Below are positions 1-64,000 of a stretch of 64,000 bases of DNA, piece by piece; within the stretch, counting starts at the first letter, position 1, and every line of letters starts with the position of its first letter. The stretch covers positions 64,001-128,000 of the forward strand of contig CAVTRY010000006.1 of NCBI GenBank assembly GCA_963737265.1, in the 5' to 3' direction. Source of the DNA: an uncultured delta proteobacterium. GTDB lineage: Bacteria; Myxococcota_A; Polyangia; Fen-1088. Position numbers and translations under genes: made by a program. The notes below the pieces were generated by a model. The model made no database searches, had not been told where the DNA came from, and was given only the letters and a program-made list of their open reading frames with translations.

Positions 1-1383
1 GCGGCGCATCGGCCAGCGGCGGAAACGCGGGTGGCGGCTTATCGGCCAGCGGCGGCGCGGGCGCGACTGCGGCTACGGGGGGCGCGGGCGCTGCTGGCAC
101 GATGATTGGCGCCGGAGGAAAAGGTGGAGCGGGCGGAACCAGCTTGACCCCCGACGCGGCCGCCGACAGCGCTCCCGACGTGGCTCCGCCTTCACGTGGC
201 CCAACCCCAGCCCAGACGGGCCATTCTCACCCCTTCCCGCAGAACCGTGAAAACCAGCCGCTGCATCTATCCCACGGCCTATCGCAACGAGGCCGTGCAG
301 GCTGCCTACAACCAATGGAAGAACGACACGGTGACTTCGAGTGGCGCCGACGGCTTCCGCAGGGTGCAGCGACCTTCCGACCCCGGCCTCAATCCGAACT
401 CGACGGTGTCCGAAGGCATCGGCTACGGGATGCTCATCGCCGTGTACATGGACGACCAGTCGCTCTTCGACGACCTTTGGCAGTACGAACAGAAGAACCT
501 GGATGGCGCCACGGGCCTCATGAACTGGTACATCAAGGCGGATGGCTCGGGGCCCGACAATAACGGCAGCGGCCCGGCAACCGATGCCGACGAAGACATG
601 GCGTTCGCGCTGGTCATGGCCGACAAGCAATGGGGCGGGCAAGGCAAGATCGGAAAGAACTACAAGGACGTCGCGCTCGACCAGATCGTCAAGGTGTGGA
701 ACAACGAGGTCTTCAATTACAATTACTTGAAGCCGTGGCCCAACGCCGACTCGTCGACCATCAACCCTTCGTACTTCGCGCCGGCCTATTACAAGATATT
801 TGCCAAGATCGACACCACCGAGCCCAGCCGCAACTGGACGGCCATGACCGACACCATGTACACGGTGCTTGGTGCCTCTCTCAATTCCAGCAATGGTAAT
901 ACGAGCAACGGCCTCGTTCCCGCCTGGTGCGACAGCAACGGCAAGCCCAACGGCGGCGCGTTCGGGCCCACCGGCGGTCAGTCGCCGACCAACTACCAAT
1001 ACGACTCGTGCCGCACCCCTTTCCGCATCGGCCTCGACTATTGCTGGAACGGCGAGGCGCGCGCGCAGGCTTACGTTGCCAAGACGAGTAGTTTCTTCAG
1101 CGGCATTACGGTTGCGAAGATGGTCGACGGCTACGACCTCAACGGCAACCCGCATGCGCAGTTTCAAACCGGAGGGAACGCGCTCATGCAATCGTCGGCT
1201 TTCATCGGGCCCGCTGGCGTGGGCGCCATGAGCAGCGCCAGCTACCAGGGCTTCGTCAACGACGCGTACGCCGTGCTCGCCACCGGCAAGGCGCTCGTGG
1301 GCGGCACCTACTACGACGACTCGTGGATGGTCCTGTCGCTGTTGATGATGAGCGCCAACTTCCTCGACTACACCACGAACTGA
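1..1383 (+). CDS. Glycoside hydrolase family 8 (endoglucanase/chitosanase-like), 5'-partial, with an apparent +1 frameshift near 254
   Basis: Motifs TVSEGIGYGML, ATDADEDMAFAL, INPSYFAP and YQYDSCRTPFRIG. The Gly-rich linker and PFPQNRE lie in the 102..563 frame and switch to SRCIYPT in the 196..1383 frame at about 254. The gene starts upstream of the window. Confidence 0.85.
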
Positions 1384-1393
1384 GGGCCGGGCG

Positions 1394-2725
1394 TCACGGC
1401 GGTCGCCAAGTCGCGAACCAGAGCCGGTGGTGGGCAGCCGCCGTCGAGAGAGCGAGCTCGCCCCAAACCGGCGCGTAGTACAGCGAAACAACCAGCGCCA
1501 AGGCGATGTAGCCAGCAACCCACTTGGGATACTTGCGTTCCAAATTCGAAGCGAGGCCCGCCAGCATGACCAGCAGAAACGCGTAACAGGGAAGGTAGTA
1601 ATGGCTGAAGGTATAGTTGCCGCGCGTGCCGCGCGTCGCAAGCCAGGGCGCCATGAACGCAAACCACCCAACCAACATCAAGAGGACACCCTGGGTCGTG
1701 GGCGCATCGAGGAGTGTGGACCAATAGCGCTTGAATCTCGACCGGACGACAATCACCGCAGTCGCGATGGGGAAGGCAACGACGAGAAAAGTCGTCGTGA
1801 ACCACATCAACAAGTTTCCCATGCTGGACGAATAGCGGGATGTCAGTCCGCTGGTTGACTGCTTCACGACGACTGGGTGCATGAGAATCGGCCAGCCATA
1901 CCAGGGCGACGTCAGTTCGTTCTTGTAGTGGCCGATGTCCAAGTGATGCCTGTAGAGATTGATAATTACCTTCCATGTCGACACGGGATCGCTCGGCTTA
2001 CCAGTCAGGCGCAAAGCCCCCATCCAGATGAGCGTGTGCACGATGGGAATGACCGCCAGCCACAGCACCGAAAAGCTGGAAACCCGACGCATCATGAGGA
2101 TTGCGACGGCGGCGGGAATAGCGGTCATGGCGCCACTCCATTTCACCGAGGCGGAAAATCCAATCAATACGCCAGCGACAATCACCCCGCGCCAGGTGCG
2201 CGCGGTAAGCGCCGCCACCATTCCCCACAGCATGAACGAGATCATGATTCCGTCGAGCAGCCCCGAGCGCGAATAGGAGATGAAGAAGCCGTCCGCGGCC
2301 ACGAACGCAGCCGCCATCCAGCCTGCGCGCTTGTCCTTGAACAAGGCGCGACCCATCCAATAGGCCAAACACACCGATTGCAAACCAAATAGCAGGGGAA
2401 CGAACCGCCAGCCCAGCGAGTTATATCCGAAGAGCAACATGCCCACGGCGATCAGCAACTTGCCGAGCGGCGCGTGGTCGTTGCCGTCAGGAAGCCCCAC
2501 GGCGTAATTGTGGGCATTGCGAACAAAAGGCTCTTCGTCGAAGGTGAACCAATTGGGCCACGCCACGCCTTGAATTCGAATCACCGCCCCGCCCACAATC
2601 ATCACGGCAATAAAAGCAGTAGTCCACCGTTGCGGCGCGGGCATCGCCGCCCAATCCTGGCGCAACCGCGCGCCCCAAGTGCGCAGATTCTCGGCAACGC
2701 GGTTCTTGGCGGATGCAATGCTCAT
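1394..2725 (-). CDS. Protein O-mannosyltransferase-like GT-C glycosyltransferase (PMT/GT39-like), copy 1
   Basis: FTFDEEPF loop with DE motif, HAPLGKLLIAVG, GWRF, SVKWSG, SPWYGWP and HYYLP; many TM helices. ATG at 2725 overlaps the stop of the upstream gene (ATGA). Confidence 0.85.
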   Translation of the reverse strand: MSIASAKNRVAENLRTWGARLRQDWAAMPAPQRWTTAFIAVMIVGGAVIRIQGVAWPNWFTFDEEPFVRNAHNYAVGLPDGNDHAPLGKLLIAVGMLLFGYNSLGWRFVPLLFGLQSVCLAYWMGRALFKDKRAGWMAAAFVAADGFFISYSRSGLLDGIMISFMLWGMVAALTARTWRGVIVAGVLIGFSASVKWSGAMTAIPAAVAILMMRRVSSFSVLWLAVIPIVHTLIWMGALRLTGKPSDPVSTWKVIINLYRHHLDIGHYKNELTSPWYGWPILMHPVVVKQSTSGLTSRYSSSMGNLLMWFTTTFLVVAFPIATAVIVVRSRFKRYWSTLLDAPTTQGVLLMLVGWFAFMAPWLATRGTRGNYTFSHYYLPCYAFLLVMLAGLASNLERKYPKWVAGYIALALVVSLYYAPVWGELALSTAAAHHRLWFATWRPP

Positions 2726-3417
2726 TGCGGAATCACGCAATCGGAAAGAGTGCCGATGGTCGCGCTCTGGGCGACGGGATTGAAACTGCCCGTGGCCGCC
2801 CAGCGCAGCGCAACCGATTTGGCGACGCCCACCACGCGATAGTTGCAAACCACCGTGAACCGCTCGACGGGCAAGGTCCCCTGTAGGGCCGGCGAAACCC
2901 AAAGGCCAGCTCCGAGGAAGAGCTCATTCTTGATTGTATTGTAGGGTTGCAGCGTATGGGCGTCGATTTCAGCGCTTGCGCCAAACGGCTGGCCGTTCGC
3001 GCGGTAGCCACAATGGGTGTCGCCGAAAATCTTGTCGGATGCACAAGCCAAGTTCTTCTTGTCTTCGCCGACGAGTGTGATTTCCACCATCTTCGTTCCA
3101 CCCAAGTGCCATCCCTCGGTGATCTGGGAGTACTTCTCCTTGTAGCCGCTCCACGCGAACAGCAGCCACAGCGCCACGCCCATAGCAAGGAAGCCAAAAG
3201 CCGTGTGGAGGAGAATGCTGTGCGGCAAAGCGTCTTCAGCGGCGGACGCGAGGCACTTCGCCGGGATTGCTTCGCTCGCCGGAGCTTGGGCACGCGCGGG
3301 CGAATGGGATTCGCTGTCACGTTGGTCAACTTGGGCGGGCCCGGAAGGATCGACAAGCGGATCGGCTTGCGGCGTGGCTTGCGACGCGGGCGCAAGGTCG
3401 TCGGGCGAAGAACTCAT
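2722..3417 (-). CDS. Hypothetical single-TM protein with a 4-Cys C-terminal domain, copy 1
   Basis: 231-aa ORF with a low-complexity N-terminus and one TM helix. The domain ends SDCVIPQ and is paralogous to 4801..5466. Confidence 0.8.
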   Translation of the reverse strand: MSSSPDDLAPASQATPQADPLVDPSGPAQVDQRDSESHSPARAQAPASEAIPAKCLASAAEDALPHSILLHTAFGFLAMGVALWLLFAWSGYKEKYSQITEGWHLGGTKMVEITLVGEDKKNLACASDKIFGDTHCGYRANGQPFGASAEIDAHTLQPYNTIKNELFLGAGLWVSPALQGTLPVERFTVVCNYRVVGVAKSVALRWAATGSFNPVAQSATIGTLSDCVIPQ

Positions 3418-3478
3418 GCTAACGGACTATTCTATCTAGAGTTTCCCGTCAAATCGTACCTATGTCCGGCTCCCCATC

Positions 3479-4804
3479 CTACGGCCGCCAAGGAAGAAAG
3501 ATCAGGCGACGATTGGCCTCTTCTGTGGTCAGAGGAAATTCGGCCCACACCGGCGCGAAATAGATTGCCATCAACAGGGCCAGACTGACGAACGCCAGCA
3601 CCGCGCGGGGCCAGCGCTGCTCTAGCTTGGCGGTAACCCCGGCCAACAGCACGATGGCGAAACCATAGGATGGCTGGTAGTGGTAGAAGAATGAGTGCTT
3701 TCCCATGGAGACGGCAAACAAGATGAGCAGGGCCGCCCAACCCGCGGCGAGTACCAGCACTGCCTCGGTGAACCGAGGGTCGAAATAGGATGCCCAATAG
3801 CGGCGCAGGCGCGGCCGCAAGGCCGCGAGGCCGCGGGTCAGGGGCAGCCCCATCACAAGCAGACTGGCGGGGAACCAGAACACTGGATTGCCAGCGCTGG
3901 AGGCATAGCGCAAGCTGGTTCCGTAGGATGACAGCTTGACCACGATGGGATGATAGAGAGCCGGCCAAGAATACCAGGGCGACGCCAAAGGATTGTCGTA
4001 CCGCCCGGTGGCGTGGAGGCTGATGAACGCTGTAACGATGACCTGCCATAACGCGGATGGATTACTGCTGTGGCCCATTACACGCAGTCCCACCATCCAA
4101 ATGAGAAAATGCGCAATGGGTGACAGCCCGAACAAGAAGATCGTTTGCCAGGGTACGCGGCGGAAGAGCAGCACGGCCAGGATGGCAGGCGCCAGGGTCT
4201 GCGCGGCACTCCATTTGATCGACGTGGCGGCCCCAATGATGACCGCGGCAACGGCCACGCCACGCCACGTGCGCGCGGTCACAACGGCCAGAACACTCCA
4301 TAAGATGAAGCAGGTGAGCATGCCATCGATCAGGGCCGTGCGCGAATAGGCGAGAAAGAAGCCATCCGCAGCGACAAAGCTCGCCGCAATCCAGCCCGCC
4401 CGCCGACTGGCGAAGATCTCGCGTGCAAGCCAGAAGGCGATGATCATCGTTTGCAAGCCGAAACACAAATACATGAACCGCCATCCCACCGGGTTGTAGC
4501 CAAACAGGAGCAACCCAATTGCGCCTAGCAGCTTGCCGAGCGGCGGATGGAAGTCGTGCATATCGGGAATGCCGAGCAAGAAGTGGTGCGACGTTGGCCC
4601 GTAGAACTGCTCGTCGAAGGTGTTGCGAGGCGGGAAGCCAATCCCTTGAATACGCAGGATCACGCCGCCCACGATCATCAAGGCAAGCAGCAGCGTGGTG
4701 ACACGTTGGGGGCGCCCAATGGATCCCCACCGCTCCAAGGCGTCTTGCCAGGCCGCGCGAACGGTGCGCACCAGGCCGCGAACCATCGTCGCTGGCATCA
4801 TCAT
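3479..4804 (-). CDS. Protein O-mannosyltransferase-like GT-C glycosyltransferase (PMT/GT39-like), copy 2
   Basis: NTFDEQFY, HPPLGKLL, GWRF, SIKWS, SPWYSWP and YHYQP. ATG at 4804 overlaps the upstream stop (ATGA). Confidence 0.85.
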   Translation of the reverse strand: MMMPATMVRGLVRTVRAAWQDALERWGSIGRPQRVTTLLLALMIVGGVILRIQGIGFPPRNTFDEQFYGPTSHHFLLGIPDMHDFHPPLGKLLGAIGLLLFGYNPVGWRFMYLCFGLQTMIIAFWLAREIFASRRAGWIAASFVAADGFFLAYSRTALIDGMLTCFILWSVLAVVTARTWRGVAVAAVIIGAATSIKWSAAQTLAPAILAVLLFRRVPWQTIFLFGLSPIAHFLIWMVGLRVMGHSSNPSALWQVIVTAFISLHATGRYDNPLASPWYSWPALYHPIVVKLSSYGTSLRYASSAGNPVFWFPASLLVMGLPLTRGLAALRPRLRRYWASYFDPRFTEAVLVLAAGWAALLILFAVSMGKHSFFYHYQPSYGFAIVLLAGVTAKLEQRWPRAVLAFVSLALLMAIYFAPVWAEFPLTTEEANRRLIFLPWRP

Positions 4805-5466
4805 TGCGGAATCACACAGTCCGAGAGCAGTCCCACGGGCACAGCGCTTTTTGCCGGGCCGAATGCACCTCCTACCGCCCAGCGCAGCGACACCGACTTC
4901 ATCGTGCTGACCATGTGATAATTGCACGTCACTGTGAAGCGGTCTTTGGGGAGCGCGCTGGACAGGCCAGGTGAGCTCCAGAGGCCCGCGCCAAGAAAGA
5001 GCACCTGATCCGCGGTGTTGTAAGGACGCAGTCGCGCCGAGTCGGGGGTGCCGTTCGGCTCGAAGGGCTGCTGATTGGACCGATACGCGCAGTGCAGACC
5101 TCCCAGCACCAGGTCAGAGGCACAGTCAAGGCTCTGAATATCTTCGCGAACCAAGGTGATCTCGATGGATCGCGTGCCCCCGGCGTACCACCCATCGGCG
5201 AGAGGCGCGTAACGCTTGCCGTAGTTCGTCCATGCGAAAATTAGCCAGACACCAAAGCTGACAATGAACAGGCTGAGCAGTGTGTAACAAAGCACGTTGA
5301 ATTCGCCGGTTACCTTGGATGGCGGAAGAACGTCAGGTTGTGCGACCGGGCGTTCTTCAAGAAGCGATGCGGTCGTCGCCGCTGGCCCGGGCAACGAGCT
5401 CTCGACTTGCGGTTCGCCACTCGTTGCGACATCGAGCGAAGTCTCGGGAACGGGCGGTGAGGCCAT
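4801..5466 (-). CDS. Hypothetical single-TM protein with a 4-Cys C-terminal domain, copy 2
   Basis: Likely start MASPP at 5466. Shares GWxxGGT, EITLV, CASD, HCxY, PYNT, LFLGAGLW, RFTVxCNY, LRWA and SDCVIPQ with copy 1. Confidence 0.8.
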   Translation of the reverse strand: MASPPVPETSLDVATSGEPQVESSLPGPAATTASLLEERPVAQPDVLPPSKVTGEFNVLCYTLLSLFIVSFGVWLIFAWTNYGKRYAPLADGWYAGGTRSIEITLVREDIQSLDCASDLVLGGLHCAYRSNQQPFEPNGTPDSARLRPYNTADQVLFLGAGLWSSPGLSSALPKDRFTVTCNYHMVSTMKSVSLRWAVGGAFGPAKSAVPVGLLSDCVIPQ

Positions 5467-5522
5467 GAGAACATAATTAGTGGAACCCACTCCTGCCGTC
5501 AACCAACGAGCGTCCGCCGCGA

Positions 5523-5689
5523 GGCGCAGAAGGTCGTGGCCGTGGTCGGAGTAATCATCTTCGTCGGCCACGGCCACGGCCACGACGACGTTTACGACTA
5601 CCATTCATCGCGCCAACTGGGTGGTGCGTCCATCCTGGAAAGGCGCCTTTTTCTGCCGCCTTTCGCGACGTCGCTGCGCTTGTCGCGGG
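5523..5689. repeat. Dispersed ~170-bp intergenic repeat, copy A
   Basis: Aligns over its whole length to the reverse complement of 40969..41137, with scattered substitutions and small indels; contains hairpins. Confidence 0.9.
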
Positions 5690-5749
5690 TTTACGGGTCC
5701 GCGTCGCCGTGATCCTCGTCACAACGATTGCTCGTGCTACTCTCGGCGC

Positions 5750-6616
5750 ATGCGATTCAGCCCGACAGTCGATGCGCTCGCGGTGAGCCTCGTGGTAGGG
5801 CTCGTCGGCGCTGAGTGTGCAACCACGTGTTCGACGGCCCGGATGTCGGGACCGGCCGAATGGATTCGCGGAAACATGGTCGAGATACCTGGGGGCTCGT
5901 TCGCCATGGGGTGTGACGATGCCACCGCCAGTGACAACCAAAAGCCGGTTCGCGCGGTTACCGTGGCGAGTTTTCGTCTTGACAGGACTGAAGTCACGGT
6001 CGAAGCCTATGGCGATTGCGTTCGCGCAGGCCGGTGCAGCGAGCCCGAGACATACCGCAATGAGCGCGGCAATTATCGAAGCTTCTGCAATTGGCGCCAT
6101 CCGCAGGGGCGAGCAACACATCCCGCGAATTGCGTGGATTTTCAACAGGCGGCCGGGTTTTGCGCGTGGGCCGGCAAGCGCTTGCCCAGCGAGGAGGAAT
6201 GGGAGTACGCCGCGCGCGGCGGTGCAGAGGGCAGGAAGTATCCCTGGGGTAACGACGAGCCCAACGAAACACGACTCAATGCCTGCGGCGGCGAATGTCC
6301 ACGGAATCTCACCGCGAAGGGTTTTCCGTCCGCGTCCCCCTTGTATCCAGCGAGCGATGGCTGGCCGGAAACGGCGCCGGTGGGCAGTTTTCCCGCGGGT
6401 GCTTCCAAGGACGGCGTGCTCGACCTGGCTGGCAATGTCTGGGAATGGACCGGCTCGCTGTTCGCGACCTACGACGGCAGCCGCACGGAAAACAAGCGCG
6501 TCCTGCGCGGCGGAAGCTGGGGTGGCGGTGATGCGCGCACCGAACGCACAACCAATCGCTTCAGACTCGATGCAACGACCCGCGCGCAGTTTCTCGGCTT
6601 CCGCTGCGCCAACTAA
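5750..6616 (+). CDS. Formylglycine-generating enzyme (SUMF1/FGE-sulfatase) domain protein
   Basis: IPGGSFAMG, DRTEVT, RLPSEEEWEYAARG, YPWG, DLAGNVWEW, RVLRGGSW and GFRC. Confidence 0.9.
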   Translation: MRFSPTVDALAVSLVVGLVGAECATTCSTARMSGPAEWIRGNMVEIPGGSFAMGCDDATASDNQKPVRAVTVASFRLDRTEVTVEAYGDCVRAGRCSEPETYRNERGNYRSFCNWRHPQGRATHPANCVDFQQAAGFCAWAGKRLPSEEEWEYAARGGAEGRKYPWGNDEPNETRLNACGGECPRNLTAKGFPSASPLYPASDGWPETAPVGSFPAGASKDGVLDLAGNVWEWTGSLFATYDGSRTENKRVLRGGSWGGGDARTERTTNRFRLDATTRAQFLGFRCAN

Positions 6617-7425
6617 GCCTAATCGACTTTCACTTGCGCGAGCCCGTGTGCCTCGGCAAACGGCGCCGCGACGAACACCGCCGCGAGCGCGTCGAGGTGG
6701 ACGCAGCGCCAGCGCGGGTCGTGCGCGAGAACATCGATGGCACGGCCGAGAATTCCCCGCTCGATAAGTAGCGCGGGGATGTCGTCGGACCGCGCATAGT
6801 CGATGCCCAGCGGAATTCCCCAATCGGCCTCGCCACGCCACAGCTTGCGGATCCCGGCGACATAGCGCTCGAAGGTCTCTTGCGAATTGACTTCGAGTCG
6901 TGGATCCATGAACAGCTTGTGCTCGGGCGCCGCATGCGCGATGCACACGCCAGCTTGCCCCAGATTGAAGGCCGCAATCCGCTCGGGCATGTCTGGCCTG
7001 GCCAGGAGATCACAGGCTTCGTGCGCGTACCATTGCCGGCGCTCGCCGAAACCCACCGTCCTGCCCTCGCCGGCCCACGAATACAGGGTGCCGGAAAGAG
7101 CGGCGAGGCCGACCAGGGCGATCGCGACGAGAAGTCCAAGGTGCGCCGCGGGTCGCAGCTTCGCCGTATCGCGCGGGCGGCGCGTTCGGTGTGTGCGCCT
7201 GAATTTGACCGGCGCGGCGGATACGGCGCGGGTGGCTTCGATGGCGTCATCGAAGGTCCGCGCGATCACAATGGCCGCGACCAGGGCGAAAAGAGCACTG
7301 TTTCGCGTGGCCTGCCACCCAAGATAGAACGATGCCGAAAAAAGCAGCAGGCGATATAGGCTGAAGCGACCACGCCGCACAAGCCAGGCGAAGCTGACCA
7401 TCCCGAGCGCCAGCACCACCAGAAA

Positions 7426-8004
7426 GGGTGCCTCCCTGAAACGGGGGCCCCAGCCGGGGGCTCGGTGAGGTAGCAACTTCTGGCGGAGTGCCGCCGAAAA
7501 CGCAGATCTGGAACAGCGAGGAACGGAGAAACAGAGACAGGATGACTTTACTGGGCAAATTATCGCCGCCTGCATCGAAGTCCACCGTCACCTCGGTCCC
7601 GGGCTGCTTGAGTCGGCCTACGAGCACTGCCTGGCGCGCGAGCTAGGCCTGCGTGGATTTCGCACGCAACGTCAGGTCGCGATTCCTCTGCAGTACAAAG
7701 GCATTGACCTCGACTGCGGCTATCGCCTCGACCTCATGGTGGAAGGCCGTTTGGTCGTCGAAGTCAAGGCGGTAGAGCAGTTGCTTCCTGTCCACTTGGC
7801 ACAGGTCATTACCTATCTCAAGCTCCTACGACTGCCGGTGGGCCTGCTCGTCAATTTCCACGTCCCCGTACTTCGCGAGGGTCTCCGCCACCTCGTCAAC
7901 CCAACCCGTGATCCCTCTGGTCCTCCGTTCCTCCCTGTTTTTCCCTCCGATCCCACCTGCGCGGGGCGAGGTGAAGCCCCAGCCCCCATTTCAGGGAAGC
8001 ACCC
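7426..8004. mobile_element. Non-autonomous TIR element (MITE-like, 579 bp) carrying a GxxExxY gene
   Basis: Left TIR gggtgcctccctgaaacgggggc (7426-7448) matches the reverse complement of the right TIR 7982-8004, gggtgcttccctgaaatgggggc, at 21/23. It is flanked by the exact direct repeat caccagaaa at 7417-7425 and 8005-8013. No transposase ORF. Confidence 0.9.
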
Positions 8005-8026
8005 CACCAGAAATGCGAGCAGGTAG
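7508..8026 (+). CDS. GxxExxY protein (PD-(D/E)XK nuclease superfamily)
   Basis: The frame upstream of the listed 7736 ORF reads DDFTGQIIAACIEVHRHLGPGLLESAYEHCL...GYRLDLMVEGRLVVEVKA...GLLVNF. There is no in-frame ATG/GTG/TTG between the TGA at 7466 and position 7736; CTG at 7508 is a candidate start. The stop lies outside the element. Confidence 0.85.
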   Translation: MEQRGTEKQRQDDFTGQIIAACIEVHRHLGPGLLESAYEHCLARELGLRGFRTQRQVAIPLQYKGIDLDCGYRLDLMVEGRLVVEVKAVEQLLPVHLAQVITYLKLLRLPVGLLVNFHVPVLREGLRHLVNPTRDPSGPPFLPVFPSDPTCAGRGEAPAPISGKHPTRNASR

Positions 8027-8333
8027 GGATTGTTCACCCCGGCGATCGCGATGAAATCGCCGATACTTTTTAGCTCGCCGATTGAGCAACTGCGCGGCGT
8101 ACGCGGCGAGGACGAGCGGACCAGACCGGTTCGGAACGGGATCCGGCGTGCCGGGGCTGGGATCACGTGGACCTCCGGGTTGAGCCGTCGTCGTGAAACC
8201 GGGTGATGACCGAAATCAGCATGGGGCGCTCGCCGCGCGCATCATCCCACGCCGGGTGGCCCGGCCAAGAACTTTGAAGCCGCGTTTTGTGAGGGCGGGT
8301 AGGGTGTCGGCAATTCTCTTTGCAGGGCCGCCT

Positions 8334-8349
8334 GGCCACGCCGGTGCGA
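8334..8349 (+). promoter_or_regulatory. Possible sigma54 -24/-12 promoter upstream of the YfiR-like gene
   Basis: tggccacgccggtgc has GG-N10-GC spacing, but the -12 box is imperfect. Confidence 0.25.
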
Positions 8350-8381
8350 TACAATGAGGGACATGGAGGACACGAGCTCGA

Positions 8382-8984
8382 GTGGATAGGACCTGTTCCC
8401 GCCGCGAACGCCAGCATTGGTGTCCTTCCGTGGTGTTTATTATCCTCTTCTTTCTGGTCCGGACGGCCAATGCCAGCGACGAGGAGAAGATGCCAGCGCC
8501 ACGCTTGGCGACGTTTTTCGGGCGACTCCTTGCCTACGATACCAACCTCAAGGACCGGGCGAAGGGACGCATCGACATCGCTGTCCTCTATCGGCGCGGG
8601 GGCACATCGCCGGAGGATCTCGCCGCGATGACGAACGCTCTCCAGACCCTCGAGCTGACGAGGATCTTGGACCTTCCGGTCAAGACCTACAGCGTCGCCG
8701 TCACCAACCTGGCGGAGTTGGAAAAGGCGGTCGAGCTGCACGGCATCGATGCGTTCATCGTCAGCCCCGGCCTCGAAGGGCAAACCGCGCTCATCACCCA
8801 AGTGAGTGAAAGAAGGAAGGTCATCGCCCTTGGCTTGGCCAGCGCTCAGGCGCGTGCAGGCTTCGCCGTCGCGGTCTATCTTGAAAACAAGAAGAGCAAA
8901 ATCCTGGTGAACCTGAGCGCGAGCAAGCTCAAGGGCGCCGCGTTCAGCAGCGACCTGCTACGGCTCTCGGAGGTCATCCCGTGA
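8382..8984 (+). CDS. YfiR/DUF4154-like periplasmic protein
   Basis: Signal-like N-terminus; RLLAYD and the C-terminal KILVNLSASKLKGAAFSSDLLRLSEVI are typical of this family. Confidence 0.7.
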   Translation: MDRTCSRRERQHWCPSVVFIILFFLVRTANASDEEKMPAPRLATFFGRLLAYDTNLKDRAKGRIDIAVLYRRGGTSPEDLAAMTNALQTLELTRILDLPVKTYSVAVTNLAELEKAVELHGIDAFIVSPGLEGQTALITQVSERRKVIALGLASAQARAGFAVAVYLENKKSKILVNLSASKLKGAAFSSDLLRLSEVIP

Positions 8985-10327
8985 AGCAGCGTCGGAGTTC
9001 TCCCAAGATCCCGAAAATTCCCATGGCCATGCTCGTCGGGCTGGGCCTCATCGCGACGGTCCCTGCCACCCCCAGCGACGGTGCGGAAAAGGCCGCGCGG
9101 AAGAAACAGGCCGAGATCACGCTTCAAGTGTGGATCATGCCCAATGCGCCGAGCGACAACGAGAAGCACTTCGCCGAGCTCATTCGCCCCTTTAGCGAGG
9201 CCAATCCACGCATCAAGGTCGTGCCCACCGTGCTGCGCTGGAATGTCGCGTGGGATAGGATCCAAGACGCAGTCAGCGGTGGTCCAGCGCCGGATCTCAT
9301 GCAGCTCGGAACCAGCTGGGTTGCCGCCATCGCCGCAACCGGCATGCTGGTAGACCTCTCGGGGAAATACGACCAAAGCCTTTTCCCGCCGCAGGTGCTT
9401 GCCACGACCATGATTGAAGGGCAGCTAGGCCGCTTCGCCATGCCGTGGATCGTGGACACACGCGCGCTTTACTACAACAAGGCCGCCTGTGCCAAGGCTG
9501 GCATCGATCCGACCAGGGACTTCGCGACCTGGGCCAGCTTCAAGACCGCGCTCAGGAAGCTGAAAGACATCGAGGTGGACGGCAAACATCCCTGGCCCTT
9601 GGGGGTCAGCAACAGCATGGCCGGCCGGGACGGGATTCACAATCTGTCGTGGTGGCTGTGGGGCGCGGGTGGGGGATTCGTCGCGCGAGGCGCGGGGGAA
9701 AACGGCATCGATTCCCCGGGGTCGAGGGACGGCATCGAATACTACAGCAGCCTGTTTCGCGAGGGACTCATGTCGCCCAAAGCAGACAAGGAGACTGGCT
9801 ATTCCGTCATGGACATGTTTCGCCGGGGCGATCTCGCCACCACCATCGCCTTGCCCATTCCGTCGCTACCCGAAGATCGCTTCGGCGTCACGCTCGTGCC
9901 CGAGGGGCCGCGGGGACGATTCTCCTTTCTCGGGGGCAGCACCTTGGCGGTCCTCAAGTCCTCGAAACATCCGGAACAAGCCGTGGCGCTCATCAAATTC
10001 CTCTCCAGCGAAGCGGCGCAGGTTCGCTATTCCACGCTGACCGGGATCTTGCCCGCCGCTGCCGCCGAATATGACGAATTGCTGCTCAAGCTTCATCCCG
10101 TCCTAGCCACCTTCGTCGAGGAGATGCGCTACGGGAGAGCGTATCCTTCGATCGCGCAATGGGGCGACATCGAGAATGTCCTACACGAAGGCATCGAGAA
10201 GGTCTGGCTTATTGCCAAGAAGCCCGGGCCCTACGACAAGACCGGCGTTGGCGATGAGCTTGACAAGATGGCCAAGAAGATCGACGGCATCCTCCACGCA
10301 CCGGCCAAGACCAAATCAAACCGATAG
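8981..10327 (+). CDS. Extracellular sugar-binding protein (ABC family 1)
   Basis: GPAPDLMQLGTSWV, AMPWIVDTRALYYNK and FLGGSTLAV; start overlaps the upstream stop (GTGA). Confidence 0.85.
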   Translation: MKQRRSSPKIPKIPMAMLVGLGLIATVPATPSDGAEKAARKKQAEITLQVWIMPNAPSDNEKHFAELIRPFSEANPRIKVVPTVLRWNVAWDRIQDAVSGGPAPDLMQLGTSWVAAIAATGMLVDLSGKYDQSLFPPQVLATTMIEGQLGRFAMPWIVDTRALYYNKAACAKAGIDPTRDFATWASFKTALRKLKDIEVDGKHPWPLGVSNSMAGRDGIHNLSWWLWGAGGGFVARGAGENGIDSPGSRDGIEYYSSLFREGLMSPKADKETGYSVMDMFRRGDLATTIALPIPSLPEDRFGVTLVPEGPRGRFSFLGGSTLAVLKSSKHPEQAVALIKFLSSEAAQVRYSTLTGILPAAAAEYDELLLKLHPVLATFVEEMRYGRAYPSIAQWGDIENVLHEGIEKVWLIAKKPGPYDKTGVGDELDKMAKKIDGILHAPAKTKSNR

Positions 10328-10387
10328 CTCCAATCCTCGACTGTCGGCTGCTTGCAATCGTCCGGGTCTCGGTCATGGTGGTTCGTC

Positions 10388-11290
10388 ATGCGAGCGTTGG
10401 TCACTGGAGCGACAGGATTTATCGGCCGGGCGCTTATCGCGCGGCTGGGCGAAGTGGTCGTGCTCAGTCGCGATGCCGCGCGGACCAAGCTGCGCCTGCC
10501 CGCGGTCGAGGCCCATGTGTGGGAACCCGCGTCCAAGCCGCCCCCGAGCGCGGCTCTTCGGGGCGCCGACGTGGTCTTCAATCTGGCAGGCGAAGCGCTC
10601 GCGGACGGGCGATGGTCGGCTGGCAAGAAGGCCCGCATTCGCGAGAGCCGCGTGCTGGGAACGCGCAATCTGGTAGCCGGGCTCGCGGCCCTGGATCCGG
10701 ACCTGCGGCCACGCGTGCTTGTCTCGGCGTCGGCCGTCGGCTACTACGGCGACCGCGGCGACGAAGCGCTCGATGAAGGCTCGACGGTGGGCCAGGGCTT
10801 TCTCGCCGACGTGTGCAACGCGTGGGAGCAGGAAGCGATGGCGGCGGAACGACTGGACATCCGCGTGGTCCTCATTCGAATCGGAATCGTGCTGGCTCGC
10901 GGCGGTGGGGCGCTCGACCGAATGCTCATTCCATTCAAGATGGGCGTGGGCGGACGCCTCGGCGGCGGCAGGCAATGGATGTCTTGGATCGCCATTGACG
11001 ATGTTGTCGGGATCCTTTTGCACGCTGCGGGCAACGACCATATTCGAGGAGCAATGAATGCAGTGGCCGCAAGTCCGGTCACCAACGCCGATTTCACGCA
11101 GGCGCTGGGCCGTGCCGTGCGCCGGCCGGCCGTGCTGCCGGTGCCGCAAGCCGTGCTTCGCATCGCCTTCGGCGAGATGAGCGAGCTCCTGCTCGCCTCG
11201 CAGAAGGTCTTCCCGCGCGTCGCCCATTCCACCGGCTACACCTTTCGGCACCCAGAGCTCGCCGGAGCCCTCGATGCCATGGTGTCATGA
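10388..11290 (+). CDS. TIGR01777-family NAD-dependent epimerase/oxidoreductase (YfcH-like)
   Basis: VTGATGFIG, NLAGE, SASAVGYYG and GRQWMSWI. Confidence 0.9.
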   Translation: MRALVTGATGFIGRALIARLGEVVVLSRDAARTKLRLPAVEAHVWEPASKPPPSAALRGADVVFNLAGEALADGRWSAGKKARIRESRVLGTRNLVAGLAALDPDLRPRVLVSASAVGYYGDRGDEALDEGSTVGQGFLADVCNAWEQEAMAAERLDIRVVLIRIGIVLARGGGALDRMLIPFKMGVGGRLGGGRQWMSWIAIDDVVGILLHAAGNDHIRGAMNAVAASPVTNADFTQALGRAVRRPAVLPVPQAVLRIAFGEMSELLLASQKVFPRVAHSTGYTFRHPELAGALDAMVS

Positions 11291-12045
11291 GCGACCAGTT
11301 TGCCACCACCAAATTTCCGCATGGTGCTAGCATCGTCCCCATGGCGATCCGAGACGTGGTGGTACCCGCAGTAGTGGCGGCAGTCGTGGCCGCCGCAACG
11401 ACAGTGGCGCTCAACCGCGCCGTGCTCCAGCACGATGCCGTCGAGGTTCCGTCGGTGCTAGGTCTGCCAACGCAAAGCGCGCGCGCGTTGATTGAGAGCC
11501 GCGGCCTGATGTTCGTGGTGGGCGAGGAACGCGACGATATCAAGATCCCGGCTGGCAACGTGGTGGCCCAGCGGCCGCTCGAAGGATCGAGAATCGAACG
11601 CGGCCAGGCCGTGGATGTGGTGGTGGCCAAAGCGCCCGCGCCGATCAAGGCGCCCGCGCTGGTCGGCCTGGCGCTGGGCGAGGCGAAGCTGCGGCTCGAG
11701 ACCGCGAAATTGGTTGCCGGCAAAATCACCGAAGAAGCGAGCGCGGATGTGAAGGCCGGTAGCGTGATCTCGCAGAGCGTGACCGAGGGCGGAGAGATCC
11801 GGGTGGGAAACGCCATCGACCTCGTCGTCTCCAAGGGCGCGGCGATGATCCCCGTGCCAAGTGTGGTCGGCCGCTCGCTCGCCAAGGCAAAGGACGAGCT
11901 GCAAAAGACCGGCTTCACCGTGGGAAACCTGCGATCACGGGAAGATGACGACCACAGTGACGGCGTGATTCTGGAGCAGAATCCAGCCGCCAATCAGCGG
12001 GCCGCCAAGGGCTCGGCCGTGGACTTGGTCGTCAATAGGACCTAG
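11287..12045 (+). CDS. Membrane-anchored protein with three PASTA domains
   Basis: One TM segment followed by VPSVLG, APALVG and VPSVVG repeats, each ending V/IDxVV. The start could be 11341. Confidence 0.85.
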   Translation: MSDQFATTKFPHGASIVPMAIRDVVVPAVVAAVVAAATTVALNRAVLQHDAVEVPSVLGLPTQSARALIESRGLMFVVGEERDDIKIPAGNVVAQRPLEGSRIERGQAVDVVVAKAPAPIKAPALVGLALGEAKLRLETAKLVAGKITEEASADVKAGSVISQSVTEGGEIRVGNAIDLVVSKGAAMIPVPSVVGRSLAKAKDELQKTGFTVGNLRSREDDDHSDGVILEQNPAANQRAAKGSAVDLVVNRT

Positions 12046-12063
12046 ATCCGTCCGGCGGCGGCG

Positions 12064-13575
12064 TCACGCCGGGTCCTGGCCTGCGACGACGAGATTGCGC
12101 CCGCCGCGCTTGGCTGCGTAGAGCGCTGCATCGACATTCGCCAGCAGAGCTTCGCCGCTCGCCTGGGAGCCAGGCTGCAAAGTGGCGTGGCCGGCGGAAG
12201 CGGTAATGTGCAGCACCGAGCCATTGCCGATGTCGTGGATGGCTTCAGCCAAGCGGCGGCGCAGGCGCTCGGCAACCACCGCCGCGCCGGGCGCGTCGGT
12301 GTCGGGCAACAGCAAGACGAATTCCTCGCCGCCGTAGCGTGCGGTGATGTCGCTCGGTCGCATGCGGCCGCCCAGCGCCTTGGCAACCCCGGCCAGCACC
12401 TTGTCGCCGGCCTGGTGACCGTAGTTGTCGTTCACCAGCTTGAAGTGATCGATGTCGAACAGAATCAGACTTAGCGGCGATCCCTTGAGCTTCGCCTGCG
12501 CCATCTTCTCGGCGAACATCTGATCGAAGTACGCGCGGTTGTAAAGCCCGGTCAGTCCATCGCGCTGGACCTCCTGTTCGAGATGTCTCGTCTTGGCTTC
12601 GAGCGAGCCGATGGCCTCCTGGGCGTCGCTGGCCTGCCGGTTGGCGGCCAGGGCGAGAATCAGCAGGGTTTCCTTGGCCTGATCCAGTATGGCTGACAGA
12701 TCCTCGGGCGAACCGATATCGAGGTCGAAATAGGCGGCGACCTCTTCGCTTTGCTTCGCCACCCGCCGCAGGGTCGCATCCAACTTCTGGTCGTCGATTT
12801 GCAGCAGCCGCGAGGACGAGCGCCGCAACGTCCGGGTCGCGCCGGCCGCGTCCTCCTCGATCCACACGTCTGCAACCGCGCCCGAAACCGCCACCAAGCG
12901 CGCAAGCTGCGCGACGTCCCGGTGGGTACCTTCAGGCAGGCTCTCGGGCGCGTGGCTCGCGGCGATGGCGTTGCACAGGGTCGCGGGGAGCTTCCAACGC
13001 TCGGCCATCCAGGCGCCGATGGCGGCATGATCTTCGCCGAACATCTTGTGCTCGCTCTCGGCGAGCACGGCGTGGCTTGCGCCAGGCCGCGCGATGGCGG
13101 CATAGTCGGAGCCCGCCAGCTGGCGCAGCGCCAGGACGCCAATGTCTTGCAAAAGCGCGCCCATAAACGCCTCCTCGCCGAGGCGAAAATTCGTAGTCAA
13201 GGCCAGCTCGCGCGCCGCCACCGCCGAGAGCAACGAGCGCTTCCAAAACCATGTGAGTGCCTTCTTGTCGCGGGTCTGCAAGCCCTTGACCAAGGAGAAC
13301 GACAGGGCCAGCGGACGCACCGCCGACAGGCCGAGCAGACAAATGGCGTGAGAAACCGTGCGCACCTCGCACTTGAGACCGTACATCGGCGAGTTGGTTA
13401 GACGCAGAATCTTGGCCGACAGCGCCGGGTCGCTGGCGATCAGCTTGGCGATCTCGCCCATGTCCGGTTCATCGCGCTGGCACAGGTCCAGAATCTGGAT
13501 GGCAACCGCCGGCATGCTGGGCAGATCGGCACACCTCGCGAGTTTTTCCCGGATGGCGCTACTCATGGCAGTCAC
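12064..13575 (-). CDS. HDOD-GGDEF diguanylate cyclase
   Basis: LPSMPAVA, DPALSAKILRLTNS and DIG; DGLTGLYNR, DIDHFKLVND and RYGGEEF. Confidence 0.92.
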   Translation of the reverse strand: MTAMSSAIREKLARCADLPSMPAVAIQILDLCQRDEPDMGEIAKLIASDPALSAKILRLTNSPMYGLKCEVRTVSHAICLLGLSAVRPLALSFSLVKGLQTRDKKALTWFWKRSLLSAVAARELALTTNFRLGEEAFMGALLQDIGVLALRQLAGSDYAAIARPGASHAVLAESEHKMFGEDHAAIGAWMAERWKLPATLCNAIAASHAPESLPEGTHRDVAQLARLVAVSGAVADVWIEEDAAGATRTLRRSSSRLLQIDDQKLDATLRRVAKQSEEVAAYFDLDIGSPEDLSAILDQAKETLLILALAANRQASDAQEAIGSLEAKTRHLEQEVQRDGLTGLYNRAYFDQMFAEKMAQAKLKGSPLSLILFDIDHFKLVNDNYGHQAGDKVLAGVAKALGGRMRPSDITARYGGEEFVLLLPDTDAPGAAVVAERLRRRLAEAIHDIGNGSVLHITASAGHATLQPGSQASGEALLANVDAALYAAKRGGRNLVVAGQDPA

Positions 13576-13675
13576 TTAGAGACTTCGGTGGTATTGCGAG
13601 GGTTCTAAAGCAGGTGGGGAGCCGGTGGGACAGCCCACTGTGCGCGTCGGCGCAGGCGAGCTATGCTCCACCCCG

Positions 13676-14926
13676 ATGACCAACCCACAGATCAACGCCG
13701 AGCAGATTCACTTCCTGCGTCAGCTGCGCCTGTTTCTCGAAGAGATCTGCTGCGAGATCTGCCGGTTCGAGGTCGTCGGCCATCACGACTTGGGGGCCGA
13801 GAACGTGGAGATCTCGCGCGAAGTCGATCTGGGCGTCACCGGCGCGTTCGCGGATGTGGTGGTGCGCGCGCCTGGTCGTGCCCCATTCTTCGTCGAGGTC
13901 AAGTTCGGCTACGCCAGCGACCGCATGGTGGAACACTTCACCCGCAAATACCACCAACCATCGCCCACGGTGCCGGATGCGGATCGCGTGATCGTCGTCG
14001 TCGACCGCACCGACCGTTCTGATTGGTCGCTGCTGGAATCCCGCCTGCGCAAGGTCACGCGCAGGGAGTTGAAGCTCGAGTTCTGGGATGAACACCGCCT
14101 GCAGGAGCTCGTCGCCGCTTGCTTCGGCCTGAAACTCGGCGCAATGACCACCGGCGGTTTGTCCGAGCTGCGCAATGCCATCGACGATATCAAGTGGAAA
14201 TGGGCGTTCGGCGAGAGTCACGTCGAAAGCCCGCTCAAGACGTCGCTGCTGTGGCACTTCGGCTACTCGCGCCTGCTGCAATTGCACAAGGTGCACAAGT
14301 TTGCGCCCGAACAAATCCTTCCGCCACGCCGCTTTCGCAACGCCGTGGTCATGCTGGCCGACCTGTCGTCGTTTTCGAGCTTCGTGCGCGACACGCGCGA
14401 CGACGAAGTCATGCGCAACGCCTTGACCACGTTCTATTCCAATTCGCGCTACGCCGTCATCAACTCGGGCGGCATGATGTCGCAGTTCGTGGGCGACGAG
14501 GTCGTGGCCCTGTTCGGCGTGCCCGACGTGCAGGACGGTTACGGCAAGCGCGCCCTCGATTGCGCACGATCCCTGCTGCAAATCGGCAGCTCGGTTTCGA
14601 ACCGCTGGCAGCGCGAGATCGATCGCATTCAACCTTCGGGTGGCGTGCACATCGGCATGGCCATGGGCGACATCCAGTCCGTGCTCTACCGGCCCTTTTG
14701 CAGCAGCCACGTCGGCATCGTGGGCGACGCCGTCAATCTGGCCGCGCGCCTGCTCGCCCAGGCGTCGACCCACGAAATCGTCGTGTCCAACACCTATCTA
14801 CAGACGCTACCCGATCGCGACCAGAGCGGCTTTCAGGAAATGGAGCCGCTCGAGGCCAAGAACGTCGGTCTCATCAAGGCGTGGAAGCTGCATCAACAGT
14901 CGAGCTACTCCACACGCGGGGCGTGA
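13676..14926 (+). CDS. Class III nucleotide cyclase with an N-terminal restriction-endonuclease-like (Mrr-type PD-(D/E)XK) domain
   Basis: N-terminal ADVVV...FFVEVK and EFWDEHRL; C-terminal VMLADLSSFS, FVGDEV and GDAVNLAARL. Confidence 0.8.
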   Translation: MTNPQINAEQIHFLRQLRLFLEEICCEICRFEVVGHHDLGAENVEISREVDLGVTGAFADVVVRAPGRAPFFVEVKFGYASDRMVEHFTRKYHQPSPTVPDADRVIVVVDRTDRSDWSLLESRLRKVTRRELKLEFWDEHRLQELVAACFGLKLGAMTTGGLSELRNAIDDIKWKWAFGESHVESPLKTSLLWHFGYSRLLQLHKVHKFAPEQILPPRRFRNAVVMLADLSSFSSFVRDTRDDEVMRNALTTFYSNSRYAVINSGGMMSQFVGDEVVALFGVPDVQDGYGKRALDCARSLLQIGSSVSNRWQREIDRIQPSGGVHIGMAMGDIQSVLYRPFCSSHVGIVGDAVNLAARLLAQASTHEIVVSNTYLQTLPDRDQSGFQEMEPLEAKNVGLIKAWKLHQQSSYSTRGA

Positions 14927-14935
14927 CGAGCCCGG

Positions 14936-15457
14936 CTATTTCGCCTCTTTCGCAATCACGCCGCAGGCGATGCGTTCGCCTGCGTTGCCGGCCGGGTCGG
15001 TCTTCATATCGTCGGCCTTGGCGTGAATGACCAACGCGGTTCCGCCGTTGCTGTAGAGCGAATGGGCGTCGGTCCCGAGATTCACGCTCTTGTTGACAAT
15101 GGTCGCCTTGGCATTGCCCTTGTCGTCCGCAGTGAAGTTGAGCATGTCCCCGGCGTGACAGCCCTCCGGATTCTCCAGCCCGTGCTTCTTCCCGTCGGGA
15201 TTGAAGTGCGGGCCAGCGGACTTGAAATCCGGAGCGTCGCATTTCGCGTTCTGATGAAAGTGAATGGCGTGCTCGCCGGGCGTGAGCCCGCGAAGATTCA
15301 GCTTCAGCTCCACGCCGGTGGCGATGGATTTGATCTTGACGGTTCCCATGCCCTTGCCCTTGGCGTCTTTGACATCGACCGTGATTGCACTTCCCTTGGC
15401 CATGCTTGTGGCTGACACAAGAGAGAATAGAGACAACAGCAGGATGGTTTTGCGCAT
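14936..15457 (-). CDS. sodC: Periplasmic Cu/Zn superoxide dismutase
   Basis: Signal peptide; HAIHFH, GPHFNP, KHG, HAGD, VIHA and GNAGERIACGVI. Confidence 0.93.
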   Translation of the reverse strand: MRKTILLLSLFSLVSATSMAKGSAITVDVKDAKGKGMGTVKIKSIATGVELKLNLRGLTPGEHAIHFHQNAKCDAPDFKSAGPHFNPDGKKHGLENPEGCHAGDMLNFTADDKGNAKATIVNKSVNLGTDAHSLYSNGGTALVIHAKADDMKTDPAGNAGERIACGVIAKEAK

Positions 15458-15528
15458 GATGCGCGATTTTAGCGCCGATAGTGCCCGCGTCCACCGCGGC
15501 ACTGCCAAGCTACCTTCCGGAGACAGGC

Positions 15529-17919
15529 TTATTCGACGACCAAGGCGTTGAACGTGGCCAAAAGCCCACGGCAGGCATCTAGGGCGGCGAGCTCACTCGG
15601 CCGCCTGACCGCCGCCCGACCGCCGCCCTGCGCCGCGAGATCCCGCGCGGCTCGCATGAAATCGTTCGCCCCTGAAATGCGCCCGATTTCCTGCGGGTTA
15701 CGCCCGGCGTAGTCGAGAAACGCTTGCTGGTATTCATCGAGCTTGGCGCGGCGCTGGTCGATGCCCAACCCGCCGGGCGCCCTGAGGCCGCGGACCCAAG
15801 ACTGCCCCGCCAAGGCCAGCCTGCGCATGTGCCACGCCGCCCGGCGTCCGTCGCCGGTTCCTTCTTGCGCCAGCTCTTGCATCTGCCACGCCGTGCGCGC
15901 CGCGAGAAATTCGCCGCGAAACGTCGCCGTCGTCCGGCCGACAGACTCGATCTTTTGGCCGGCCTGAATCGCCGCGAGGTACGCTTCAGCCGCCGCCTGC
16001 AACCCGGCCATCGCGGGCTCCGTCGCCGCCGCCTCGCGCACCAGGCGCTGACACTCGGCGAACTCGCCTCCGCGCAGACGGGCGCGACCGCCTTTCTTGG
16101 CTTCGCCATTCGCATCGGCGATGAGGCCAAGGCACGCGGCGAAGCCGGCGAGCTTGGCAAATGCGCGATCGATTTCGCCGGCTGGGCGCGCAACGTCGGG
16201 GAAGCCGGCGGCCAGCTCGGCCGGCAACGGCTCGGGATCGGCGGGACTCGGCAACGGCAGAATGTGGCCAAGGCGGACCGACAATTTCAAGTCGGCCTTG
16301 GCGGCGAAGGAAAAGCGCCGGGTCACCCGTCCCGTCGCCGCGGCGTTGAGCACATGCGGCACTCCGGACTCCAGCGAGAGCTCGCCCTTCGCGACCGGGA
16401 TGTGGTCGATCTGCACGCTGGCATCGGCCGGCTCCACCGTCAGAAGCACCCTGGTGGCTCCGCCCCGCCGCGCGAGCAGGCGGCTGCCCTCGCCGCCTGG
16501 ATGCAAGGTGCTGTACGCAACCCGCGCACCGACGAGAAGTACCAGCAGAATGCCTGCCTTGACCAGCCGCGATCGCGTACGCCGCGAAAATACCTGTTCC
16601 GGTGCCAGCGTGCCCTCGTTCGGCGCCACCACGTGCGGCCGAGGCGGCGCGTCCAGCTCGAGCGGAGGCGGGTCGGAGCTGGCGGGCGTCCAAGGGTGAG
16701 CCACGGGAGATCCTGCCGCTCTCGGCCAGTCGGTATCGTCGGCCAGCGAGGGCGACATCGCTCTATCCGGCGGCGGCGCGAACGGATCTTCGCCCGGCAA
16801 GACGCGTCGCGTCCTGTCTCCGGCTGGCCTGCTGGGCGGAGCGACTTCGAGCAAGCCAATCGGCGCGGTCCCGTCGTCGCCCTGGTCGCTTGACGACGAC
16901 GAAACACGCAGCGGATCCCCGATGGAGGCGGAGGCGAGCATGGGCGCCGGGGTCGCATCCTCGCTGCCACCTGAAATCGCCTCGCGCATCGCGGCCGCGG
17001 TCGGAAAGCGCTTCGCGATGTCGCGGTCGAGCGCGCGTACGATGGCGGCCTCCAGTGCGGCCGGAATGTCGGGTCGCAGACTGCGCGGCGGCGGATACTT
17101 GCCATCGAGTAGCCCGCACAGGATTTGCGCACACCCCTCGCCGACGAAGGGCGTGCGGCCACACAGCATCTCGTAAAGAACGACGCCGGCGGAATAGATG
17201 TCCGTGCGGTGGTCGATGAGCGACGCTTGGCCGATGGCTTGCTCGGGCGACATGTAGAGCGGCGTGCCGAGGATCGCGCCGACCATGGTGCCGGCAACCT
17301 TCGCCGTCGCCGCCGGACTGGATCCCTGCGGTCGCATCACCTTGGAAATGCCGAAGTCGACGATCTTGACGAAGTTGGGTCGGTCGTCGCTGTTGATGAC
17401 GAAGATGTTGTCGGGCTTGAGATCGCGATGGACGATGCCGTTCTTGTGCGCGGCCGACAGCCCGCCCAGCACTTGGGCCATGAGGTGAACCGCGAGCGGA
17501 ACAGGAAGGCGTGGCGTTTTCTGGAGGATGGAAGCCAGCGGCTCGCCGTCGAGCAACTCCATCACCATGAAGAGAAGACCATCGGAGGTGCGGCCGAGGT
17601 CGAAGACGTCGACGATGTGGGGATGGCCGATGGCACTGGCGGCGCGCGCCTCGCGCTCGAAGCGAGCCCCGAGCTGGGGGTCGGCGAGGATCTCTTGCAG
17701 CAGGGTCTTGATCGCTACGCGCCGGCCGAGCGCCACATGCAGGGCTTCGTAAACCACGCCCATGGCTCCGCGACCCAGCTCGCGCCCGATCTGGTACTTG
17801 CCATCCAGCAGCTCGCCGATGGCAAGCGCGGCCGGGCGATTGGTCGCCATCGCCAGTCCCGTGATGGGACAGACGCTGGTTTCCCTGGGGTGCGGGTTAC
17901 CGCAATGCGGACATGCCAC
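15529..17919 (-). CDS. Transmembrane Ser/Thr protein kinase with an N-terminal zinc ribbon
   Basis: CPHC...CP; LGRGAMG, VAIK, HRDLKPDN, DFG and [10 protein letters not shown]; TM helix and a PEGA-like region. Confidence 0.92.
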   Translation of the reverse strand: MACPHCGNPHPRETSVCPITGLAMATNRPAALAIGELLDGKYQIGRELGRGAMGVVYEALHVALGRRVAIKTLLQEILADPQLGARFEREARAASAIGHPHIVDVFDLGRTSDGLLFMVMELLDGEPLASILQKTPRLPVPLAVHLMAQVLGGLSAAHKNGIVHRDLKPDNIFVINSDDRPNFVKIVDFGISKVMRPQGSSPAATAKVAGTMVGAILGTPLYMSPEQAIGQASLIDHRTDIYSAGVVLYEMLCGRTPFVGEGCAQILCGLLDGKYPPPRSLRPDIPAALEAAIVRALDRDIAKRFPTAAAMREAISGGSEDATPAPMLASASIGDPLRVSSSSSDQGDDGTAPIGLLEVAPPSRPAGDRTRRVLPGEDPFAPPPDRAMSPSLADDTDWPRAAGSPVAHPWTPASSDPPPLELDAPPRPHVVAPNEGTLAPEQVFSRRTRSRLVKAGILLVLLVGARVAYSTLHPGGEGSRLLARRGGATRVLLTVEPADASVQIDHIPVAKGELSLESGVPHVLNAAATGRVTRRFSFAAKADLKLSVRLGHILPLPSPADPEPLPAELAAGFPDVARPAGEIDRAFAKLAGFAACLGLIADANGEAKKGGRARLRGGEFAECQRLVREAAATEPAMAGLQAAAEAYLAAIQAGQKIESVGRTTATFRGEFLAARTAWQMQELAQEGTGDGRRAAWHMRRLALAGQSWVRGLRAPGGLGIDQRRAKLDEYQQAFLDYAGRNPQEIGRISGANDFMRAARDLAAQGGGRAAVRRPSELAALDACRGLLATFNALVVE

Positions 17920-18099
17920 GAAGCGAGAATATCAGCAGGCTGCGCACCTGTCAGGAAGCCGCCCGCCATTGCACCCACCTTTGCACCGTCTTTGCGAGCG
18001 TTCAAAGCCCAACACTTGAGGTGGTGAAATCTCAACACTTACCGATTTCCCCCCGCGGTCGGGCGAGTGTTTCCGTCTAGTTAGGCCAGGATCTCCGTC

Positions 18100-18115
18100 T
18101 GGCGCGCGCCTTGCT
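18100..18115 (+). promoter_or_regulatory. Putative sigma54 promoter
   Basis: tggcgcgcgccttgct matches TGGC-N7-TTGC and lies just upstream of the HAD gene. Confidence 0.5.
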
Positions 18116-18131
18116 GCATTGCCTGGCTGTC

Positions 18132-18893
18132 ATGGAAGCCACCCTCGAAGCCGGTAGCGAACACACGACGGCACTACGGCAAAGCAATCGAAGCACCGCC
18201 GCCTCGCGGCAGCGCGAGATGTCGACCCTGGCTCTGCCCAAGGTTCTGCTGTGCGACCTCGATGGAACGCTAGTCGATACCATGCCCGTGCTGGCCGACC
18301 TGGCGACGGAAGTCATGGTTGGGTTGTATGGCATTCCCAAGCCGCTGGCGCGCGAGCTGTACCTGGCCACCTGCGGCCTGCCTTTCATCGCCCAGCTTGA
18401 AGACATTTTTCCGGGCGATGTTCGCAATCGCGAGGCCTCGGATTTGTTCGAGGACAGCAAGCCGGCCCGCTGCGGCTCCGCGCGCATGCCGGCCGACACG
18501 CTAGCGGCCCTCGCCGATCTCAAGCGGCGCGGTGTGCGCATCGCGGTTTCATCGAACAACGGCCGCAAGAATGTCGAAGCCTTCGCCAGCGGCGCCGACT
18601 TCTCGTTCGATCTCGTCATGGGCTACGGCAACGGCCTGTCCAAGGGCCGGCCGCACGTGCAAATGGTCGAGCGCGCCTTTGGCGTGGGTCGCGGCGAAAT
18701 GATGTTCATCGGCGACTCGCTCCACGACGGCGAGATCGCCATCGTCGAGGGTTTGGCCTTCGTGGGCGTGGCCGGTACGTTCTCGAAAGAGAGTTTTCTG
18801 CTCCGCTTTCCGGGCGTTGCGGTGGTGCATCGCTTCGCCGAGCTGCTCGATCTGTTCGAGAGCAAGGTGGCGGTGGCCACGGCTGGTTACTAG
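18132..18893 (+). CDS. HAD-family hydrolase
   Basis: DLDGTLVDT, SSNN, K and IGDSLHD. The start could be 18219. Confidence 0.88.
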   Translation: MEATLEAGSEHTTALRQSNRSTAASRQREMSTLALPKVLLCDLDGTLVDTMPVLADLATEVMVGLYGIPKPLARELYLATCGLPFIAQLEDIFPGDVRNREASDLFEDSKPARCGSARMPADTLAALADLKRRGVRIAVSSNNGRKNVEAFASGADFSFDLVMGYGNGLSKGRPHVQMVERAFGVGRGEMMFIGDSLHDGEIAIVEGLAFVGVAGTFSKESFLLRFPGVAVVHRFAELLDLFESKVAVATAGY

Positions 18894-18913
18894 GCCGCAC
18901 CCCTGGGCGCAGC

Positions 18914-19642
18914 ATGGACGTCGTTCTGCTGGCAGCCGGGCTGGGAAGCCGACTCGGCTCGCTCACTCGGGATCTGCCCAAGGCTCTGATCGAGGTGGGT
19001 GGGCGGTCGCTGCTGCTCCACGCCCTATCGTTCGCGCGCAGGCTTCGTCCTTCGCGCATCGTCGTCGTGGGTGGCTTCTGCTTTCCCTTGCTGCGCCTGG
19101 CGCTGGCCGAGTTTCGCGGCGGCGATACGCCGCCCATCGAATTGGTTGAGAACACCCACTTCCGCGACGGCAATTTGGTTTCGCTCTTGACCGCCAAGCC
19201 GCTCGTTTCCGAAGGCTTTCTCGTCATGAACGTGGACCACATCTACCGGCCCAGCATCGCCGCCGTGGTGGCTCCGGAAGTCGCCGAGGTGACCGCCTTT
19301 ATCGACACCGACCGCAAGCTCGGCGACGACGATATGAAAGTCGAGCGGGGCGGCGACGGCCGGGTCGTGGCGATCGCGAAGACGCTGGCCAAATTCGACT
19401 GTGGCTATGTGGGCATGACCCGCGTGCCGGGCGCGCTGCTTGAGCGCTATTTTCTGGAAGCCGATCGCGCGCTGGCCGAAGAAGGCCCCGCCATCCACGT
19501 TGAACGGATCTTGGCCCGCTTGGCGAAGACCGTCGCCGCCCCCAGTTGCCGAGACATCAGCGGCCACGGCTGGCTGGAGGTCGACACCCCAGTCGAGCGC
19601 GCGGCCGCGGAAGCCAGGCTGGCTTCGGCCGGTTGGGCGTAA
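18914..19642 (+). CDS. Nucleotidyltransferase (LicC/IPCT-like cytidylyltransferase)
   Basis: LLAAGLGSRLG...PKAL, DDMKV, YVG and WLEVDTP. Confidence 0.85.
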   Translation: MDVVLLAAGLGSRLGSLTRDLPKALIEVGGRSLLLHALSFARRLRPSRIVVVGGFCFPLLRLALAEFRGGDTPPIELVENTHFRDGNLVSLLTAKPLVSEGFLVMNVDHIYRPSIAAVVAPEVAEVTAFIDTDRKLGDDDMKVERGGDGRVVAIAKTLAKFDCGYVGMTRVPGALLERYFLEADRALAEEGPAIHVERILARLAKTVAAPSCRDISGHGWLEVDTPVERAAAEARLASAGWA

Positions 19643-19672
19643 GGCGCCGCGCGTGGTAATCCACGCTCACGC

Positions 19673-20947
19673 ATGAACGTGCCTTCGCAAACGCTCTGGT
19701 ATCCCTACGCGCAGATGCTCGGCCTCGAGATCCAGAACGAGGTCGTGCGCGCGCACGGAGTGGAGCTCCACCTTCGCGACGGGCGAATTCTCATCGACGC
19801 CATCGCGAGCTGGTGGTGCGTGATCCACGGCTACAACCATCCCGAGCTGAATGCGGCGCTGCAGGCGCAAATGGACGATTTCGCCCACGTCATGCTCGGC
19901 GGCCTCACCCACGCGCCCGCGCAGCGTCTGGCCGATCGATTGGTGGCGCTGGCGTCGCCGGGGCTGGCGCACGTATTCTTTGCCGACTCGGGGTCCGTGG
20001 GCATGGAAGTGGCCATGAAAATGGCGGTGCAGTACTGGAAGAACCTCGGCGTGCCGGGCAAACACGCCTTCCTGTCGCTCCGCCACGCCTACCACGGCGA
20101 CACCACCGGCGTGATGAGCCTCGGCGATCCCGACGATGGCATGCATCGGCTATTCGCCGGCTTTCTGCCCCGACAACACTTCGTTGCGCCGCCGGAAGGA
20201 ATGGGCAAGGGACGCGGTGAAATCCGCCGCTCGGTCGACGAAGCCCTCGTCGAGCTGCGAACCACACTGGCCCAGCGCGGGCACGAAATCGCCGCCTTCG
20301 CCTGCGAGCCCCTTTTGCAAGGCGCCGGCGGTTTCAATTTCTATCCGCCGAGCTATCTGACCCAAGCACGCCGCCTGTGCGACCAGCACGACGTGCTCCT
20401 CGTCTGCGACGAAGTGGCGACCGGGTTCGGCCGCACTGGCACCCTGTTCGCCTGCGAGCAGGCCGGCATCACCCCGGACATCCTGGTGTTGGCCAAGGGC
20501 CTCACTGCCGGCTACCTCGGGTTGTCGGCCACCCTGGCCACCCATCGCGTGTTCCAGGCGTTCCTGGGTGACGGCCAGGCCAAAGCGTTCATGCACGGGC
20601 CGACGTTTATGGGCAATGCCCTGGCCTGCGCCGTGGCCCTGGCGAGCATCCACATTTTCGAGCGCGACGGCTATCTGGCCAAGATCCACCGCATCGAGGA
20701 CATTCTGCGTGAAGAGCTGCTTGATCTGCGCGCGCCCGCCATTCGCGAAACACGCGTTTTCGGAGCATGCGGCGTCGTCGAGGTTCACGACCCGTCCGCG
20801 TGGCAAGGCATTCAAGACTTCGCAGCCAGGCGCGGGGTGTGGCTGCGCCCCTTCGACAAAGTGGTCTACACCATGCCCGCGTATGTGATTGACGAGCCCA
20901 GTCTGCGCCGCGTTTGCCAAACCATGCGCGCCTGGTTTGGCGGCTAA
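19673..20947 (+). CDS. bioA: Adenosylmethionine-8-amino-7-oxononanoate transaminase
   Basis: LWYPYAQM, SWWCVIHGYNH, DSGSVGMEVAMKMA, YHGDT, DEVATGFGRTG and HGPTFMGN. Confidence 0.95.
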   Translation: MNVPSQTLWYPYAQMLGLEIQNEVVRAHGVELHLRDGRILIDAIASWWCVIHGYNHPELNAALQAQMDDFAHVMLGGLTHAPAQRLADRLVALASPGLAHVFFADSGSVGMEVAMKMAVQYWKNLGVPGKHAFLSLRHAYHGDTTGVMSLGDPDDGMHRLFAGFLPRQHFVAPPEGMGKGRGEIRRSVDEALVELRTTLAQRGHEIAAFACEPLLQGAGGFNFYPPSYLTQARRLCDQHDVLLVCDEVATGFGRTGTLFACEQAGITPDILVLAKGLTAGYLGLSATLATHRVFQAFLGDGQAKAFMHGPTFMGNALACAVALASIHIFERDGYLAKIHRIEDILREELLDLRAPAIRETRVFGACGVVEVHDPSAWQGIQDFAARRGVWLRPFDKVVYTMPAYVIDEPSLRRVCQTMRAWFGG

Positions 20948-20966
20948 TGATGGCGATCTCCAGACG

Positions 20967-21353
20967 CTATCGCTTCGGGGAGAAGCGTCTAACGATGCGA
21001 TCCAGATCCGAGCTGTGGAACAGGTCAATGCACTTCATCGTCTGCAGGGGCTGCCCCGACAAGCTGAGATACTTGTGGACCAGAAATTCGTCGGCGAGCT
21101 TCGCGATCTCGGCGTAGGCGTCGGCACTCACGGATCCGCGTTCGAGATATCCTGCCGCGCTCGCGCTAGCATCGGGGTCCAGCGGCGACCCCGGGAAGGC
21201 CTGGCTGAGGCACCTCGCAAGGGCGTAGTTTCTGAGAAGATCCGCCTGCGAGTACTTCCGAGCGACGAACCGTTCCACATCCGCCGGTGCCGTCGCCATC
21301 GAAAAGACGAAGGCCATCGCCGCGACCAAGGCCCGCATCACGGCAGTGCCCAA
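20967..21353 (-). CDS. Tai4-family T6SS amidase immunity protein
   Basis: Signal peptide; NYALARCL, DASASAAGYLE and MKCIDLFHS; directly downstream of the Tae4-like gene. Confidence 0.8.
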   Translation of the reverse strand: MGTAVMRALVAAMAFVFSMATAPADVERFVARKYSQADLLRNYALARCLSQAFPGSPLDPDASASAAGYLERGSVSADAYAEIAKLADEFLVHKYLSLSGQPLQTMKCIDLFHSSDLDRIVRRFSPKR

Positions 21354-21808
21354 AAGAGGAGCCGTTTCGCCTCAAGAAAATAGCAATGATCGGAGCACGT
21401 CACGCCATCCCACAGCGTGGCGTGCCCGGATGCATCTCCCCAGATGGCCACCTCGAACAAAAGGATTCCCCTTTTTTCCATGAGGCCGAGGCCTCCCGCG
21501 CTTGGACCCATCAGGATTCCGTCGGGCTTTCCCAGGCTATGGCGAAGAAACGCAGCGAGATCCATCAGCCGAAAGAAATACTGATAGTGGTCGCCGCCAG
21601 AAACGGTCTCACCCTCAAGCCGCGGAATCGGAAGCCCCGCACGATTCAAGACGTAACTCATCCTGAGGGCGCAAGCGTTGGTGAATATATGGGCATCGAT
21701 ATTCGCCTTGACCTTGCCGCCTATTTGATTGCCAACGGTCGCCAGGGTTCCGTCGCCATGGATAGTCTGAAATAGGGCCCATGTTTGCGTAAACTGTGGT
21801 CGCCGCAT
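21338..21808 (-). CDS. Tae4-family peptidoglycan amidase effector
   Basis: NACALRMSYVLN (catalytic Cys), GILLF, WGDASGHATLWDG (catalytic His) and CSDHCY. Confidence 0.9.
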   Translation of the reverse strand: MRRPQFTQTWALFQTIHGDGTLATVGNQIGGKVKANIDAHIFTNACALRMSYVLNRAGLPIPRLEGETVSGGDHYQYFFRLMDLAAFLRHSLGKPDGILMGPSAGGLGLMEKRGILLFEVAIWGDASGHATLWDGVTCSDHCYFLEAKRLLFWALP

Positions 21809-22011
21809 TTGATCCTCTCCTATTCACGGATAGTGCCCTCAAATGCTCGGACCGACAACATGGTTCGACCGGTGAGAGGAGGCCCCGTCACCTCATAAGC
21901 GTTAAGCGGGGCGTGCCCCAGAAATCCGCACCCCTTCTCCCCGGTCCGCATCCGGTCCGCCGGGGGGAGTCGGTACAAGCGCCATTTCCTTTTCACCGAA
22001 TCGTATCTGTT

Positions 22012-22158
22012 AGGCAAAGACTCGGCTTGGCAGGCCTTGCTATTGCCTGCCTTGCGTATTCCTTCTGGCCGCGAAACGCGAGCCTGCGCGAGTTTTCTCC
22101 CGACGCCATGGGCCGGCTCGAAACCGCGATGTGGCGAGACTACTACGATTGGACATGA
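22012..22158 (+). pseudogene. N-terminal fragment of an uncharacterised conserved protein
   Basis: RLGLAGLAIACLAYSFWPRNASLREFSPDAMGRLETAMWRDYYD followed by stops; no clear start codon. Confidence 0.6.
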
Positions 22159-22453
22159 TTGAACCTCTGGCTGTGATACGAACCAGAGTCGAATTCGGAT
22201 CGCCCTGCTGGTTCGCCCGTCTCACTCCAACGCCGCAAGCCCGTGCATCGTCGCGAATTCGGTCGTGACAAACACAAGGCGATAAACACAGCCAGGTGCC
22301 AGCGATGGTTTGCGCGCGCAGGTGGCGAGATCACGGACTGCCGCAACTGAAGCGTCAACACGAGATGAATCAACCCAAAATTCCACACGCCAGGTTCCAC
22401 CCGGTAGGGTTTTCCATCGCGGGCGGCGCGTCGGGGCCTTCGCGGGAGACGCG

Positions 22454-23086
22454 GTGATTAGTTGCAAGCTGTGCCAAGCAACTGCGTGCGTGCGCGTTTG
22501 CCCGCGTGCGCGGCGAACCTTCCTTCACTGTCCGGCGTGCGGTCTCGTCTTCGTTCCCGACAGGGAATACCCGACTGTCGCGGCCGAGCGCTCGCGCTAC
22601 GATCGGCATGACAACACGCCGACCAATCTCGGCTATCGGCGCTTTCTTTCCGAGGTCGCTGATGCGGTGGACCGGCTGGACTTGGGTGCTGGAACCATCC
22701 TCGACTTCGGCGCGGGCGAGCACGCCGTGCTCACGCAGTTGTTGCAAGAGCGGGGACGGCGCGCGCGGGACTACGATCCTCTTTACGGCCGGGGGCTGAA
22801 TGCGCTCGCCGAGCGCTACGACCTAGTCATCGTGTGCGAGGTCATCGAGCACTTGCGCGACCTTACCGGCGAATTGACGAGACTTGAGTCCTGTCTGCAC
22901 CCGGGTGGCCGCGTGCTGTTGCGGACGCAGATTCACCCATCCGTCGACGATATCGCCGATTGGTGGTACAGCCGCGATCCGACTCACCTGAACTTTTTCG
23001 CCCGCGACACCCTCGCGACCGTCGCGGCGCTCTTGCGGAAGACCGCGGTCACGGCGCTAGCGGCCGATCTGTTCCTCATTGCGTGA
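22454..23086 (+). CDS. Class I SAM-dependent methyltransferase with an N-terminal Cys pair
   Basis: CKLC and CPAC, ILDFGAG, EVIEHL, and WWYSRDPTHLNFF; GTG start with a ggag RBS. Confidence 0.88.
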   Translation: MISCKLCQATACVRVCPRARRTFLHCPACGLVFVPDREYPTVAAERSRYDRHDNTPTNLGYRRFLSEVADAVDRLDLGAGTILDFGAGEHAVLTQLLQERGRRARDYDPLYGRGLNALAERYDLVIVCEVIEHLRDLTGELTRLESCLHPGGRVLLRTQIHPSVDDIADWWYSRDPTHLNFFARDTLATVAALLRKTAVTALAADLFLIA

Positions 23087-23193
23087 TGGTGTGGCGCGAC
23101 GATTTCCTCAGCGGCCGTTTCATGAGGGATGAGGCTGCAGGCTCAGGCTAGGTGAATGCAGTCTGGCTCAAATGAAGCCTGTTTCCGATGCCT

Positions 23194-24204
23194 CTACTTC
23201 CGCGCCGGAAGTCCCACCCGGCGAGCGAGGCCGCGCATGCGCTCGGCCGCTTCGGTGGTAAACACGCCCCAGCGGTTGGAGAACGGCAGCGACGTGCGCA
23301 CCATGCAGTCCACCCCGCAGCCGTCTTCGCAACCCTTGGCTTTCCGGTTGGCCTTGATTTGGGCCAACGTCACGTCGGCGAGCTTGCCCACCGGATCGGT
23401 GTGATTGCAGTAGTGAAAATTGCCTTCGGGCGAGACGTAGAACGCCTTGCTTCCGCCCATGCAGGTCCACGAGAGCGGCTTGCCCGACAGAATGCGCTCG
23501 TAGTAATCGATGAGGTAGTAGGGATTGGAAACCGGCTTGCCCTCACGCTTCTGCTGTTTGAGCCAGCGGACCTTTTCGAGGTAACGGGCGCTGTTCGGCC
23601 CGAAAACGATGCGCCCGCGGTCGTGGACCACGGCGAGGAAGATCGGGACCCCGAGGTCGAAGCAGAATTCGGCTAGCGCCTGAATTTCGTCCAGGGTTGC
23701 TTCGCAGATGCACGCCGCAACGTAAAACCACAAACCGCGCCGCGCGACCATTTCGATCTTCGAACGCAGCGTCTTGAGCGACTTGGGCGTGGCGGGCGTG
23801 GGGGAAAGGCCATCCACCGAGATCTGAATGCGCCCCATGCCGGCGTCGATGAGCTCGTCGAGCTTTTCTGGCGTGAGCAAGAATGCGTTGGTGGTCATGC
23901 CGGTGGTCATGCCCTGCTTGCGCACGTGGCGCATGAGCGGAACGATATCGGGATGCAGCAGCGGCTCGCCGCCGATGAGATCGGCGTGCAGTACGCCTAG
24001 CTCTTTGCACTTGTCGATCCTCGCCACCACGTCGGCGAAGGGAACGTGACCTTTGGCGTTGTCATACTCGGTGCAATAGCCACACGTCAGATTGCACTTC
24101 CACGTCACGTTGAGCTGCGCCCACAGCGGCCGGCCGTCGAAGCCACGGGGCACGCCGCGCAGGAAACCGGCGACCGACAGGGGATTTTTCACCTTGGGTT
24201 TCAT
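23194..24204 (-). CDS. Radical SAM protein with a C-terminal Cys-rich (SPASM/twitch-like) region
   Basis: CNLTCGYC, GGEPLLHPD, TTNA and ISVDG; ATG at 24204 overlaps the MATE stop. Confidence 0.9.
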   Translation of the reverse strand: MKPKVKNPLSVAGFLRGVPRGFDGRPLWAQLNVTWKCNLTCGYCTEYDNAKGHVPFADVVARIDKCKELGVLHADLIGGEPLLHPDIVPLMRHVRKQGMTTGMTTNAFLLTPEKLDELIDAGMGRIQISVDGLSPTPATPKSLKTLRSKIEMVARRGLWFYVAACICEATLDEIQALAEFCFDLGVPIFLAVVHDRGRIVFGPNSARYLEKVRWLKQQKREGKPVSNPYYLIDYYERILSGKPLSWTCMGGSKAFYVSPEGNFHYCNHTDPVGKLADVTLAQIKANRKAKGCEDGCGVDCMVRTSLPFSNRWGVFTTEAAERMRGLARRVGLPARK

Positions 24205-25622
24205 GACGAGGTCACACCGGCACTCTGCCACACCCCGCTCTTCCAGCGCCATCCGTTGGCCAGCGCGCGCGTCCATTCGTCGACGGCCATGCCGGCCCAA
24301 ATGCCCACCACGCCCCAACCCATGCCGAACGCCAGTCCCACGGCGGAGCCTAAACCGACGGTCCACATGAGCGACGTGCCGGCGATGGCGGGGAAGCGCG
24401 AATCGCCGGCCGCGCGCAGCGAGAAGGTGAGCGCGAGGTTGGCCGCCTTGGCCGGCTGAAGCAGGACGTCCAGCCACAGCAGCGACGCGCCCAGCGCCGC
24501 GATTCCGGCATCGTGGGTGAAGAGGCCAAGCAACCTATGGCCCGCCAGGGCTAGCGCAAGCGACGCGAGAAACGCGAGGCCCGCTCCCCACGCCACCGCG
24601 GTTCGAAGACGGCGATCGGCGGTGGCAAATCGGCGCGCCCCAACCAGGTGTGCAACCAGAATCTGCGCGCCGAAGGCCAGACCGTAACTGAAGAGGACGG
24701 GAAGATTGGCGAGGTTGGCCGCGTAGACACGGGCGGTGAGTGCGAAAGCGCCCAGACGCACGACCTGGCTGGCCAGCACCACTTGAAACAGTTGGTAGGA
24801 GATGGGCTCAACGGCCGAAGGCAGGCCAATGCGAATCAGGTGGCGCAGGATGCGCTTCCAGCCCAAGGCCAGCAGCATCCACGACGGATGAAAGTCGAGC
24901 CGCCGCACCACCAAGCCCAAGGTCGACAGGCCGACGATGCCCCACGAGAGCACGGTCGCGACGGCCACGCCTTGTACGCCGAAACAGGGCAGACCAAACA
25001 GGCGGCCCACCAGCAGCAGGTTGAAAACGGCGTTGAGTCCCACCATGGCTACCGACACCCACAGGTTCCAGCGGGTAAGCCCGCGCGCCGCCAGCAAATT
25101 GGTGAGACCGGCGATAAGGGCGCGGCCGACGAACCCAGCGCCGATAATGCGCAGAAATTCGACCGAATGTTCCGCGATGGCCCCGCGCAGTCCCAGGCCC
25201 CACACCAGCCAGGGGCTGGACAAGCTCAGCAATGCCCCCAGCACGAGACCACTGCCGCCCAGCACGGTGAGCACGAGAGCGAAGGTAGCTTGCGCCATGC
25301 GTGGCCGGCCAGCCCCGAGGTACTGCCCCGCGATGGCGGCGCCCGCCTGCCCCATGGCGCCGAGGACGGTCTGCGTCAGCATGAACACCGGCAAGGTGGC
25401 GCCCACGCCCGCCGCGGCGTCATCGGAAATGCGCGACAGAAACCACGAATCGAGAATCGGGCCGGAGATGCCCGCCGCCATGGTGACCATCACCGGCCAC
25501 GAAATCGCAATCAGGGACTGCTCGTGCACCGGCGGCGCTGCGCTAACTGGGCGAGGCTTGGGAGCCGGCGAGTCTGCGGCACGCGAGGTGCCGGTAGCAA
25601 CGAGGTTGAGATCTGAACGCAT
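24201..25622 (-). CDS. MATE-family efflux transporter
   Basis: DSWFLSRISDDAAAGVG, GQYLGAG, GVAVAT, IGLPSA and LRAAGD; about 12 TM helices. Confidence 0.92.
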   Translation of the reverse strand: MRSDLNLVATGTSRAADSPAPKPRPVSAAPPVHEQSLIAISWPVMVTMAAGISGPILDSWFLSRISDDAAAGVGATLPVFMLTQTVLGAMGQAGAAIAGQYLGAGRPRMAQATFALVLTVLGGSGLVLGALLSLSSPWLVWGLGLRGAIAEHSVEFLRIIGAGFVGRALIAGLTNLLAARGLTRWNLWVSVAMVGLNAVFNLLLVGRLFGLPCFGVQGVAVATVLSWGIVGLSTLGLVVRRLDFHPSWMLLALGWKRILRHLIRIGLPSAVEPISYQLFQVVLASQVVRLGAFALTARVYAANLANLPVLFSYGLAFGAQILVAHLVGARRFATADRRLRTAVAWGAGLAFLASLALALAGHRLLGLFTHDAGIAALGASLLWLDVLLQPAKAANLALTFSLRAAGDSRFPAIAGTSLMWTVGLGSAVGLAFGMGWGVVGIWAGMAVDEWTRALANGWRWKSGVWQSAGVTSS

Positions 25623-25751
25623 GGGTACTTCAGGCGGCTCCGCCCGCGTCGGCGATAGCACAGATCAGGCAAGCGCGACACCAATCAGCGAAGACGTGTG
25701 CGCCGAACGCCGCATCGTCTTTTTCCAACAGAAGGGGTATTCTCCTGCCCC

Positions 25752-27215
25752 ATGGGCGACGGGGAGAAGAGCCGTCGGGCTCTCGACGCAACCATTCTCG
25801 TCAGCGGCGCGTCCGAGGACGGAGCCGCGGCCATCGCCGATGGGTTGGCGGGCACTCGTTTGCAGCACTTCGCGCTGGTGCGCCTGCTTGGCCGCGGCGG
25901 TATGGGCGCGGTCTACTACGGCACCGACCTGTCGCTGGATCGGCCGGTGGCCGTCAAGGTGCTAGCCATCGAAATCGCGGGCGATCCCGAGATCGTCACG
26001 CGCTTCGAGGTCGAGGCCCGCGCCCAGGCGCGCGTGCGCCACCCCAACATCGCGCAGATCTATTTCATCGGCGAGGATCGCGGGTTTCATTTCTTCGTCA
26101 TGGAATACCTGGAGGGGCCGGCGCTCGATGCCTTGCTCGCGCGACCTCGGCCCCTGCCGGTAACCGAGGCGCTCGACTACGCCCTCGCCGCGGCCCGTGG
26201 CCTGCGTGCGGCCCTGGCCCACGGCTTCGTCCACCGCGACGTCAAGCCTTCCAACCTCATGCTCGACCACGAAGCCGGGCTCAAGATTCTCGACTTCGGC
26301 CTGGTCAAGAGCATGCACGGCGATTCCCAGCTCACCCAGGCGGGCGCCATCATCGGCTCGCCGCTCTACATGTCGCCCGAGCAAGGGCGCGGCCTCATCG
26401 TCGATCACCGCTCCGACATCTATTCGCTCGGCTGCACGCTCTTCCACATGTTGGCCGGCCGCCCGCCCTTCAACGGGCCGTCTCCGGTCGGCATCATCAC
26501 CATGCACGTGACGGATCGCCCGCCGCCTTTGCGCGATCTCAATCCGGCGGTGCCGCACAACGTGGCTCGTATCGTCCTGCGCATGATGGCCAAGAAGCCA
26601 GAGGATCGCTACGGCGACTACGACGAGTTGATCGCCGCCCTCGATGCCGAACGCACGCCCCACCGCGAGCTGGGCGGCCTCGGCAGGCGCGGCATCGCGC
26701 TCGGCATCGACGCCGTCCTCCTGCTCGCGGCCGCGTTCTTCCTGCACTTGTGGGTCGTTCCGGTGGCCGTGGCCTACTTCATTCTGTGCCATCGCCTGCT
26801 CGGCCAGACACCCGGCAAATGGCTCCTCGGCATCCGCGTCGAGAGCAGCGCGGGTGGCCGTCTCGGCTGGAAGTCCGCCCTTATTCGCTTCCTCGCCTTC
26901 GCCTGGGGGCCGGTGGCGTGGACCCTGCTTGCCGTGCTCGTCTATACCCTGCACAGCAACGACCGCGTGGCCTTCCGGCTATCGCGCTTGACCTTGTCCG
27001 ATCTCGCCGTGCCCATCGTCTACATCGCCCTCGCTACCATCATCCTGGTCGGCTACCTGGCCGGCTTTCTCCTGGTCGCCTTTCATCCCAAGCGCCAGGC
27101 CTTGCACGACTTGCTCGCCCACACCCTGGTCTACTTCAAGTCCCGCGTGCCCGCCGGCGAGGTGGTCGAGGCGGTCAAGTCCACCGCCAGCGCCGCGTTG
27201 TCGAGGCATCGCTAA
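25752..27215 (+). CDS. Ser/Thr kinase fused to a C-terminal RDD domain
   Basis: [15 protein letters not shown] and DFG; then [22 protein letters not shown] and [11 protein letters not shown]. Confidence 0.9.
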
Positions 27216-27370
27216 CAGGCCCCCACCGACACCGAGTTACGAGCATCGGCGAATCCCGCAGCTTCGCCGATGCTCCGCCGAGCGATCGTGGAACATCCAA
27301 GTGACATAGGGCCTTCCGCCGAGATCGATCACGGATCGGCCAAGCAAGGGACACATGCCAGAGAAAAAAA

Positions 27371-27847
27371 ATGTACATCCGTCGTTCCGCGGTCCTCACA
27401 TTTGCCGCTTGTTTTGCGTGCTCAAGCAACCACAGTGCTGGGCAGGGGGACGCGGGTGGGACGGGAATCGCGATCCTCCTTGGCGATGCACTCTGTCTTG
27501 GCAGCTCGGCCGCGCCACCTGACGTGGACGCCGCTACCGTCGATCCTCTCTGCACAACGACGATGCCCACGGTCTCTTTCGCCAAAGACGTCGCGCCCAT
27601 CCTCGTCGGATGCACCGGCGAAATCTGCCACGCGTCCTGGACCTACAACACGCTCGTCGGACGAGAATCCACCGCCTGTTGCGACCACCGCTGGCTCATC
27701 CTGCCCGGTCAAGCTTCGTCGAGTCATGTGGTGCAAGCCTTGAATGGCATCGGCTGCGTCCCGCGAATGCCACTCGGGGGCGAGCTTCCGGAATCGAGTA
27801 TTGCGACCATCACCGCCTGGGTATGCCAGGGCGCGCTCGACAATTAA
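27371..27847 (+). CDS. Hypothetical Cys-rich lipoprotein
   Basis: Lipobox-like FAC; SFAKDVAPIL..CTGEICH, RMPLGG and WVCQGALDN. Confidence 0.7.
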   Translation: MYIRRSAVLTFAACFACSSNHSAGQGDAGGTGIAILLGDALCLGSSAAPPDVDAATVDPLCTTTMPTVSFAKDVAPILVGCTGEICHASWTYNTLVGRESTACCDHRWLILPGQASSSHVVQALNGIGCVPRMPLGGELPESSIATITAWVCQGALDN

Positions 27848-27853
27848 GCGGCG

Positions 27854-29689
27854 TTACTGCAGAGGCGCACAGGTTGAGACGCCCGCGCCGACGATGTAGC
27901 GACCATTCGTGTCGCCGACGGGAATGAGGACGGCCGGATTGTCGCGCGCCGCTTTATAGATCGACGTGTTGACGAAGATCCAGAAATAGCCGCCCCAGAA
28001 TTTCATGGCCCAATCGCCGTTCTCGGTGAGCGTCGGGTAAGTGTAGGTATCGAGGGTCGCTCCGCTGGTGGGATCTATTCGCAGCAGCGAGGCCAGGCCC
28101 GACGCACTGGCCCCCCCGGGGAAGAACCCCCACAAGCTACCGTCTCCCGTCCCGGACAGCTCGGGCGAGCCAGCCTTGATAGGGCCGACCGGTGTGACCA
28201 CCAGGGAAGGAAAAGACACGGTGGCGAGCTCGGACGGCATGGAGGAGGCGGAGACGCCGCCAGCGATGTACAGGGTGTCTAGGCCCGTCGACGGATCGAA
28301 CACGAAGCCCATGCCGAAGACATTCAAGCCATGTTGCCCGGGCAGAAACCCCGTCGCCTGGCACTGTCCGGTGCTGGTGTCCACCTTGAACAGATTGCCA
28401 TCGCTGTAGGCGACCCAGGCCACTGCATTCTGGTCCACGGCCATGGAGAAAGGCGAGTAGCCGGTCGGGCAGGCAAGCTTCTGGATGATGTCGGTGAAGG
28501 TCAAGGTTGTCGGATCGAAGCGCGAAAAAATGCCAAATTGATCCACGGTGTAGATCCACTGACTCGCTTCAACGCAGACCGTGTTGACGTTGGCCGACAG
28601 CGGGACCGACGCTTGCGGCGCCTTCGGGTCGCCGGTTTGCAAGACCAAGGTCCCGTTCTTTTGGTGCGGCGGCGTGCTGTCGGACGCGACGAACTGGACG
28701 GCGACAGTTTGGCTGAACCCGGGCGCGACGGTGAAGGCGACGGCCTGCCCGGCGCCAAGCGTGAAGCCAGGATCGCTGCCGGGATCGATCCCGACGCCCG
28801 AGACCTGGCAGGCATCGGTGCCGGTGTTGGCGAGCGTGACGCTGGCGCTGGCGGTGTTGTTCAGGATGACGTTGCCGAAGCTCACGCTGGCCGGCGAAAT
28901 CGTTAGGATGCAGCCGGTGTCGACGTCGGCCGACAGCGGGATGGCGACGGACGCCTGCTTCGTGTCCGTGGTGGCGAAGACAAGCTGGCCGGTGCGATGG
29001 TGGGGCGCCGCTGAAGCTATGGCGTCGAAGGCAATTGGAATCACTTCCACGGCAAGCGGAGCCAGCGTGAATTTATTCGCCTGCCCCGCGCCGATCGAGA
29101 ATTCCGAATCGCTGCCCGGTGCGAGGGCGAGGCCCGCAACCTCGCACGAGCCGCTGCCGACGTTGGTAACTACGACCGAGCCGGTGGCGGTATCACCCAG
29201 CTGGACTTGCCCGAAGTCGTAGGAGGACGGGTAGATCGAAAGCGTGCAGCTTGTCTGGATGGTCGCGCTGAGCGGAACTTGGACGGTGCCTTGGTTCGGA
29301 TCGTCAGTCTGGAAAATCAGGGCTCCCGTGCGCTGGAGCGGCACCGACGCGCTGGCCGGGCTGAACGTCACGGTCAGCGTAGCGGAGTCGCCCGAAGGAA
29401 TGACTAAGGTCGGCGTCTGCGCGGCGGCAGCGAAGCCGGGGTCGGAATTGGGTCCAAGAACCACGCCGGAGATGTGGCAATCCCCGCCGCCGTGGTTGGC
29501 CACGCTAACACTCCTCGTCGCCGAGCTGCCCGGAGCAACTGCGCCGAAGTCGAGCGCCGAGGGTGCCACCTCGATCAAACACATTGGGGGCAGCAGCGGC
29601 GTCCGGTAGCATGCGAACAAGAAAAGTGGTGCGCACAGGATCCACGGAAACGGAATCTTGTGCGTCACGGTCGCGTTCGCGCATTTCAT
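27854..29689 (-). CDS. Lipoprotein with three Ig-like (choice-of-anchor D/ASH-type) repeats and a C-terminal beta-propeller-like domain
   Basis: Lipobox LFAC; three PxxxxFG...VxNxG.xxC repeats; C-terminal IVGAGVSTCAP. Confidence 0.8.
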   Translation of the reverse strand: MKCANATVTHKIPFPWILCAPLFLFACYRTPLLPPMCLIEVAPSALDFGAVAPGSSATRSVSVANHGGGDCHISGVVLGPNSDPGFAAAAQTPTLVIPSGDSATLTVTFSPASASVPLQRTGALIFQTDDPNQGTVQVPLSATIQTSCTLSIYPSSYDFGQVQLGDTATGSVVVTNVGSGSCEVAGLALAPGSDSEFSIGAGQANKFTLAPLAVEVIPIAFDAIASAAPHHRTGQLVFATTDTKQASVAIPLSADVDTGCILTISPASVSFGNVILNNTASASVTLANTGTDACQVSGVGIDPGSDPGFTLGAGQAVAFTVAPGFSQTVAVQFVASDSTPPHQKNGTLVLQTGDPKAPQASVPLSANVNTVCVEASQWIYTVDQFGIFSRFDPTTLTFTDIIQKLACPTGYSPFSMAVDQNAVAWVAYSDGNLFKVDTSTGQCQATGFLPGQHGLNVFGMGFVFDPSTGLDTLYIAGGVSASSMPSELATVSFPSLVVTPVGPIKAGSPELSGTGDGSLWGFFPGGASASGLASLLRIDPTSGATLDTYTYPTLTENGDWAMKFWGGYFWIFVNTSIYKAARDNPAVLIPVGDTNGRYIVGAGVSTCAPLQ

Positions 29690-29890
29690 GATCCTGGACT
29701 CCTGTTATGACCCGGCGGAGGATGCCTCCGACGAGGCGGACAAGCCCGAACGGTCGTCAGCATACCGCAGGCGCACTGGGAAATCGATGGCGGCGCAGCG
29801 CCAGTCGGCGGACGGACAGGAAATGTTACTATCCAAAACATGGCAACACGGATCAATGTCACCGCAACCTGCATCCTCGCGATCTAGACG

Positions 29891-30355
29891 ATGCCGCTGC
29901 CGACCGTACCCTCCATTCCGCCGCATCCTGAAGCCTCGCAGGCCAAGCTCGACGCCCTTCGCGACAGGCTGCACCGTCGCTGTGTTATCACCGGGCCCGA
30001 CAATCCGGTGGGGCTCAAGCTCAAGTTCAAGGTGCTGGAAGACGGCTCGGTGCGGGCCATGTTTCCCTGCGGTCCTCATCTCGAAAGCTATCCCAACACC
30101 GTGCATGGCGGAATCATCGCGGCGGTGCTCGACTCGGCCATGGTGAACGCACTGTTCGCCGTCGGCATTGTCGCCGTCACCGCCAGCCTCGATTTGCGCT
30201 ACAAGGCCCCCACCGTGCCCGACCGCTTCGCCACCGTCCACGCCTGGATCGAAAATGACGACGCCCGTCCGCTGTACCGAATGCGTGCCGAACTTTCCCA
30301 GGACGGAACCCCGCGTGTGCAGGCCAGCGCGAATTTTCTCGTGAACGAAAGCTAG
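29891..30355 (+). CDS. PaaI-family hotdog thioesterase
   Basis: CVITGPDNPVGL and HGGIIAAVLDSAM. Confidence 0.88.
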   Translation: MPLPTVPSIPPHPEASQAKLDALRDRLHRRCVITGPDNPVGLKLKFKVLEDGSVRAMFPCGPHLESYPNTVHGGIIAAVLDSAMVNALFAVGIVAVTASLDLRYKAPTVPDRFATVHAWIENDDARPLYRMRAELSQDGTPRVQASANFLVNES

Positions 30356-30384
30356 CTAGCTCCTTCCACCCAGCCCGAGCTTCC

Positions 30385-31263
30385 GTGGCAAACTGGCGTC
30401 CGATGCCCGCTGCACAGCCGTTCTTGAAGCTCCTCGGCCGCTTTGCCACGATGGAGATCCGACGCTTCGGCAGCCCGGGCGCGTTTCTTGTCGAGAAGGA
30501 GGCCGGCGCCGAGGCCACCACGCTGCTGCTCCTCGGCGCGGAGATCCCCGCAGGCGCGATCGAGGGCGACGAGATTTCCGTCTTCGTCATGCTCGATTCC
30601 GAGGGTCGCCCGCTGGCCACGACCAGGATCCCCAAGCTAGAGTTGGGCGAGGTCGCCTTTCTGACGGTCACCGCATGCACGGAGTTCGGTGCGTTCGTGG
30701 ACTGGGGCCTGCCCAAGGAATTGCTAGTGCCGTTCGCGGAGCAGACCACGAAGCTGCGCGTGGCTGAACGGCAGCCGATTGGTCTTTACATCGACAACAG
30801 CGGCCGCCTGGCTGGCACCATGCGGGTGAGCGAGCTTCTCAGCACGACGAGCGGCACCTTCGTGCGCGGTGAACGGGTCGAGGGCGAGGCTTGGCGCGAC
30901 GACCCTGAGATTGGCCTATTCGTAATTGTTGAGCGGCGCTTTGTCGGGCTCGTTCCCAAGCACGAGCCGCACGCCCTGGCGCGCGGCGAGGCGGCGCGGT
31001 TTCGCGTGGCACACGTGCACCCGGACGGCAAGATCGAGCTCTCGCTGCGCGGGCACGCGCATGAAGAGCTGGAACGCGACGCACAAAAGATCCTGCTCCT
31101 GCTCAAGCGCCCGGGCGCGCCCAAGCTCGGCGATCGTTCGGATCCCGAGCAGATCCGCGCGCTCTTTGGCCTGAGCAAAAAGGCGTTCAAGCGCGCAGTG
31201 GGAAGACTGCTCAAGGAGCGGATGGTGGACATCGACGACCAAGGCTACGTGCGCGTCTTGTAA
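30385..31263 (+). CDS. CvfB/YitL-like S1 RNA-binding protein
   Basis: DSEGRPLATT, GAFVDWGLPKELLVPF and FGLSKKAFKRAVGRL. Confidence 0.9.
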   Translation: MANWRPMPAAQPFLKLLGRFATMEIRRFGSPGAFLVEKEAGAEATTLLLLGAEIPAGAIEGDEISVFVMLDSEGRPLATTRIPKLELGEVAFLTVTACTEFGAFVDWGLPKELLVPFAEQTTKLRVAERQPIGLYIDNSGRLAGTMRVSELLSTTSGTFVRGERVEGEAWRDDPEIGLFVIVERRFVGLVPKHEPHALARGEAARFRVAHVHPDGKIELSLRGHAHEELERDAQKILLLLKRPGAPKLGDRSDPEQIRALFGLSKKAFKRAVGRLLKERMVDIDDQGYVRVL

Positions 31264-31450
31264 GACCGCAATCATGCACACAGGGGATCGACGTTGGAAT
31301 CGCCGCGCCCACTGACATCGCCACGGTGCTAACAGTGAACACGGCCAACTGCACGCAATAGCCATCCCACGCGGACGCCGTCGATCGTCCGCGAAAACCC
31401 CGCGGGCAATCGCCGCCAGCCTCCTTGGCGGCGGATTGCCCGCGCTTGCC

Positions 31451-32077
31451 TTAGCCGCCAGTGCGGGTGGCGGCCAGCATGAGGACTTGCATGGCCAGGG
31501 CTTTGTCGCCGTCGACGCGCAGGCGACCGGCCAGCAGGGCCTGCAACGGGTTCACGGCGCGCGCGGCGAGCTTTTCGCACGTTCCAGCGTCGACGATGAC
31601 CGTGGTGCGCGGCCGGCCGGCCATCATGCCGGAACGGCCGAAGGCGATGTCCACGCACCAGCGCCGCCGGCGCTTGCCTTCGAGCTCGAACTTGATGCGG
31701 CCTTCGAGTCTTTGCAGCAGCTCCATTTCCTGCGCTTCCGCGCACAGCAGATCGACCATGTCGACCGAGGCGGGCAACAGTTCGAACAAGTCGTCACTGG
31801 GGAAAATCACGGCGAGGAAGTCGGCGGCGGGCTGGCGGACCCAGATGTCGGGATCCTCGCGCCGGACGCCGATGGTCGCTTGGCATCGATTCACAAACAA
31901 GGCGCCATCGGAGACCCGCAAGTCCCATTCGCCGCCCTCCGGCCCCGAAAGGGAAAGGCGCACATAGGGCGAGGAGCCTTGGCAGGTCTTGACCGCGTCC
32001 GAAAAAACTCCCGGCAGCCACGATTCGATGATGGCAACCGCTCCCGAGCCCGCGGGAGGCCGACTTGCTCTCGGCAC
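31451..32077 (-). CDS. Tandem SCP2 sterol-binding domain protein
   Basis: LSGPEGGEW and VNPLQALLAGRLRVDGD. Confidence 0.75.
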   Translation of the reverse strand: MPRASRPPAGSGAVAIIESWLPGVFSDAVKTCQGSSPYVRLSLSGPEGGEWDLRVSDGALFVNRCQATIGVRREDPDIWVRQPAADFLAVIFPSDDLFELLPASVDMVDLLCAEAQEMELLQRLEGRIKFELEGKRRRRWCVDIAFGRSGMMAGRPRTTVIVDAGTCEKLAARAVNPLQALLAGRLRVDGDKALAMQVLMLAATRTGG

Positions 32078-32079
32078 GG

Positions 32080-34192
32080 CTACTTCCTTGCTTTGGCAGG
32101 GCGCTGGTTCTTTTTGCGAGGCTCATGGCGGCGCTCCTGGCGACCGGGCTTCGACCGATCCTTGCCACGCGCGGGCTTCGCCTGCTTGTCGCGCTCGGGG
32201 CCCGCCTTGGGATCGTGCAGGCGCAATTCGATACGCCGGCGGGCGACGCTGACCTGCAAGACCTCGACTTTTACGCGATCGCCGAGCGAAAAGGTGCGGC
32301 CGCTGCGCCGGCCGACCAGACGGCAGGCGGTGTCGTCGTAATCGTAGAAATCGTCCGGCGAAAGATAGTCGGTACGCACCAGACCTTCGACGAATGGCTC
32401 GTCGGCCACGACGAAGACGCCGAAGGCGGTGACGCCGGAAATGGCGCCGTCCAGAATGTCGCCCACGCGATCGCGCATGAAGAAGGCGCGGTAGAGATCC
32501 ACGACCTCGCGTTCGACCTCCATGGCCTTGCGCTCGCAGAACGAGGCGCTGGTGGCCGCTTGCTGGATGACCTCGCTGGTCGGCATGGGCGCATTCGCCA
32601 TGGGAGTAAAGCCACCCGCGGGCTTGCCTAGACTTGCCAGGCGGCGTTTGAGCAGGCGATGCACGATCACGTCCGGGTAGCGGCGGATGGGCGAGGTGAA
32701 GTGCAGGTAGGCCGGCGACGCCAGGCCAAAGTGGCCCACGTTGACGACATCGTAGGTCGCCTGTTTGAGTGTGCGCAGGAGCAGAAACGACAGTGGCTTT
32801 TCCGCCGGATGCCCGCGCAGGCGTTTCAGGACGGCGGCCAAGCCGAGAGGGGTGGCCGCCTCGGTCGAAATCGATCTTGATGCCGTAGCGCTCGGCCAGG
32901 GCCGCGAACGTCGCGAGCTTTTCCTCGTCGGGCACGTCGTGGATGCGCCAGGCGGTGTCTTCCTTGCGATCGCGAAAGCTTTCAGCCACCGCCTCGTTGG
33001 CTGCCAGCATGAATTCCTCGATCATGGCGTAGGCGTGGCGTTCACCGGGGTCGCGCCGCGCGCGCCGCACGTCGCGCACCAAGCGAGGGTCGTCGTTGTC
33101 GAGCTCGACCACGGCCTGCGGCAGATCCAAGTCCATGGCGCCGCGTTCTTGCCGGCGCAGGCGCAGCTTGCGGGCGAGCGCATCCATCGCGCGCAGCGTG
33201 GGCAGGAAGGACTCGTAGTGCTTGCGCTTGCCGCGCACGTCGCCGGCCAGGGCAGCGGCAACGCCGGGATAGTCGAGGCGACCGTGCGAGTGAATGACTG
33301 CGGCACAGAAGTCCGTCTCGACGATAGCCAGGTTGCGGTCGTAGTCGATGCGCGCCACCATCGCCAGGCGATCTTCGCCCGGCAGCAGCGAACACAGATT
33401 CCCGGACAAAACCTCGGGCAGCATGGGAATCGCGCGATTGGGCAGATACACGCTCACGCCGCGCGCCTGGGCTTCGTGGTCGAGGGCGGTGCCTTCGCGC
33501 AGGTAGTGCGAGACGTCGGCGACCGCGACCCACAGCCGGTGCCCGCCGCGCGGCAGGGTCTCCAAGGCCACCGCGTCGTCGAAGTCGCGCGCGGTTTCGG
33601 GATCGATGGTCGTGAAGGCAATCGTGCGCAGATCCGTTCGGTCGCGAAAGTCCGCGGGCTCGACCGCACCTGGCGCGAGCTCCGCCTCGCGCACGACGGC
33701 GGCGGGAAATTCCTCGCTGATGTCGGCACACGCCAGGGTCTTCTCGACCTCGGTGCGCGGGTCATCGGGATTGCCCAGGACCTTGAGCAGGGAAACCTCG
33801 ATGGGCGCATCGGGCGTGTCGGGATAGCCGACAATCTCGGCCACCACGGACTGGCCGGGACGCGCGCTGATACCGCCGCGCACGACCACCGGCGAGCTGA
33901 TGCGTGGGTCGTCGGGCTCGAAGCGAAGCTTGTTGCCATGTCCTTCAAGCTGGCCCGTTATTTTCCCGCGTCCGCGCTCGAGAACCTTGTCGACCCGGCC
34001 CTCCAAGCCGCGGCCGCCCACCCACCACTCGACTTCGACGCGATCGCTGTCCATGGCCGAGCCGCGGTTACGCGCGCTGATGTGGATGTCTTCGGAATGA
34101 TCGTCCGGAACCACGAAGCCGTAGCCGTCGGGGTGGACCTTGATCCGGCCCGCCACGATGCGCGGCGAGCGACGGTCAAAAGATGTGTTCAT
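32080..34192 (-). CDS. rnr: Ribonuclease R, with an apparent frameshift near 32863
   Basis: HPDGYGFV, TIDPETARDFDDAV and IEEFMLAANE in the first frame; HFTSPIRRYPD and the S1 domain in the second. The frames join at GAC[C]GAG. Confidence 0.92.
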
Positions 34193-34264
34193 GGTTGCCG
34201 AGCAGCATACACGGGAACCAGGGTGTCGGCCTGGGGGCGGGAGAATCGTTTGGATTCGCGCCGC

Positions 34265-34801
34265 TCACTTCTGCGCCGGGGGGGCCTCGTCCGGGTCCGC
34301 CGTGGCCAACTCGAAGATGGTACGCAACTCGGGTGTTTCCAGCGCGGGCGTCAACTGAATGTCTGGCCGAATCTGCTTGGCTTGGGTGAATCCTTGCAAA
34401 GCCATCGATTGATTGTGAAAGCCAGTCCAGTACACCGCGCCCAGATGCAAATAGGTGCGCGCAGTGAGCTTGTCTTCGCGCAGTCCCGCCTCCCGGGCTT
34501 TCTTCAAAGCCGCAGCCAAGAGCTCCAACGCTGCGTCGAAATCCGCCGCCGCGTACTTCTCCAGCGCTTTCCTGTTAAGATCGATGATCTTCTCCCGCAC
34601 ATCCTTGCCCTTCTTGCCTGCCGCCCGCGCCGGGCTGGAAGACATCGCGCCCACGCCCACGCACAGCACGAGCGCGAGGGCGCGAAGCGAATGGAGCCCA
34701 GCCAGCGATGACGTCACCGTTCCGCGGACGCTTCCGGCATTCCCACTGGCTGAATTAAACGGTGGGTCACTAGGCGCTGCTAAACTGCTCGCAAAACGCA
34801 T
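34265..34801 (-). CDS. Hypothetical exported helical/TPR-like protein; start uncertain
   Basis: Signal-like segment, then LNRKALEKY...ARTYLHLGAVY...LETPEL. Confidence 0.65.
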   Translation of the reverse strand: MRFASSLAAPSDPPFNSASGNAGSVRGTVTSSLAGLHSLRALALVLCVGVGAMSSSPARAAGKKGKDVREKIIDLNRKALEKYAAADFDAALELLAAALKKAREAGLREDKLTARTYLHLGAVYWTGFHNQSMALQGFTQAKQIRPDIQLTPALETPELRTIFELATADPDEAPPAQK

Positions 34802-34885
34802 GAAATTCACCCCGTCTGAGCGGTGGGTTGTCTGTCGGCTGCCGACTCTCCATCCTACACGTTTCAATGCTTCTAGGGAAACCGC

Positions 34886-35140
34886 TCATGCGCTCGCCGC
34901 ACGCTCGTCCTCGCGACGCAATTGCCACCAGTCCAGCTCCCATTCTGCTGCCCTGTGGACATCGAAAGGCTCGCGGCTGCGTTGCTGGATGATCCCGCAG
35001 TAGCGCACAAGCCACGGGCTAGCCGCCGCGGCTTGTGCGTGGCTTTGGCTCGGCTGAAAGACCTTGGCCGCCTTGGCCGCGTAGTAGGCGACGCGCAGGC
35101 TGTCCCATGGCGAGAAACCAAGACGTTCTCGATCCCGACT
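34886..35140 (-). pseudogene. Internal fragment of an uncharacterised conserved protein, a candidate continuation of 22012..22158
   Basis: Startless open frame SRDRERLGFSPWDSLRVAYYAAKAAKVFQPSQSHAQAAAASPWLVRYCGIIQQRSREPFDVHRAAEWELDWWQLRRE. Confidence 0.6.
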
Positions 35141-35143
35141 AGC

Positions 35144-36511
35144 CTAGGGCGTGCGCAGGGCGTACAGCTTGGCGTCGTCGGAACCCACGAAGATCGTGCC
35201 GTCGGCGGCCAAGATGGGCGAGCTGTCCACGTCGCCGCCGAGCTCGACCGACCAGCGCAGTTTTCCATCGGACTCGACGGCGTACAGACGATCGTCCTGC
35301 GAGCCGACCAGAATGGCGCCACTGGCATCGACCAGCGCCGAAGAAAGGATGCGGTCGCCGGTGCGGAAGGACCACAGCAAGGTGCCGTCGCGGCGGATGG
35401 CGTAGAGCAGACCATCGAAGGATCCGATGTAGACGGTTCCGTCATGACCGATGGCGGGCGAGGCGCGCACGTCGTCGCCCGTGGTGAAGGCCCACAGGAG
35501 TTGCCCCTGCGGACTTAGGGCATAGAGGCGATTGTCGTCGGATCCGATGTAGATGGTTCCGTCCTCTTCGATGGCGGGGCTCGAATCGACGTCATCGCGG
35601 GCGCGGAATTCCCAGCGTTTGCGACCATCCGAATTGATGGCATAGATGGCGTTGTCTTGGCTGCCGGCGATGACGGTGCCGTCGCCGGCCAGGGCGGGCG
35701 CACTAGTAACATGGCCGCCCGTGGCGAAACGCCAGCGCAGCGTGCCGTCGGGGTTGACGGCGTAGATGCCGTCGCCGCCAGTGTAGATGGCACCGTCCGG
35801 ACCGATAGTGGGTCCGGCGTCGACGTCGCAGCGGGTGGCTTCCGGTCCGATGCCCACCGTCTGCCGGCAATTGCCGACCCGGTACTTCCAGCGCAGCGTG
35901 CCGGTCTGGCCGTCGAGCGCGTAGAGATTGTCGTCATCCGACCCGATGTAGACGGTACCGTCAGCGGCGATGGCGGGCGAGCTCCACACGAGATCCGTCG
36001 TCGCGAACGACCATGCCGACTTGCCGGCCTTGTCAGCCGCGTACAGCGTGCCGCTGTGACTTGCGACCATGACCAGCCCGTTAGCCGACAGCACCGGCGA
36101 GGATGTCACAGGTGCGCGGGTATCGACCGTCCACGCGATCTCGGGTTTCTTTTGCGGCAGGAGGAAGGGCGAGCGGCCACGATGCTGAGGCTCGAAGCGA
36201 AACATGCCCTGCGCCGGCGGTCCGGCCGGCACCAATGGCTGCGCGGATCCGGGCGACGAAATTGGGTGCGCGACAGGAGCTTTCTCTGCAGGCCGTTCGG
36301 GCCATACGCAATGACCGGCTTCGCATACGCGGTCGAGCTTGCAGTCCTTGTCGGATCCGCACCCGTCGGACGCCGGCGTGTGATGAGCCATGCAGGAAGG
36401 CAGAACAACGCCCAGCCAGAGTGGGATTGCCGAGCGTCGTCCTAGCGTGTAGCGCGCCAAGCGCTCCAAGGTCGGAGGTAGCTGAGAAAACTGCCCTCGG
36501 CGGTTCGGCAC
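35144..36511 (-). CDS. PQQ-like beta-propeller repeat protein
   Basis: Repeated SSPAIxxDGTxYIGSxDxxLYA...W units; N-terminal Cys-rich motif CGSDKDC. Confidence 0.9.
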   Translation of the reverse strand: MPNRRGQFSQLPPTLERLARYTLGRRSAIPLWLGVVLPSCMAHHTPASDGCGSDKDCKLDRVCEAGHCVWPERPAEKAPVAHPISSPGSAQPLVPAGPPAQGMFRFEPQHRGRSPFLLPQKKPEIAWTVDTRAPVTSSPVLSANGLVMVASHSGTLYAADKAGKSAWSFATTDLVWSSPAIAADGTVYIGSDDDNLYALDGQTGTLRWKYRVGNCRQTVGIGPEATRCDVDAGPTIGPDGAIYTGGDGIYAVNPDGTLRWRFATGGHVTSAPALAGDGTVIAGSQDNAIYAINSDGRKRWEFRARDDVDSSPAIEEDGTIYIGSDDNRLYALSPQGQLLWAFTTGDDVRASPAIGHDGTVYIGSFDGLLYAIRRDGTLLWSFRTGDRILSSALVDASGAILVGSQDDRLYAVESDGKLRWSVELGGDVDSSPILAADGTIFVGSDDAKLYALRTP

Positions 36512-36520
36512 CGGTCGAGA

Positions 36521-37408
36521 CTAGAACAGATTGAGAACGAAGTTTACGCCTATCGTGCCGTCGTTCTTGCTGTTGGTGAAGTCGGTGTTTTGGTAGTGGC
36601 CAAGGGTGGCCGCGGCCTCCAGGCCAACCGACGAATGATACGATTGCAGGAATTCGAACCCCAGGGCCGCGGTCCAACCCAGCCCTGAATCGGAGTATCC
36701 GTTGCCGTAGTAGGTGGAATCGTAATAGTTCGAGTTGTTGTCCACCGACTTGGTGGCCACGCCGATCCCAGCCCGTGCATAGAGGTGGCGCGTGATGAAG
36801 ACCTGGGGGCCAATGCTCCACACGCTTTGGTCGATGTTGTAGCCATCAAAATAGGAAAAGGCACCGTCGCCGGAAAGGACGAGCGACCAGCGCGGGGAAA
36901 CTCCGAAGCCGAAATGGAGGTTGTAGGCCACGCCGGTTCGGGTGGACGTGCTGCCGGAAACGGGGAAAACGCCGACCCCGCCGATGCCCAGGCCGAAACC
37001 GACAAAGAACGGACGGAAGGTCGTAGGCTCCGGGTAGTAGCCAACTGGCGCGGGCGAATAGTAATGCGGCCGATAGTACCGGGGCGGCGGAGGCGGCGGA
37101 TATCCTGGAGGTCCATAGTAATCAGGGGCGTAGTACGGGCCATAACCCGGTGCTTGTTCATAACCGGGGTGGGGCGGCGGGACAGGGTAGCGATAGCCGG
37201 GCGGTGGAGCGTATTCGGGCGGCAAGTCTTGCGGCGGCGCTTGCTTTGCCTCGGACTCGGCCGCCGGCTCGGACGGGGCTTTTGCGGCGTCCGGGGGCGG
37301 AGCCGGCTGTTGCGCCAGCGCGGCACTGTGAAAAACCAACACAGATGCTCCAGCGACGGAAAAGGCGAAAAATGCCGGAAGCATGCCAGTTATCGCGGGT
37401 GACCTCAT
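36521..37408 (-). CDS. Putative outer-membrane beta-barrel protein with a Pro/Tyr-rich N-terminus
   Basis: Signal peptide, PPPGY repeats, amphipathic strands and a terminal Phe; aggag RBS. Confidence 0.7.
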   Translation of the reverse strand: MRSPAITGMLPAFFAFSVAGASVLVFHSAALAQQPAPPPDAAKAPSEPAAESEAKQAPPQDLPPEYAPPPGYRYPVPPPHPGYEQAPGYGPYYAPDYYGPPGYPPPPPPRYYRPHYYSPAPVGYYPEPTTFRPFFVGFGLGIGGVGVFPVSGSTSTRTGVAYNLHFGFGVSPRWSLVLSGDGAFSYFDGYNIDQSVWSIGPQVFITRHLYARAGIGVATKSVDNNSNYYDSTYYGNGYSDSGLGWTAALGFEFLQSYHSSVGLEAAATLGHYQNTDFTNSKNDGTIGVNFVLNLF

Positions 37409-37524
37409 GGTAACTCCTTGCAGTTGGTGAAAAGCATACTCCGACTTTTCAAGAACGGTGCCAGCTTTGGTTCCGGCCTTGAGCCGGCCATGCCGTGAAC
37501 CAAAGCGCATCTTCAGCCCGAGCC

Positions 37525-37866
37525 CTACGGCCTGGTCGCCCGGCCCTTCGAGCGTTCGACCGGGTAGCGCTGACGGTTCCGCGCCAGTTTTTCGCGCATC
37601 GCCGTCTGCAAATCGATCCCGGTGCGGTCGCACAGCAAGAAGAGAGCGATGCCGACATCGCCAATTTCGTTGGCGATGCGCTGGCGGGCGTCGGGATCGC
37701 GCGAAAATTCATCGGCTTTGTCGCTTGGCACCCAGCGGTACTCCGCCAGAAGCTCGCCGGCTTCCGACGCCAGCAGCATGGCCAGATTCTTGGGATCGTG
37801 GAACTGGCTCCAGTCGCGTTCGGCGACGAAATGGCGCAGCTCCTCGACCAACGATGGCGTTTCCAT
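37525..37866 (-). CDS. MazG-like nucleotide pyrophosphohydrolase (dCTPase type)
   Basis: ERDWSQFHDPKNL, EAGEL, EIGDV and RYP. Confidence 0.9.
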   Translation of the reverse strand: METPSLVEELRHFVAERDWSQFHDPKNLAMLLASEAGELLAEYRWVPSDKADEFSRDPDARQRIANEIGDVGIALFLLCDRTGIDLQTAMREKLARNRQRYPVERSKGRATRP

Positions 37867-37924
37867 GGCACCGTCTATACCAGGACGCTGGTCAATCGGT
37901 AGCCGAGATGGCAAGTCTTCGCCC

Positions 37925-38854
37925 ATGAATCAGTCGAAGGGATCGCGCGGTGAATTCGACGCCTCGCCGTCCATGACCCTGGCCGCGGCGTTGCGCGAGC
38001 GCATGCCGGAACGGAGCTGGCGGCAGGTGCGCGAGCTGTGCGCGTCGGGAAAGGTGATGGTGAACGGCGACCGCGTGGTCGAACCAGCGCATCGCCTGGC
38101 GGGCGGCGAGCGCATCGCCTGGAACATGGGCACACCCGATCCGCGGCGGCTGGTCATGCGACGGGGATTTCGCATCGTGCACGAAGACGGGCACCTTGTG
38201 GTCATCGAGAAGCCCGAGGGGGTTTCGACCGTGCCCTACGAGCGCAAGGAAAGCGGCACGGCGCTGGATCTGATTCGCGAGGCGTGGCGGCGGCAAGGCA
38301 AGCGCGCCACGGTCACGCCGCTTTACATCGTTCACCGCATCGACAAGGACACCTCGGGCCTGGTTTGCTTCGCCAAGACGAAACTTGCCGAGCGCGGCCT
38401 GCACCGCGTGTTCAAGGAACATCTCGCCGATCGCGAGTACGTCGCCGTGGCCAATGGCCAGGCGCGCCCTGGCCGCATCGAATCGCGCTTGATCGAGAAC
38501 CGCGGCGACGGTCTGCGCGGCAGCACGCAGCGGACGCAGGAAGGACAACAGGCAGTCACGGAGGTCGAGGTGATCGAGCGTCTGCGGGGCGCCACCCTGT
38601 GTCGCGTGCGCTTGCAAACCGGCCGTACCCACCAAATCCGAATTCACCTATCCGAGCAGGGAAATCCCCTGGTGGGCGAGACGGTGTACATCCGCGATCT
38701 GCTGCGCCGGGGCGGCAAGCCTATCCAGAGCGAGCGCTTGCTCCTGCACGCGGCAACTCTCGGGTTCGACCACCCGGTCACCGGCGAGCACCTCCATTTC
38801 ACGGCCGAGCTGCCGCCCGAATTCATCGCTGGGGTGGAAAAGCTGCGCGATTGA
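37925..38854 (+). CDS. RluA-family pseudouridine synthase with an S4 domain
   Basis: KPEG, HRIDKDTSG, LQTGRTHQIRIH and LLHA. Confidence 0.93.
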   Translation: MNQSKGSRGEFDASPSMTLAAALRERMPERSWRQVRELCASGKVMVNGDRVVEPAHRLAGGERIAWNMGTPDPRRLVMRRGFRIVHEDGHLVVIEKPEGVSTVPYERKESGTALDLIREAWRRQGKRATVTPLYIVHRIDKDTSGLVCFAKTKLAERGLHRVFKEHLADREYVAVANGQARPGRIESRLIENRGDGLRGSTQRTQEGQQAVTEVEVIERLRGATLCRVRLQTGRTHQIRIHLSEQGNPLVGETVYIRDLLRRGGKPIQSERLLLHAATLGFDHPVTGEHLHFTAELPPEFIAGVEKLRD

Positions 38855-38906
38855 AGCCTGCGACCTTAAAGCCCGTTGCAACCCACTTTTGCCCCCTCCT
38901 TGCACC

Positions 38907-39788
38907 CTACTTGCGATACGCGGGCAGGAGCACCTCTTTGACGAAGGTCTCGAAGGTCGTGGCGGTGGCCACCACGGTCCCTCCCGCCTCGGGCGCGAGC
39001 AGCCCCTGGGCGGCGCCTCGGTTCATCTCGACAAAGAGAGCCGCAAGCGACGGCTTGAGTCCCGCCTGCTTGAGCCCTTGTTCGAGATCTTCAAGCGAAA
39101 TCTGGACGTAGCGAATCGGCTTCTCGATCGCCTGCCCGATAATGGCGACGACTTCGGCATTGGTGACGCCGCGCGGACCAATCAGGTGGATAGCGCTCTT
39201 GCCGGAAAAGTCCAGGCGTTCGAGGCGAAGAGCGGCGTAGGCGCCAATGTCGGACGAGGCAATGATGGGCATGGGAACCGCCCCGGGCATGGCGGCGCCG
39301 TAGATTCCCTGCGCCTTAATGGTGCTGAGTCCCATCAGGATGTTTTCCATGAAGAAGCCAGCGCGCAAGAAGAGCGCGGAAAGCCCAGCTATCTTTTTCA
39401 GCCGACTCTCGAAGTGGTGAAGGGCGACGATGGGACCGGTGCCTTCGGGGTGATGCGCCCCGATGCTGCTGAGGAGAACGACGTGGCGCGTGGCCGCGGC
39501 CTCGATGCCACTTGCCAGGGCTTCGGCCACGCGCGCTTGATAGGCGCGAAAATCATCGACGGCCGTGTTGGGCGGAATCAGAACGTACGCCGCCTCCGCG
39601 CCCGCCAGGGCTTCGCGCACGAAGCGCGCATCTTCGATGTCGCCGACGCAACCTTCGGCGCCGGCCTGGGTCAGCGCCGCCAGCTTTTCGCGCTGGCGAC
39701 CGACCACGCGGACCTTCTGGCCGCTCTTGAGCAAGCGTGCCGCGGCCACACCCCCAGTATTTCCCGAAGCTCCAAAGACGGTAATCAT
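38907..39788 (-). CDS. NmrA-family NAD(P)H-binding protein
   Basis: VFGASGNTG, LSSIGA and LRAGFFMEN; aggagg RBS. Confidence 0.88.
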   Translation of the reverse strand: MITVFGASGNTGGVAAARLLKSGQKVRVVGRQREKLAALTQAGAEGCVGDIEDARFVREALAGAEAAYVLIPPNTAVDDFRAYQARVAEALASGIEAAATRHVVLLSSIGAHHPEGTGPIVALHHFESRLKKIAGLSALFLRAGFFMENILMGLSTIKAQGIYGAAMPGAVPMPIIASSDIGAYAALRLERLDFSGKSAIHLIGPRGVTNAEVVAIIGQAIEKPIRYVQISLEDLEQGLKQAGLKPSLAALFVEMNRGAAQGLLAPEAGGTVVATATTFETFVKEVLLPAYRK

Positions 39789-39904
39789 GGGCAATCCTCC
39801 TTTTGAAGAACAGCGAACACCCTGCCACGCAAATGAGGACTCGGCAAAGCCGGTTTTGTTGCGACGCCTATCGCTGGCGCGTGGCGATGGTTAGAGGTTA
39901 GACT

Positions 39905-40948
39905 TTGGCGGTGCGTATCGGCTTCCTCATCGGCGGCATGTCCGCCCTGCAACCGACCTTCGCGGGAATTCACTTGGCGTGGTCGGCCCATCGCCGCGGC
40001 CATGAGGTCTGCTTCGTTTCGGCCGACGATCTGTCCTTCCTCGACGACGGCAACGTCTTCGCCGCCACCTTGCGCGTGCGCGCCGGCGACTACGCCAAGC
40101 CGTCCGACTTCCATCGCGCGCTGGTGTCTAGCGACGCCGTCCGCGAGGAAGACTCGCTATCGGGCTTCGACATCGTGTTCATCCGCTACAACCCCCTGCG
40201 CGAGCCGCACACCACGCCCGCGTCGCCGATCCTCGACTTTTGCTGGCGCCTGCGCCTTGGCGGCACCTTCGTGATCAACGATCCCGAGGGCATGTTTCGC
40301 GCCTGGGGCCGCCTGTACCTCGCCGACCTACCCGCCGACACCCATGCGCGCACCCTGGTGTCGCGGTCGCCCGAAAAGATCAAGGCCTTCTTGAGCGAGC
40401 TCGACGGGCACGCCGTGCTCAAGCCGCTCGCGCACGCCGGTCACGAAAAGGTATTTCGCGTGCGTCGCGGCCAGGTCAAGAACCTGAACACATTCATCAC
40501 CGCCATCACCAGGGATGGCTACGCCATGGCCCAGGAATACTTGCGCGAGGCCGAGGAAGGGGAAACGCGCCTGCTGCTGCTCGGTGGCGAACCCATTCGC
40601 GTCGAGGGGCAGGTTGCGATCTACCGGCGACTGCCCGGCCTAGCCGAAGGCGAAAACGGCAAAATCGATCCGCGGCAGCGCCGCTGCAAGTTCGGCACGA
40701 CCGAAGAACGGATCTGCGACCTGCTTCGCCCCAAGCTGCTGGCCGACGGTCTCTATTTCGTCAGCGTCGATCTCGCAGGGGGCAAAATCCTCGAGCTCAA
40801 TGCCTTTGCGCCCGGAGGAATCCACTCGCTGCGGGAGATCTACAAAATCGACGTGGCCGAGGCCATCATTTGCGACCTCGAACGCCGCGTGCGCCTGCGC
40901 GCGGCCTATCGCGGCACCCGCGATCCCGAAGCCGCTGGCGTCGTTTGA
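39905..40948 (+). CDS. gshB: Glutathione synthetase-like ATP-grasp protein
   Basis: IFIRYNP, VINDP, VLKPL, AQEYL, DGLYFVSVD and ELNAFAPGG; divergent from canonical GshB. Confidence 0.65.
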   Translation: MAVRIGFLIGGMSALQPTFAGIHLAWSAHRRGHEVCFVSADDLSFLDDGNVFAATLRVRAGDYAKPSDFHRALVSSDAVREEDSLSGFDIVFIRYNPLREPHTTPASPILDFCWRLRLGGTFVINDPEGMFRAWGRLYLADLPADTHARTLVSRSPEKIKAFLSELDGHAVLKPLAHAGHEKVFRVRRGQVKNLNTFITAITRDGYAMAQEYLREAEEGETRLLLLGGEPIRVEGQVAIYRRLPGLAEGENGKIDPRQRRCKFGTTEERICDLLRPKLLADGLYFVSVDLAGGKILELNAFAPGGIHSLREIYKIDVAEAIICDLERRVRLRAAYRGTRDPEAAGVV

Positions 40949-40968
40949 GCTGGCCGGTTCACGGCAAT

Positions 40969-41137
40969 CCCGCGACAAGCGCAGCGCCGTCGCGGAAGGC
41001 GGCAGAAAAAGGCGCATTTCCAGGATGGACGCGCCACCCAGTTGGAGCGATGAATGGTGGTCGCAAACGTCGTCGTGGTCGTGGCTCTGGCCCTGGCGAC
41101 GAAGATCACTCCGGCCCCGGCCACGACCTTCTGCGCC
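40969..41137. repeat. Dispersed ~170-bp intergenic repeat, copy B (inverted relative to copy A)
   Basis: Reverse-complement match to 5523..5689. Confidence 0.9.
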
Positions 41138-41227
41138 TATCACGGGAGTACGGGGTTCATTGGGGGTTCATTGGGCGGTAGACCTGACGCGAGAGTATGA
41201 GTAACCTTGACTGACCAGAGAATGTGA

Positions 41228-42469
41228 GTGATGGACCTGAACCTCAAAGCCCGGAGAACGAGCGAAGGCATGCCCGGCCTGACCACCGATGACAAGTCCG
41301 GCATCCCCCAGGGTCCGCTCGGCGACGATCTGTCCGTCCCGAATCCGCCGGCCGAGCCGGGCCCCATTTTGACCTTGTCGGCGGAAGAGATTACGCGTTT
41401 CTTCGTGCGATCGCGCCGCGACCAAGACACCGAGCGCTGGGACGTGCGTCTGGACGCGGCCTTGCGCGAGATCCTGGAACGCGCCAACGAATTCGTGCCT
41501 TCCGAAGCGGGCGGCATCCTGCTCGACGATCCGCGCGCCACCCTGGCGGGCGTGCGCACGCCGCGCTTGACGTTCATCGCGGTTTACGGACCCGATTCTG
41601 GGCAGCTGCTCGGCAAGCGCATGCCTTCGGATCGGGGTTTCGTCGGCCAAATCTATCGTTCCGGCAATTCCTACCGTAGCGACCACTTGGACGCGGAGGA
41701 TCCACTGCTGACAGTGCCAGCCCGCGCTTCCGGTTCAGCCGTGGTCTCGGTCATCGGCGTTCCGGTGTTGGTTGGGAATTCCATCTGCGGCGTGCTCGAG
41801 CTGACCAATCGGCGTTCGGGCGGACCTTATTCGGCGCGCGACAACGAGCTTTTGCGCATCTTCGCCGCTTACATGTCGTCGTCGATCCAAAACGCCCTCG
41901 ACGCCCTTCGCGCGCGCGCCCTGGCCCGCCTCGATCACCTGACCGGGCTATTCAACAGCCGCTATTTTCACGTTCGCCTGCAGGATGAAATCGCTCACGC
42001 CGATCACAACGGCACCGACCTGTGCCTGCTTTTCATCGACCTCGACTATTTCAAGGTCGTCAACGATCGCTTCGGACACGTGGCGGGTAGCTGGACCCTG
42101 CGCGAGGTGGCGCGCCTGCTGTCCGAAAACGCTCCACCGGCAACCGTGCTTGCCCGCTACGGCGGCGACGAGTTCGTGGCCATCTTGCCGGGCGCGGATT
42201 TGCAGCGCGCTCTGCAGACCGCCGACCTGCTTCGCCGGGTTATCCAAGAGGCGTCGTTCTTCGACGCGGACACCGAAGCCGCCGAGGCGGTGCAACCCCT
42301 GCCCGGCGTGCGCGCCTCGATTGGCGTGGCCTCGTACCGCGACCACCTGGCGCCAAGCGGAAACCAGCGCCGTCGCGAAAATCTGCTACTTCGTCTGGCG
42401 GACACGGCCATGTATCGCGCCAAGGCCAATGGCCGCAACCGCGTCGAAGTGGCGGAGGCGGAGGATTAG
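41228..42469 (+). CDS. GAF-GGDEF diguanylate cyclase
   Basis: GAF region (GFVG, GVLELTNR); DHLTGLFN and RYGGDEF. Confidence 0.92.
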   Translation: MMDLNLKARRTSEGMPGLTTDDKSGIPQGPLGDDLSVPNPPAEPGPILTLSAEEITRFFVRSRRDQDTERWDVRLDAALREILERANEFVPSEAGGILLDDPRATLAGVRTPRLTFIAVYGPDSGQLLGKRMPSDRGFVGQIYRSGNSYRSDHLDAEDPLLTVPARASGSAVVSVIGVPVLVGNSICGVLELTNRRSGGPYSARDNELLRIFAAYMSSSIQNALDALRARALARLDHLTGLFNSRYFHVRLQDEIAHADHNGTDLCLLFIDLDYFKVVNDRFGHVAGSWTLREVARLLSENAPPATVLARYGGDEFVAILPGADLQRALQTADLLRRVIQEASFFDADTEAAEAVQPLPGVRASIGVASYRDHLAPSGNQRRRENLLLRLADTAMYRAKANGRNRVEVAEAED

Positions 42470-42470
42470 A

Positions 42471-42938
42471 ATGCGCAGCTCTCGGTGGGTGCTGATTGCC
42501 ATATGCTTGCTGCTTGGTGCCTGCTTCCAGGACAGCACTCCTCAGGTCAGCACGTATTTGCCGCTCAACTATCAGCCTCTATTCCAGACCGTGCGCACCT
42601 GCCGCCTGCTCGCGGCAGCGCCGCACAACAATAGCTATCAGGTCGTGCTTGCCAATGACGTGGCCTACGACCCGTACACGAATGCCGACTATCCGCTGCC
42701 CCAGGGCAGCGTCGTCGTAGCCGAAGAGCACGGCGGCGACTCAAGTTGTAGCAGCGGCGGCGTTACCGGATTTTATCTCATGTCCAAGCAGCAGCCGGGC
42801 TACGACAGCGCGGCAAACGATTGGCGCTGGCAACAGCTCGATGCCAACCAGCGCCTGCTTGCGGACGGCCATCTGAAGACGTGCTCGACCTGCCACGCGA
42901 ACTGCGCGGTCTACGACTTCCTCTGCTCGCGCCCCTGA
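42471..42938 (+). CDS. Cytochrome P460/c'-beta family lipoprotein
   Basis: Lipobox LGAC; LPQGSVVVAE, MSK..GYD...DWRW and CSTCH. Confidence 0.75.
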   Translation: MRSSRWVLIAICLLLGACFQDSTPQVSTYLPLNYQPLFQTVRTCRLLAAAPHNNSYQVVLANDVAYDPYTNADYPLPQGSVVVAEEHGGDSSCSSGGVTGFYLMSKQQPGYDSAANDWRWQQLDANQRLLADGHLKTCSTCHANCAVYDFLCSRP

Positions 42939-42944
42939 GAGACA

Positions 42945-44861
42945 GTGCCGGCCAAACGCCCAGCCCCGTGTGGAACCTGGCCGTCGGCACTGACGGCCGA
43001 CTTGGTCGCCACGGGCGGCGTCCGCCCGCAAGGGCTGTGGCTCGACGGCGAGGACACGTACTGGGTGGAAAGTCGGCCGGCCGAGCAGGGCCGCCTGACT
43101 CTTCTTCGCCGGCGTCCCTGGGGCGATACCGAGGAAATTGTCCCTGCGCCTTTCAGTGTGCGCACGCGGGTTCACGAGTACGGTGGCGGCGCCTTCGCGG
43201 TAGCGGACGGCGTCGTGGTCTTCGCCAACGACGCCGACCAGCGCCTGTATCGCACAGACGCCACCCGGCCCACGCCGTGGCAGCCTGTGGCGCTGACCGC
43301 GCCCGCTGCGATCCGCTATGCCGATCTCCAGCTCGATCCTGGGCGCCCGCGCTTGCTCTGCGTCGCCGAACACGCGCGCCAACGGCACGAGCCAGAGAAT
43401 TTCATCGCCAGCGTGGCACTCGCAACCGGCGAAGTGCAACCGCTGGTGCGCGGCGCCGACTTCTATGCATTTCCCCGCCTCGATCCGGCCGGGCGTCGGC
43501 TGGCCTTCATCGCGTGGAATCACCCGGCCATGCCGTGGGACGAAAGCGAGCTTTATCTGGCCGAGATCAGCGCCGACGGCTCGCTGACACCGCCGGTGAA
43601 GGTGGCGGGCGGCGCCGGCGAATCCATCTTCCAACCCGCGTGGTCACCGTCGGGCGAGCTGCACTTCGTTTCGGATCGCAACGGCTTTTCCAACCTGCAC
43701 CGATTGACCTCCAACGGAGGCGTCGAGTGCCTGGCCGCGATGGAGGCGGACTTCTCGTCACCGCTGTGGGTGTTTGGTCTTTCGACCTACGCGTGGCTCG
43801 ATGAACGAGCCATCGTTTGTCTGTTTCAGAAATCGGGCATGTGGCATCTGGCGACGCTGGAGAATGGTCGGCTTGCGCTGGTGGACACCGCGCTGACCGA
43901 GCTCGGGCTACTTCACGCCCGCGCCGGTCGCGCCGTGTTTGTCGCTGGCTCGGCCGCAAAGCCATCCGCGCTCTACGCCTTCGACGGCGGGAGCCGCGAG
44001 GTCGCGCTTCTTCATCGTCCGGCCTTCGCCCCTGTCGCCGCCGACGCCATCGCGCACCCTCAAGCCATTACTTTTTCGACGTCGGGCGCCGCGGTCGCCC
44101 ACGCGCTTCTGTACTTGCCGATCCATCCTGACTACGCGCCGATGCCCGACGAACGCCCGCCGCTGCTGGTGGTTTGTCACGGCGGCCCGACCGCATCGAC
44201 CTCCACCGCGCTCAACCTGAACACGCAGTTTTGGACCAGTCGCGGGTTCGCCGTCCTCGACGTCAACTACCGCGGCTCGACCGGCTACGGCCGCGCCTAT
44301 CGCAAGGCGCTCGACGGACAATGGGGCGTGGCGGACGCCGAGGATTGCGTGGCTGGCGCGCGCCTGCTGGCCGAGCGGGGCATCGTCGACGGCGCGCGCA
44401 TGGCCATTCGCGGTTCGAGCGCGGGCGGGTTGACGGTGCTGTGCGCGCTGGCTTTTCATCGCGTGTTCGCCGCCGGTGCCAGCTACTACGGCGTGTGCGA
44501 TCTGGAGGCGCTGGCGCAGGACACGCACAAATTCGAAAGCCACTACCTCGAATCCCTCATCGGTCCTTACCCGGCGCGAGCCGATCTTTACCGCGCGCGC
44601 TCGCCCATCCATGCCGCCCTTCGCCTGTCGTGCCCGGTCATTTTCTTTCAGGGTCAGCAGGATCGCGTGGTGCCGCCCGCGCAGGCCGAGCGCATGGTGG
44701 CGGCCCTGCGCGGCCGCAGCTTGGCTGCCCCGCTCGTGTTATTTCCCGACGAGCAGCACGGTTTCCGGCGCGGCGAAAACATCCGACGCGCCCTCACCGA
44801 CGAGCTTCGTTTCTACTGCGAGGTCTTCGGAATTCGTTCGGACGATGCCCGCGGCGCCTAG
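42945..44861 (+). CDS. S9-family prolyl oligopeptidase-type peptidase
   Basis: RVHEYGGG, HGGPT, NYRGSTGYG, GSSAGG, DRVV and EQHGFR. Confidence 0.93.
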   Translation: MPAKRPAPCGTWPSALTADLVATGGVRPQGLWLDGEDTYWVESRPAEQGRLTLLRRRPWGDTEEIVPAPFSVRTRVHEYGGGAFAVADGVVVFANDADQRLYRTDATRPTPWQPVALTAPAAIRYADLQLDPGRPRLLCVAEHARQRHEPENFIASVALATGEVQPLVRGADFYAFPRLDPAGRRLAFIAWNHPAMPWDESELYLAEISADGSLTPPVKVAGGAGESIFQPAWSPSGELHFVSDRNGFSNLHRLTSNGGVECLAAMEADFSSPLWVFGLSTYAWLDERAIVCLFQKSGMWHLATLENGRLALVDTALTELGLLHARAGRAVFVAGSAAKPSALYAFDGGSREVALLHRPAFAPVAADAIAHPQAITFSTSGAAVAHALLYLPIHPDYAPMPDERPPLLVVCHGGPTASTSTALNLNTQFWTSRGFAVLDVNYRGSTGYGRAYRKALDGQWGVADAEDCVAGARLLAERGIVDGARMAIRGSSAGGLTVLCALAFHRVFAAGASYYGVCDLEALAQDTHKFESHYLESLIGPYPARADLYRARSPIHAALRLSCPVIFFQGQQDRVVPPAQAERMVAALRGRSLAAPLVLFPDEQHGFRRGENIRRALTDELRFYCEVFGIRSDDARGA

Positions 44862-45359
44862 CTAGCCCGGTTCGGGGCCGCCCGCCTGTCGCATGTGCGC
44901 GATCACGCTCTCTTCCATGAGGTCTTCCATGGTCTGTCCGCCGTAGCGAGCGGCGATGCGATCGTCGTACTCGTCGGCCACGAAGGCGAAATCGCGGATG
45001 GTTTCCAGGAACTGGTTGCGGTCGCCAAGATCGCGGTCTAGCAGTGTATGGCACAGAACAATGGCCCGCCCTTCGGGAACGAAGGCGAACGCGCCAAAAC
45101 GCAGGACCGCGTTGAGCTGGAGCAATTCCACCGCGAGGGTGCACTCCATGGTCACGCCTTTGACGAGCTGGGCAACCAAACGCACCAAGGAGTGGTCCTT
45201 CCACGGATGCACCTTGATCATGATCATCGACGTGCCTTGTTTCACCGCGTAAAGGCCATCCTCGACCTTGCGGTAGGCATGGCTGTCGCCCAGCATCTTC
45301 TCGATTTTCTGGCTGGAGGCCTGGACTGCTGCGCGGGCACGCGCCTTTCTTTCGGGCAT
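44862..45359 (-). CDS. YbjN/T3SS-chaperone-like domain protein
   Basis: KQGTS, ELLQLNAVLRFGAF and ADEYDDRIAARYGG. Confidence 0.7.
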   Translation of the reverse strand: MPERKARARAAVQASSQKIEKMLGDSHAYRKVEDGLYAVKQGTSMIMIKVHPWKDHSLVRLVAQLVKGVTMECTLAVELLQLNAVLRFGAFAFVPEGRAIVLCHTLLDRDLGDRNQFLETIRDFAFVADEYDDRIAARYGGQTMEDLMEESVIAHMRQAGGPEPG

Positions 45360-45428
45360 TCATGATCGGTATCACGAAGTTGGCCTCTTGCGAAGCCCAC
45401 GCTTGCGTTACGGTTCGTTACTTTCTCG

Positions 45429-46859
45429 TCACGTGTCTTGGCGATCGTGCCGGGCGATACCCAAGGTGCGCATTTTCTTGTGCAGGTTCGTGCGCTCGAG
45501 GCCGAGAACCTGGGCGGTGCGCGAGATGTTCCAGTCGTTTTCGTCGAGCTTGGCGCGGACGTACTGGCGTTCGACCATGTCGCGCAATTCACGCAAGGGC
45601 AGATCCTTCGCCTCGGCCGGAAGGTCGAAATTTCCCACGGCAGGCACGGGCCGACCTCGTCGCGACACCTCGGCCACTATTTCCTCGGGTAAATCCTCAA
45701 CGCCGATCTTCTCGTCCGAAAGGATGACCAAGCGTTCGATCACGTTGCGCAGCTCGCGCACATTGCCTGGCCAGGCGTAGCCCGTGAGAATTTCAACGGC
45801 CTCGGGCGCGATGTCCTTGGCGTGCAGTCCGTTTTCGCGCGCAATCTGGGTCACGAAGGACTTGCACAGAAGGGGAATGTCGAGCGTACGGTCACGCAGC
45901 GGCGGCGCGCGCAAGGGAACGACGGCCAAGCGGAAATACAGATCCTCGCGAAATTGTCCCGCCGCCACGGCGGCCTGCAAATCGCGATTGGTCGCGGCCA
46001 GCACGCGCACGTCGACCTTCAAGCTGGTCTCGCTGCCGACGCGGGACAACTCGCCCGATTGCAGCACGCGCAACACCTTGGCCTGCGCCGACAGACTCAT
46101 GTCGCCAATCTCGTCGAGGAAGATGGTGCCGCCGTCAGCCAATTCGAACAGTCCTTTTTTGCGCGCGGCCGCGCCGGTAAACGCCCCACGTTCGTGCCCG
46201 AACAATTCGGACTCGATGAGCTCGGGCGGGATGGCCGCGCAATTCACCTTGATGAAGGGCCGGTCGCGCAGCGGGCTCTCGCGATGGATGGCGCGCGCGA
46301 TCAGCTCCTTGCCGGTGCCCGATTCGCCCGTGATGAGCACGCGCGTGCGGGTAGGCGCGACCTTTGCGATCTGCGCGTACAGCGCCGCCATCACCGGGCT
46401 CTGTCCGACCATTTCGAATCGACCCTCGGCCAGTGCGCGCAGACCAACCACTTCGCTCACCATCGCCCGGCGTTCGAGGGCGTTGCGCAAGGTGACCATC
46501 AGGCGTTCACGGTCGAGCGGCTTTTCCAAAAAATCGTAGGCGCCGGCCTTGGTCGCCCGAACCGCGTCGGCCAGGGTGCCGTGTCCGGAAATCATGATCG
46601 CAATCGGCTCGGGCTGGGTCCGGCTTCCTTCTTCCTCTTGGCTGCGCGCCTTGTGCAACGACTCCAGCACCTCGTGCCCGGAGACGCCCGGCAGTTGGAC
46701 ATCGAGGAGAATCACATCGGGCGCGATATCGGGCAGCCTCGCCAGGGCTTCCTCGCCGCTCGACGCCTCGTCGACCGTGTAGCCCTCGCCCTCAAGAACC
46801 ATGCGCACGGTTCGCCGGATGTTCTTCTCGTCATCAACGATGAGGATCGTAGTCGTCAT
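45429..46859 (-). CDS. Sigma54-dependent response regulator (NtrC/NtrX-like)
   Basis: REC domain, GESGTGKE, GAFTGA, WPGNVREL and a Fis-type HTH. Confidence 0.94.
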   Translation of the reverse strand: MTTTILIVDDEKNIRRTVRMVLEGEGYTVDEASSGEEALARLPDIAPDVILLDVQLPGVSGHEVLESLHKARSQEEEGSRTQPEPIAIMISGHGTLADAVRATKAGAYDFLEKPLDRERLMVTLRNALERRAMVSEVVGLRALAEGRFEMVGQSPVMAALYAQIAKVAPTRTRVLITGESGTGKELIARAIHRESPLRDRPFIKVNCAAIPPELIESELFGHERGAFTGAAARKKGLFELADGGTIFLDEIGDMSLSAQAKVLRVLQSGELSRVGSETSLKVDVRVLAATNRDLQAAVAAGQFREDLYFRLAVVPLRAPPLRDRTLDIPLLCKSFVTQIARENGLHAKDIAPEAVEILTGYAWPGNVRELRNVIERLVILSDEKIGVEDLPEEIVAEVSRRGRPVPAVGNFDLPAEAKDLPLRELRDMVERQYVRAKLDENDWNISRTAQVLGLERTNLHKKMRTLGIARHDRQDT

Positions 46860-46869
46860 GCGTGCACCA

Positions 46870-47769
46870 TTAGAGCAGCGATCCAAGACGAGTCAACGCG
46901 CGCAACGAGGAGACGCAGGAGCCGACCCAGGGTTCGAGCCCCGTTTCGGGCAGAATCTGTGCGGGCAGGAACACGCGGTAGTCGACGACGCGGATGGGCT
47001 CCGCGCCGTCGTGCGCGGCACGCGCGTTCTCGCCGTCGACGAAATCGAGAATGCGTCCGAGGGCGTGCACGGCGGCCAGGTTCTTGTCGTGCAGAAGCAG
47101 GATCACCGGACCCTGGGCGTGGCCGAGGACATGCGTGGCGTACTTGACGATGGCGTCCTCGTCCCCGCCGCGCCATTCCTGCGGATCCATGTTCCAGCCC
47201 ACCTGGATCACGTCGCGTTCGGCCAGCGCGCGGTCGAGCTCGCGGCAGCGCGCACCGTAAGGCGAACGAAAAAGCAAAGGCCGCACACCGGTCGCGTAGG
47301 CGATGATCTCGGAAGCTCTGTCGATCTCGGCCGCCATCGAATCGCGCTCTTGGCAAAGATTCTTGTGATTCATGGTGTGGTTGCCCACCAGGTGGCCGTG
47401 GGTGGCAAGCTTGCGCAGAAGATCGCGCCGAGCCACGTCCTCGGGTCGCCCGCGCACGATGTGGTGTCCGTTGACGAAGAACACCGCCTTGAGCCCGCGT
47501 CGGGTAAGCTCGTCGAGAAGTAGCGGCGTGCCCACCAGATCGGGTCCGTCGTCGAAGGTGAGCAGCAAGCTGCGGCCTTTGTGAAGGGCCCTGGGGTCAC
47601 GCGCGGACGCCGGATCGCTCGGGAGCGGTCGGAGAAATCGTGGGAAATTCGCAACGCCGTCTTCGTGGCGCGGTTCGGACCGCACGTCGACCGGGCCCGC
47701 GAGCGCGTGCGGGACGGAGCTCTCGCTGCCGCCGAGCCCAGGCGGCGGCAGCGAGATACACGCGGCCAC
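46870..47769 (-). CDS. Polysaccharide deacetylase (CE4); start uncertain
   Basis: LTFDDGP, GNHTMNH, FRSPYG and LLHD. Confidence 0.88.
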   Translation of the reverse strand: MAACISLPPPGLGGSESSVPHALAGPVDVRSEPRHEDGVANFPRFLRPLPSDPASARDPRALHKGRSLLLTFDDGPDLVGTPLLLDELTRRGLKAVFFVNGHHIVRGRPEDVARRDLLRKLATHGHLVGNHTMNHKNLCQERDSMAAEIDRASEIIAYATGVRPLLFRSPYGARCRELDRALAERDVIQVGWNMDPQEWRGGDEDAIVKYATHVLGHAQGPVILLLHDKNLAAVHALGRILDFVDGENARAAHDGAEPIRVVDYRVFLPAQILPETGLEPWVGSCVSSLRALTRLGSLL

Positions 47770-47879
47770 AACGACAACGGCAAATGGGCGTCCGACGAGC
47801 ACGATGGTCGGAAGTCTAACAGAAGCCGGCGGAGCCAGTTTCGCCGGGCTGTGTTTTCCAAGAGGAACGCGGTCTAGAT

Positions 47880-48350
47880 CTAGAATGGGATATCGTCGTC
47901 GCCGGGGGGTGGCGACGGGCCGTCTGCGGCGGCGGGGGCGGGGGCTTGCGCGTCCTCGCTCCAACCGCGCTTGGAGCGCGCGCCGCCGCCGGCACCGCCC
48001 TCGGCAGCGCCGGGACCTTGGCCACCGCCGAGGAAGACCACGCGATCGGCGACCACCTCGGTGCTGTAGCGCTTTTTGCCTTCCTTGTCGTCCCAGGAAC
48101 GCGTCTGGATGCGCCCCTCGACGTAGACCATGCGGCCCTTGCTCAGGTACTTCGAGCAGTGCTCGGCCTGCTCGCCCCACACATTCACCCGGTGCCACTC
48201 GACGCGCTCTTGCTTCTGGCCGCCCTTGTCTTTCCACACCTCGTTGGTGGCAATGCTGAGATTGCACACCGGCCGGTTGCTTGGCGTGTACTTCAGCTCG
48301 GGATCGGCCCCGAGGTTTCCAACCAGAATGACTTTGTTGACACTACCCAT
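47880..48350 (-). CDS. ssb: Single-stranded DNA-binding protein
   Basis: [21 protein letters not shown] and C-terminal DDDIPF. Confidence 0.97.
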
Positions 48351-48535
48351 GGTGACTCGGCCTCCTTGCCAGCGTGATGTTGTTTTTGCCACCTTCCCGC
48401 CGGCTTATCAATCCCAGGTTGTCCGCCGGCCGGCGGTGGCGACTAATCGGTTATCGGAAACGCCGTCGCGGAAGTTGCGTTCAGGCGGGATGGAAATGCA
48501 TTCCACCACGGCGCGCGCGTTATAGTCGTCGGGCC

Positions 48536-50641
48536 ATGTCGCTCGCACCGCTTGCCTTGCTCGCCCTGACCGCCTCCGCCCCGGCAAAGGCGCGCGAACC
48601 GGCCGGCGCATTCGCCGACGCCATGGCCGCGTTCCGCGCGGGCGATTACGCGAAAGCCGCGCGCACCCTGCCAGCGCTCGGCGATGCCTTGCCTAGGAAC
48701 AGGGACTACTACCTCCATTTTCTCGGCGAAAGTCAGTTCTACGCCGGCGCCTATGCCAGGGCCGGCACCACGTTTTCCGAGCTCGGCAAATTGCGCGATT
48801 CGCGTTTTGCCGCCGGGGCGCCCTGGCGCGCGGCCGATTGTCTGTGGATGGAAGACAGGCGCGCGGAGGCGGCCGCGGCGTACGGCAAGCTCCTGGCTGG
48901 CAAGTCGGCTGGGGACACCGCGGTGGCGCGCTTCCATTTGGCCGAAGTGCAGGCCGAGGCAGCGGCTCACGCGGGCGGCAAGCGCGGCGCGATGGAAGCC
49001 GCCGCGCGCGCCTTCATGCATATTCACATCGATTTTCCCGCACATCCTCTGGGAATCGAGGCCGGCAAGCGCGCCGCCGCGCTGGCTCCCGCTGCGACCG
49101 CGGCTGAGGCGAAGACCGGGCCCGCGCCTCAAGAGCGCTTGCAGCGTGCCGCGACGCTGTCGCAGGGACACCACTGGCAAGAAGCGCTCGACGAGCTTTT
49201 GCGCCTGCCGGCTGTGCTGCCCGCGGATCTGGCGGCCCAGCGCGCCCTGGCCATGGGCATGGCCAGGTATCACGCCCGGCGCGACTATGCCGGGGCCGCC
49301 GAGTTGCTGCTGGCGGTGGCGGCCAAGCTGCCGGCGGACAAGGCAGCGTTTGCCACTTTCCACGGCGCGCGCGCCCTGTCGCGCATCGATCGCGATGACG
49401 AGGCCATCGCCAACTACCGCATGGTCGTTGCCAGGTATCCCGGTGCGAGCTGGGCCGCCGAAGCGCAATTTCGCGCCGGCTGGCTCGAAATCAACCGCGG
49501 CCATTTTCGCGAGGCCTTGCCCGATTTGCGCCAGACCCTCGCCCGCTACCCGAAAAGCGCGTTTGCCGACGATGCCGCCTGGTATCTCGCGCTCGCGTAC
49601 GACTTGCTCGGCGATTGGGCGCAGGCGCTCAAGGCCATCGCGACCTACGAGCAGGTCGCGCCGAGAAGAAACGAGGATGTGGCCATGCGCGTGCTCTACT
49701 GGCGCGCGCGCATCCTGGCGCAAGCTGGTCAGGCCGATGAAGCCAGGCACCTGCTGCGCGACTGCGCCGTTCGTGCGCCTTTTCACTACTACGCCTTGCT
49801 CGCGCGCGCGCGCCTTCGCGAGTTGGGCGAATCGATCCCCCTGCCGCCGATTCCCGGTCAGGCTGCCGAGCCCGCGCCCCTGCGCGATCCTGTGGTCTTG
49901 CGTGCCCTGGAGCTCGACCGGGCGGGCCTGACAGTTGAGGCCGGGAGCGAGCTTGCGCGCGGCGAAGCGGGCATCGTCAAACGGAACGGCAAGGCGCGCG
50001 CCCTGCCCTACCTGCTTGCCGCTTACCCGCGCTTGGCAGCCTTTCACCGCGCCTACAAGCTCGCCGAAGCCAACGGCGACGCCGGGCTGGGCGCGGATGC
50101 GCGCTGGTTCTGGAAAGCCGACTATCCTCGCGCTTATGCCGACGCTGTCGAGACTTACGGTCGGGCCGCGGGGAATCCTGACCTCTTCGTCTACTCCATC
50201 ATGCGCAAGGAATCGGGCTACTTTCCCTTCGCGGTTTCCTCGTCCGATGCTCGTGGACTCTTGCAGCTCATCCCATCCACCGGCGAGTCGGTCGCCCACA
50301 AGCTCGGACTTGCATCGTATTCCGACGAGCTGTTCGATCCCGATACCAACATCCACCTCGGCGCGACCTACCTCGGCGATCTTCTGCGCCGCTTTAGCGG
50401 CCAGGAGGCCTTGGCGGCAGGCGCTTACAACGCCGGCGCGCGCGCCATGATCCGCTGGTGCGACCAGTGGGGCGGGCGGCCGCTCGACGAGTTCGTCGAG
50501 CTTGTCACCTACGATCAGGCCCGCGAATACATCAAACGCGTGCTCGGCATCTATGCACGCTACCGCCAAATCTACGGCCAGCCGTTCGAGCTGTCTCTAA
50601 CCGTGAACCCGCAGTATCTGAAAGACGGCCCGGACTTTTAA
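48536..50641 (+). CDS. Soluble lytic transglycosylase with TPR repeats
   Basis: TPR array; IMRKES, ARGLLQL, AYNAG and EYIKRV. Confidence 0.9.
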   Translation: MSLAPLALLALTASAPAKAREPAGAFADAMAAFRAGDYAKAARTLPALGDALPRNRDYYLHFLGESQFYAGAYARAGTTFSELGKLRDSRFAAGAPWRAADCLWMEDRRAEAAAAYGKLLAGKSAGDTAVARFHLAEVQAEAAAHAGGKRGAMEAAARAFMHIHIDFPAHPLGIEAGKRAAALAPAATAAEAKTGPAPQERLQRAATLSQGHHWQEALDELLRLPAVLPADLAAQRALAMGMARYHARRDYAGAAELLLAVAAKLPADKAAFATFHGARALSRIDRDDEAIANYRMVVARYPGASWAAEAQFRAGWLEINRGHFREALPDLRQTLARYPKSAFADDAAWYLALAYDLLGDWAQALKAIATYEQVAPRRNEDVAMRVLYWRARILAQAGQADEARHLLRDCAVRAPFHYYALLARARLRELGESIPLPPIPGQAAEPAPLRDPVVLRALELDRAGLTVEAGSELARGEAGIVKRNGKARALPYLLAAYPRLAAFHRAYKLAEANGDAGLGADARWFWKADYPRAYADAVETYGRAAGNPDLFVYSIMRKESGYFPFAVSSSDARGLLQLIPSTGESVAHKLGLASYSDELFDPDTNIHLGATYLGDLLRRFSGQEALAAGAYNAGARAMIRWCDQWGGRPLDEFVELVTYDQAREYIKRVLGIYARYRQIYGQPFELSLTVNPQYLKDGPDF

Positions 50642-50644
50642 GAA

Positions 50645-50700
50645 GAAGGGTCCGGAGCTTTCGCGCCGAACCCTTCCTCTGTTTTCTCTCTGTTTTCTTT
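50645..50700 (+). terminator. Probable intrinsic terminator between the convergent slt-like and ompA-like genes
   Basis: Imperfect stem gaagggtccgg / ccgaacccttc followed by a T-rich tract. Confidence 0.6.
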
Positions 50701-50733
50701 CGTCACCGCACCGGGCGGCGCGATCCCATTGAC

Positions 50734-52110
50734 CTACTTCGGGGCACCGACTAGCTGGAACTCGGTGCGGCGGTTCTTGGCCTTGTCGGCGGCCGTCTTG
50801 TTCGACGTGATGGGCTTGTCCATACCGTACCCGACCGCGGTCAGGCGATCGGAGTTGATGCCCTTCCTGACAAAGTAGGCCTTCACCGACTCGGCCCGTT
50901 TCCGCGACAATTCCAGGTTGAACTCGGCCTTGCCCACGTTGTCGGTGTGCCCGCTGATTTCGAGCTTGATGTCCGGGTAGTCGTTGAGCACCTTCACGCC
51001 CTTGTCGAGCAACGAGTGCGAGTCCTTGGTGATCTCGGCCGACTTGGTCTTGAAGTTGATGCCTTGAATGACACCGGTGAACTTTTTGACGGCGGCGGGA
51101 ACCTCGTCGGGGCAGCCGTCTTCGTCCTGGTAGCCGTTGAAGGTTTCAGGCTCGTTGGGGCACTTGTCGAGCTTGTCGGGAATGCCGTCGTTGTCGTTGT
51201 CCGGATCCGGGCAGCCGTCCTCATCCTGGAAGCCGTCGAAGTCTTCGGGCTCGTTGGGGCACTTGTCGAGCTTGTCGGGAATGCCGTCGCCGTCGTTGTC
51301 CGGATCCGGGCACCCGTCGTCGTCCTGGAAGCCGTCGAAATCCTCAGGCTCGCTCGGGCACTTGTCGGCATCACCCAGAATGCCGTCGTGATCTGGATCG
51401 AGATTCACCTTGGCAGCCGGCGGCGGCGCGGGCGGGGGTGGCTCGGGCGGCGGGCTTCCGAACAAACCGAGGTAGGCCGTCAGCAGGATTTCCCAGTCTG
51501 GACCATCGTAGTGGGTTTCGTTGCCGACCTTGGCGATGCCGGAAGCAATCGCGGGCGGCGCCATCACGCGTCCGTCGAGGCGCAGGCCGAACCTATCGGT
51601 GATGGGGAATTTGGCGCCCACGCCGATATGGAAGAAGTCGTCGGTGTCGCGCGGGACGATATCGGTGTTGCCGGGAAACGAGCTGAGCGCGCCCCAGCCG
51701 ACGAGCACGAATGGCCGCACGTAACCCGTGTGAATGAAGGTGCCGATGATTTGGGCGCGGTAGCCGAGGATGATCTCGCGCGTGCTGTTGTCACGCGTGC
51801 GAGTCGGTGAAATCAGGGCTTCGCCTTCGGCCCCTATCCACTGGTTTAGGTTGTAGCTCAGGCGAAAACCGAAGGCGCCGCCGGTGTCGGGCGAAATCCC
51901 CGTGGGACTATCCGAGAAGCGGCCGAGGCCGCTCTTCTTGTTGTAGAAGTGAACGCCGCCGAAAACGCCGATTTCGAGCGGATTGACTTGTGCGCTGGGC
52001 GCCTCGCCCTCCGAAGCATGGGCGGCATTTGCGCCCGATAAACCTACGAGCGTAACCGCCAAGAGCGTGGTCAGGCGTCGTGCCACCACGAAACGTCGGG
52101 TTCTCCTCAT
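50734..52110 (-). CDS. OmpA-family protein: beta-barrel, TSP type-3 repeats and OmpA C-terminal domain
   Basis: DKCPNEPEDFDGFQDEDGCPD repeats with a 99-bp period; ISGHTD, LSRKRA and NRRTEF; aggag RBS. Confidence 0.92.
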   Translation of the reverse strand: MRRTRRFVVARRLTTLLAVTLVGLSGANAAHASEGEAPSAQVNPLEIGVFGGVHFYNKKSGLGRFSDSPTGISPDTGGAFGFRLSYNLNQWIGAEGEALISPTRTRDNSTREIILGYRAQIIGTFIHTGYVRPFVLVGWGALSSFPGNTDIVPRDTDDFFHIGVGAKFPITDRFGLRLDGRVMAPPAIASGIAKVGNETHYDGPDWEILLTAYLGLFGSPPPEPPPPAPPPAAKVNLDPDHDGILGDADKCPSEPEDFDGFQDDDGCPDPDNDGDGIPDKLDKCPNEPEDFDGFQDEDGCPDPDNDNDGIPDKLDKCPNEPETFNGYQDEDGCPDEVPAAVKKFTGVIQGINFKTKSAEITKDSHSLLDKGVKVLNDYPDIKLEISGHTDNVGKAEFNLELSRKRAESVKAYFVRKGINSDRLTAVGYGMDKPITSNKTAADKAKNRRTEFQLVGAPK

Positions 52111-52225
52111 GTGCTCTCCTTGTGGTTGTGGACAGGCAACACATAGCACAATAAACGTCCTCGCGGACATGGAGCACGAATTCCATCAGGCGAAGGCCCG
52201 AGGCCGAGCGAGGGTTAATCCGAGG

Positions 52226-52759
52226 TCAACCGGTCGCCGTGGCGCCGGCCTGCTTCTGGCGCAGCGACGATCGAATCTCGGTGGCCACGACATCGCAAAC
52301 CACGGTCTCGATTTTCTCGCGTGCGTCCGCGGGCAATCCTTCGAAGGCGACGCCCATGAGAATGCTTCCCTGCTTGGATATGATCTTGACCACCTGGCAG
52401 CGCCCCACGATGACGGCGCCGCCACCAATTTTGAGGCGCATCCACACCACGGTCCCGGTCGGGGGCGACTCCGCAACCAGCGCGGAAAGCCCACTGGTGC
52501 TGATATCATGGGTGATGGAAGACACGGCGCCGGCGGGAAAGCCGAACTCGATCTGGTAGGCCCGTGCGACGCGCAGAGCACCGCGCGCGGCAGCACCAGG
52601 TTCGATGGCCAGGCGCTGGGACATGAGCAGAACGGAGCACAGGTCATGCCTCGCTTGCATGTAGGGTTCGGTCGACTCCGCAGCGAGGGTTCCCTTCTTG
52701 AAGCCGTCGTGCCACTCGCAGAACTGTGCCAGCCATTCGTTGAGATTTGTCGCCACCAT
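52226..52759 (-). CDS. PilZ-domain protein
   Basis: RGALR (RxxxR), DISTSG and GVAF. Confidence 0.8.
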   Translation of the reverse strand: MVATNLNEWLAQFCEWHDGFKKGTLAAESTEPYMQARHDLCSVLLMSQRLAIEPGAAARGALRVARAYQIEFGFPAGAVSSITHDISTSGLSALVAESPPTGTVVWMRLKIGGGAVIVGRCQVVKIISKQGSILMGVAFEGLPADAREKIETVVCDVVATEIRSSLRQKQAGATATG

Positions 52760-52855
52760 TTGCGCTTTTCCTGGTTAAGGTGCGTCCACTTGCAGTGGTT
52801 AGATCGGTCGGCAGATGTGCCGCAGTTCTTTACCTCTACAATGTAGAGTTGTCCC

Positions 52856-53641
52856 ATGGATCTCAAAGAGCTACCATCCCACGCCTTTGCGCGTCACCCG
52901 TGGGAGGTCGTTCGCGCGGATTTCTTCCTGCGCATTCTTCGCGATCGCGTAATGGGAAACGATCTTGCCGCGCTGGATCTCGGGGCCGGCGACGCCTTTT
53001 TCGCCCGGCGTCTGGCGAGCGCGTTGCCGTCGCTATCCCGCATGACCTGCTTCGATCTTGCCTACGACACGCGCTGGCTGACCGACCGAGTAGTCTCGGA
53101 AAACGCGGCCGACAAGCCGATCCGGTTTACCTCCACCAAGCCCGACGAACGATTCGATCTGGTGCTCATGCTCGATGTCTTGGAGCATACCGCCGACGAC
53201 CGGGCCACCCTGCGCGAGGTGACTTCGTCCCTGCTCAAGCCCGGTGGTTGGCTGTTGCTCAGCGTTCCGGCCTGGCCGGTGCTCTTTTCACGCCACGATG
53301 AAGTCCTCGGCCATCATCGTCGCTACTCGCCGGTGCAGCTGCGCGCCCTGGTTGCCGAGGCGAACTTCATCGAGGTGGCCCACGGCGAGTTGTTTGCCAG
53401 TCTGATTCTTCCGCGCGCCTTTGCCAAGCTCGGTGACCTTGCCTTGGGTGGCGGCGGACCTGCGCACGCGACGGCGCAAGCGCCAGCGGATACTTCGCTC
53501 GGAGCATGGAAACAGGGCACGCTCATCACCGCAGCGGCAACAGCCGCGCTGGCCCTGGATGCGACGTGCTGCCGGATCGCCGCACGGTTGCGCCTTCCCT
53601 TCGTGGGACTCTCCACCTGGGTGCTGGCTAAAACGCCATGA
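52856..53641 (+). CDS. Class I SAM-dependent methyltransferase
   Basis: RHPWE, LDLGAGD, LDVLEH, SVPA and HDEVLGHHRRY. Confidence 0.88.
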   Translation: MDLKELPSHAFARHPWEVVRADFFLRILRDRVMGNDLAALDLGAGDAFFARRLASALPSLSRMTCFDLAYDTRWLTDRVVSENAADKPIRFTSTKPDERFDLVLMLDVLEHTADDRATLREVTSSLLKPGGWLLLSVPAWPVLFSRHDEVLGHHRRYSPVQLRALVAEANFIEVAHGELFASLILPRAFAKLGDLALGGGGPAHATAQAPADTSLGAWKQGTLITAAATAALALDATCCRIAARLRLPFVGLSTWVLAKTP

Positions 53642-54387
53642 CCCAAGCTTCGATCGCACTGGTCGTGCCCTGCTTCGACGAGGAAGCCCGTCTCGACCGC
53701 GCCGCATTTCTCGCCTTGGTCGATGATGCACCAGCCCTTGGTCTCGTGTTCGTCGACGACGGTTCGCGCGACCAGACTCTGGAAATCCTCCACGCGCTGG
53801 CGCGCGAGCGACCGGGACGCATCGAGGTCGTCGCCCTACCCAAGAATCAAGGCAAGGCCGAGGCGGTGCGACGCGGGCTTCTCCATGCGGTCGCAAGTCC
53901 GGTTGCCATCGCCGGCTTCATCGACGCCGATTCTTCGACCCCTCCGGCCGAGATCCTGCGCCTCACCGAGCTCGCCCGCAGCGGGCCGCATGACATCGTA
54001 ATGGGCTCGCGCGTTCAGCTTCTCGGCCGGGCCATCAACCGCAAATCCGCGCGCCACTATCTCGGTCGTATTTTCGCCACCTGCGCCAGCCTCAGCCTCG
54101 GTCTGTCCGTCTACGACACCCAATGCGGCGCCAAGCTTTTCCGTCGCACCGATGCGCTCGCGGCAGCGCTCGCCGAGCCATTTTCGTCGCGCTGGGCGTT
54201 CGACGTCGAGCTGCTGGCGCGCCTGATTCGCCCGCGTGCAGGCGTCCCCGCGATTCCCGTGGCCAGCATCTGGGAAGAGCCCTTGCTGACCTGGACCGAC
54301 GTTCCCGGCTCCAAGATGCGTCTGGCAAGCGCACTGTGGACCGGGCTAGAGCTCGTGCGCATCGGCTGGAAGCTGCGTCGCCGCTAG
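53638..54387 (+). CDS. GT2 polyprenyl-phosphate sugar synthase (Dol-P-Glc/Man synthase-like)
   Basis: VVPCFDE, VDDGS, GKAEAV, DAD, DTQCGAKLF and FDVELL; start overlaps the upstream stop (ATGA). Confidence 0.88.
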   Translation: MTQASIALVVPCFDEEARLDRAAFLALVDDAPALGLVFVDDGSRDQTLEILHALARERPGRIEVVALPKNQGKAEAVRRGLLHAVASPVAIAGFIDADSSTPPAEILRLTELARSGPHDIVMGSRVQLLGRAINRKSARHYLGRIFATCASLSLGLSVYDTQCGAKLFRRTDALAAALAEPFSSRWAFDVELLARLIRPRAGVPAIPVASIWEEPLLTWTDVPGSKMRLASALWTGLELVRIGWKLRRR

Positions 54388-54553
54388 TTCCGCCCGTTAG
54401 ATCGCGCCTGCTGTGCAGCGAATCCGAGGCGACGCCGCAAGAGCCGGGCGCCCGGCTGCGCAAGGTTGTCGACAGCGGCGACCAAGTGATGGAGCGCCGA
54501 CGCAAGGCCGCAGTGCGCGCGGCGATCATCGGGTGCGCTCGATTGTGACGCTC

Positions 54554-55070
54554 ATGGACGACATCAATAGCGCGCGGCAATCCCTCTTTGGGACTCGATA
54601 AGAAGGAAGCGGTCAAAGCTGCCAACCACTACGAAGTGTGGAAGAGCGCGATGGATCTATTGAAGGGTCAGTTCAGGCAGACAGCAGAGATGCTTACTGC
54701 ATCGGCTGCAATGAGTAATGTCTATCTCAAGGACTTCGGTACGCTCGAATTGGAGAAATACCTCTCCCTGAAGAAGGAGGGATCTGCAAAGCGCACCTGG
54801 TTCTTCAGGCTCGACATTCGCAGCGGCGAACAGACTGCGCGATACCTCTGCTTCTTTGGCTTCGGAAGCCAACGAATGAGCACAGACCCGCAGATCGATG
54901 TTACTCTTCATGTCGCTCGTGAGGATCCTCCAGGTTCTTTCCAATATACGAGGTGCAACGATGCTCCCAGCTCGAAGGATCCCGACATTGTGGAAATTGG
55001 TTACAGCTCGAAAAGGGAGGCGTTTCTGGTCCGGGAATTGTGGAGCGCAATTTCGGCGGCTAAGGGCTAA
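54554..55070 (+). pseudogene. Lower-GC gene remnant, possibly the C-terminal part of a Fic-family protein
   Basis: MDDINSARQSL joins LGLDKKE... through a one-base shift near 54588; YEVWKSAMDLLK and SAKRTWFFR. The family assignment is from memory only. Confidence 0.4.
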
Positions 55071-55114
55071 AGCCGTTGCAGCTCTCGTAGCTGAACGGCA
55101 AACCGTTCGCCGGG

Positions 55115-55212
55115 CCCTCAGTGAACGGTACGCGTGTCGAGCCTGGTTCTGAACTTCCCCCGGGCAGTTGGCGAAACGGCTCCCAGAACCGAGCGTTTGG
55201 CCGGGACTTCAC
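55115..55212 (-). pseudogene. Truncated, frameshifted RelE/ParE-like toxin remnant
   Basis: GTG overlaps the antitoxin stop; reads MKSRPNARFWEPFRQLPG, shifts frame, then EVQNQARHAYR. Confidence 0.55.
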
Positions 55213-55426
55213 ATCTTGTCGGGATCGAGGGTGCTCGTTCGACCGGCGGCCTCATCGGCCACGGCCCCGTCGGCCAATGCGTTCAGGACTTCTTGGAGCC
55301 GGCGAATCGGCGCGTCCATTCTCCTTCGGATGCGAGCTCGGACTGCAGCCATCCCGCGATCCGATCCTGCTCGTCTGCAGGAAGGGACGATATCCTGGAG
55401 AAGACGCTTTCGAGAGCCCGAGTCAT
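55209..55426 (-). pseudogene. Small antitoxin-like gene with a frameshift
   Basis: MTRALESVFSRISSLPADEQDRIAGWLQSELASEGEWTRRFAGS, a one-base shift, then QEVLNALADGAVADEAAGRTSTLDPDKM*. Confidence 0.65.
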
Positions 55427-55785
55427 GCGCCAAGCATACTGCCCAGGGGGTTGCCCAACAACTGGGCGCTCGCAAGCAGCTCAAGCAAAAGGAACAGGGA
55501 CTGATCGGGCTTCTGTGGGCTCACGAGATCCGTTCCGCGGTGAGGAAGATGCCACCCTCGCGCAACGTCCGTTGATCGCCGCCCGCGCGTGTGCAGGCGC
55601 CCTGCCCACCCCTCGGGCTTCGCCCGCAAGCAGGTCCCGAAGCTCCCGAAGGGGAGGTCGGATGGTGAGCGCCAACAGTCCACTCGAAATCCGCTCCTGA
55701 AATCCGGAAGACGGTCGACTTTTGCGCCAAGACGTCCGACAATGCAGCCTGCTTCGCTGTGATGGCTTTCACGAAAGAGACCACG

Positions 55786-55896
55786 ATGAAAAAGACGGAA
55801 AAGACCGCCAACCCCGCCCCCTTCGGACTCGTGGGTTTCGGGATGACGACCGTTCTGCTCAACATCCACAACGCGGGCTTTTTCCGAGCACGGTGA
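55786..55896 (+). pseudogene. satP: N-terminal remnant of the acetate/succinate channel SatP (YaaH/GPR1/FUN34 family)
   Basis: [33 protein letters not shown] then a stop; this matches the NPAPLGLxGFGMTT signature. Confidence 0.8.
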
Positions 55897-55921
55897 GTGG
55901 TTGCCCGGAGCGGAATCCATC

Positions 55922-56263
55922 ATGGCAATCAGAAAGCGGACCAGGTCGCTCGCTCTCGTTCTGCTGGGCGCGCTCGCTTTCGCCTCTGCGTCGGTGTTGG
56001 CCGTGCCGGCTGAGGTGCGCGTTCCCATCGTCAAGGAGCATGGCAGGGCCGATCCGCCCAGCCCCGGTGTTTTTTCGCACTGGCAACACGATCAATACAT
56101 TTGTGTCACCTGTCACCCGGCGCTGTTTCCCCGCGCACGCGTGGGATTCACCCACGATCAGATGGACGAGGGTAGGTTCTGCGGCGCTTGTCACGACGGC
56201 CGGACGGCTCCCCCGACCAGTGGCGCGCGCGCAACCTGCAAATCCTCGTGTCACGCTCAATGA
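55922..56263 (+). CDS. Periplasmic c7-type small multiheme cytochrome
   Basis: Signal peptide; FSHWQH, CVTCH, THDQM, CGACH and CKSSCH. Confidence 0.85.
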   Translation: MAIRKRTRSLALVLLGALAFASASVLAVPAEVRVPIVKEHGRADPPSPGVFSHWQHDQYICVTCHPALFPRARVGFTHDQMDEGRFCGACHDGRTAPPTSGARATCKSSCHAQ

Positions 56264-57468
56264 GGAAAGTCGTCAGTCGCATGCTTGCCATCTTTGTCGT
56301 GACCGCGGTCGTGACCGTGGCCGCGACGTCGCCCTTGGCCGCGTCCGAAGAGGGCGGCACCGAAGTCGGTCCGGCGGAAGGTCAGGCCGCCAGCCCGACC
56401 GAGCCGACACCCGCGCCGGCCAAGCCGCCGGCGAAGGATGATGCCGAGGAGCATGGGGGCCAGGCGTTGGCACTGCCAGGCGGCGTCCGCCTCGGCGGCA
56501 TGTTCGACGCCGCCTACGAGCGCGCGGGTAGATCGGCCGACTTCGGCAGCGGGCAGAACGAGTTCCACAGCTATCACCATTTCTTGTTTCTATCCCGCCA
56601 GGGCGATGATGTGCCCGTGGGGTTCAACGCAGAAGTGCTGGGCCTTTACTTCTACGAACTCACTGCGCGCCTTTCGGACAAGGGATCGCCCGTGCGCGTG
56701 TCCGCCCACGCGGGAAAGATCCTGGTGCCCTTCGGGCCGGATCCGCTGTTTCACAAAAACTACGGCGGGCTAAGCGGCGTCGACCAGAGGACGCTGCCCG
56801 TGGTCTGGTCGGCCATCGGCGGTGGCGTCCGCTTCGCCCTGGTGTCGCGGGGGCTGTCCGCCTCCGACGAGGTTTACAGCGTGCAAGGGTTCGACCTCCC
56901 AGCGCGCGACCAGACGCTCGACATGCAACGCGACCTGGTTGCTTACGACGGTGCGCGCGTGGCGCTGGGCAACCGGCTGGCGCTCTCGAGCGGTCCCTTC
57001 ACGCTGTGGTACTCGTTCTATTGGAACCCGATGCGTTTTGGCCGCCAGCTCATCATGCAGGCCGTGGATATGACGGTGTGGCGGCCCGACTGGCCGCTTC
57101 TGAACCATCTGGCATTGGGCGTTGGCGCCGTACGCGCGTTCGTTTCTGCCGACGAGAGCTACGGCCGGCCGAACGCCGTGCCGGATGCTGGTTCGTATTT
57201 CCACTTCGCCGACTACGTCTGGTTGCGTGCCTATCTGGGCCAATGGATCTACCTGCAGGCGCGCAGTGGTCTGGCGACCTTCGACAACCGGGCCGGGCTC
57301 TTTTACGACGCAAGCCGGGCCACTGCGGACGATGGCTCGCACCACAACGTGGCGTTGGTGGTCGAATACGCGGGCGCGCAAGCCAGTCTGGCCTATTTCT
57401 GGAACTTCGAGAAAGTCGACGAACGACCGGACGATCTTCTGCGGCTGACGGTGACCTATGCGTTCTAG
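56260..57468 (+). CDS. Putative outer-membrane beta-barrel (porin-like)
   Basis: Signal peptide, GKILVPFG, aromatic amphipathic strands and C-terminal LTVTYAF; start overlaps the upstream stop (ATGA). Confidence 0.75.
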   Translation: MRKVVSRMLAIFVVTAVVTVAATSPLAASEEGGTEVGPAEGQAASPTEPTPAPAKPPAKDDAEEHGGQALALPGGVRLGGMFDAAYERAGRSADFGSGQNEFHSYHHFLFLSRQGDDVPVGFNAEVLGLYFYELTARLSDKGSPVRVSAHAGKILVPFGPDPLFHKNYGGLSGVDQRTLPVVWSAIGGGVRFALVSRGLSASDEVYSVQGFDLPARDQTLDMQRDLVAYDGARVALGNRLALSSGPFTLWYSFYWNPMRFGRQLIMQAVDMTVWRPDWPLLNHLALGVGAVRAFVSADESYGRPNAVPDAGSYFHFADYVWLRAYLGQWIYLQARSGLATFDNRAGLFYDASRATADDGSHHNVALVVEYAGAQASLAYFWNFEKVDERPDDLLRLTVTYAF

Positions 57469-57844
57469 GTTGCTCTTGGCATCAGCGGTCGCCGCCTTGG
57501 TCAGCTGCGCCGATTTTCGGCGCGGGCCCGCGCCTCGCGACGGGAGCGCGGATGGCTCCGAGGTCGTGGATGTCGCGTTCGAAGGGTCGGTGTATCCCAT
57601 TCTCGACCTCGAGTGCGTCGAGTGCCATTCGGCCAGCGGCCAAGCCTCCAACACCAACTTCGTGCTCACCGGCAACGCCCGCCTCGATCGCGCCATGGTC
57701 GTGGCCCTGGTGACGCCAGGCAATCCCAGCGAGAGTAGGTTGCTGGTTCAGGCCACCAGCGACAGTCATGGTGGCGGGCAACGGTTTGCCACGGACAGTT
57801 CGGAGTACCAGACTATCTCCGCTTGGATACTCGGTCTTCCGTGA
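57458..57844 (+). CDS. Monoheme c-type cytochrome-like lipoprotein
   Basis: Lipobox LVSC, VYPILDLECVECH, HGGG and ISAWI. Confidence 0.75.
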   Translation: MRSRLLLASAVAALVSCADFRRGPAPRDGSADGSEVVDVAFEGSVYPILDLECVECHSASGQASNTNFVLTGNARLDRAMVVALVTPGNPSESRLLVQATSDSHGGGQRFATDSSEYQTISAWILGLP

Positions 57845-57957
57845 ACCTGGGCGGATGCGCGGCGGCCGCATCGCCTCGCCCCGTCCCATCGGCTGGAAAC
57901 TGCGTCGCCGCTAGCTCCTAGTCGCCGGGCGAGATTCTGATATGGTTGGACGTTCCA

Positions 57958-59157
57958 ATGTCCTTGTCCGAAGAACTACTCGCAACGGGGCGAAGGCTCC
58001 TCATCAACAACTACGGCCGCGCGCCCATCGTCATGTCGCGCGGCGAAGGCTGCGAGCTGTGGGATGTCGACGGCCGTCGCTACCTCGACATGACTGCGGG
58101 CATCGCCGTGTGCGTGCTCGGCCACGGCCACGCCGGGCTGGCGCAGGCCATCGCCACCCAGGCTGCCCGTTTGCACCACACCTCGAACCTGTACTTCATC
58201 GAAGAACAGATCCGGCTCGCCGAAGCGCTCAGCCGCCGCGCCTTTGCCGGCAAGTTCTTCTTTTGCAACTCGGGCACCGAGGCCAACGAAGCCGCCCTCA
58301 AGCTCGCCCGGCGCTACCAGGCGGTGGTGCGGGGCAGGCCCAATCGCGTGGAGCTCATCGCCTTCGAAAATAGTTTTCACGGCCGCACCATGGGTGCGCT
58401 GTCGGTGACCGGCCAAGCCAAGTACAGGCAAGGCTTCGGACCTTTGCTGGCCGACGTTCGCTTCATCCCGTTCGGCGACGCCGAAGCCGCCCGCGCGGCC
58501 ATCAACGACCGCACCTGCGCGGTCATCGCCGAGCCCATCCAAGCCGAAGGTGGCATCAACCTGCCGCCGCCGGGATATTTGCAGGAATTGCGCCGCGTGT
58601 GCAGCGAACGAGGCGCCGTCTTGATCTTCGACGAGATCCAGACCGGCGTCGGGCGCGCGGGAACCTTCTACGCGTTCGAACGGGAGGCCATGGTTCCGGA
58701 CATCGTAACCTTGGCCAAGGGTCTGGCGGGCGGCGTGCCCATGGGCGCGATGCTGGCAAGCGACGAGGTCGAGCGCGCCTTCGAGCCGGGAACGCACGCG
58801 TCCACCTTTGGCGGCAATCCTCTGGCGTCGGCTGCCGCGCTTTACATCCAGCAAACCATCGACGAGCAGAATCTGCTCGGTCGCTGCCAAGACGCCGGTG
58901 CCTATCTCGGATCTGCCCTTTCCCGCATGGCGGAACGGCGCAGGCCGAAGACACGCAGCGCGCGCGGGCGCGGGCTTTTGCAGGGGCTCGTGCTCGACGG
59001 CGACGCGGGCGCAGTGGTGGTCAAGGCGCGCGAGCGGGGGCTGCTGCTGTCCGTGGCGGGCGGTTCGGTCGTGCGTTTCGCGCCGCCGCTGGTGGTGGGC
59101 AAGGACGAGATCGACGAAGCCGTTGCCATCCTGGACGCGGTGCTGGCCGACAGCTGA
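57958..59157 (+). CDS. argD: Acetylornithine aminotransferase
   Basis: NSGTEANEAALK, SFHGRT, DEIQTG, LAKGL and HASTFGGNP; adjacent to argF. Confidence 0.93.
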   Translation: MSLSEELLATGRRLLINNYGRAPIVMSRGEGCELWDVDGRRYLDMTAGIAVCVLGHGHAGLAQAIATQAARLHHTSNLYFIEEQIRLAEALSRRAFAGKFFFCNSGTEANEAALKLARRYQAVVRGRPNRVELIAFENSFHGRTMGALSVTGQAKYRQGFGPLLADVRFIPFGDAEAARAAINDRTCAVIAEPIQAEGGINLPPPGYLQELRRVCSERGAVLIFDEIQTGVGRAGTFYAFEREAMVPDIVTLAKGLAGGVPMGAMLASDEVERAFEPGTHASTFGGNPLASAAALYIQQTIDEQNLLGRCQDAGAYLGSALSRMAERRRPKTRSARGRGLLQGLVLDGDAGAVVVKARERGLLLSVAGGSVVRFAPPLVVGKDEIDEAVAILDAVLADS

Positions 59158-59177
59158 GAAAGTTTGCGAGAACGAAG

Positions 59178-60155
59178 ATGACGACGACGAAACGCGATTT
59201 CCTGAGCTTGTTTGACGTGAGCGACGTGGAGCTGGCCGCGCTCATCCGCCGCGCCGAAGAGCTGCGCTTTCTGCGGCGGATGGGTGAAGCGCACGCCACG
59301 CGCCCGGGACGCATGCTGGCCCTGATTTTCGAGAAAGCCTCGACGCGAACGCGCGTGAGCTTCGAAGTGGCGATCACCGAGCTCGGCGGGCACGCCGTCG
59401 TGCTCGGTCGCAACGATTCGCAGCTCGGCCGCGGCGAGCCCGTGAGGGACACGGCGCGAGTCATGGCCCGCTACTGCCACGCCATCATGGTGCGCACCTT
59501 CGGACACGAGGGCGCGCAAGAGCTGGCCGCCTATGCGTCGGTTCCCGTCATCAACGGGCTCACCGACCTTTTGCATCCCTGCCAGGTGCTCGCCGACTTG
59601 CAAACGGTGTACGCGCATATCGTGGAGCGCGATAGCGGCGCCGCTGGATCCACGACAGGTTCGGCCGCGGACGTGCTCTCCGTGCTGCGCGGCGTGCGCT
59701 ACGCCTGGGTGGGCGACGGCAACAACATGGCCAACACCTGGGTCGAGGCCGCGGGCCTGCTGGGACTCGACCTGGCGCTCGCGTGTCCCAAGAGCTACGA
59801 ACCCAATCAAGACGTCGTGGCGCGGGCCAAACGTACGGGCAAGGGCGCGATCCATATCACCCACGATCCACGCCAGGCCGTGGCCGGCCGCCATGTGATC
59901 TCGACCGATGTGTTCGCGTCCATGGGCAAGGAAGAAGAGACCGAGGCGCGGCGCCGCGCTTTCGTCGGGTATTGCGTCGATCAGGCGCTGGTCGCCACGG
60001 CGGATCCCAAAGCCATCGTGCTTCACTGCTTGCCCGCGCACAGGGGCGAAGAAATCACCGATGAAGTGATCGAGGGGCCGGCGAGCGTCGTCTGGCAGGA
60101 GGCGGAGAATCGCCTGCACGCGCAGAAGGCTCTTCTCGAATGGCTTTTGCGCTAG
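59178..60155 (+). CDS. argF: Ornithine carbamoyltransferase
   Basis: STRTR, HPCQVLAD, SMG, HCLPAHRGEE and AENRLH. Confidence 0.96.
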   Translation: MTTTKRDFLSLFDVSDVELAALIRRAEELRFLRRMGEAHATRPGRMLALIFEKASTRTRVSFEVAITELGGHAVVLGRNDSQLGRGEPVRDTARVMARYCHAIMVRTFGHEGAQELAAYASVPVINGLTDLLHPCQVLADLQTVYAHIVERDSGAAGSTTGSAADVLSVLRGVRYAWVGDGNNMANTWVEAAGLLGLDLALACPKSYEPNQDVVARAKRTGKGAIHITHDPRQAVAGRHVISTDVFASMGKEEETEARRRAFVGYCVDQALVATADPKAIVLHCLPAHRGEEITDEVIEGPASVVWQEAENRLHAQKALLEWLLR

Positions 60156-60922
60156 CAAGCGCGACGCGAGGGAGGCGACCTGCGGTGGCACCACGCGACG
60201 AGATTTCCGGGCTCGGCGGCAAGTCCGATCGGCCGCATTTGAATGTGTCCGTCGAGCTATCGCGGCTAACGCTTACGCCCACCGAGGGTTTCGTTCTGTC
60301 GCGCGTCGATGGTCGCGCAAGCTACGACGAGATTTGCCGAATGTCGTCGCTCGGCCGCGAGGAAACCCTGGCCATCCTGCGCAGGCTGAAGGAGGCCAAG
60401 GTCATTCTGGACCCGGGCGAACCCGCCGCTGCACCCGTCCCGCCGCCCAGGCGCGAAAATTCAAGAGCGGCGAGTGCGCCCTCGTTGTGGCGCGAGCCCA
60501 AGACGCCGGCGCCGGTGATGGTCACCGACGAGATGCTGCGCAAAGCGCACGAGCAGACCAACGGCAAGGCCGCGGACGCCACCGCGGAGCCTGGCTCTGC
60601 GCTCGAACGCTTGGACGACGGCGGGCCGGTCGATCCGGGCGATCTCGTCGACGGCCACGATCTTCCGCCCGACACCAAAAAGCGCATCGTGCGGCTGCAC
60701 CGTCGCCTGCGCCGGCTGGCCCCGCACGAGCTTTTAGGGGTCGCCGAGGACGCGGATGTGGCCACGGTCAAACGCGCCTTCACCGCGGCCTCGAAAGAGC
60801 TTCACCCCGACCGCTACTTCGGCAAGGATCTCGGCAGTTTCAAGGAAAAGCTAGCGCAGATTTTCGCTCGCCTGACCGAGGCCGCGCAGGCGATGGAAAA
60901 GGCGCGCAAGCGGAAGAAGTAG
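60140..60922 (+). CDS. Protein with a C-terminal DnaJ J-domain; start uncertain
   Basis: EGFVLSRVDG N-terminal region; HELLGV, SKELHPDRYF and IFARLTEA. Confidence 0.82.
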   Translation: MAFALASATRGRRPAVAPRDEISGLGGKSDRPHLNVSVELSRLTLTPTEGFVLSRVDGRASYDEICRMSSLGREETLAILRRLKEAKVILDPGEPAAAPVPPPRRENSRAASAPSLWREPKTPAPVMVTDEMLRKAHEQTNGKAADATAEPGSALERLDDGGPVDPGDLVDGHDLPPDTKKRIVRLHRRLRRLAPHELLGVAEDADVATVKRAFTAASKELHPDRYFGKDLGSFKEKLAQIFARLTEAAQAMEKARKRKK

Positions 60923-61070
60923 CTTGCGTGCCGCCCGCAGGGCCGGCTGGCGGGCCGCGTGGGCGCGAGCGGTAACGTGTTCGTGTGGGGCACGCGAGAC
61001 TGCGACGTGGGTGGCAAGGGGAGCCGCGCGGCGGCTATGCCGCCTATCTTAGTGTGCTACGTTCGAGAGC

Positions 61071-62192
61071 ATGCGACGGCGCCTGGCGATTGGCCTGGTT
61101 GTGCTTCTGTCCGCGGGCCTGCTTGCGGCGCGCGCCCTGCCCTTGCCCAGGCGCAGCGTGCCGGCGAGCCCGGCGGAGTCGGCGGAGCCTTCTTCGGCGC
61201 CGATGATCGCAGCCCATCGCGCGCCGTCGGGACCACGCCAGCGCGGGGTGGCGCTCGGGCTCTTCGCCGAAGATGTGAGCTTCTCGTACGCGCCGATGCT
61301 CGATGAAATCGTGGCTCTCGGGGCAAGTCACGTGGCGCTGGTGGTGCCGCTTTACCAGGTCAATGCAGCCTCGACCAAGCTCGGGCTGCACACGCGCTTT
61401 TCGCCTACGCTCGAAATGGTAGCGGACACCATTCGCCAGGCCAATCGGGCGGGGCTGGAAGTGACCGTGTTTCCCATCGTACGCCTGTCTAATCCAAGGT
61501 CGCCGAAAGAGTGGCGGGGAACCTTGGCGCCGTCCAACCGAGACGCCTGGTTCGCAAGCTACGGCGAGCAACTCGGCGACCTGGCGTCGATCGCCATGCT
61601 GACCGGTGCCACGCGCTTGGTGGTGGGCAGCGAGCTCTCGTCGCTCGACGGCGATCTCGAACGCTGGGGCAGGCTCATCACGCTCATCCATGCGGTATTT
61701 TCCGGCACGCTCGTCTATTCGGCCAACTGGGATCACTACCAGGACGCGCGGTTGTTCGACCTGGTCGACGAGATCGGTGTGGTCGGCTACTTCAACTTGC
61801 GCGAGCCGGCGGGAGTCTCCGATGTCCAAGCGCTGGCGAAGCGCTGGCGAACCATTGCGCGCGACATCGAAGCCAGCCTGGCCAAGTACGACAAGCCGCT
61901 TGTCTTCACCGAGGTGGGCTACCGGTCGCGCTGCGGCGCCACCGCAGCGCCGTGGGATGAAGCCTCGGGCGGAACGGCCGATGCGGCGGAGCAGCAGCGC
62001 GGGTTCGAAGCCTTTCGCCTGGCCTGGACCGCGCACGAAACCAGTCACGTTCGCCTCGACGGGCTTTACATCTGGAACTGGTACGGCTACGGCGGGCCGC
62101 AGACCACGAGTTACACCCCGCGCGGGAAGCCCGCGCTTGTGACCATCAAACAAATCATGGCCGACCTGGAAAACCCGGGGAGCGGCCCGTGA
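61071..62192 (+). CDS. Glycoside hydrolase family 113-like protein
   Basis: WRG, VGSEL, YSANWD, GYF, FTEVGYRS and WNW. Confidence 0.82.
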   Translation: MRRRLAIGLVVLLSAGLLAARALPLPRRSVPASPAESAEPSSAPMIAAHRAPSGPRQRGVALGLFAEDVSFSYAPMLDEIVALGASHVALVVPLYQVNAASTKLGLHTRFSPTLEMVADTIRQANRAGLEVTVFPIVRLSNPRSPKEWRGTLAPSNRDAWFASYGEQLGDLASIAMLTGATRLVVGSELSSLDGDLERWGRLITLIHAVFSGTLVYSANWDHYQDARLFDLVDEIGVVGYFNLREPAGVSDVQALAKRWRTIARDIEASLAKYDKPLVFTEVGYRSRCGATAAPWDEASGGTADAAEQQRGFEAFRLAWTAHETSHVRLDGLYIWNWYGYGGPQTTSYTPRGKPALVTIKQIMADLENPGSGP

Positions 62193-62195
62193 ATC

Positions 62196-64000
62196 CTACG
62201 CTGCCTTGCCGGTGTCCGCCGGCGGCGGCGACTTGGTGAACGGCGCCAGGGTCAGCGATTCCCAGGCCAAGAGAGCCAGGATGACGACGAAGCCGATCAG
62301 CAGCAGGAAGCTCTGATAGGTGTAGCGCAAATCCGTCCACCCCTCGGCCAGGGTGAAGTATTGCCCCACGCACATGGCGGCCAGGACAATGAAGACCCAG
62401 GCGAAGGTCGAGTCGTGATCCTCGCGCGGGCTTGCCACCGCCATGGGTAACAAGAACACGAAGTGGCAATAGTAATTGGATGGGTAGAAGTAGAATGGAA
62501 TCAGCAGAAGGCCGATGAGCGCGACCTGATCCAGTCGGCGACCGCGGCAGGCGACAAGCGCCAGCGCGGTCGCGATGAGGAGGATGCCGTAGAAGAGCGG
62601 GCGGCGCGCGGCGAAGGTCGTGCGCTGGGTGGTGTCCCAGTCGCCCCATGCCCCCGCGTGATGGTTGTTGCTGAGGCTCTTGGCCGACAGCTCGGGGCTG
62701 AAGGCAAGCACGTTGCGGAGGCCCACGTTGTTGGTGCTAGGGCCGGTGGCGTGAATCTCGATTTTCTGTTTCCAGGCGATCCAGGAATCGCGGAAGCCGA
62801 ATAGCGCCGAGGTCAGCGCGACGAGTGCGACCACACAGATGGCGGCGCCGGTAAACGCACGCAGCGCGGGCCGCTGACCGCTTCGCCATTCCGCCTTGGA
62901 GGGCAACCGCCGCCTCGACCACCAGCTGTCGAATGCGAACCACGCCATGGGCACGACGAAGAAAAACGTCGCCATGGCAGGAAAAGCGCGAATGAGCCCG
63001 CCGTACGCGATGAGCACGCCGCCCAAGAAGGGCCGACCTTTCTTGATGGCGCAGGCGCCGAAGCCCAGCGCCACCAGCCAATCCTGGCGCAGGGTCGAGC
63101 CCATCAGGTTCGAGCCGAAGTTGTAAAAGTCGCTCGCCCCCCAAATCACCATCACATACAACATCACCCGGATGCCGAAGGTCCGCGCCAGCACGAAGAA
63201 GAAGAGCAGCACCAGCGCCGGATCGATGAGCCCGGCGAGCGAGATGGACAGCTCGCTGGCGGGCGTTCCCTTGAAGATGAAATAGGCGGGCAGGACCCAC
63301 ACCGGCGTGGCGTTGCCGCCGTGATCTTGCATGCTGCCGAGGTAGTCGGTGCCGCCCATCGTGTCGGCGAAATACTTCATGTCGCGCTTGAATTCCTCCC
63401 AGCGCTCGGGCGTGAAGCGCGCGCGGATCTTGGGCAGCTCGCTCTCCACCTCGGTGCCGCTGCGGATCTCGGCGTCGCGCAGGTCGCGCAGGTGAACCTG
63501 CGCAAGCTGGTCGCGCGTGAAGCTGGGGGTGATATCCTGGTACGCCGCCAGGCTGGCGAGATAAAGGCCGTCGAAGCGCAGCTCGCGGAAGTACTTGGCG
63601 ACCGGATAGTAGTGGCGCATGTCCCAGGTGTGCACCAGCGTGCGCCGGCCCTTGGCGTGGTCGAAGAATTGCGGCATGCCGAAGTGGTAATAGGTTCCGA
63701 AGGCGGTCACCGCACACAGGGCGAGCGTTGCCAAGGTCACCGCGCGCTCGGGCGCCCAGCGCTTGGATAGAAACGCCTCCTTCACCACCACCACCGCCGC
63801 CAGCGCCGCCACCATGGCGCGCAGCTCCGGCTCTTGATCGAAGAAGGGATAAAGATCGATGAGATCCCGGGTCAGCATCCAGGCCGCGCTGAGGACGGGC
63901 AGAACCAACACGTACTGCCACTTCGAGGCCGATCTTCGGTGGAACAGGACGAAGATGCCGGCCAGGGCGCCAAACAGCAGCACCTTGACGTCGGTGGAAT
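62196..64000 (-). CDS. Large polytopic membrane protein (GT-C/GT87-like), 5'-partial
   Basis: Many TM helices; HYYPVAKYFRELRFDGLY, DHGGNATPVW and LRQDW; the frame is open to the window edge. Confidence 0.65.
   Translation of the reverse strand, partial: STDVKVLLFGALAGIFVLFHRRSASKWQYVLVLPVLSAAWMLTRDLIDLYPFFDQEPELRAMVAALAAVVVVKEAFLSKRWAPERAVTLATLALCAVTAFGTYYHFGMPQFFDHAKGRRTLVHTWDMRHYYPVAKYFRELRFDGLYLASLAAYQDITPSFTRDQLAQVHLRDLRDAEIRSGTEVESELPKIRARFTPERWEEFKRDMKYFADTMGGTDYLGSMQDHGGNATPVWVLPAYFIFKGTPASELSISLAGLIDPALVLLFFFVLARTFGIRVMLYVMVIWGASDFYNFGSNLMGSTLRQDWLVALGFGACAIKKGRPFLGGVLIAYGGLIRAFPAMATFFFVVPMAWFAFDSWWSRRRLPSKAEWRSGQRPALRAFTGAAICVVALVALTSALFGFRDSWIAWKQKIEIHATGPSTNNVGLRNVLAFSPELSAKSLSNNHHAGAWGDWDTTQRTTFAARRPLFYGILLIATALALVACRGRRLDQVALIGLLLIPFYFYPSNYYCHFVFLLPMAVASPREDHDSTFAWVFIVLAAMCVGQYFTLAEGWTDLRYTYQSFLLLIGFVVILALLAWESLTLAPFTKSPPPADTGKAA

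Follow-up and report, generated by a model that had tools for sequence, protein, structure and literature searches.

MIC231 of Bacillus cereus is a mobile insertion cassette (MIC) whose parent is the insertion sequence (IS) IS231. In the ISfinder/ISsaga scheme, as outlined in PMC3129680, MICs and MITEs have terminal inverted repeats (TIRs) of IS type and a target duplication, lack a transposase, occur in multiple copies and presumably owe their activation to an enzyme encoded by a related IS in the same genome, the name MIC being given to such an element with a passenger gene. For ISs of the ISKra4 group and their relatives ISLre2 and TnGBS, which are found in several phyla, inverted repeats (IRs) of 18–39 bp, direct repeats measuring 8 or 9 bp and 3' ends that finish in C are described, and insertion 13–17 bp upstream of sigma-A promoters is reported for some members of the ISKra4 group; circle junctions are described for the related IS256 and ISLre2 (Guerillot et al. 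2014, PMC3942029). A compact ORF-bearing unit of a different kind is the intervening sequence (IVS) of 23S rRNA; that of Coxiella burnetii measures 428 nt and holds the S23p ORF between 28-bp terminal inverted repeats, and the origin and mobility of 23S rRNA IVSs are described as unclear in the same account (Warrier et al. 2016, PMC4990558). The GxxExxY proteins (TIGR04256 / PF13366, PDDEXK_3) are listed as a family of unknown function in the survey by Steczkiewicz et al. (2012, PMC3424549).

Here, we describe a 579-bp element in the window, the 64-kb stretch of DNA from an uncultured delta proteobacterium that was analysed. Like the MICs and MITEs of the ISsaga outline, it has TIRs of IS type, target duplications specific to each copy, no transposase, many copies, a related autonomous IS and a passenger gene; unlike MIC231, its apparent parent belongs to the ISKra4 group, and its passenger is a GxxExxY gene with an inner inverted repeat and no internal stop codon. 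Its 23-bp IRs, 9-bp repeats, ends finishing in C and preferred 16-bp distance to a −35-like box agree with the features of ISKra4-group ISs given above, and it differs from these ISs in being transposase-free, with IS-derived sequence at the ends only (left, 23 bp; right, ~55 bp). The encoded protein is a full-length match to the GxxExxY family above both curated cut-offs, with the motif and catalytic positions kept, and is set apart from the family at large by being the cargo of a transposable element at ~39 loci of one genome. We therefore read positions 7426–8004 as a non-autonomous derivative of the ISKra4 group that is moved in trans by an ISKra4-type transposase and carries GxxExxY as a passenger, a reading to which we give a probability of roughly 0.85. 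In the literature searched, mostly abstracts, GxxExxY cargo was not reported for any MIC or MITE derived from ISKra4.

The element and its insertion site

The features of the element's ends and of the interrupted gene are as follows.

7426–8004, plus strand (the cargo's sense strand): putative non-autonomous ISKra4-type element (MIC or large MITE), 579 bp, transposase-free, with 31 full-length copies in the genome
7426–7448, plus strand: left TIR, 23 bp, 19/23 against the ends of the ISKra4 IS on contig C20 and 22/23 against the ends of the metagenome ISs L132 and L133
7982–8004: right TIR, 23 bp, complementary to the left TIR
7951–8004, plus strand: right-end shell of ~54 bp, which takes in the right TIR and has its homologue at the right end of the metagenome ISKra4 IS L133
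7417–7425, unstranded: left copy of the 9-bp target-site duplication, same letters as 8005–8013
8005–8013, unstranded: right copy of the 9-bp target-site duplication, same letters as 7417–7425
6619–7425, minus strand: interrupted host gene, C-terminal part (membrane-protein remnant), with 52–63% identity to uninterrupted orthologues
8005–8085, minus strand: interrupted host gene, short upstream part, in which homology to the orthologues ends

An earlier note on this DNA had described a 579-bp segment with 23-bp TIRs (21/23) and an exact 9-bp duplication, encoding a GxxExxY protein and nothing else, and our recomputation of arms and repeats returned the same result. The two TIR arms of 23 nt are 91% (21/23) complementary, both ends of the element finish in C, and a degenerate TIR pattern matched the window exactly twice, once on each strand, with no match expected from 100 dinucleotide shuffles. 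The direct repeat around the element spans 10 nt (7416–7425 and 8004–8013), of which 9 bp constitute the duplication proper, because the last base of the TIR coincides. No transposase gene is present inside the element, in which the sole family match across the ORF list, Pfam and TIGR04256 is GxxExxY, and no sigma-70-type promoter was found there. An intron- or intein-borne homing endonuclease gene was considered and rejected, as no intron family was found at the locus and the copies lie at unrelated sites with target duplications.

Removal of the element together with one copy of the duplication rejoins the minus-strand host frame, as had been claimed; what is restored in this way, however, is a gene that was already a remnant. 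It lacks ~265 N-terminal residues of a 556-aa orthologue (from G008), and homology to the orthologues stops within 8005–8085, so the host gene had been truncated before the insertion took place. Empty sites, for which a search had been proposed in the earlier note, are well represented: orthologues in six congeners (G001, G002, G003, G008, G010 and G012) and one paralogue in the same genome read straight across the insertion point. Contigs from four soil-metagenome runs included none that bridged this insertion site, filled or empty, and covered only the element and one short piece of flank.

Copies and target choice

The genome holding the window (G000) contains 31 full-length copies of the element that are 92.7–100% identical, and 13 further partial HSPs that represent eight broken or interrupted loci, giving ~39 loci in all. 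Each of the 31 full-length copies has both of its TIRs. A perfect 9-bp duplication flanks 29 of them, every one different, and the remaining two have a 10-bp repeat and a 7/9 match, respectively; further copies with distinct duplications, for which the earlier note had suggested a search, are thus present. Soil-metagenome contigs cover the element ~60-fold compared with 2.6-fold for a flank, and other flanks are present among them.

The insertion sites of the copies show a bias. A promoter-like site (at least 8/12 matches) lies 15–17 bp from the junction at 8/30 right ends and 3/30 left ends, compared with a rate of 0.35% at 20,000 random positions, and the preferred distance is 16 bp, with the −35-like box downstream of the insertion. 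On contig C17, two copies of different sublineages stand in tandem on the same 9 bp, adjoining a −35-like box. Promoter-proximal insertion is nevertheless a preference and not a rule, a clear promoter-like motif being seen at only 11/30 sites, and the copy in the window is without it. The element thereby offers a high-copy natural example of what appears to be promoter-proximal targeting by the ISKra4 transposase group, and one that could be used in a simple assay.

Related ISKra4 ISs and proposed mobilisation in trans

ISKra4-group transposases are DDE enzymes and belong to the prokaryotic Mutator-like superfamily. The same genome contains one ISKra4 IS, at C20:66979–69098 (2120 bp, 23-bp IRs, 9-bp duplication), whose TIRs are 19/23 identical to those of the element. 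Its 466-aa transposase matches NF033572 (ISKra4 family) with 256.9 bits, above the cut-off of 205, and plasmid homologues bear the PGAP name 'ISKra4 family transposase'; a second ORF of 141 aa has no match in Pfam, NCBIfam, PADLOC or PHROGs. Among 77 TIR-like matches in the genome, the ends of the C20 IS are the only sites outside the element's own copies, barring two with five mismatches.

Closer ends were found in metagenomes, where 2 of the 80 ISKra4 loci (L132 and L133) match the element's TIRs at 22/23 positions on either side. At the right end, the likeness to L133 extends inwards from the TIR, its positions 2094–2148 being 92.7% identical over 55 bp to positions 526–579 of the element. 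L132 is not flanked by a duplication, so its contig may be chimeric, and no convincing promoter was seen at its ends. The autonomous IS with matching ends for which the earlier note had suggested a search is represented by an in-genome IS at 19/23 and by two metagenome ISs at 22/23, the near-identical type not having been found in the assembly of G000. Two further kinds of ISKra4-like IS in the genome were rejected as partners, one at C7:242277–243649, split over two frames, and one of 1783 bp with at least nine copies, each having only the first 5–6 bases of the TIR in common with the element.

Taken together, the copies with differing 9-bp duplications, the empty sites, the related ISKra4 ISs and the promoter-proximal targeting support the proposal that this is a non-autonomous element of DDE type moved in trans, and they suggest that it was most likely spread by the enzyme of a related full-size IS. 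An ISKra4-type transposase supplied in trans would bind both 23-bp TIRs and would move the element to a new site via a 9-bp staggered cut, preferring targets that precede a sigma-70-type −35 box by ~16 bp. As to which transposase acts, we infer from the similarity of the ends that it would be that of the C20 IS or that of a closer relative of the kind seen in the metagenomes, now lost or unassembled; cross-mobilisation by the C20 IS is not assured, because its ends differ from the element's at 4/23 positions.

The GxxExxY gene and its inner inverted repeat

Between the TIRs lie the cargo gene and a second, inner pair of inverted repeats.

7508–8026, plus strand: GxxExxY reading frame, which continues past the right TIR and ends in host DNA at a TAG (8024–8026)
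7508–7510, plus strand: start-codon position, CTG in the window copy and ATG in 27/31 copies
7544–7888, plus strand: PD-(D/E)XK domain (PF13366 / TIGR04256), Pfam match to residues 13–127, with conserved Glu, Asp and Glu-x-Lys positions
7512–7536, plus strand: inner inverted repeat, 5' arm of 25 nt, overlapping the opening codons of the gene and 88% complementary to 7915–7939
7915–7939, plus strand: inner inverted repeat, 3' arm, just past the domain

The family assignment rests on matches to PF13366 (E 2.2e-40, 138.1 bits, cut-off 22) and TIGR04256 (E 2.6e-41, 140.6 bits, cut-off 35). Within the element, the frame lacks a stop codon. Because its start codon has been lost to CTG, the window copy is dead as a gene; metagenome contigs have an A at position 7508. 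In an alignment of 26 sequences, G30, G32, E35, Y38, D75, E85 and K87 are invariant or nearly so, and both the motif and the catalytic positions are present in the element consensus. With an AlphaFold2 model of the protein (pLDDT 93.5), both Foldseek against the PDB (best E 0.03) and a wide VIA-align search (best Z 7.7) retrieved only generic PD-(D/E)XK nucleases, namely Cas4, Hjc, restriction enzymes and the CinB nuclease domain, from which no specific function follows. A sequence search of the PDB for a solved structure of a GxxExxY protein gave no match at E up to 1, and no published assay of its nuclease activity was found.

The new point of this locus is that the gene is enclosed in an inner inverted repeat, and that this bracket shape recurs at about half of the surveyed GxxExxY genes, in several phyla. 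We scored loci of other genomes for the inner bracket, and a score of at least 16 was reached at 16 of the 31 GxxExxY loci across the phylum (the cross-locus 95th percentile being 11); a bracket is also present at all three plasmid GxxExxY loci, from Bacteroidota and Alphaproteobacteria. The predicted RNA fold of the element closes on the inner and outer repeats (z = −4.86). The 484 arm pairs of 15 loci include 9 mismatches of G:U type, 8 of A:C type and 20 others, figures that do not discriminate between a role as RNA and a role as DNA.

The bracketed gene resembles the 23S rRNA IVSs, as these are portrayed in the literature cited, in being a unit of ~430–500 nt with stem-forming terminal repeats (28 bp in Coxiella; 25–45 nt here) around an ORF of ~120–150 codons, and in having short tandem repeats by the start codon, no promoter of its own and an ORF prone to decay. 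It differs in that the ORF specifies a PD-(D/E)XK protein where the IVS described has the four-helix-bundle S23p, and in that the cassettes examined here lie between protein genes or within IS ends, with none in rRNA. The window element was accordingly rejected as a true 23S rRNA IVS, since it sits in a protein-gene remnant and Rfam has no match at the site beyond one chance-level row (E 0.93). Rfam likewise gave no match in 20 other GxxExxY loci, and TIGR02436, the model of the four-helix-bundle IVS protein, had no match above cut-off in G000. By analogy, a likely role of the inner repeat is to form a stem in RNA that would be processed like that of the 23S rRNA IVSs, which RNase III excises. 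The recurrence of the bracket links the GxxExxY family to ORF-bearing IVSs by architecture, and the long-standing question of IVS origin and mobility becomes testable here, since both the cassette and the transposase are defined.

Within the preferred reading, the cargo would be a stem-loop cassette that has no promoter, relies on transcription from outside and became enclosed by IS ends through capture. An alternative that is compatible with mobilisation in trans goes further and takes the inner bracket as a second unit moving independently into transcription units, the 579-bp element having arisen through insertion of this unit into a short ISKra4 MITE or through its capture by one. Brackets do occur at GxxExxY genes without ISKra4 ends, at the phylum and plasmid loci scored above and at a recA-upstream paralogue (33 nt, 94% complementary), although 15 of the 31 surveyed loci have no clear bracket. 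The arms also show compensatory changes: in seven orthologues, 93.2% of bracket cells are paired, a value reached in 0/500 shuffles, and six pairs have changed on both sides (11/500). Bracketed cassettes occupy the narrow intervals separating genes that run in the same direction, such as fabD and fabG, but recent identical copies of the cassette outside IS-type shells were not seen. Turnover is evident upstream of recA, where the cassette is present in 7, remnant in 3 and absent in 2 of 12 genomes of the genus; this pattern is, however, explicable by one old gain and later deletions, and the recA locus yielded neither a target duplication nor a defined insertion footprint.

Related repeats in two other genomes, G003 and G004, bear on the same alternative. 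Both hold many derivatives of ~300–330 bp from which the gene core is deleted, and their homology to the G000 element covers the cassette (element positions ~67–536) and excludes the outer ends, in keeping with capture of the cassette. No target duplication is visible at these derivatives, many of which are nested in another palindromic repeat. An ISKra4 transposase was not found with the C20 protein in G003, G004, G005, G009 or G018, nor with the family model in the first four; these assemblies are fragmented and 74–99% complete, so that absence does not follow. On balance, we think an independently moving inner unit unlikely.

A broader idea fares slightly better, although we would still bet against it: GxxExxY genes in general might be promoter-less stem-loop ORF cassettes (arms 25–45 nt) of an IVS-like class, placed between co-directional genes, living off host transcripts and spreading inside the ends of different transposons, and the nuclease might act on its own arms, as cruciform DNA or as an RNA stem, and so keep or copy the cassette. 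If true, this would provide a concrete route for IVS-like mobility and for the patchy, many-copy distribution of GxxExxY genes.

The gene as a probable passenger

Returning to the proposed transposition in trans by an ISKra4-type enzyme, the state of the cargo gene across copies indicates what the nuclease contributes. Between lineages, the protein is under purifying selection, with a domain dN/dS of 0.12–0.28 (against G005, G009 and a 93% subfamily). Within G000, an ATG and an intact domain are kept in only 16/31 copies, the other 15 being broken. Eight copies at eight different sites have one frameshift in common, a deletion at alignment column 383, outside long homopolymers. Copies with this frameshift therefore kept jumping, and the nuclease was not needed in cis, which argues that the cargo is a passenger, dispensable in cis for movement.

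The earlier note had allowed that the nuclease-fold protein contributes to its own mobility. In Tn7, TnsA has a cutting role in transposition, and a GxxExxY nuclease might similarly cut donor or target, or promote repair-mediated copying, which would make the element partly autonomous. The intact PD-(D/E)XK positions of the consensus, the selection on the protein and the presence of the gene in all 31 full-length copies, with no copy in G000 carrying other cargo, would fit such a role, and the 16 intact copies could serve the broken ones in trans. Movement itself nevertheless looks like that of an ISKra4-type DDE element in duplication length, ends and target preference, and the GxxExxY gene occurs in 0/80 of the metagenome ISKra4 ISs of this lineage. 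Since frameshifted copies went on transposing and the ORF-less derivatives of the congeners G003 and G004 have multiplied, the proposal finds no support, and we regard it as very improbable. That the copies are instead kept by a host benefit of the nuclease, in defence or repair for example, with selection on dosage and not selfish transposition setting copy number, would accord with the purifying selection between lineages but is hardly credible given that half of the copies are broken, that the duplications lie at unrelated sites with at least one gene interrupted, that the protein has no match in PADLOC defence models or PHROGs, and that the element has no detected internal promoter.

Distribution of GxxExxY genes

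The genome thus displays one clear route by which a GxxExxY gene can multiply, apparently by riding in a non-autonomous ISKra4-type element whose insertions favour positions by promoters. Such a layout had been offered in the earlier note as an explanation for the scattered distribution of these genes. The explanation holds inside this genome only, all but one GxxExxY locus being found in such an element. An exact-pattern TIR scan of the genome contig collection gave one other record, a solo end without a partner within 8 kb, and the feature common to many of the loci scored in other genomes is the inner bracket. GxxExxY is a large family of patchy distribution: matches are present in 28 of 201 genomes of the phylum, and the other 27 positive genomes have 1–9 matches each (matches, not copy numbers), compared with ~39 loci here. 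In G050, a genome from another family of the phylum, we observed a GxxExxY repeat of ~697 bp with a sharp right boundary, for which no TIRs, duplication or transposase could be made out; four copies are 95–99% and two 74–88% identical, with a tandem arrangement in L052.

Structure of the element in the window

The earlier note had described, from sequence alone, a short transposase-free element inserted in a host gene, and this observation is confirmed. The element is 579 bp long and bounded by 23-bp terminal inverted repeats (TIRs), it is flanked by a 9-bp duplication, and it has GxxExxY as its sole family match (PF13366, E 2.2e-40; TIGR04256, E 2.6e-41; each far over the curated cut-off), in agreement with the claim that it encodes no other protein.

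Features of the window copy
7417-7425 and 8005-8013: target duplication proper, 9 bp
7426-7448: left TIR, 23 nt, 21/23 complementary to the right TIR
7982-8004: right TIR, 23 nt, 21/23 complementary to the left TIR
7512-7536 and 7915-7939: inner inverted repeat, 25 nt, 88%, bracketing the GxxExxY gene
6619-7425 and 8005-8085, minus strand: host gene remnant, C-terminal half; the complete 556-aa protein is found in genome G008 (locus L070, 1224-2894)

Across the whole window, the degenerate TIR pattern occurred at two sites, which are the two element ends, with none expected from shuffles. The direct repeat adjoining both ends runs over 7416-7425 and 8004-8013, its tenth base being a coincidence. 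Four points had been missed: the window copy has CTG at the start-codon position, compared to ATG in the family consensus; the cargo frame has no stop within the element and terminates in host DNA, at TAG 8024-8026; an inner inverted repeat is present; and the interrupted host gene is a remnant that covers only the C-terminal part of a membrane protein of 556 aa. Homology to orthologues of the host gene ends near 8085, and a plus-strand ORF runs from 8382 onward. An intact paralogue lies at C16:58750 of G000, the window's own genome.

Copies, target duplications and empty sites

BLASTN of the element against G000 (6.55 Mb, 25 contigs) returned 44 HSPs, comprising 31 full-length copies (92.7-100% identity) and 13 partial matches at eight further loci. 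A perfect 9-bp duplication flanks 29 of the 31 full-length copies, no two duplications being alike; the other two are a copy with a 10-bp repeat and an old copy whose duplication matches at 7/9 positions. Two copies match the consensus exactly; a 10-bp deletion marks an older 93% subfamily of four. The window insertion site is empty in six congeners (G001, G002, G003, G008, G010 and G012), as well as in the G000 paralogue, and the halves of the host protein abut there, bearing out the suggestion that removing the element rejoins the host gene. On contigs from four soil metagenome runs, coverage was ~60x for the element versus 2.6x for one flank, and contigs with the element also carry other flanks. 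The element is mobile and has been active recently.

A 1428-bp insertion sequence (IS) with a 438-aa DDE_Tnp_1 transposase interrupts each of two copies. The flanking element sequence overlaps by 11 bp at both, which looks like an 11-bp duplication.

Split copies in G000
C23:162554-164571 (L002)
C20:14118-16133 (L003)

Source of the transposase

Searching G000 for the TIR, with at most 5 mismatches allowed, yielded 77 sites, of which 73 belong to element copies, two are at chance level and two are the ends of an ISKra4 IS on contig C20.

ISKra4 and ISKra4-like ISs in G000
C20:66979-69098: ISKra4 IS, 2120 bp, own 9-bp duplication, ends 19/23 identical to the element TIRs
L001 3037-3462: second ORF of the C20 IS, 141 aa, after the transposase
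C2:48036-49818 (L127 737-2519) and at least 8 other loci: 1783-bp ISKra4-like IS, at least 9 near-identical copies

The C20 IS is present as a single copy in G000, and its 466-aa transposase scores 256.9 bits against the ISKra4 family model (cut-off 205); searches of Pfam, NCBIfam, PADLOC and PHROGs found nothing for its 141-aa ORF. The 1783-bp IS scores 177.9 bits, under the family cut-off, and is bounded by its own ~24-bp TIRs, with an 8- or 9-bp duplication. It is one of two ISKra4-like kinds in G000, besides the C20 IS, that were rejected as partners, their ends agreeing with those of the element no further than the first five or six bases.

Metagenome contigs were scanned with the C20 transposase, giving 172 candidates, 127 relatives and, finally, 80 retained loci. 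In two of these, the ISs L132 (2043 bp) and L133 (2148 bp), both ends are each 22/23 identical to the element TIRs; the two transposases share 73-74% identity with the C20 one, and the right end of the element shares 55 bp with L133 at 92.7%. The L132/L133 ends and the 55-bp match show that there is an autonomous IS sharing the element's ends, and that the shell of the element derives from its lineage. The autonomous IS with matching ends that the earlier note had proposed to look for is present in metagenomes; in G000 the nearest ends are the 19/23-identical ones of the C20 IS. The G000 assembly contains no IS with L132/L133-type ends, and a GxxExxY gene was found at none of the 80 metagenome ISKra4 loci.

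Target choice

Aligning the flanks of 30 independent sites revealed a TTG-rich hexamer 7 bp past the duplication, at a distance of 16 bp from the element end. We scored each end for a -35 hexamer 15-17 bp away, followed after 16-18 bp by a -10 hexamer. At least 8/12 positions of the two hexamers matched at 8/30 right ends and 3/30 left ends, compared to 0.35% of 20,000 positions drawn at random from the genome. Taken alone, a -35 hexamer matching at 4/6 or better occurred at 13/30 right and 8/30 left ends, the random rate being 8.4%. The window copy has no promoter-like motif at 15-17 bp.

Tandem copies in G000
C17:62354-63520 (L004): two sublineages, head to tail on one 9-bp target

With two C17 copies on the same 9 bp, the duplication is present three times; a -35-like box lies 7 bp beyond it.

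According to Guerillot et al. 2014 (PMC3942029), Mutator-like prokaryotic transposases go with inverted repeats of 18-39 bp and 8- or 9-bp direct repeats; for ISKra4-group members they report insertion upstream of sigma-A promoters, at a distance of 13-17 bp. The fit of length, ends and target habit to the ISKra4 group is the strongest mechanistic evidence. Together, the copies, empty sites, related ISs and target habit support the main reading of the earlier note, a non-autonomous DDE-type element moved in trans.

The cargo protein

An ATG and an intact domain are kept together in only 16 of the 31 copies. A one-base deletion (alignment column 383, outside long homopolymers) is common to eight copies at eight separate sites, so copies with a broken gene went on transposing. 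The cargo gene is a passenger. Purifying selection nevertheless acts on the GxxExxY protein between lineages: dN/dS of its domain was 0.28 in comparison with G005, 0.12 with G009 and 0.15 with the 93% subfamily. Across 26 sequences the Glu, Asp and Glu-x-Lys positions are conserved, and a confident AlphaFold2 model (pLDDT 93.5) resembles generic PD-(D/E)XK nucleases only (best Foldseek E 0.03, best Z 7.7). No promoter was found within the element.

The function of PF13366 is listed as unknown in PMC3424549. Neither this paper nor a bioRxiv preprint, both found by full-text searches, connects the family with mobile elements in the passage that names it; the preprint mentions only a GxxExxY-domain gene beside a gene for a reverse transcriptase.

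The inner bracket in the GxxExxY family

GxxExxY genes are patchily distributed across the phylum (28/201 genomes), and a further one in G000, without ISKra4 ends, carries a 33-nt, 94% inverted repeat from directly after its ATG to just before its stop.

GxxExxY genes away from the element
C22:198320-198790 (L037 1021-1491): G000 gene between a comM/yifB-like gene and recA
L082-L092: recA-upstream orthologous loci, decaying in several congeners
L131 1474-1902: gene on Sphingomonas parapaucimobilis plasmid NZ_CP155749.1, between fabD and fabG

Among 12 genomes of the genus, G000 included, the recA-upstream gene is present in seven, a remnant in three and absent from two. G011 retains a C-terminal piece and the right arm, G007 the right arm only and G001 a few bases. 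We tested the terminal stem on seven orthologues (25 pairs, 500 shuffles, slid controls): 93.2% of cells were paired, reached by 0/500 shuffles and compared to 31-63% in slid controls, and six pairs had both-sided changes, which 11/500 shuffles attained, these shuffle figures not being probabilities because the seven sequences are related.

More widely, the bracket score was at least 16 at 16/31 loci (22 genomes). In the control, pairing one locus's upstream window with another's downstream window, the 95th percentile was 11 and the maximum 28, the latter because some loci have arm repeats in common. Among the first 23 loci, 14 scored above every shuffle. Plasmid genes of Bacteroides, Bernardetia and Sphingomonas have arms of 25-30 nt in 3/3 cases, each gene occupying a short gap between co-directional genes; the Sphingomonas gene lies 33 bp past fabD and 2 bp ahead of fabG. 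By annotation, fabD, fabG, an acyl carrier protein gene and fabF follow one another on one strand there. The arms are mostly made of short tandem repeats, and their mismatch types do not distinguish between selection for RNA and for DNA pairing. By these comparisons the inner bracket is a trait of the GxxExxY family.

Comparison with known systems

By the definitions of MIC and MITE in PMC3129680, the element is a MIC or large MITE of the ISKra4 group. The inner GxxExxY unit has the same architecture as ORF-bearing 23S rRNA intervening sequences, such as the Coxiella one described in PMC4990558. The Coxiella unit is 428 nt long, is closed by a 28-bp terminal stem and carries an ORF in its loop, with tandem repeats preceding the start; RNase III excises it, and its origin and mobility are called unclear there. 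Unlike the 23S rRNA intervening sequences, the inner unit lies outside rRNA and has a different ORF family, which rules out membership of that class. Most deserving of further work is the stem-loop bracket seen across the family, and how it came to be captured between the ends of transposons.

Related derivatives in other genomes

Congeners G003 and G004 carry many copies of a ~300-330-bp derivative in which element positions 181-454, the gene core, are deleted. Their outer TIRs (~34 bp) are unlike those of the element. Another palindromic repeat often encloses the copies, at which no target duplication can be seen.

Derivatives and intact cassettes
L008 1450-1765, L018, L019, L021 and L022, among others: G003/G004 MITE family, core equal to the GxxExxY cassette (bracketed gene) minus the gene core
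G005 L006 1444-1974: intact cassette, 91% to the element
G009 L007 1487-2014: intact cassette, 82% to the element
G050 L052 1310-2338, L095 398-1094 and L096 784-1480: ~697-bp repeat with GxxExxY, at least 6 copies, one tandem

The G005 and G009 cassettes partly keep the ISKra4 shell and have lost the TIRs, and that of G005 looks like a tandem pair with its abutted ends deleted. G050 belongs to another family of the same phylum as G000.
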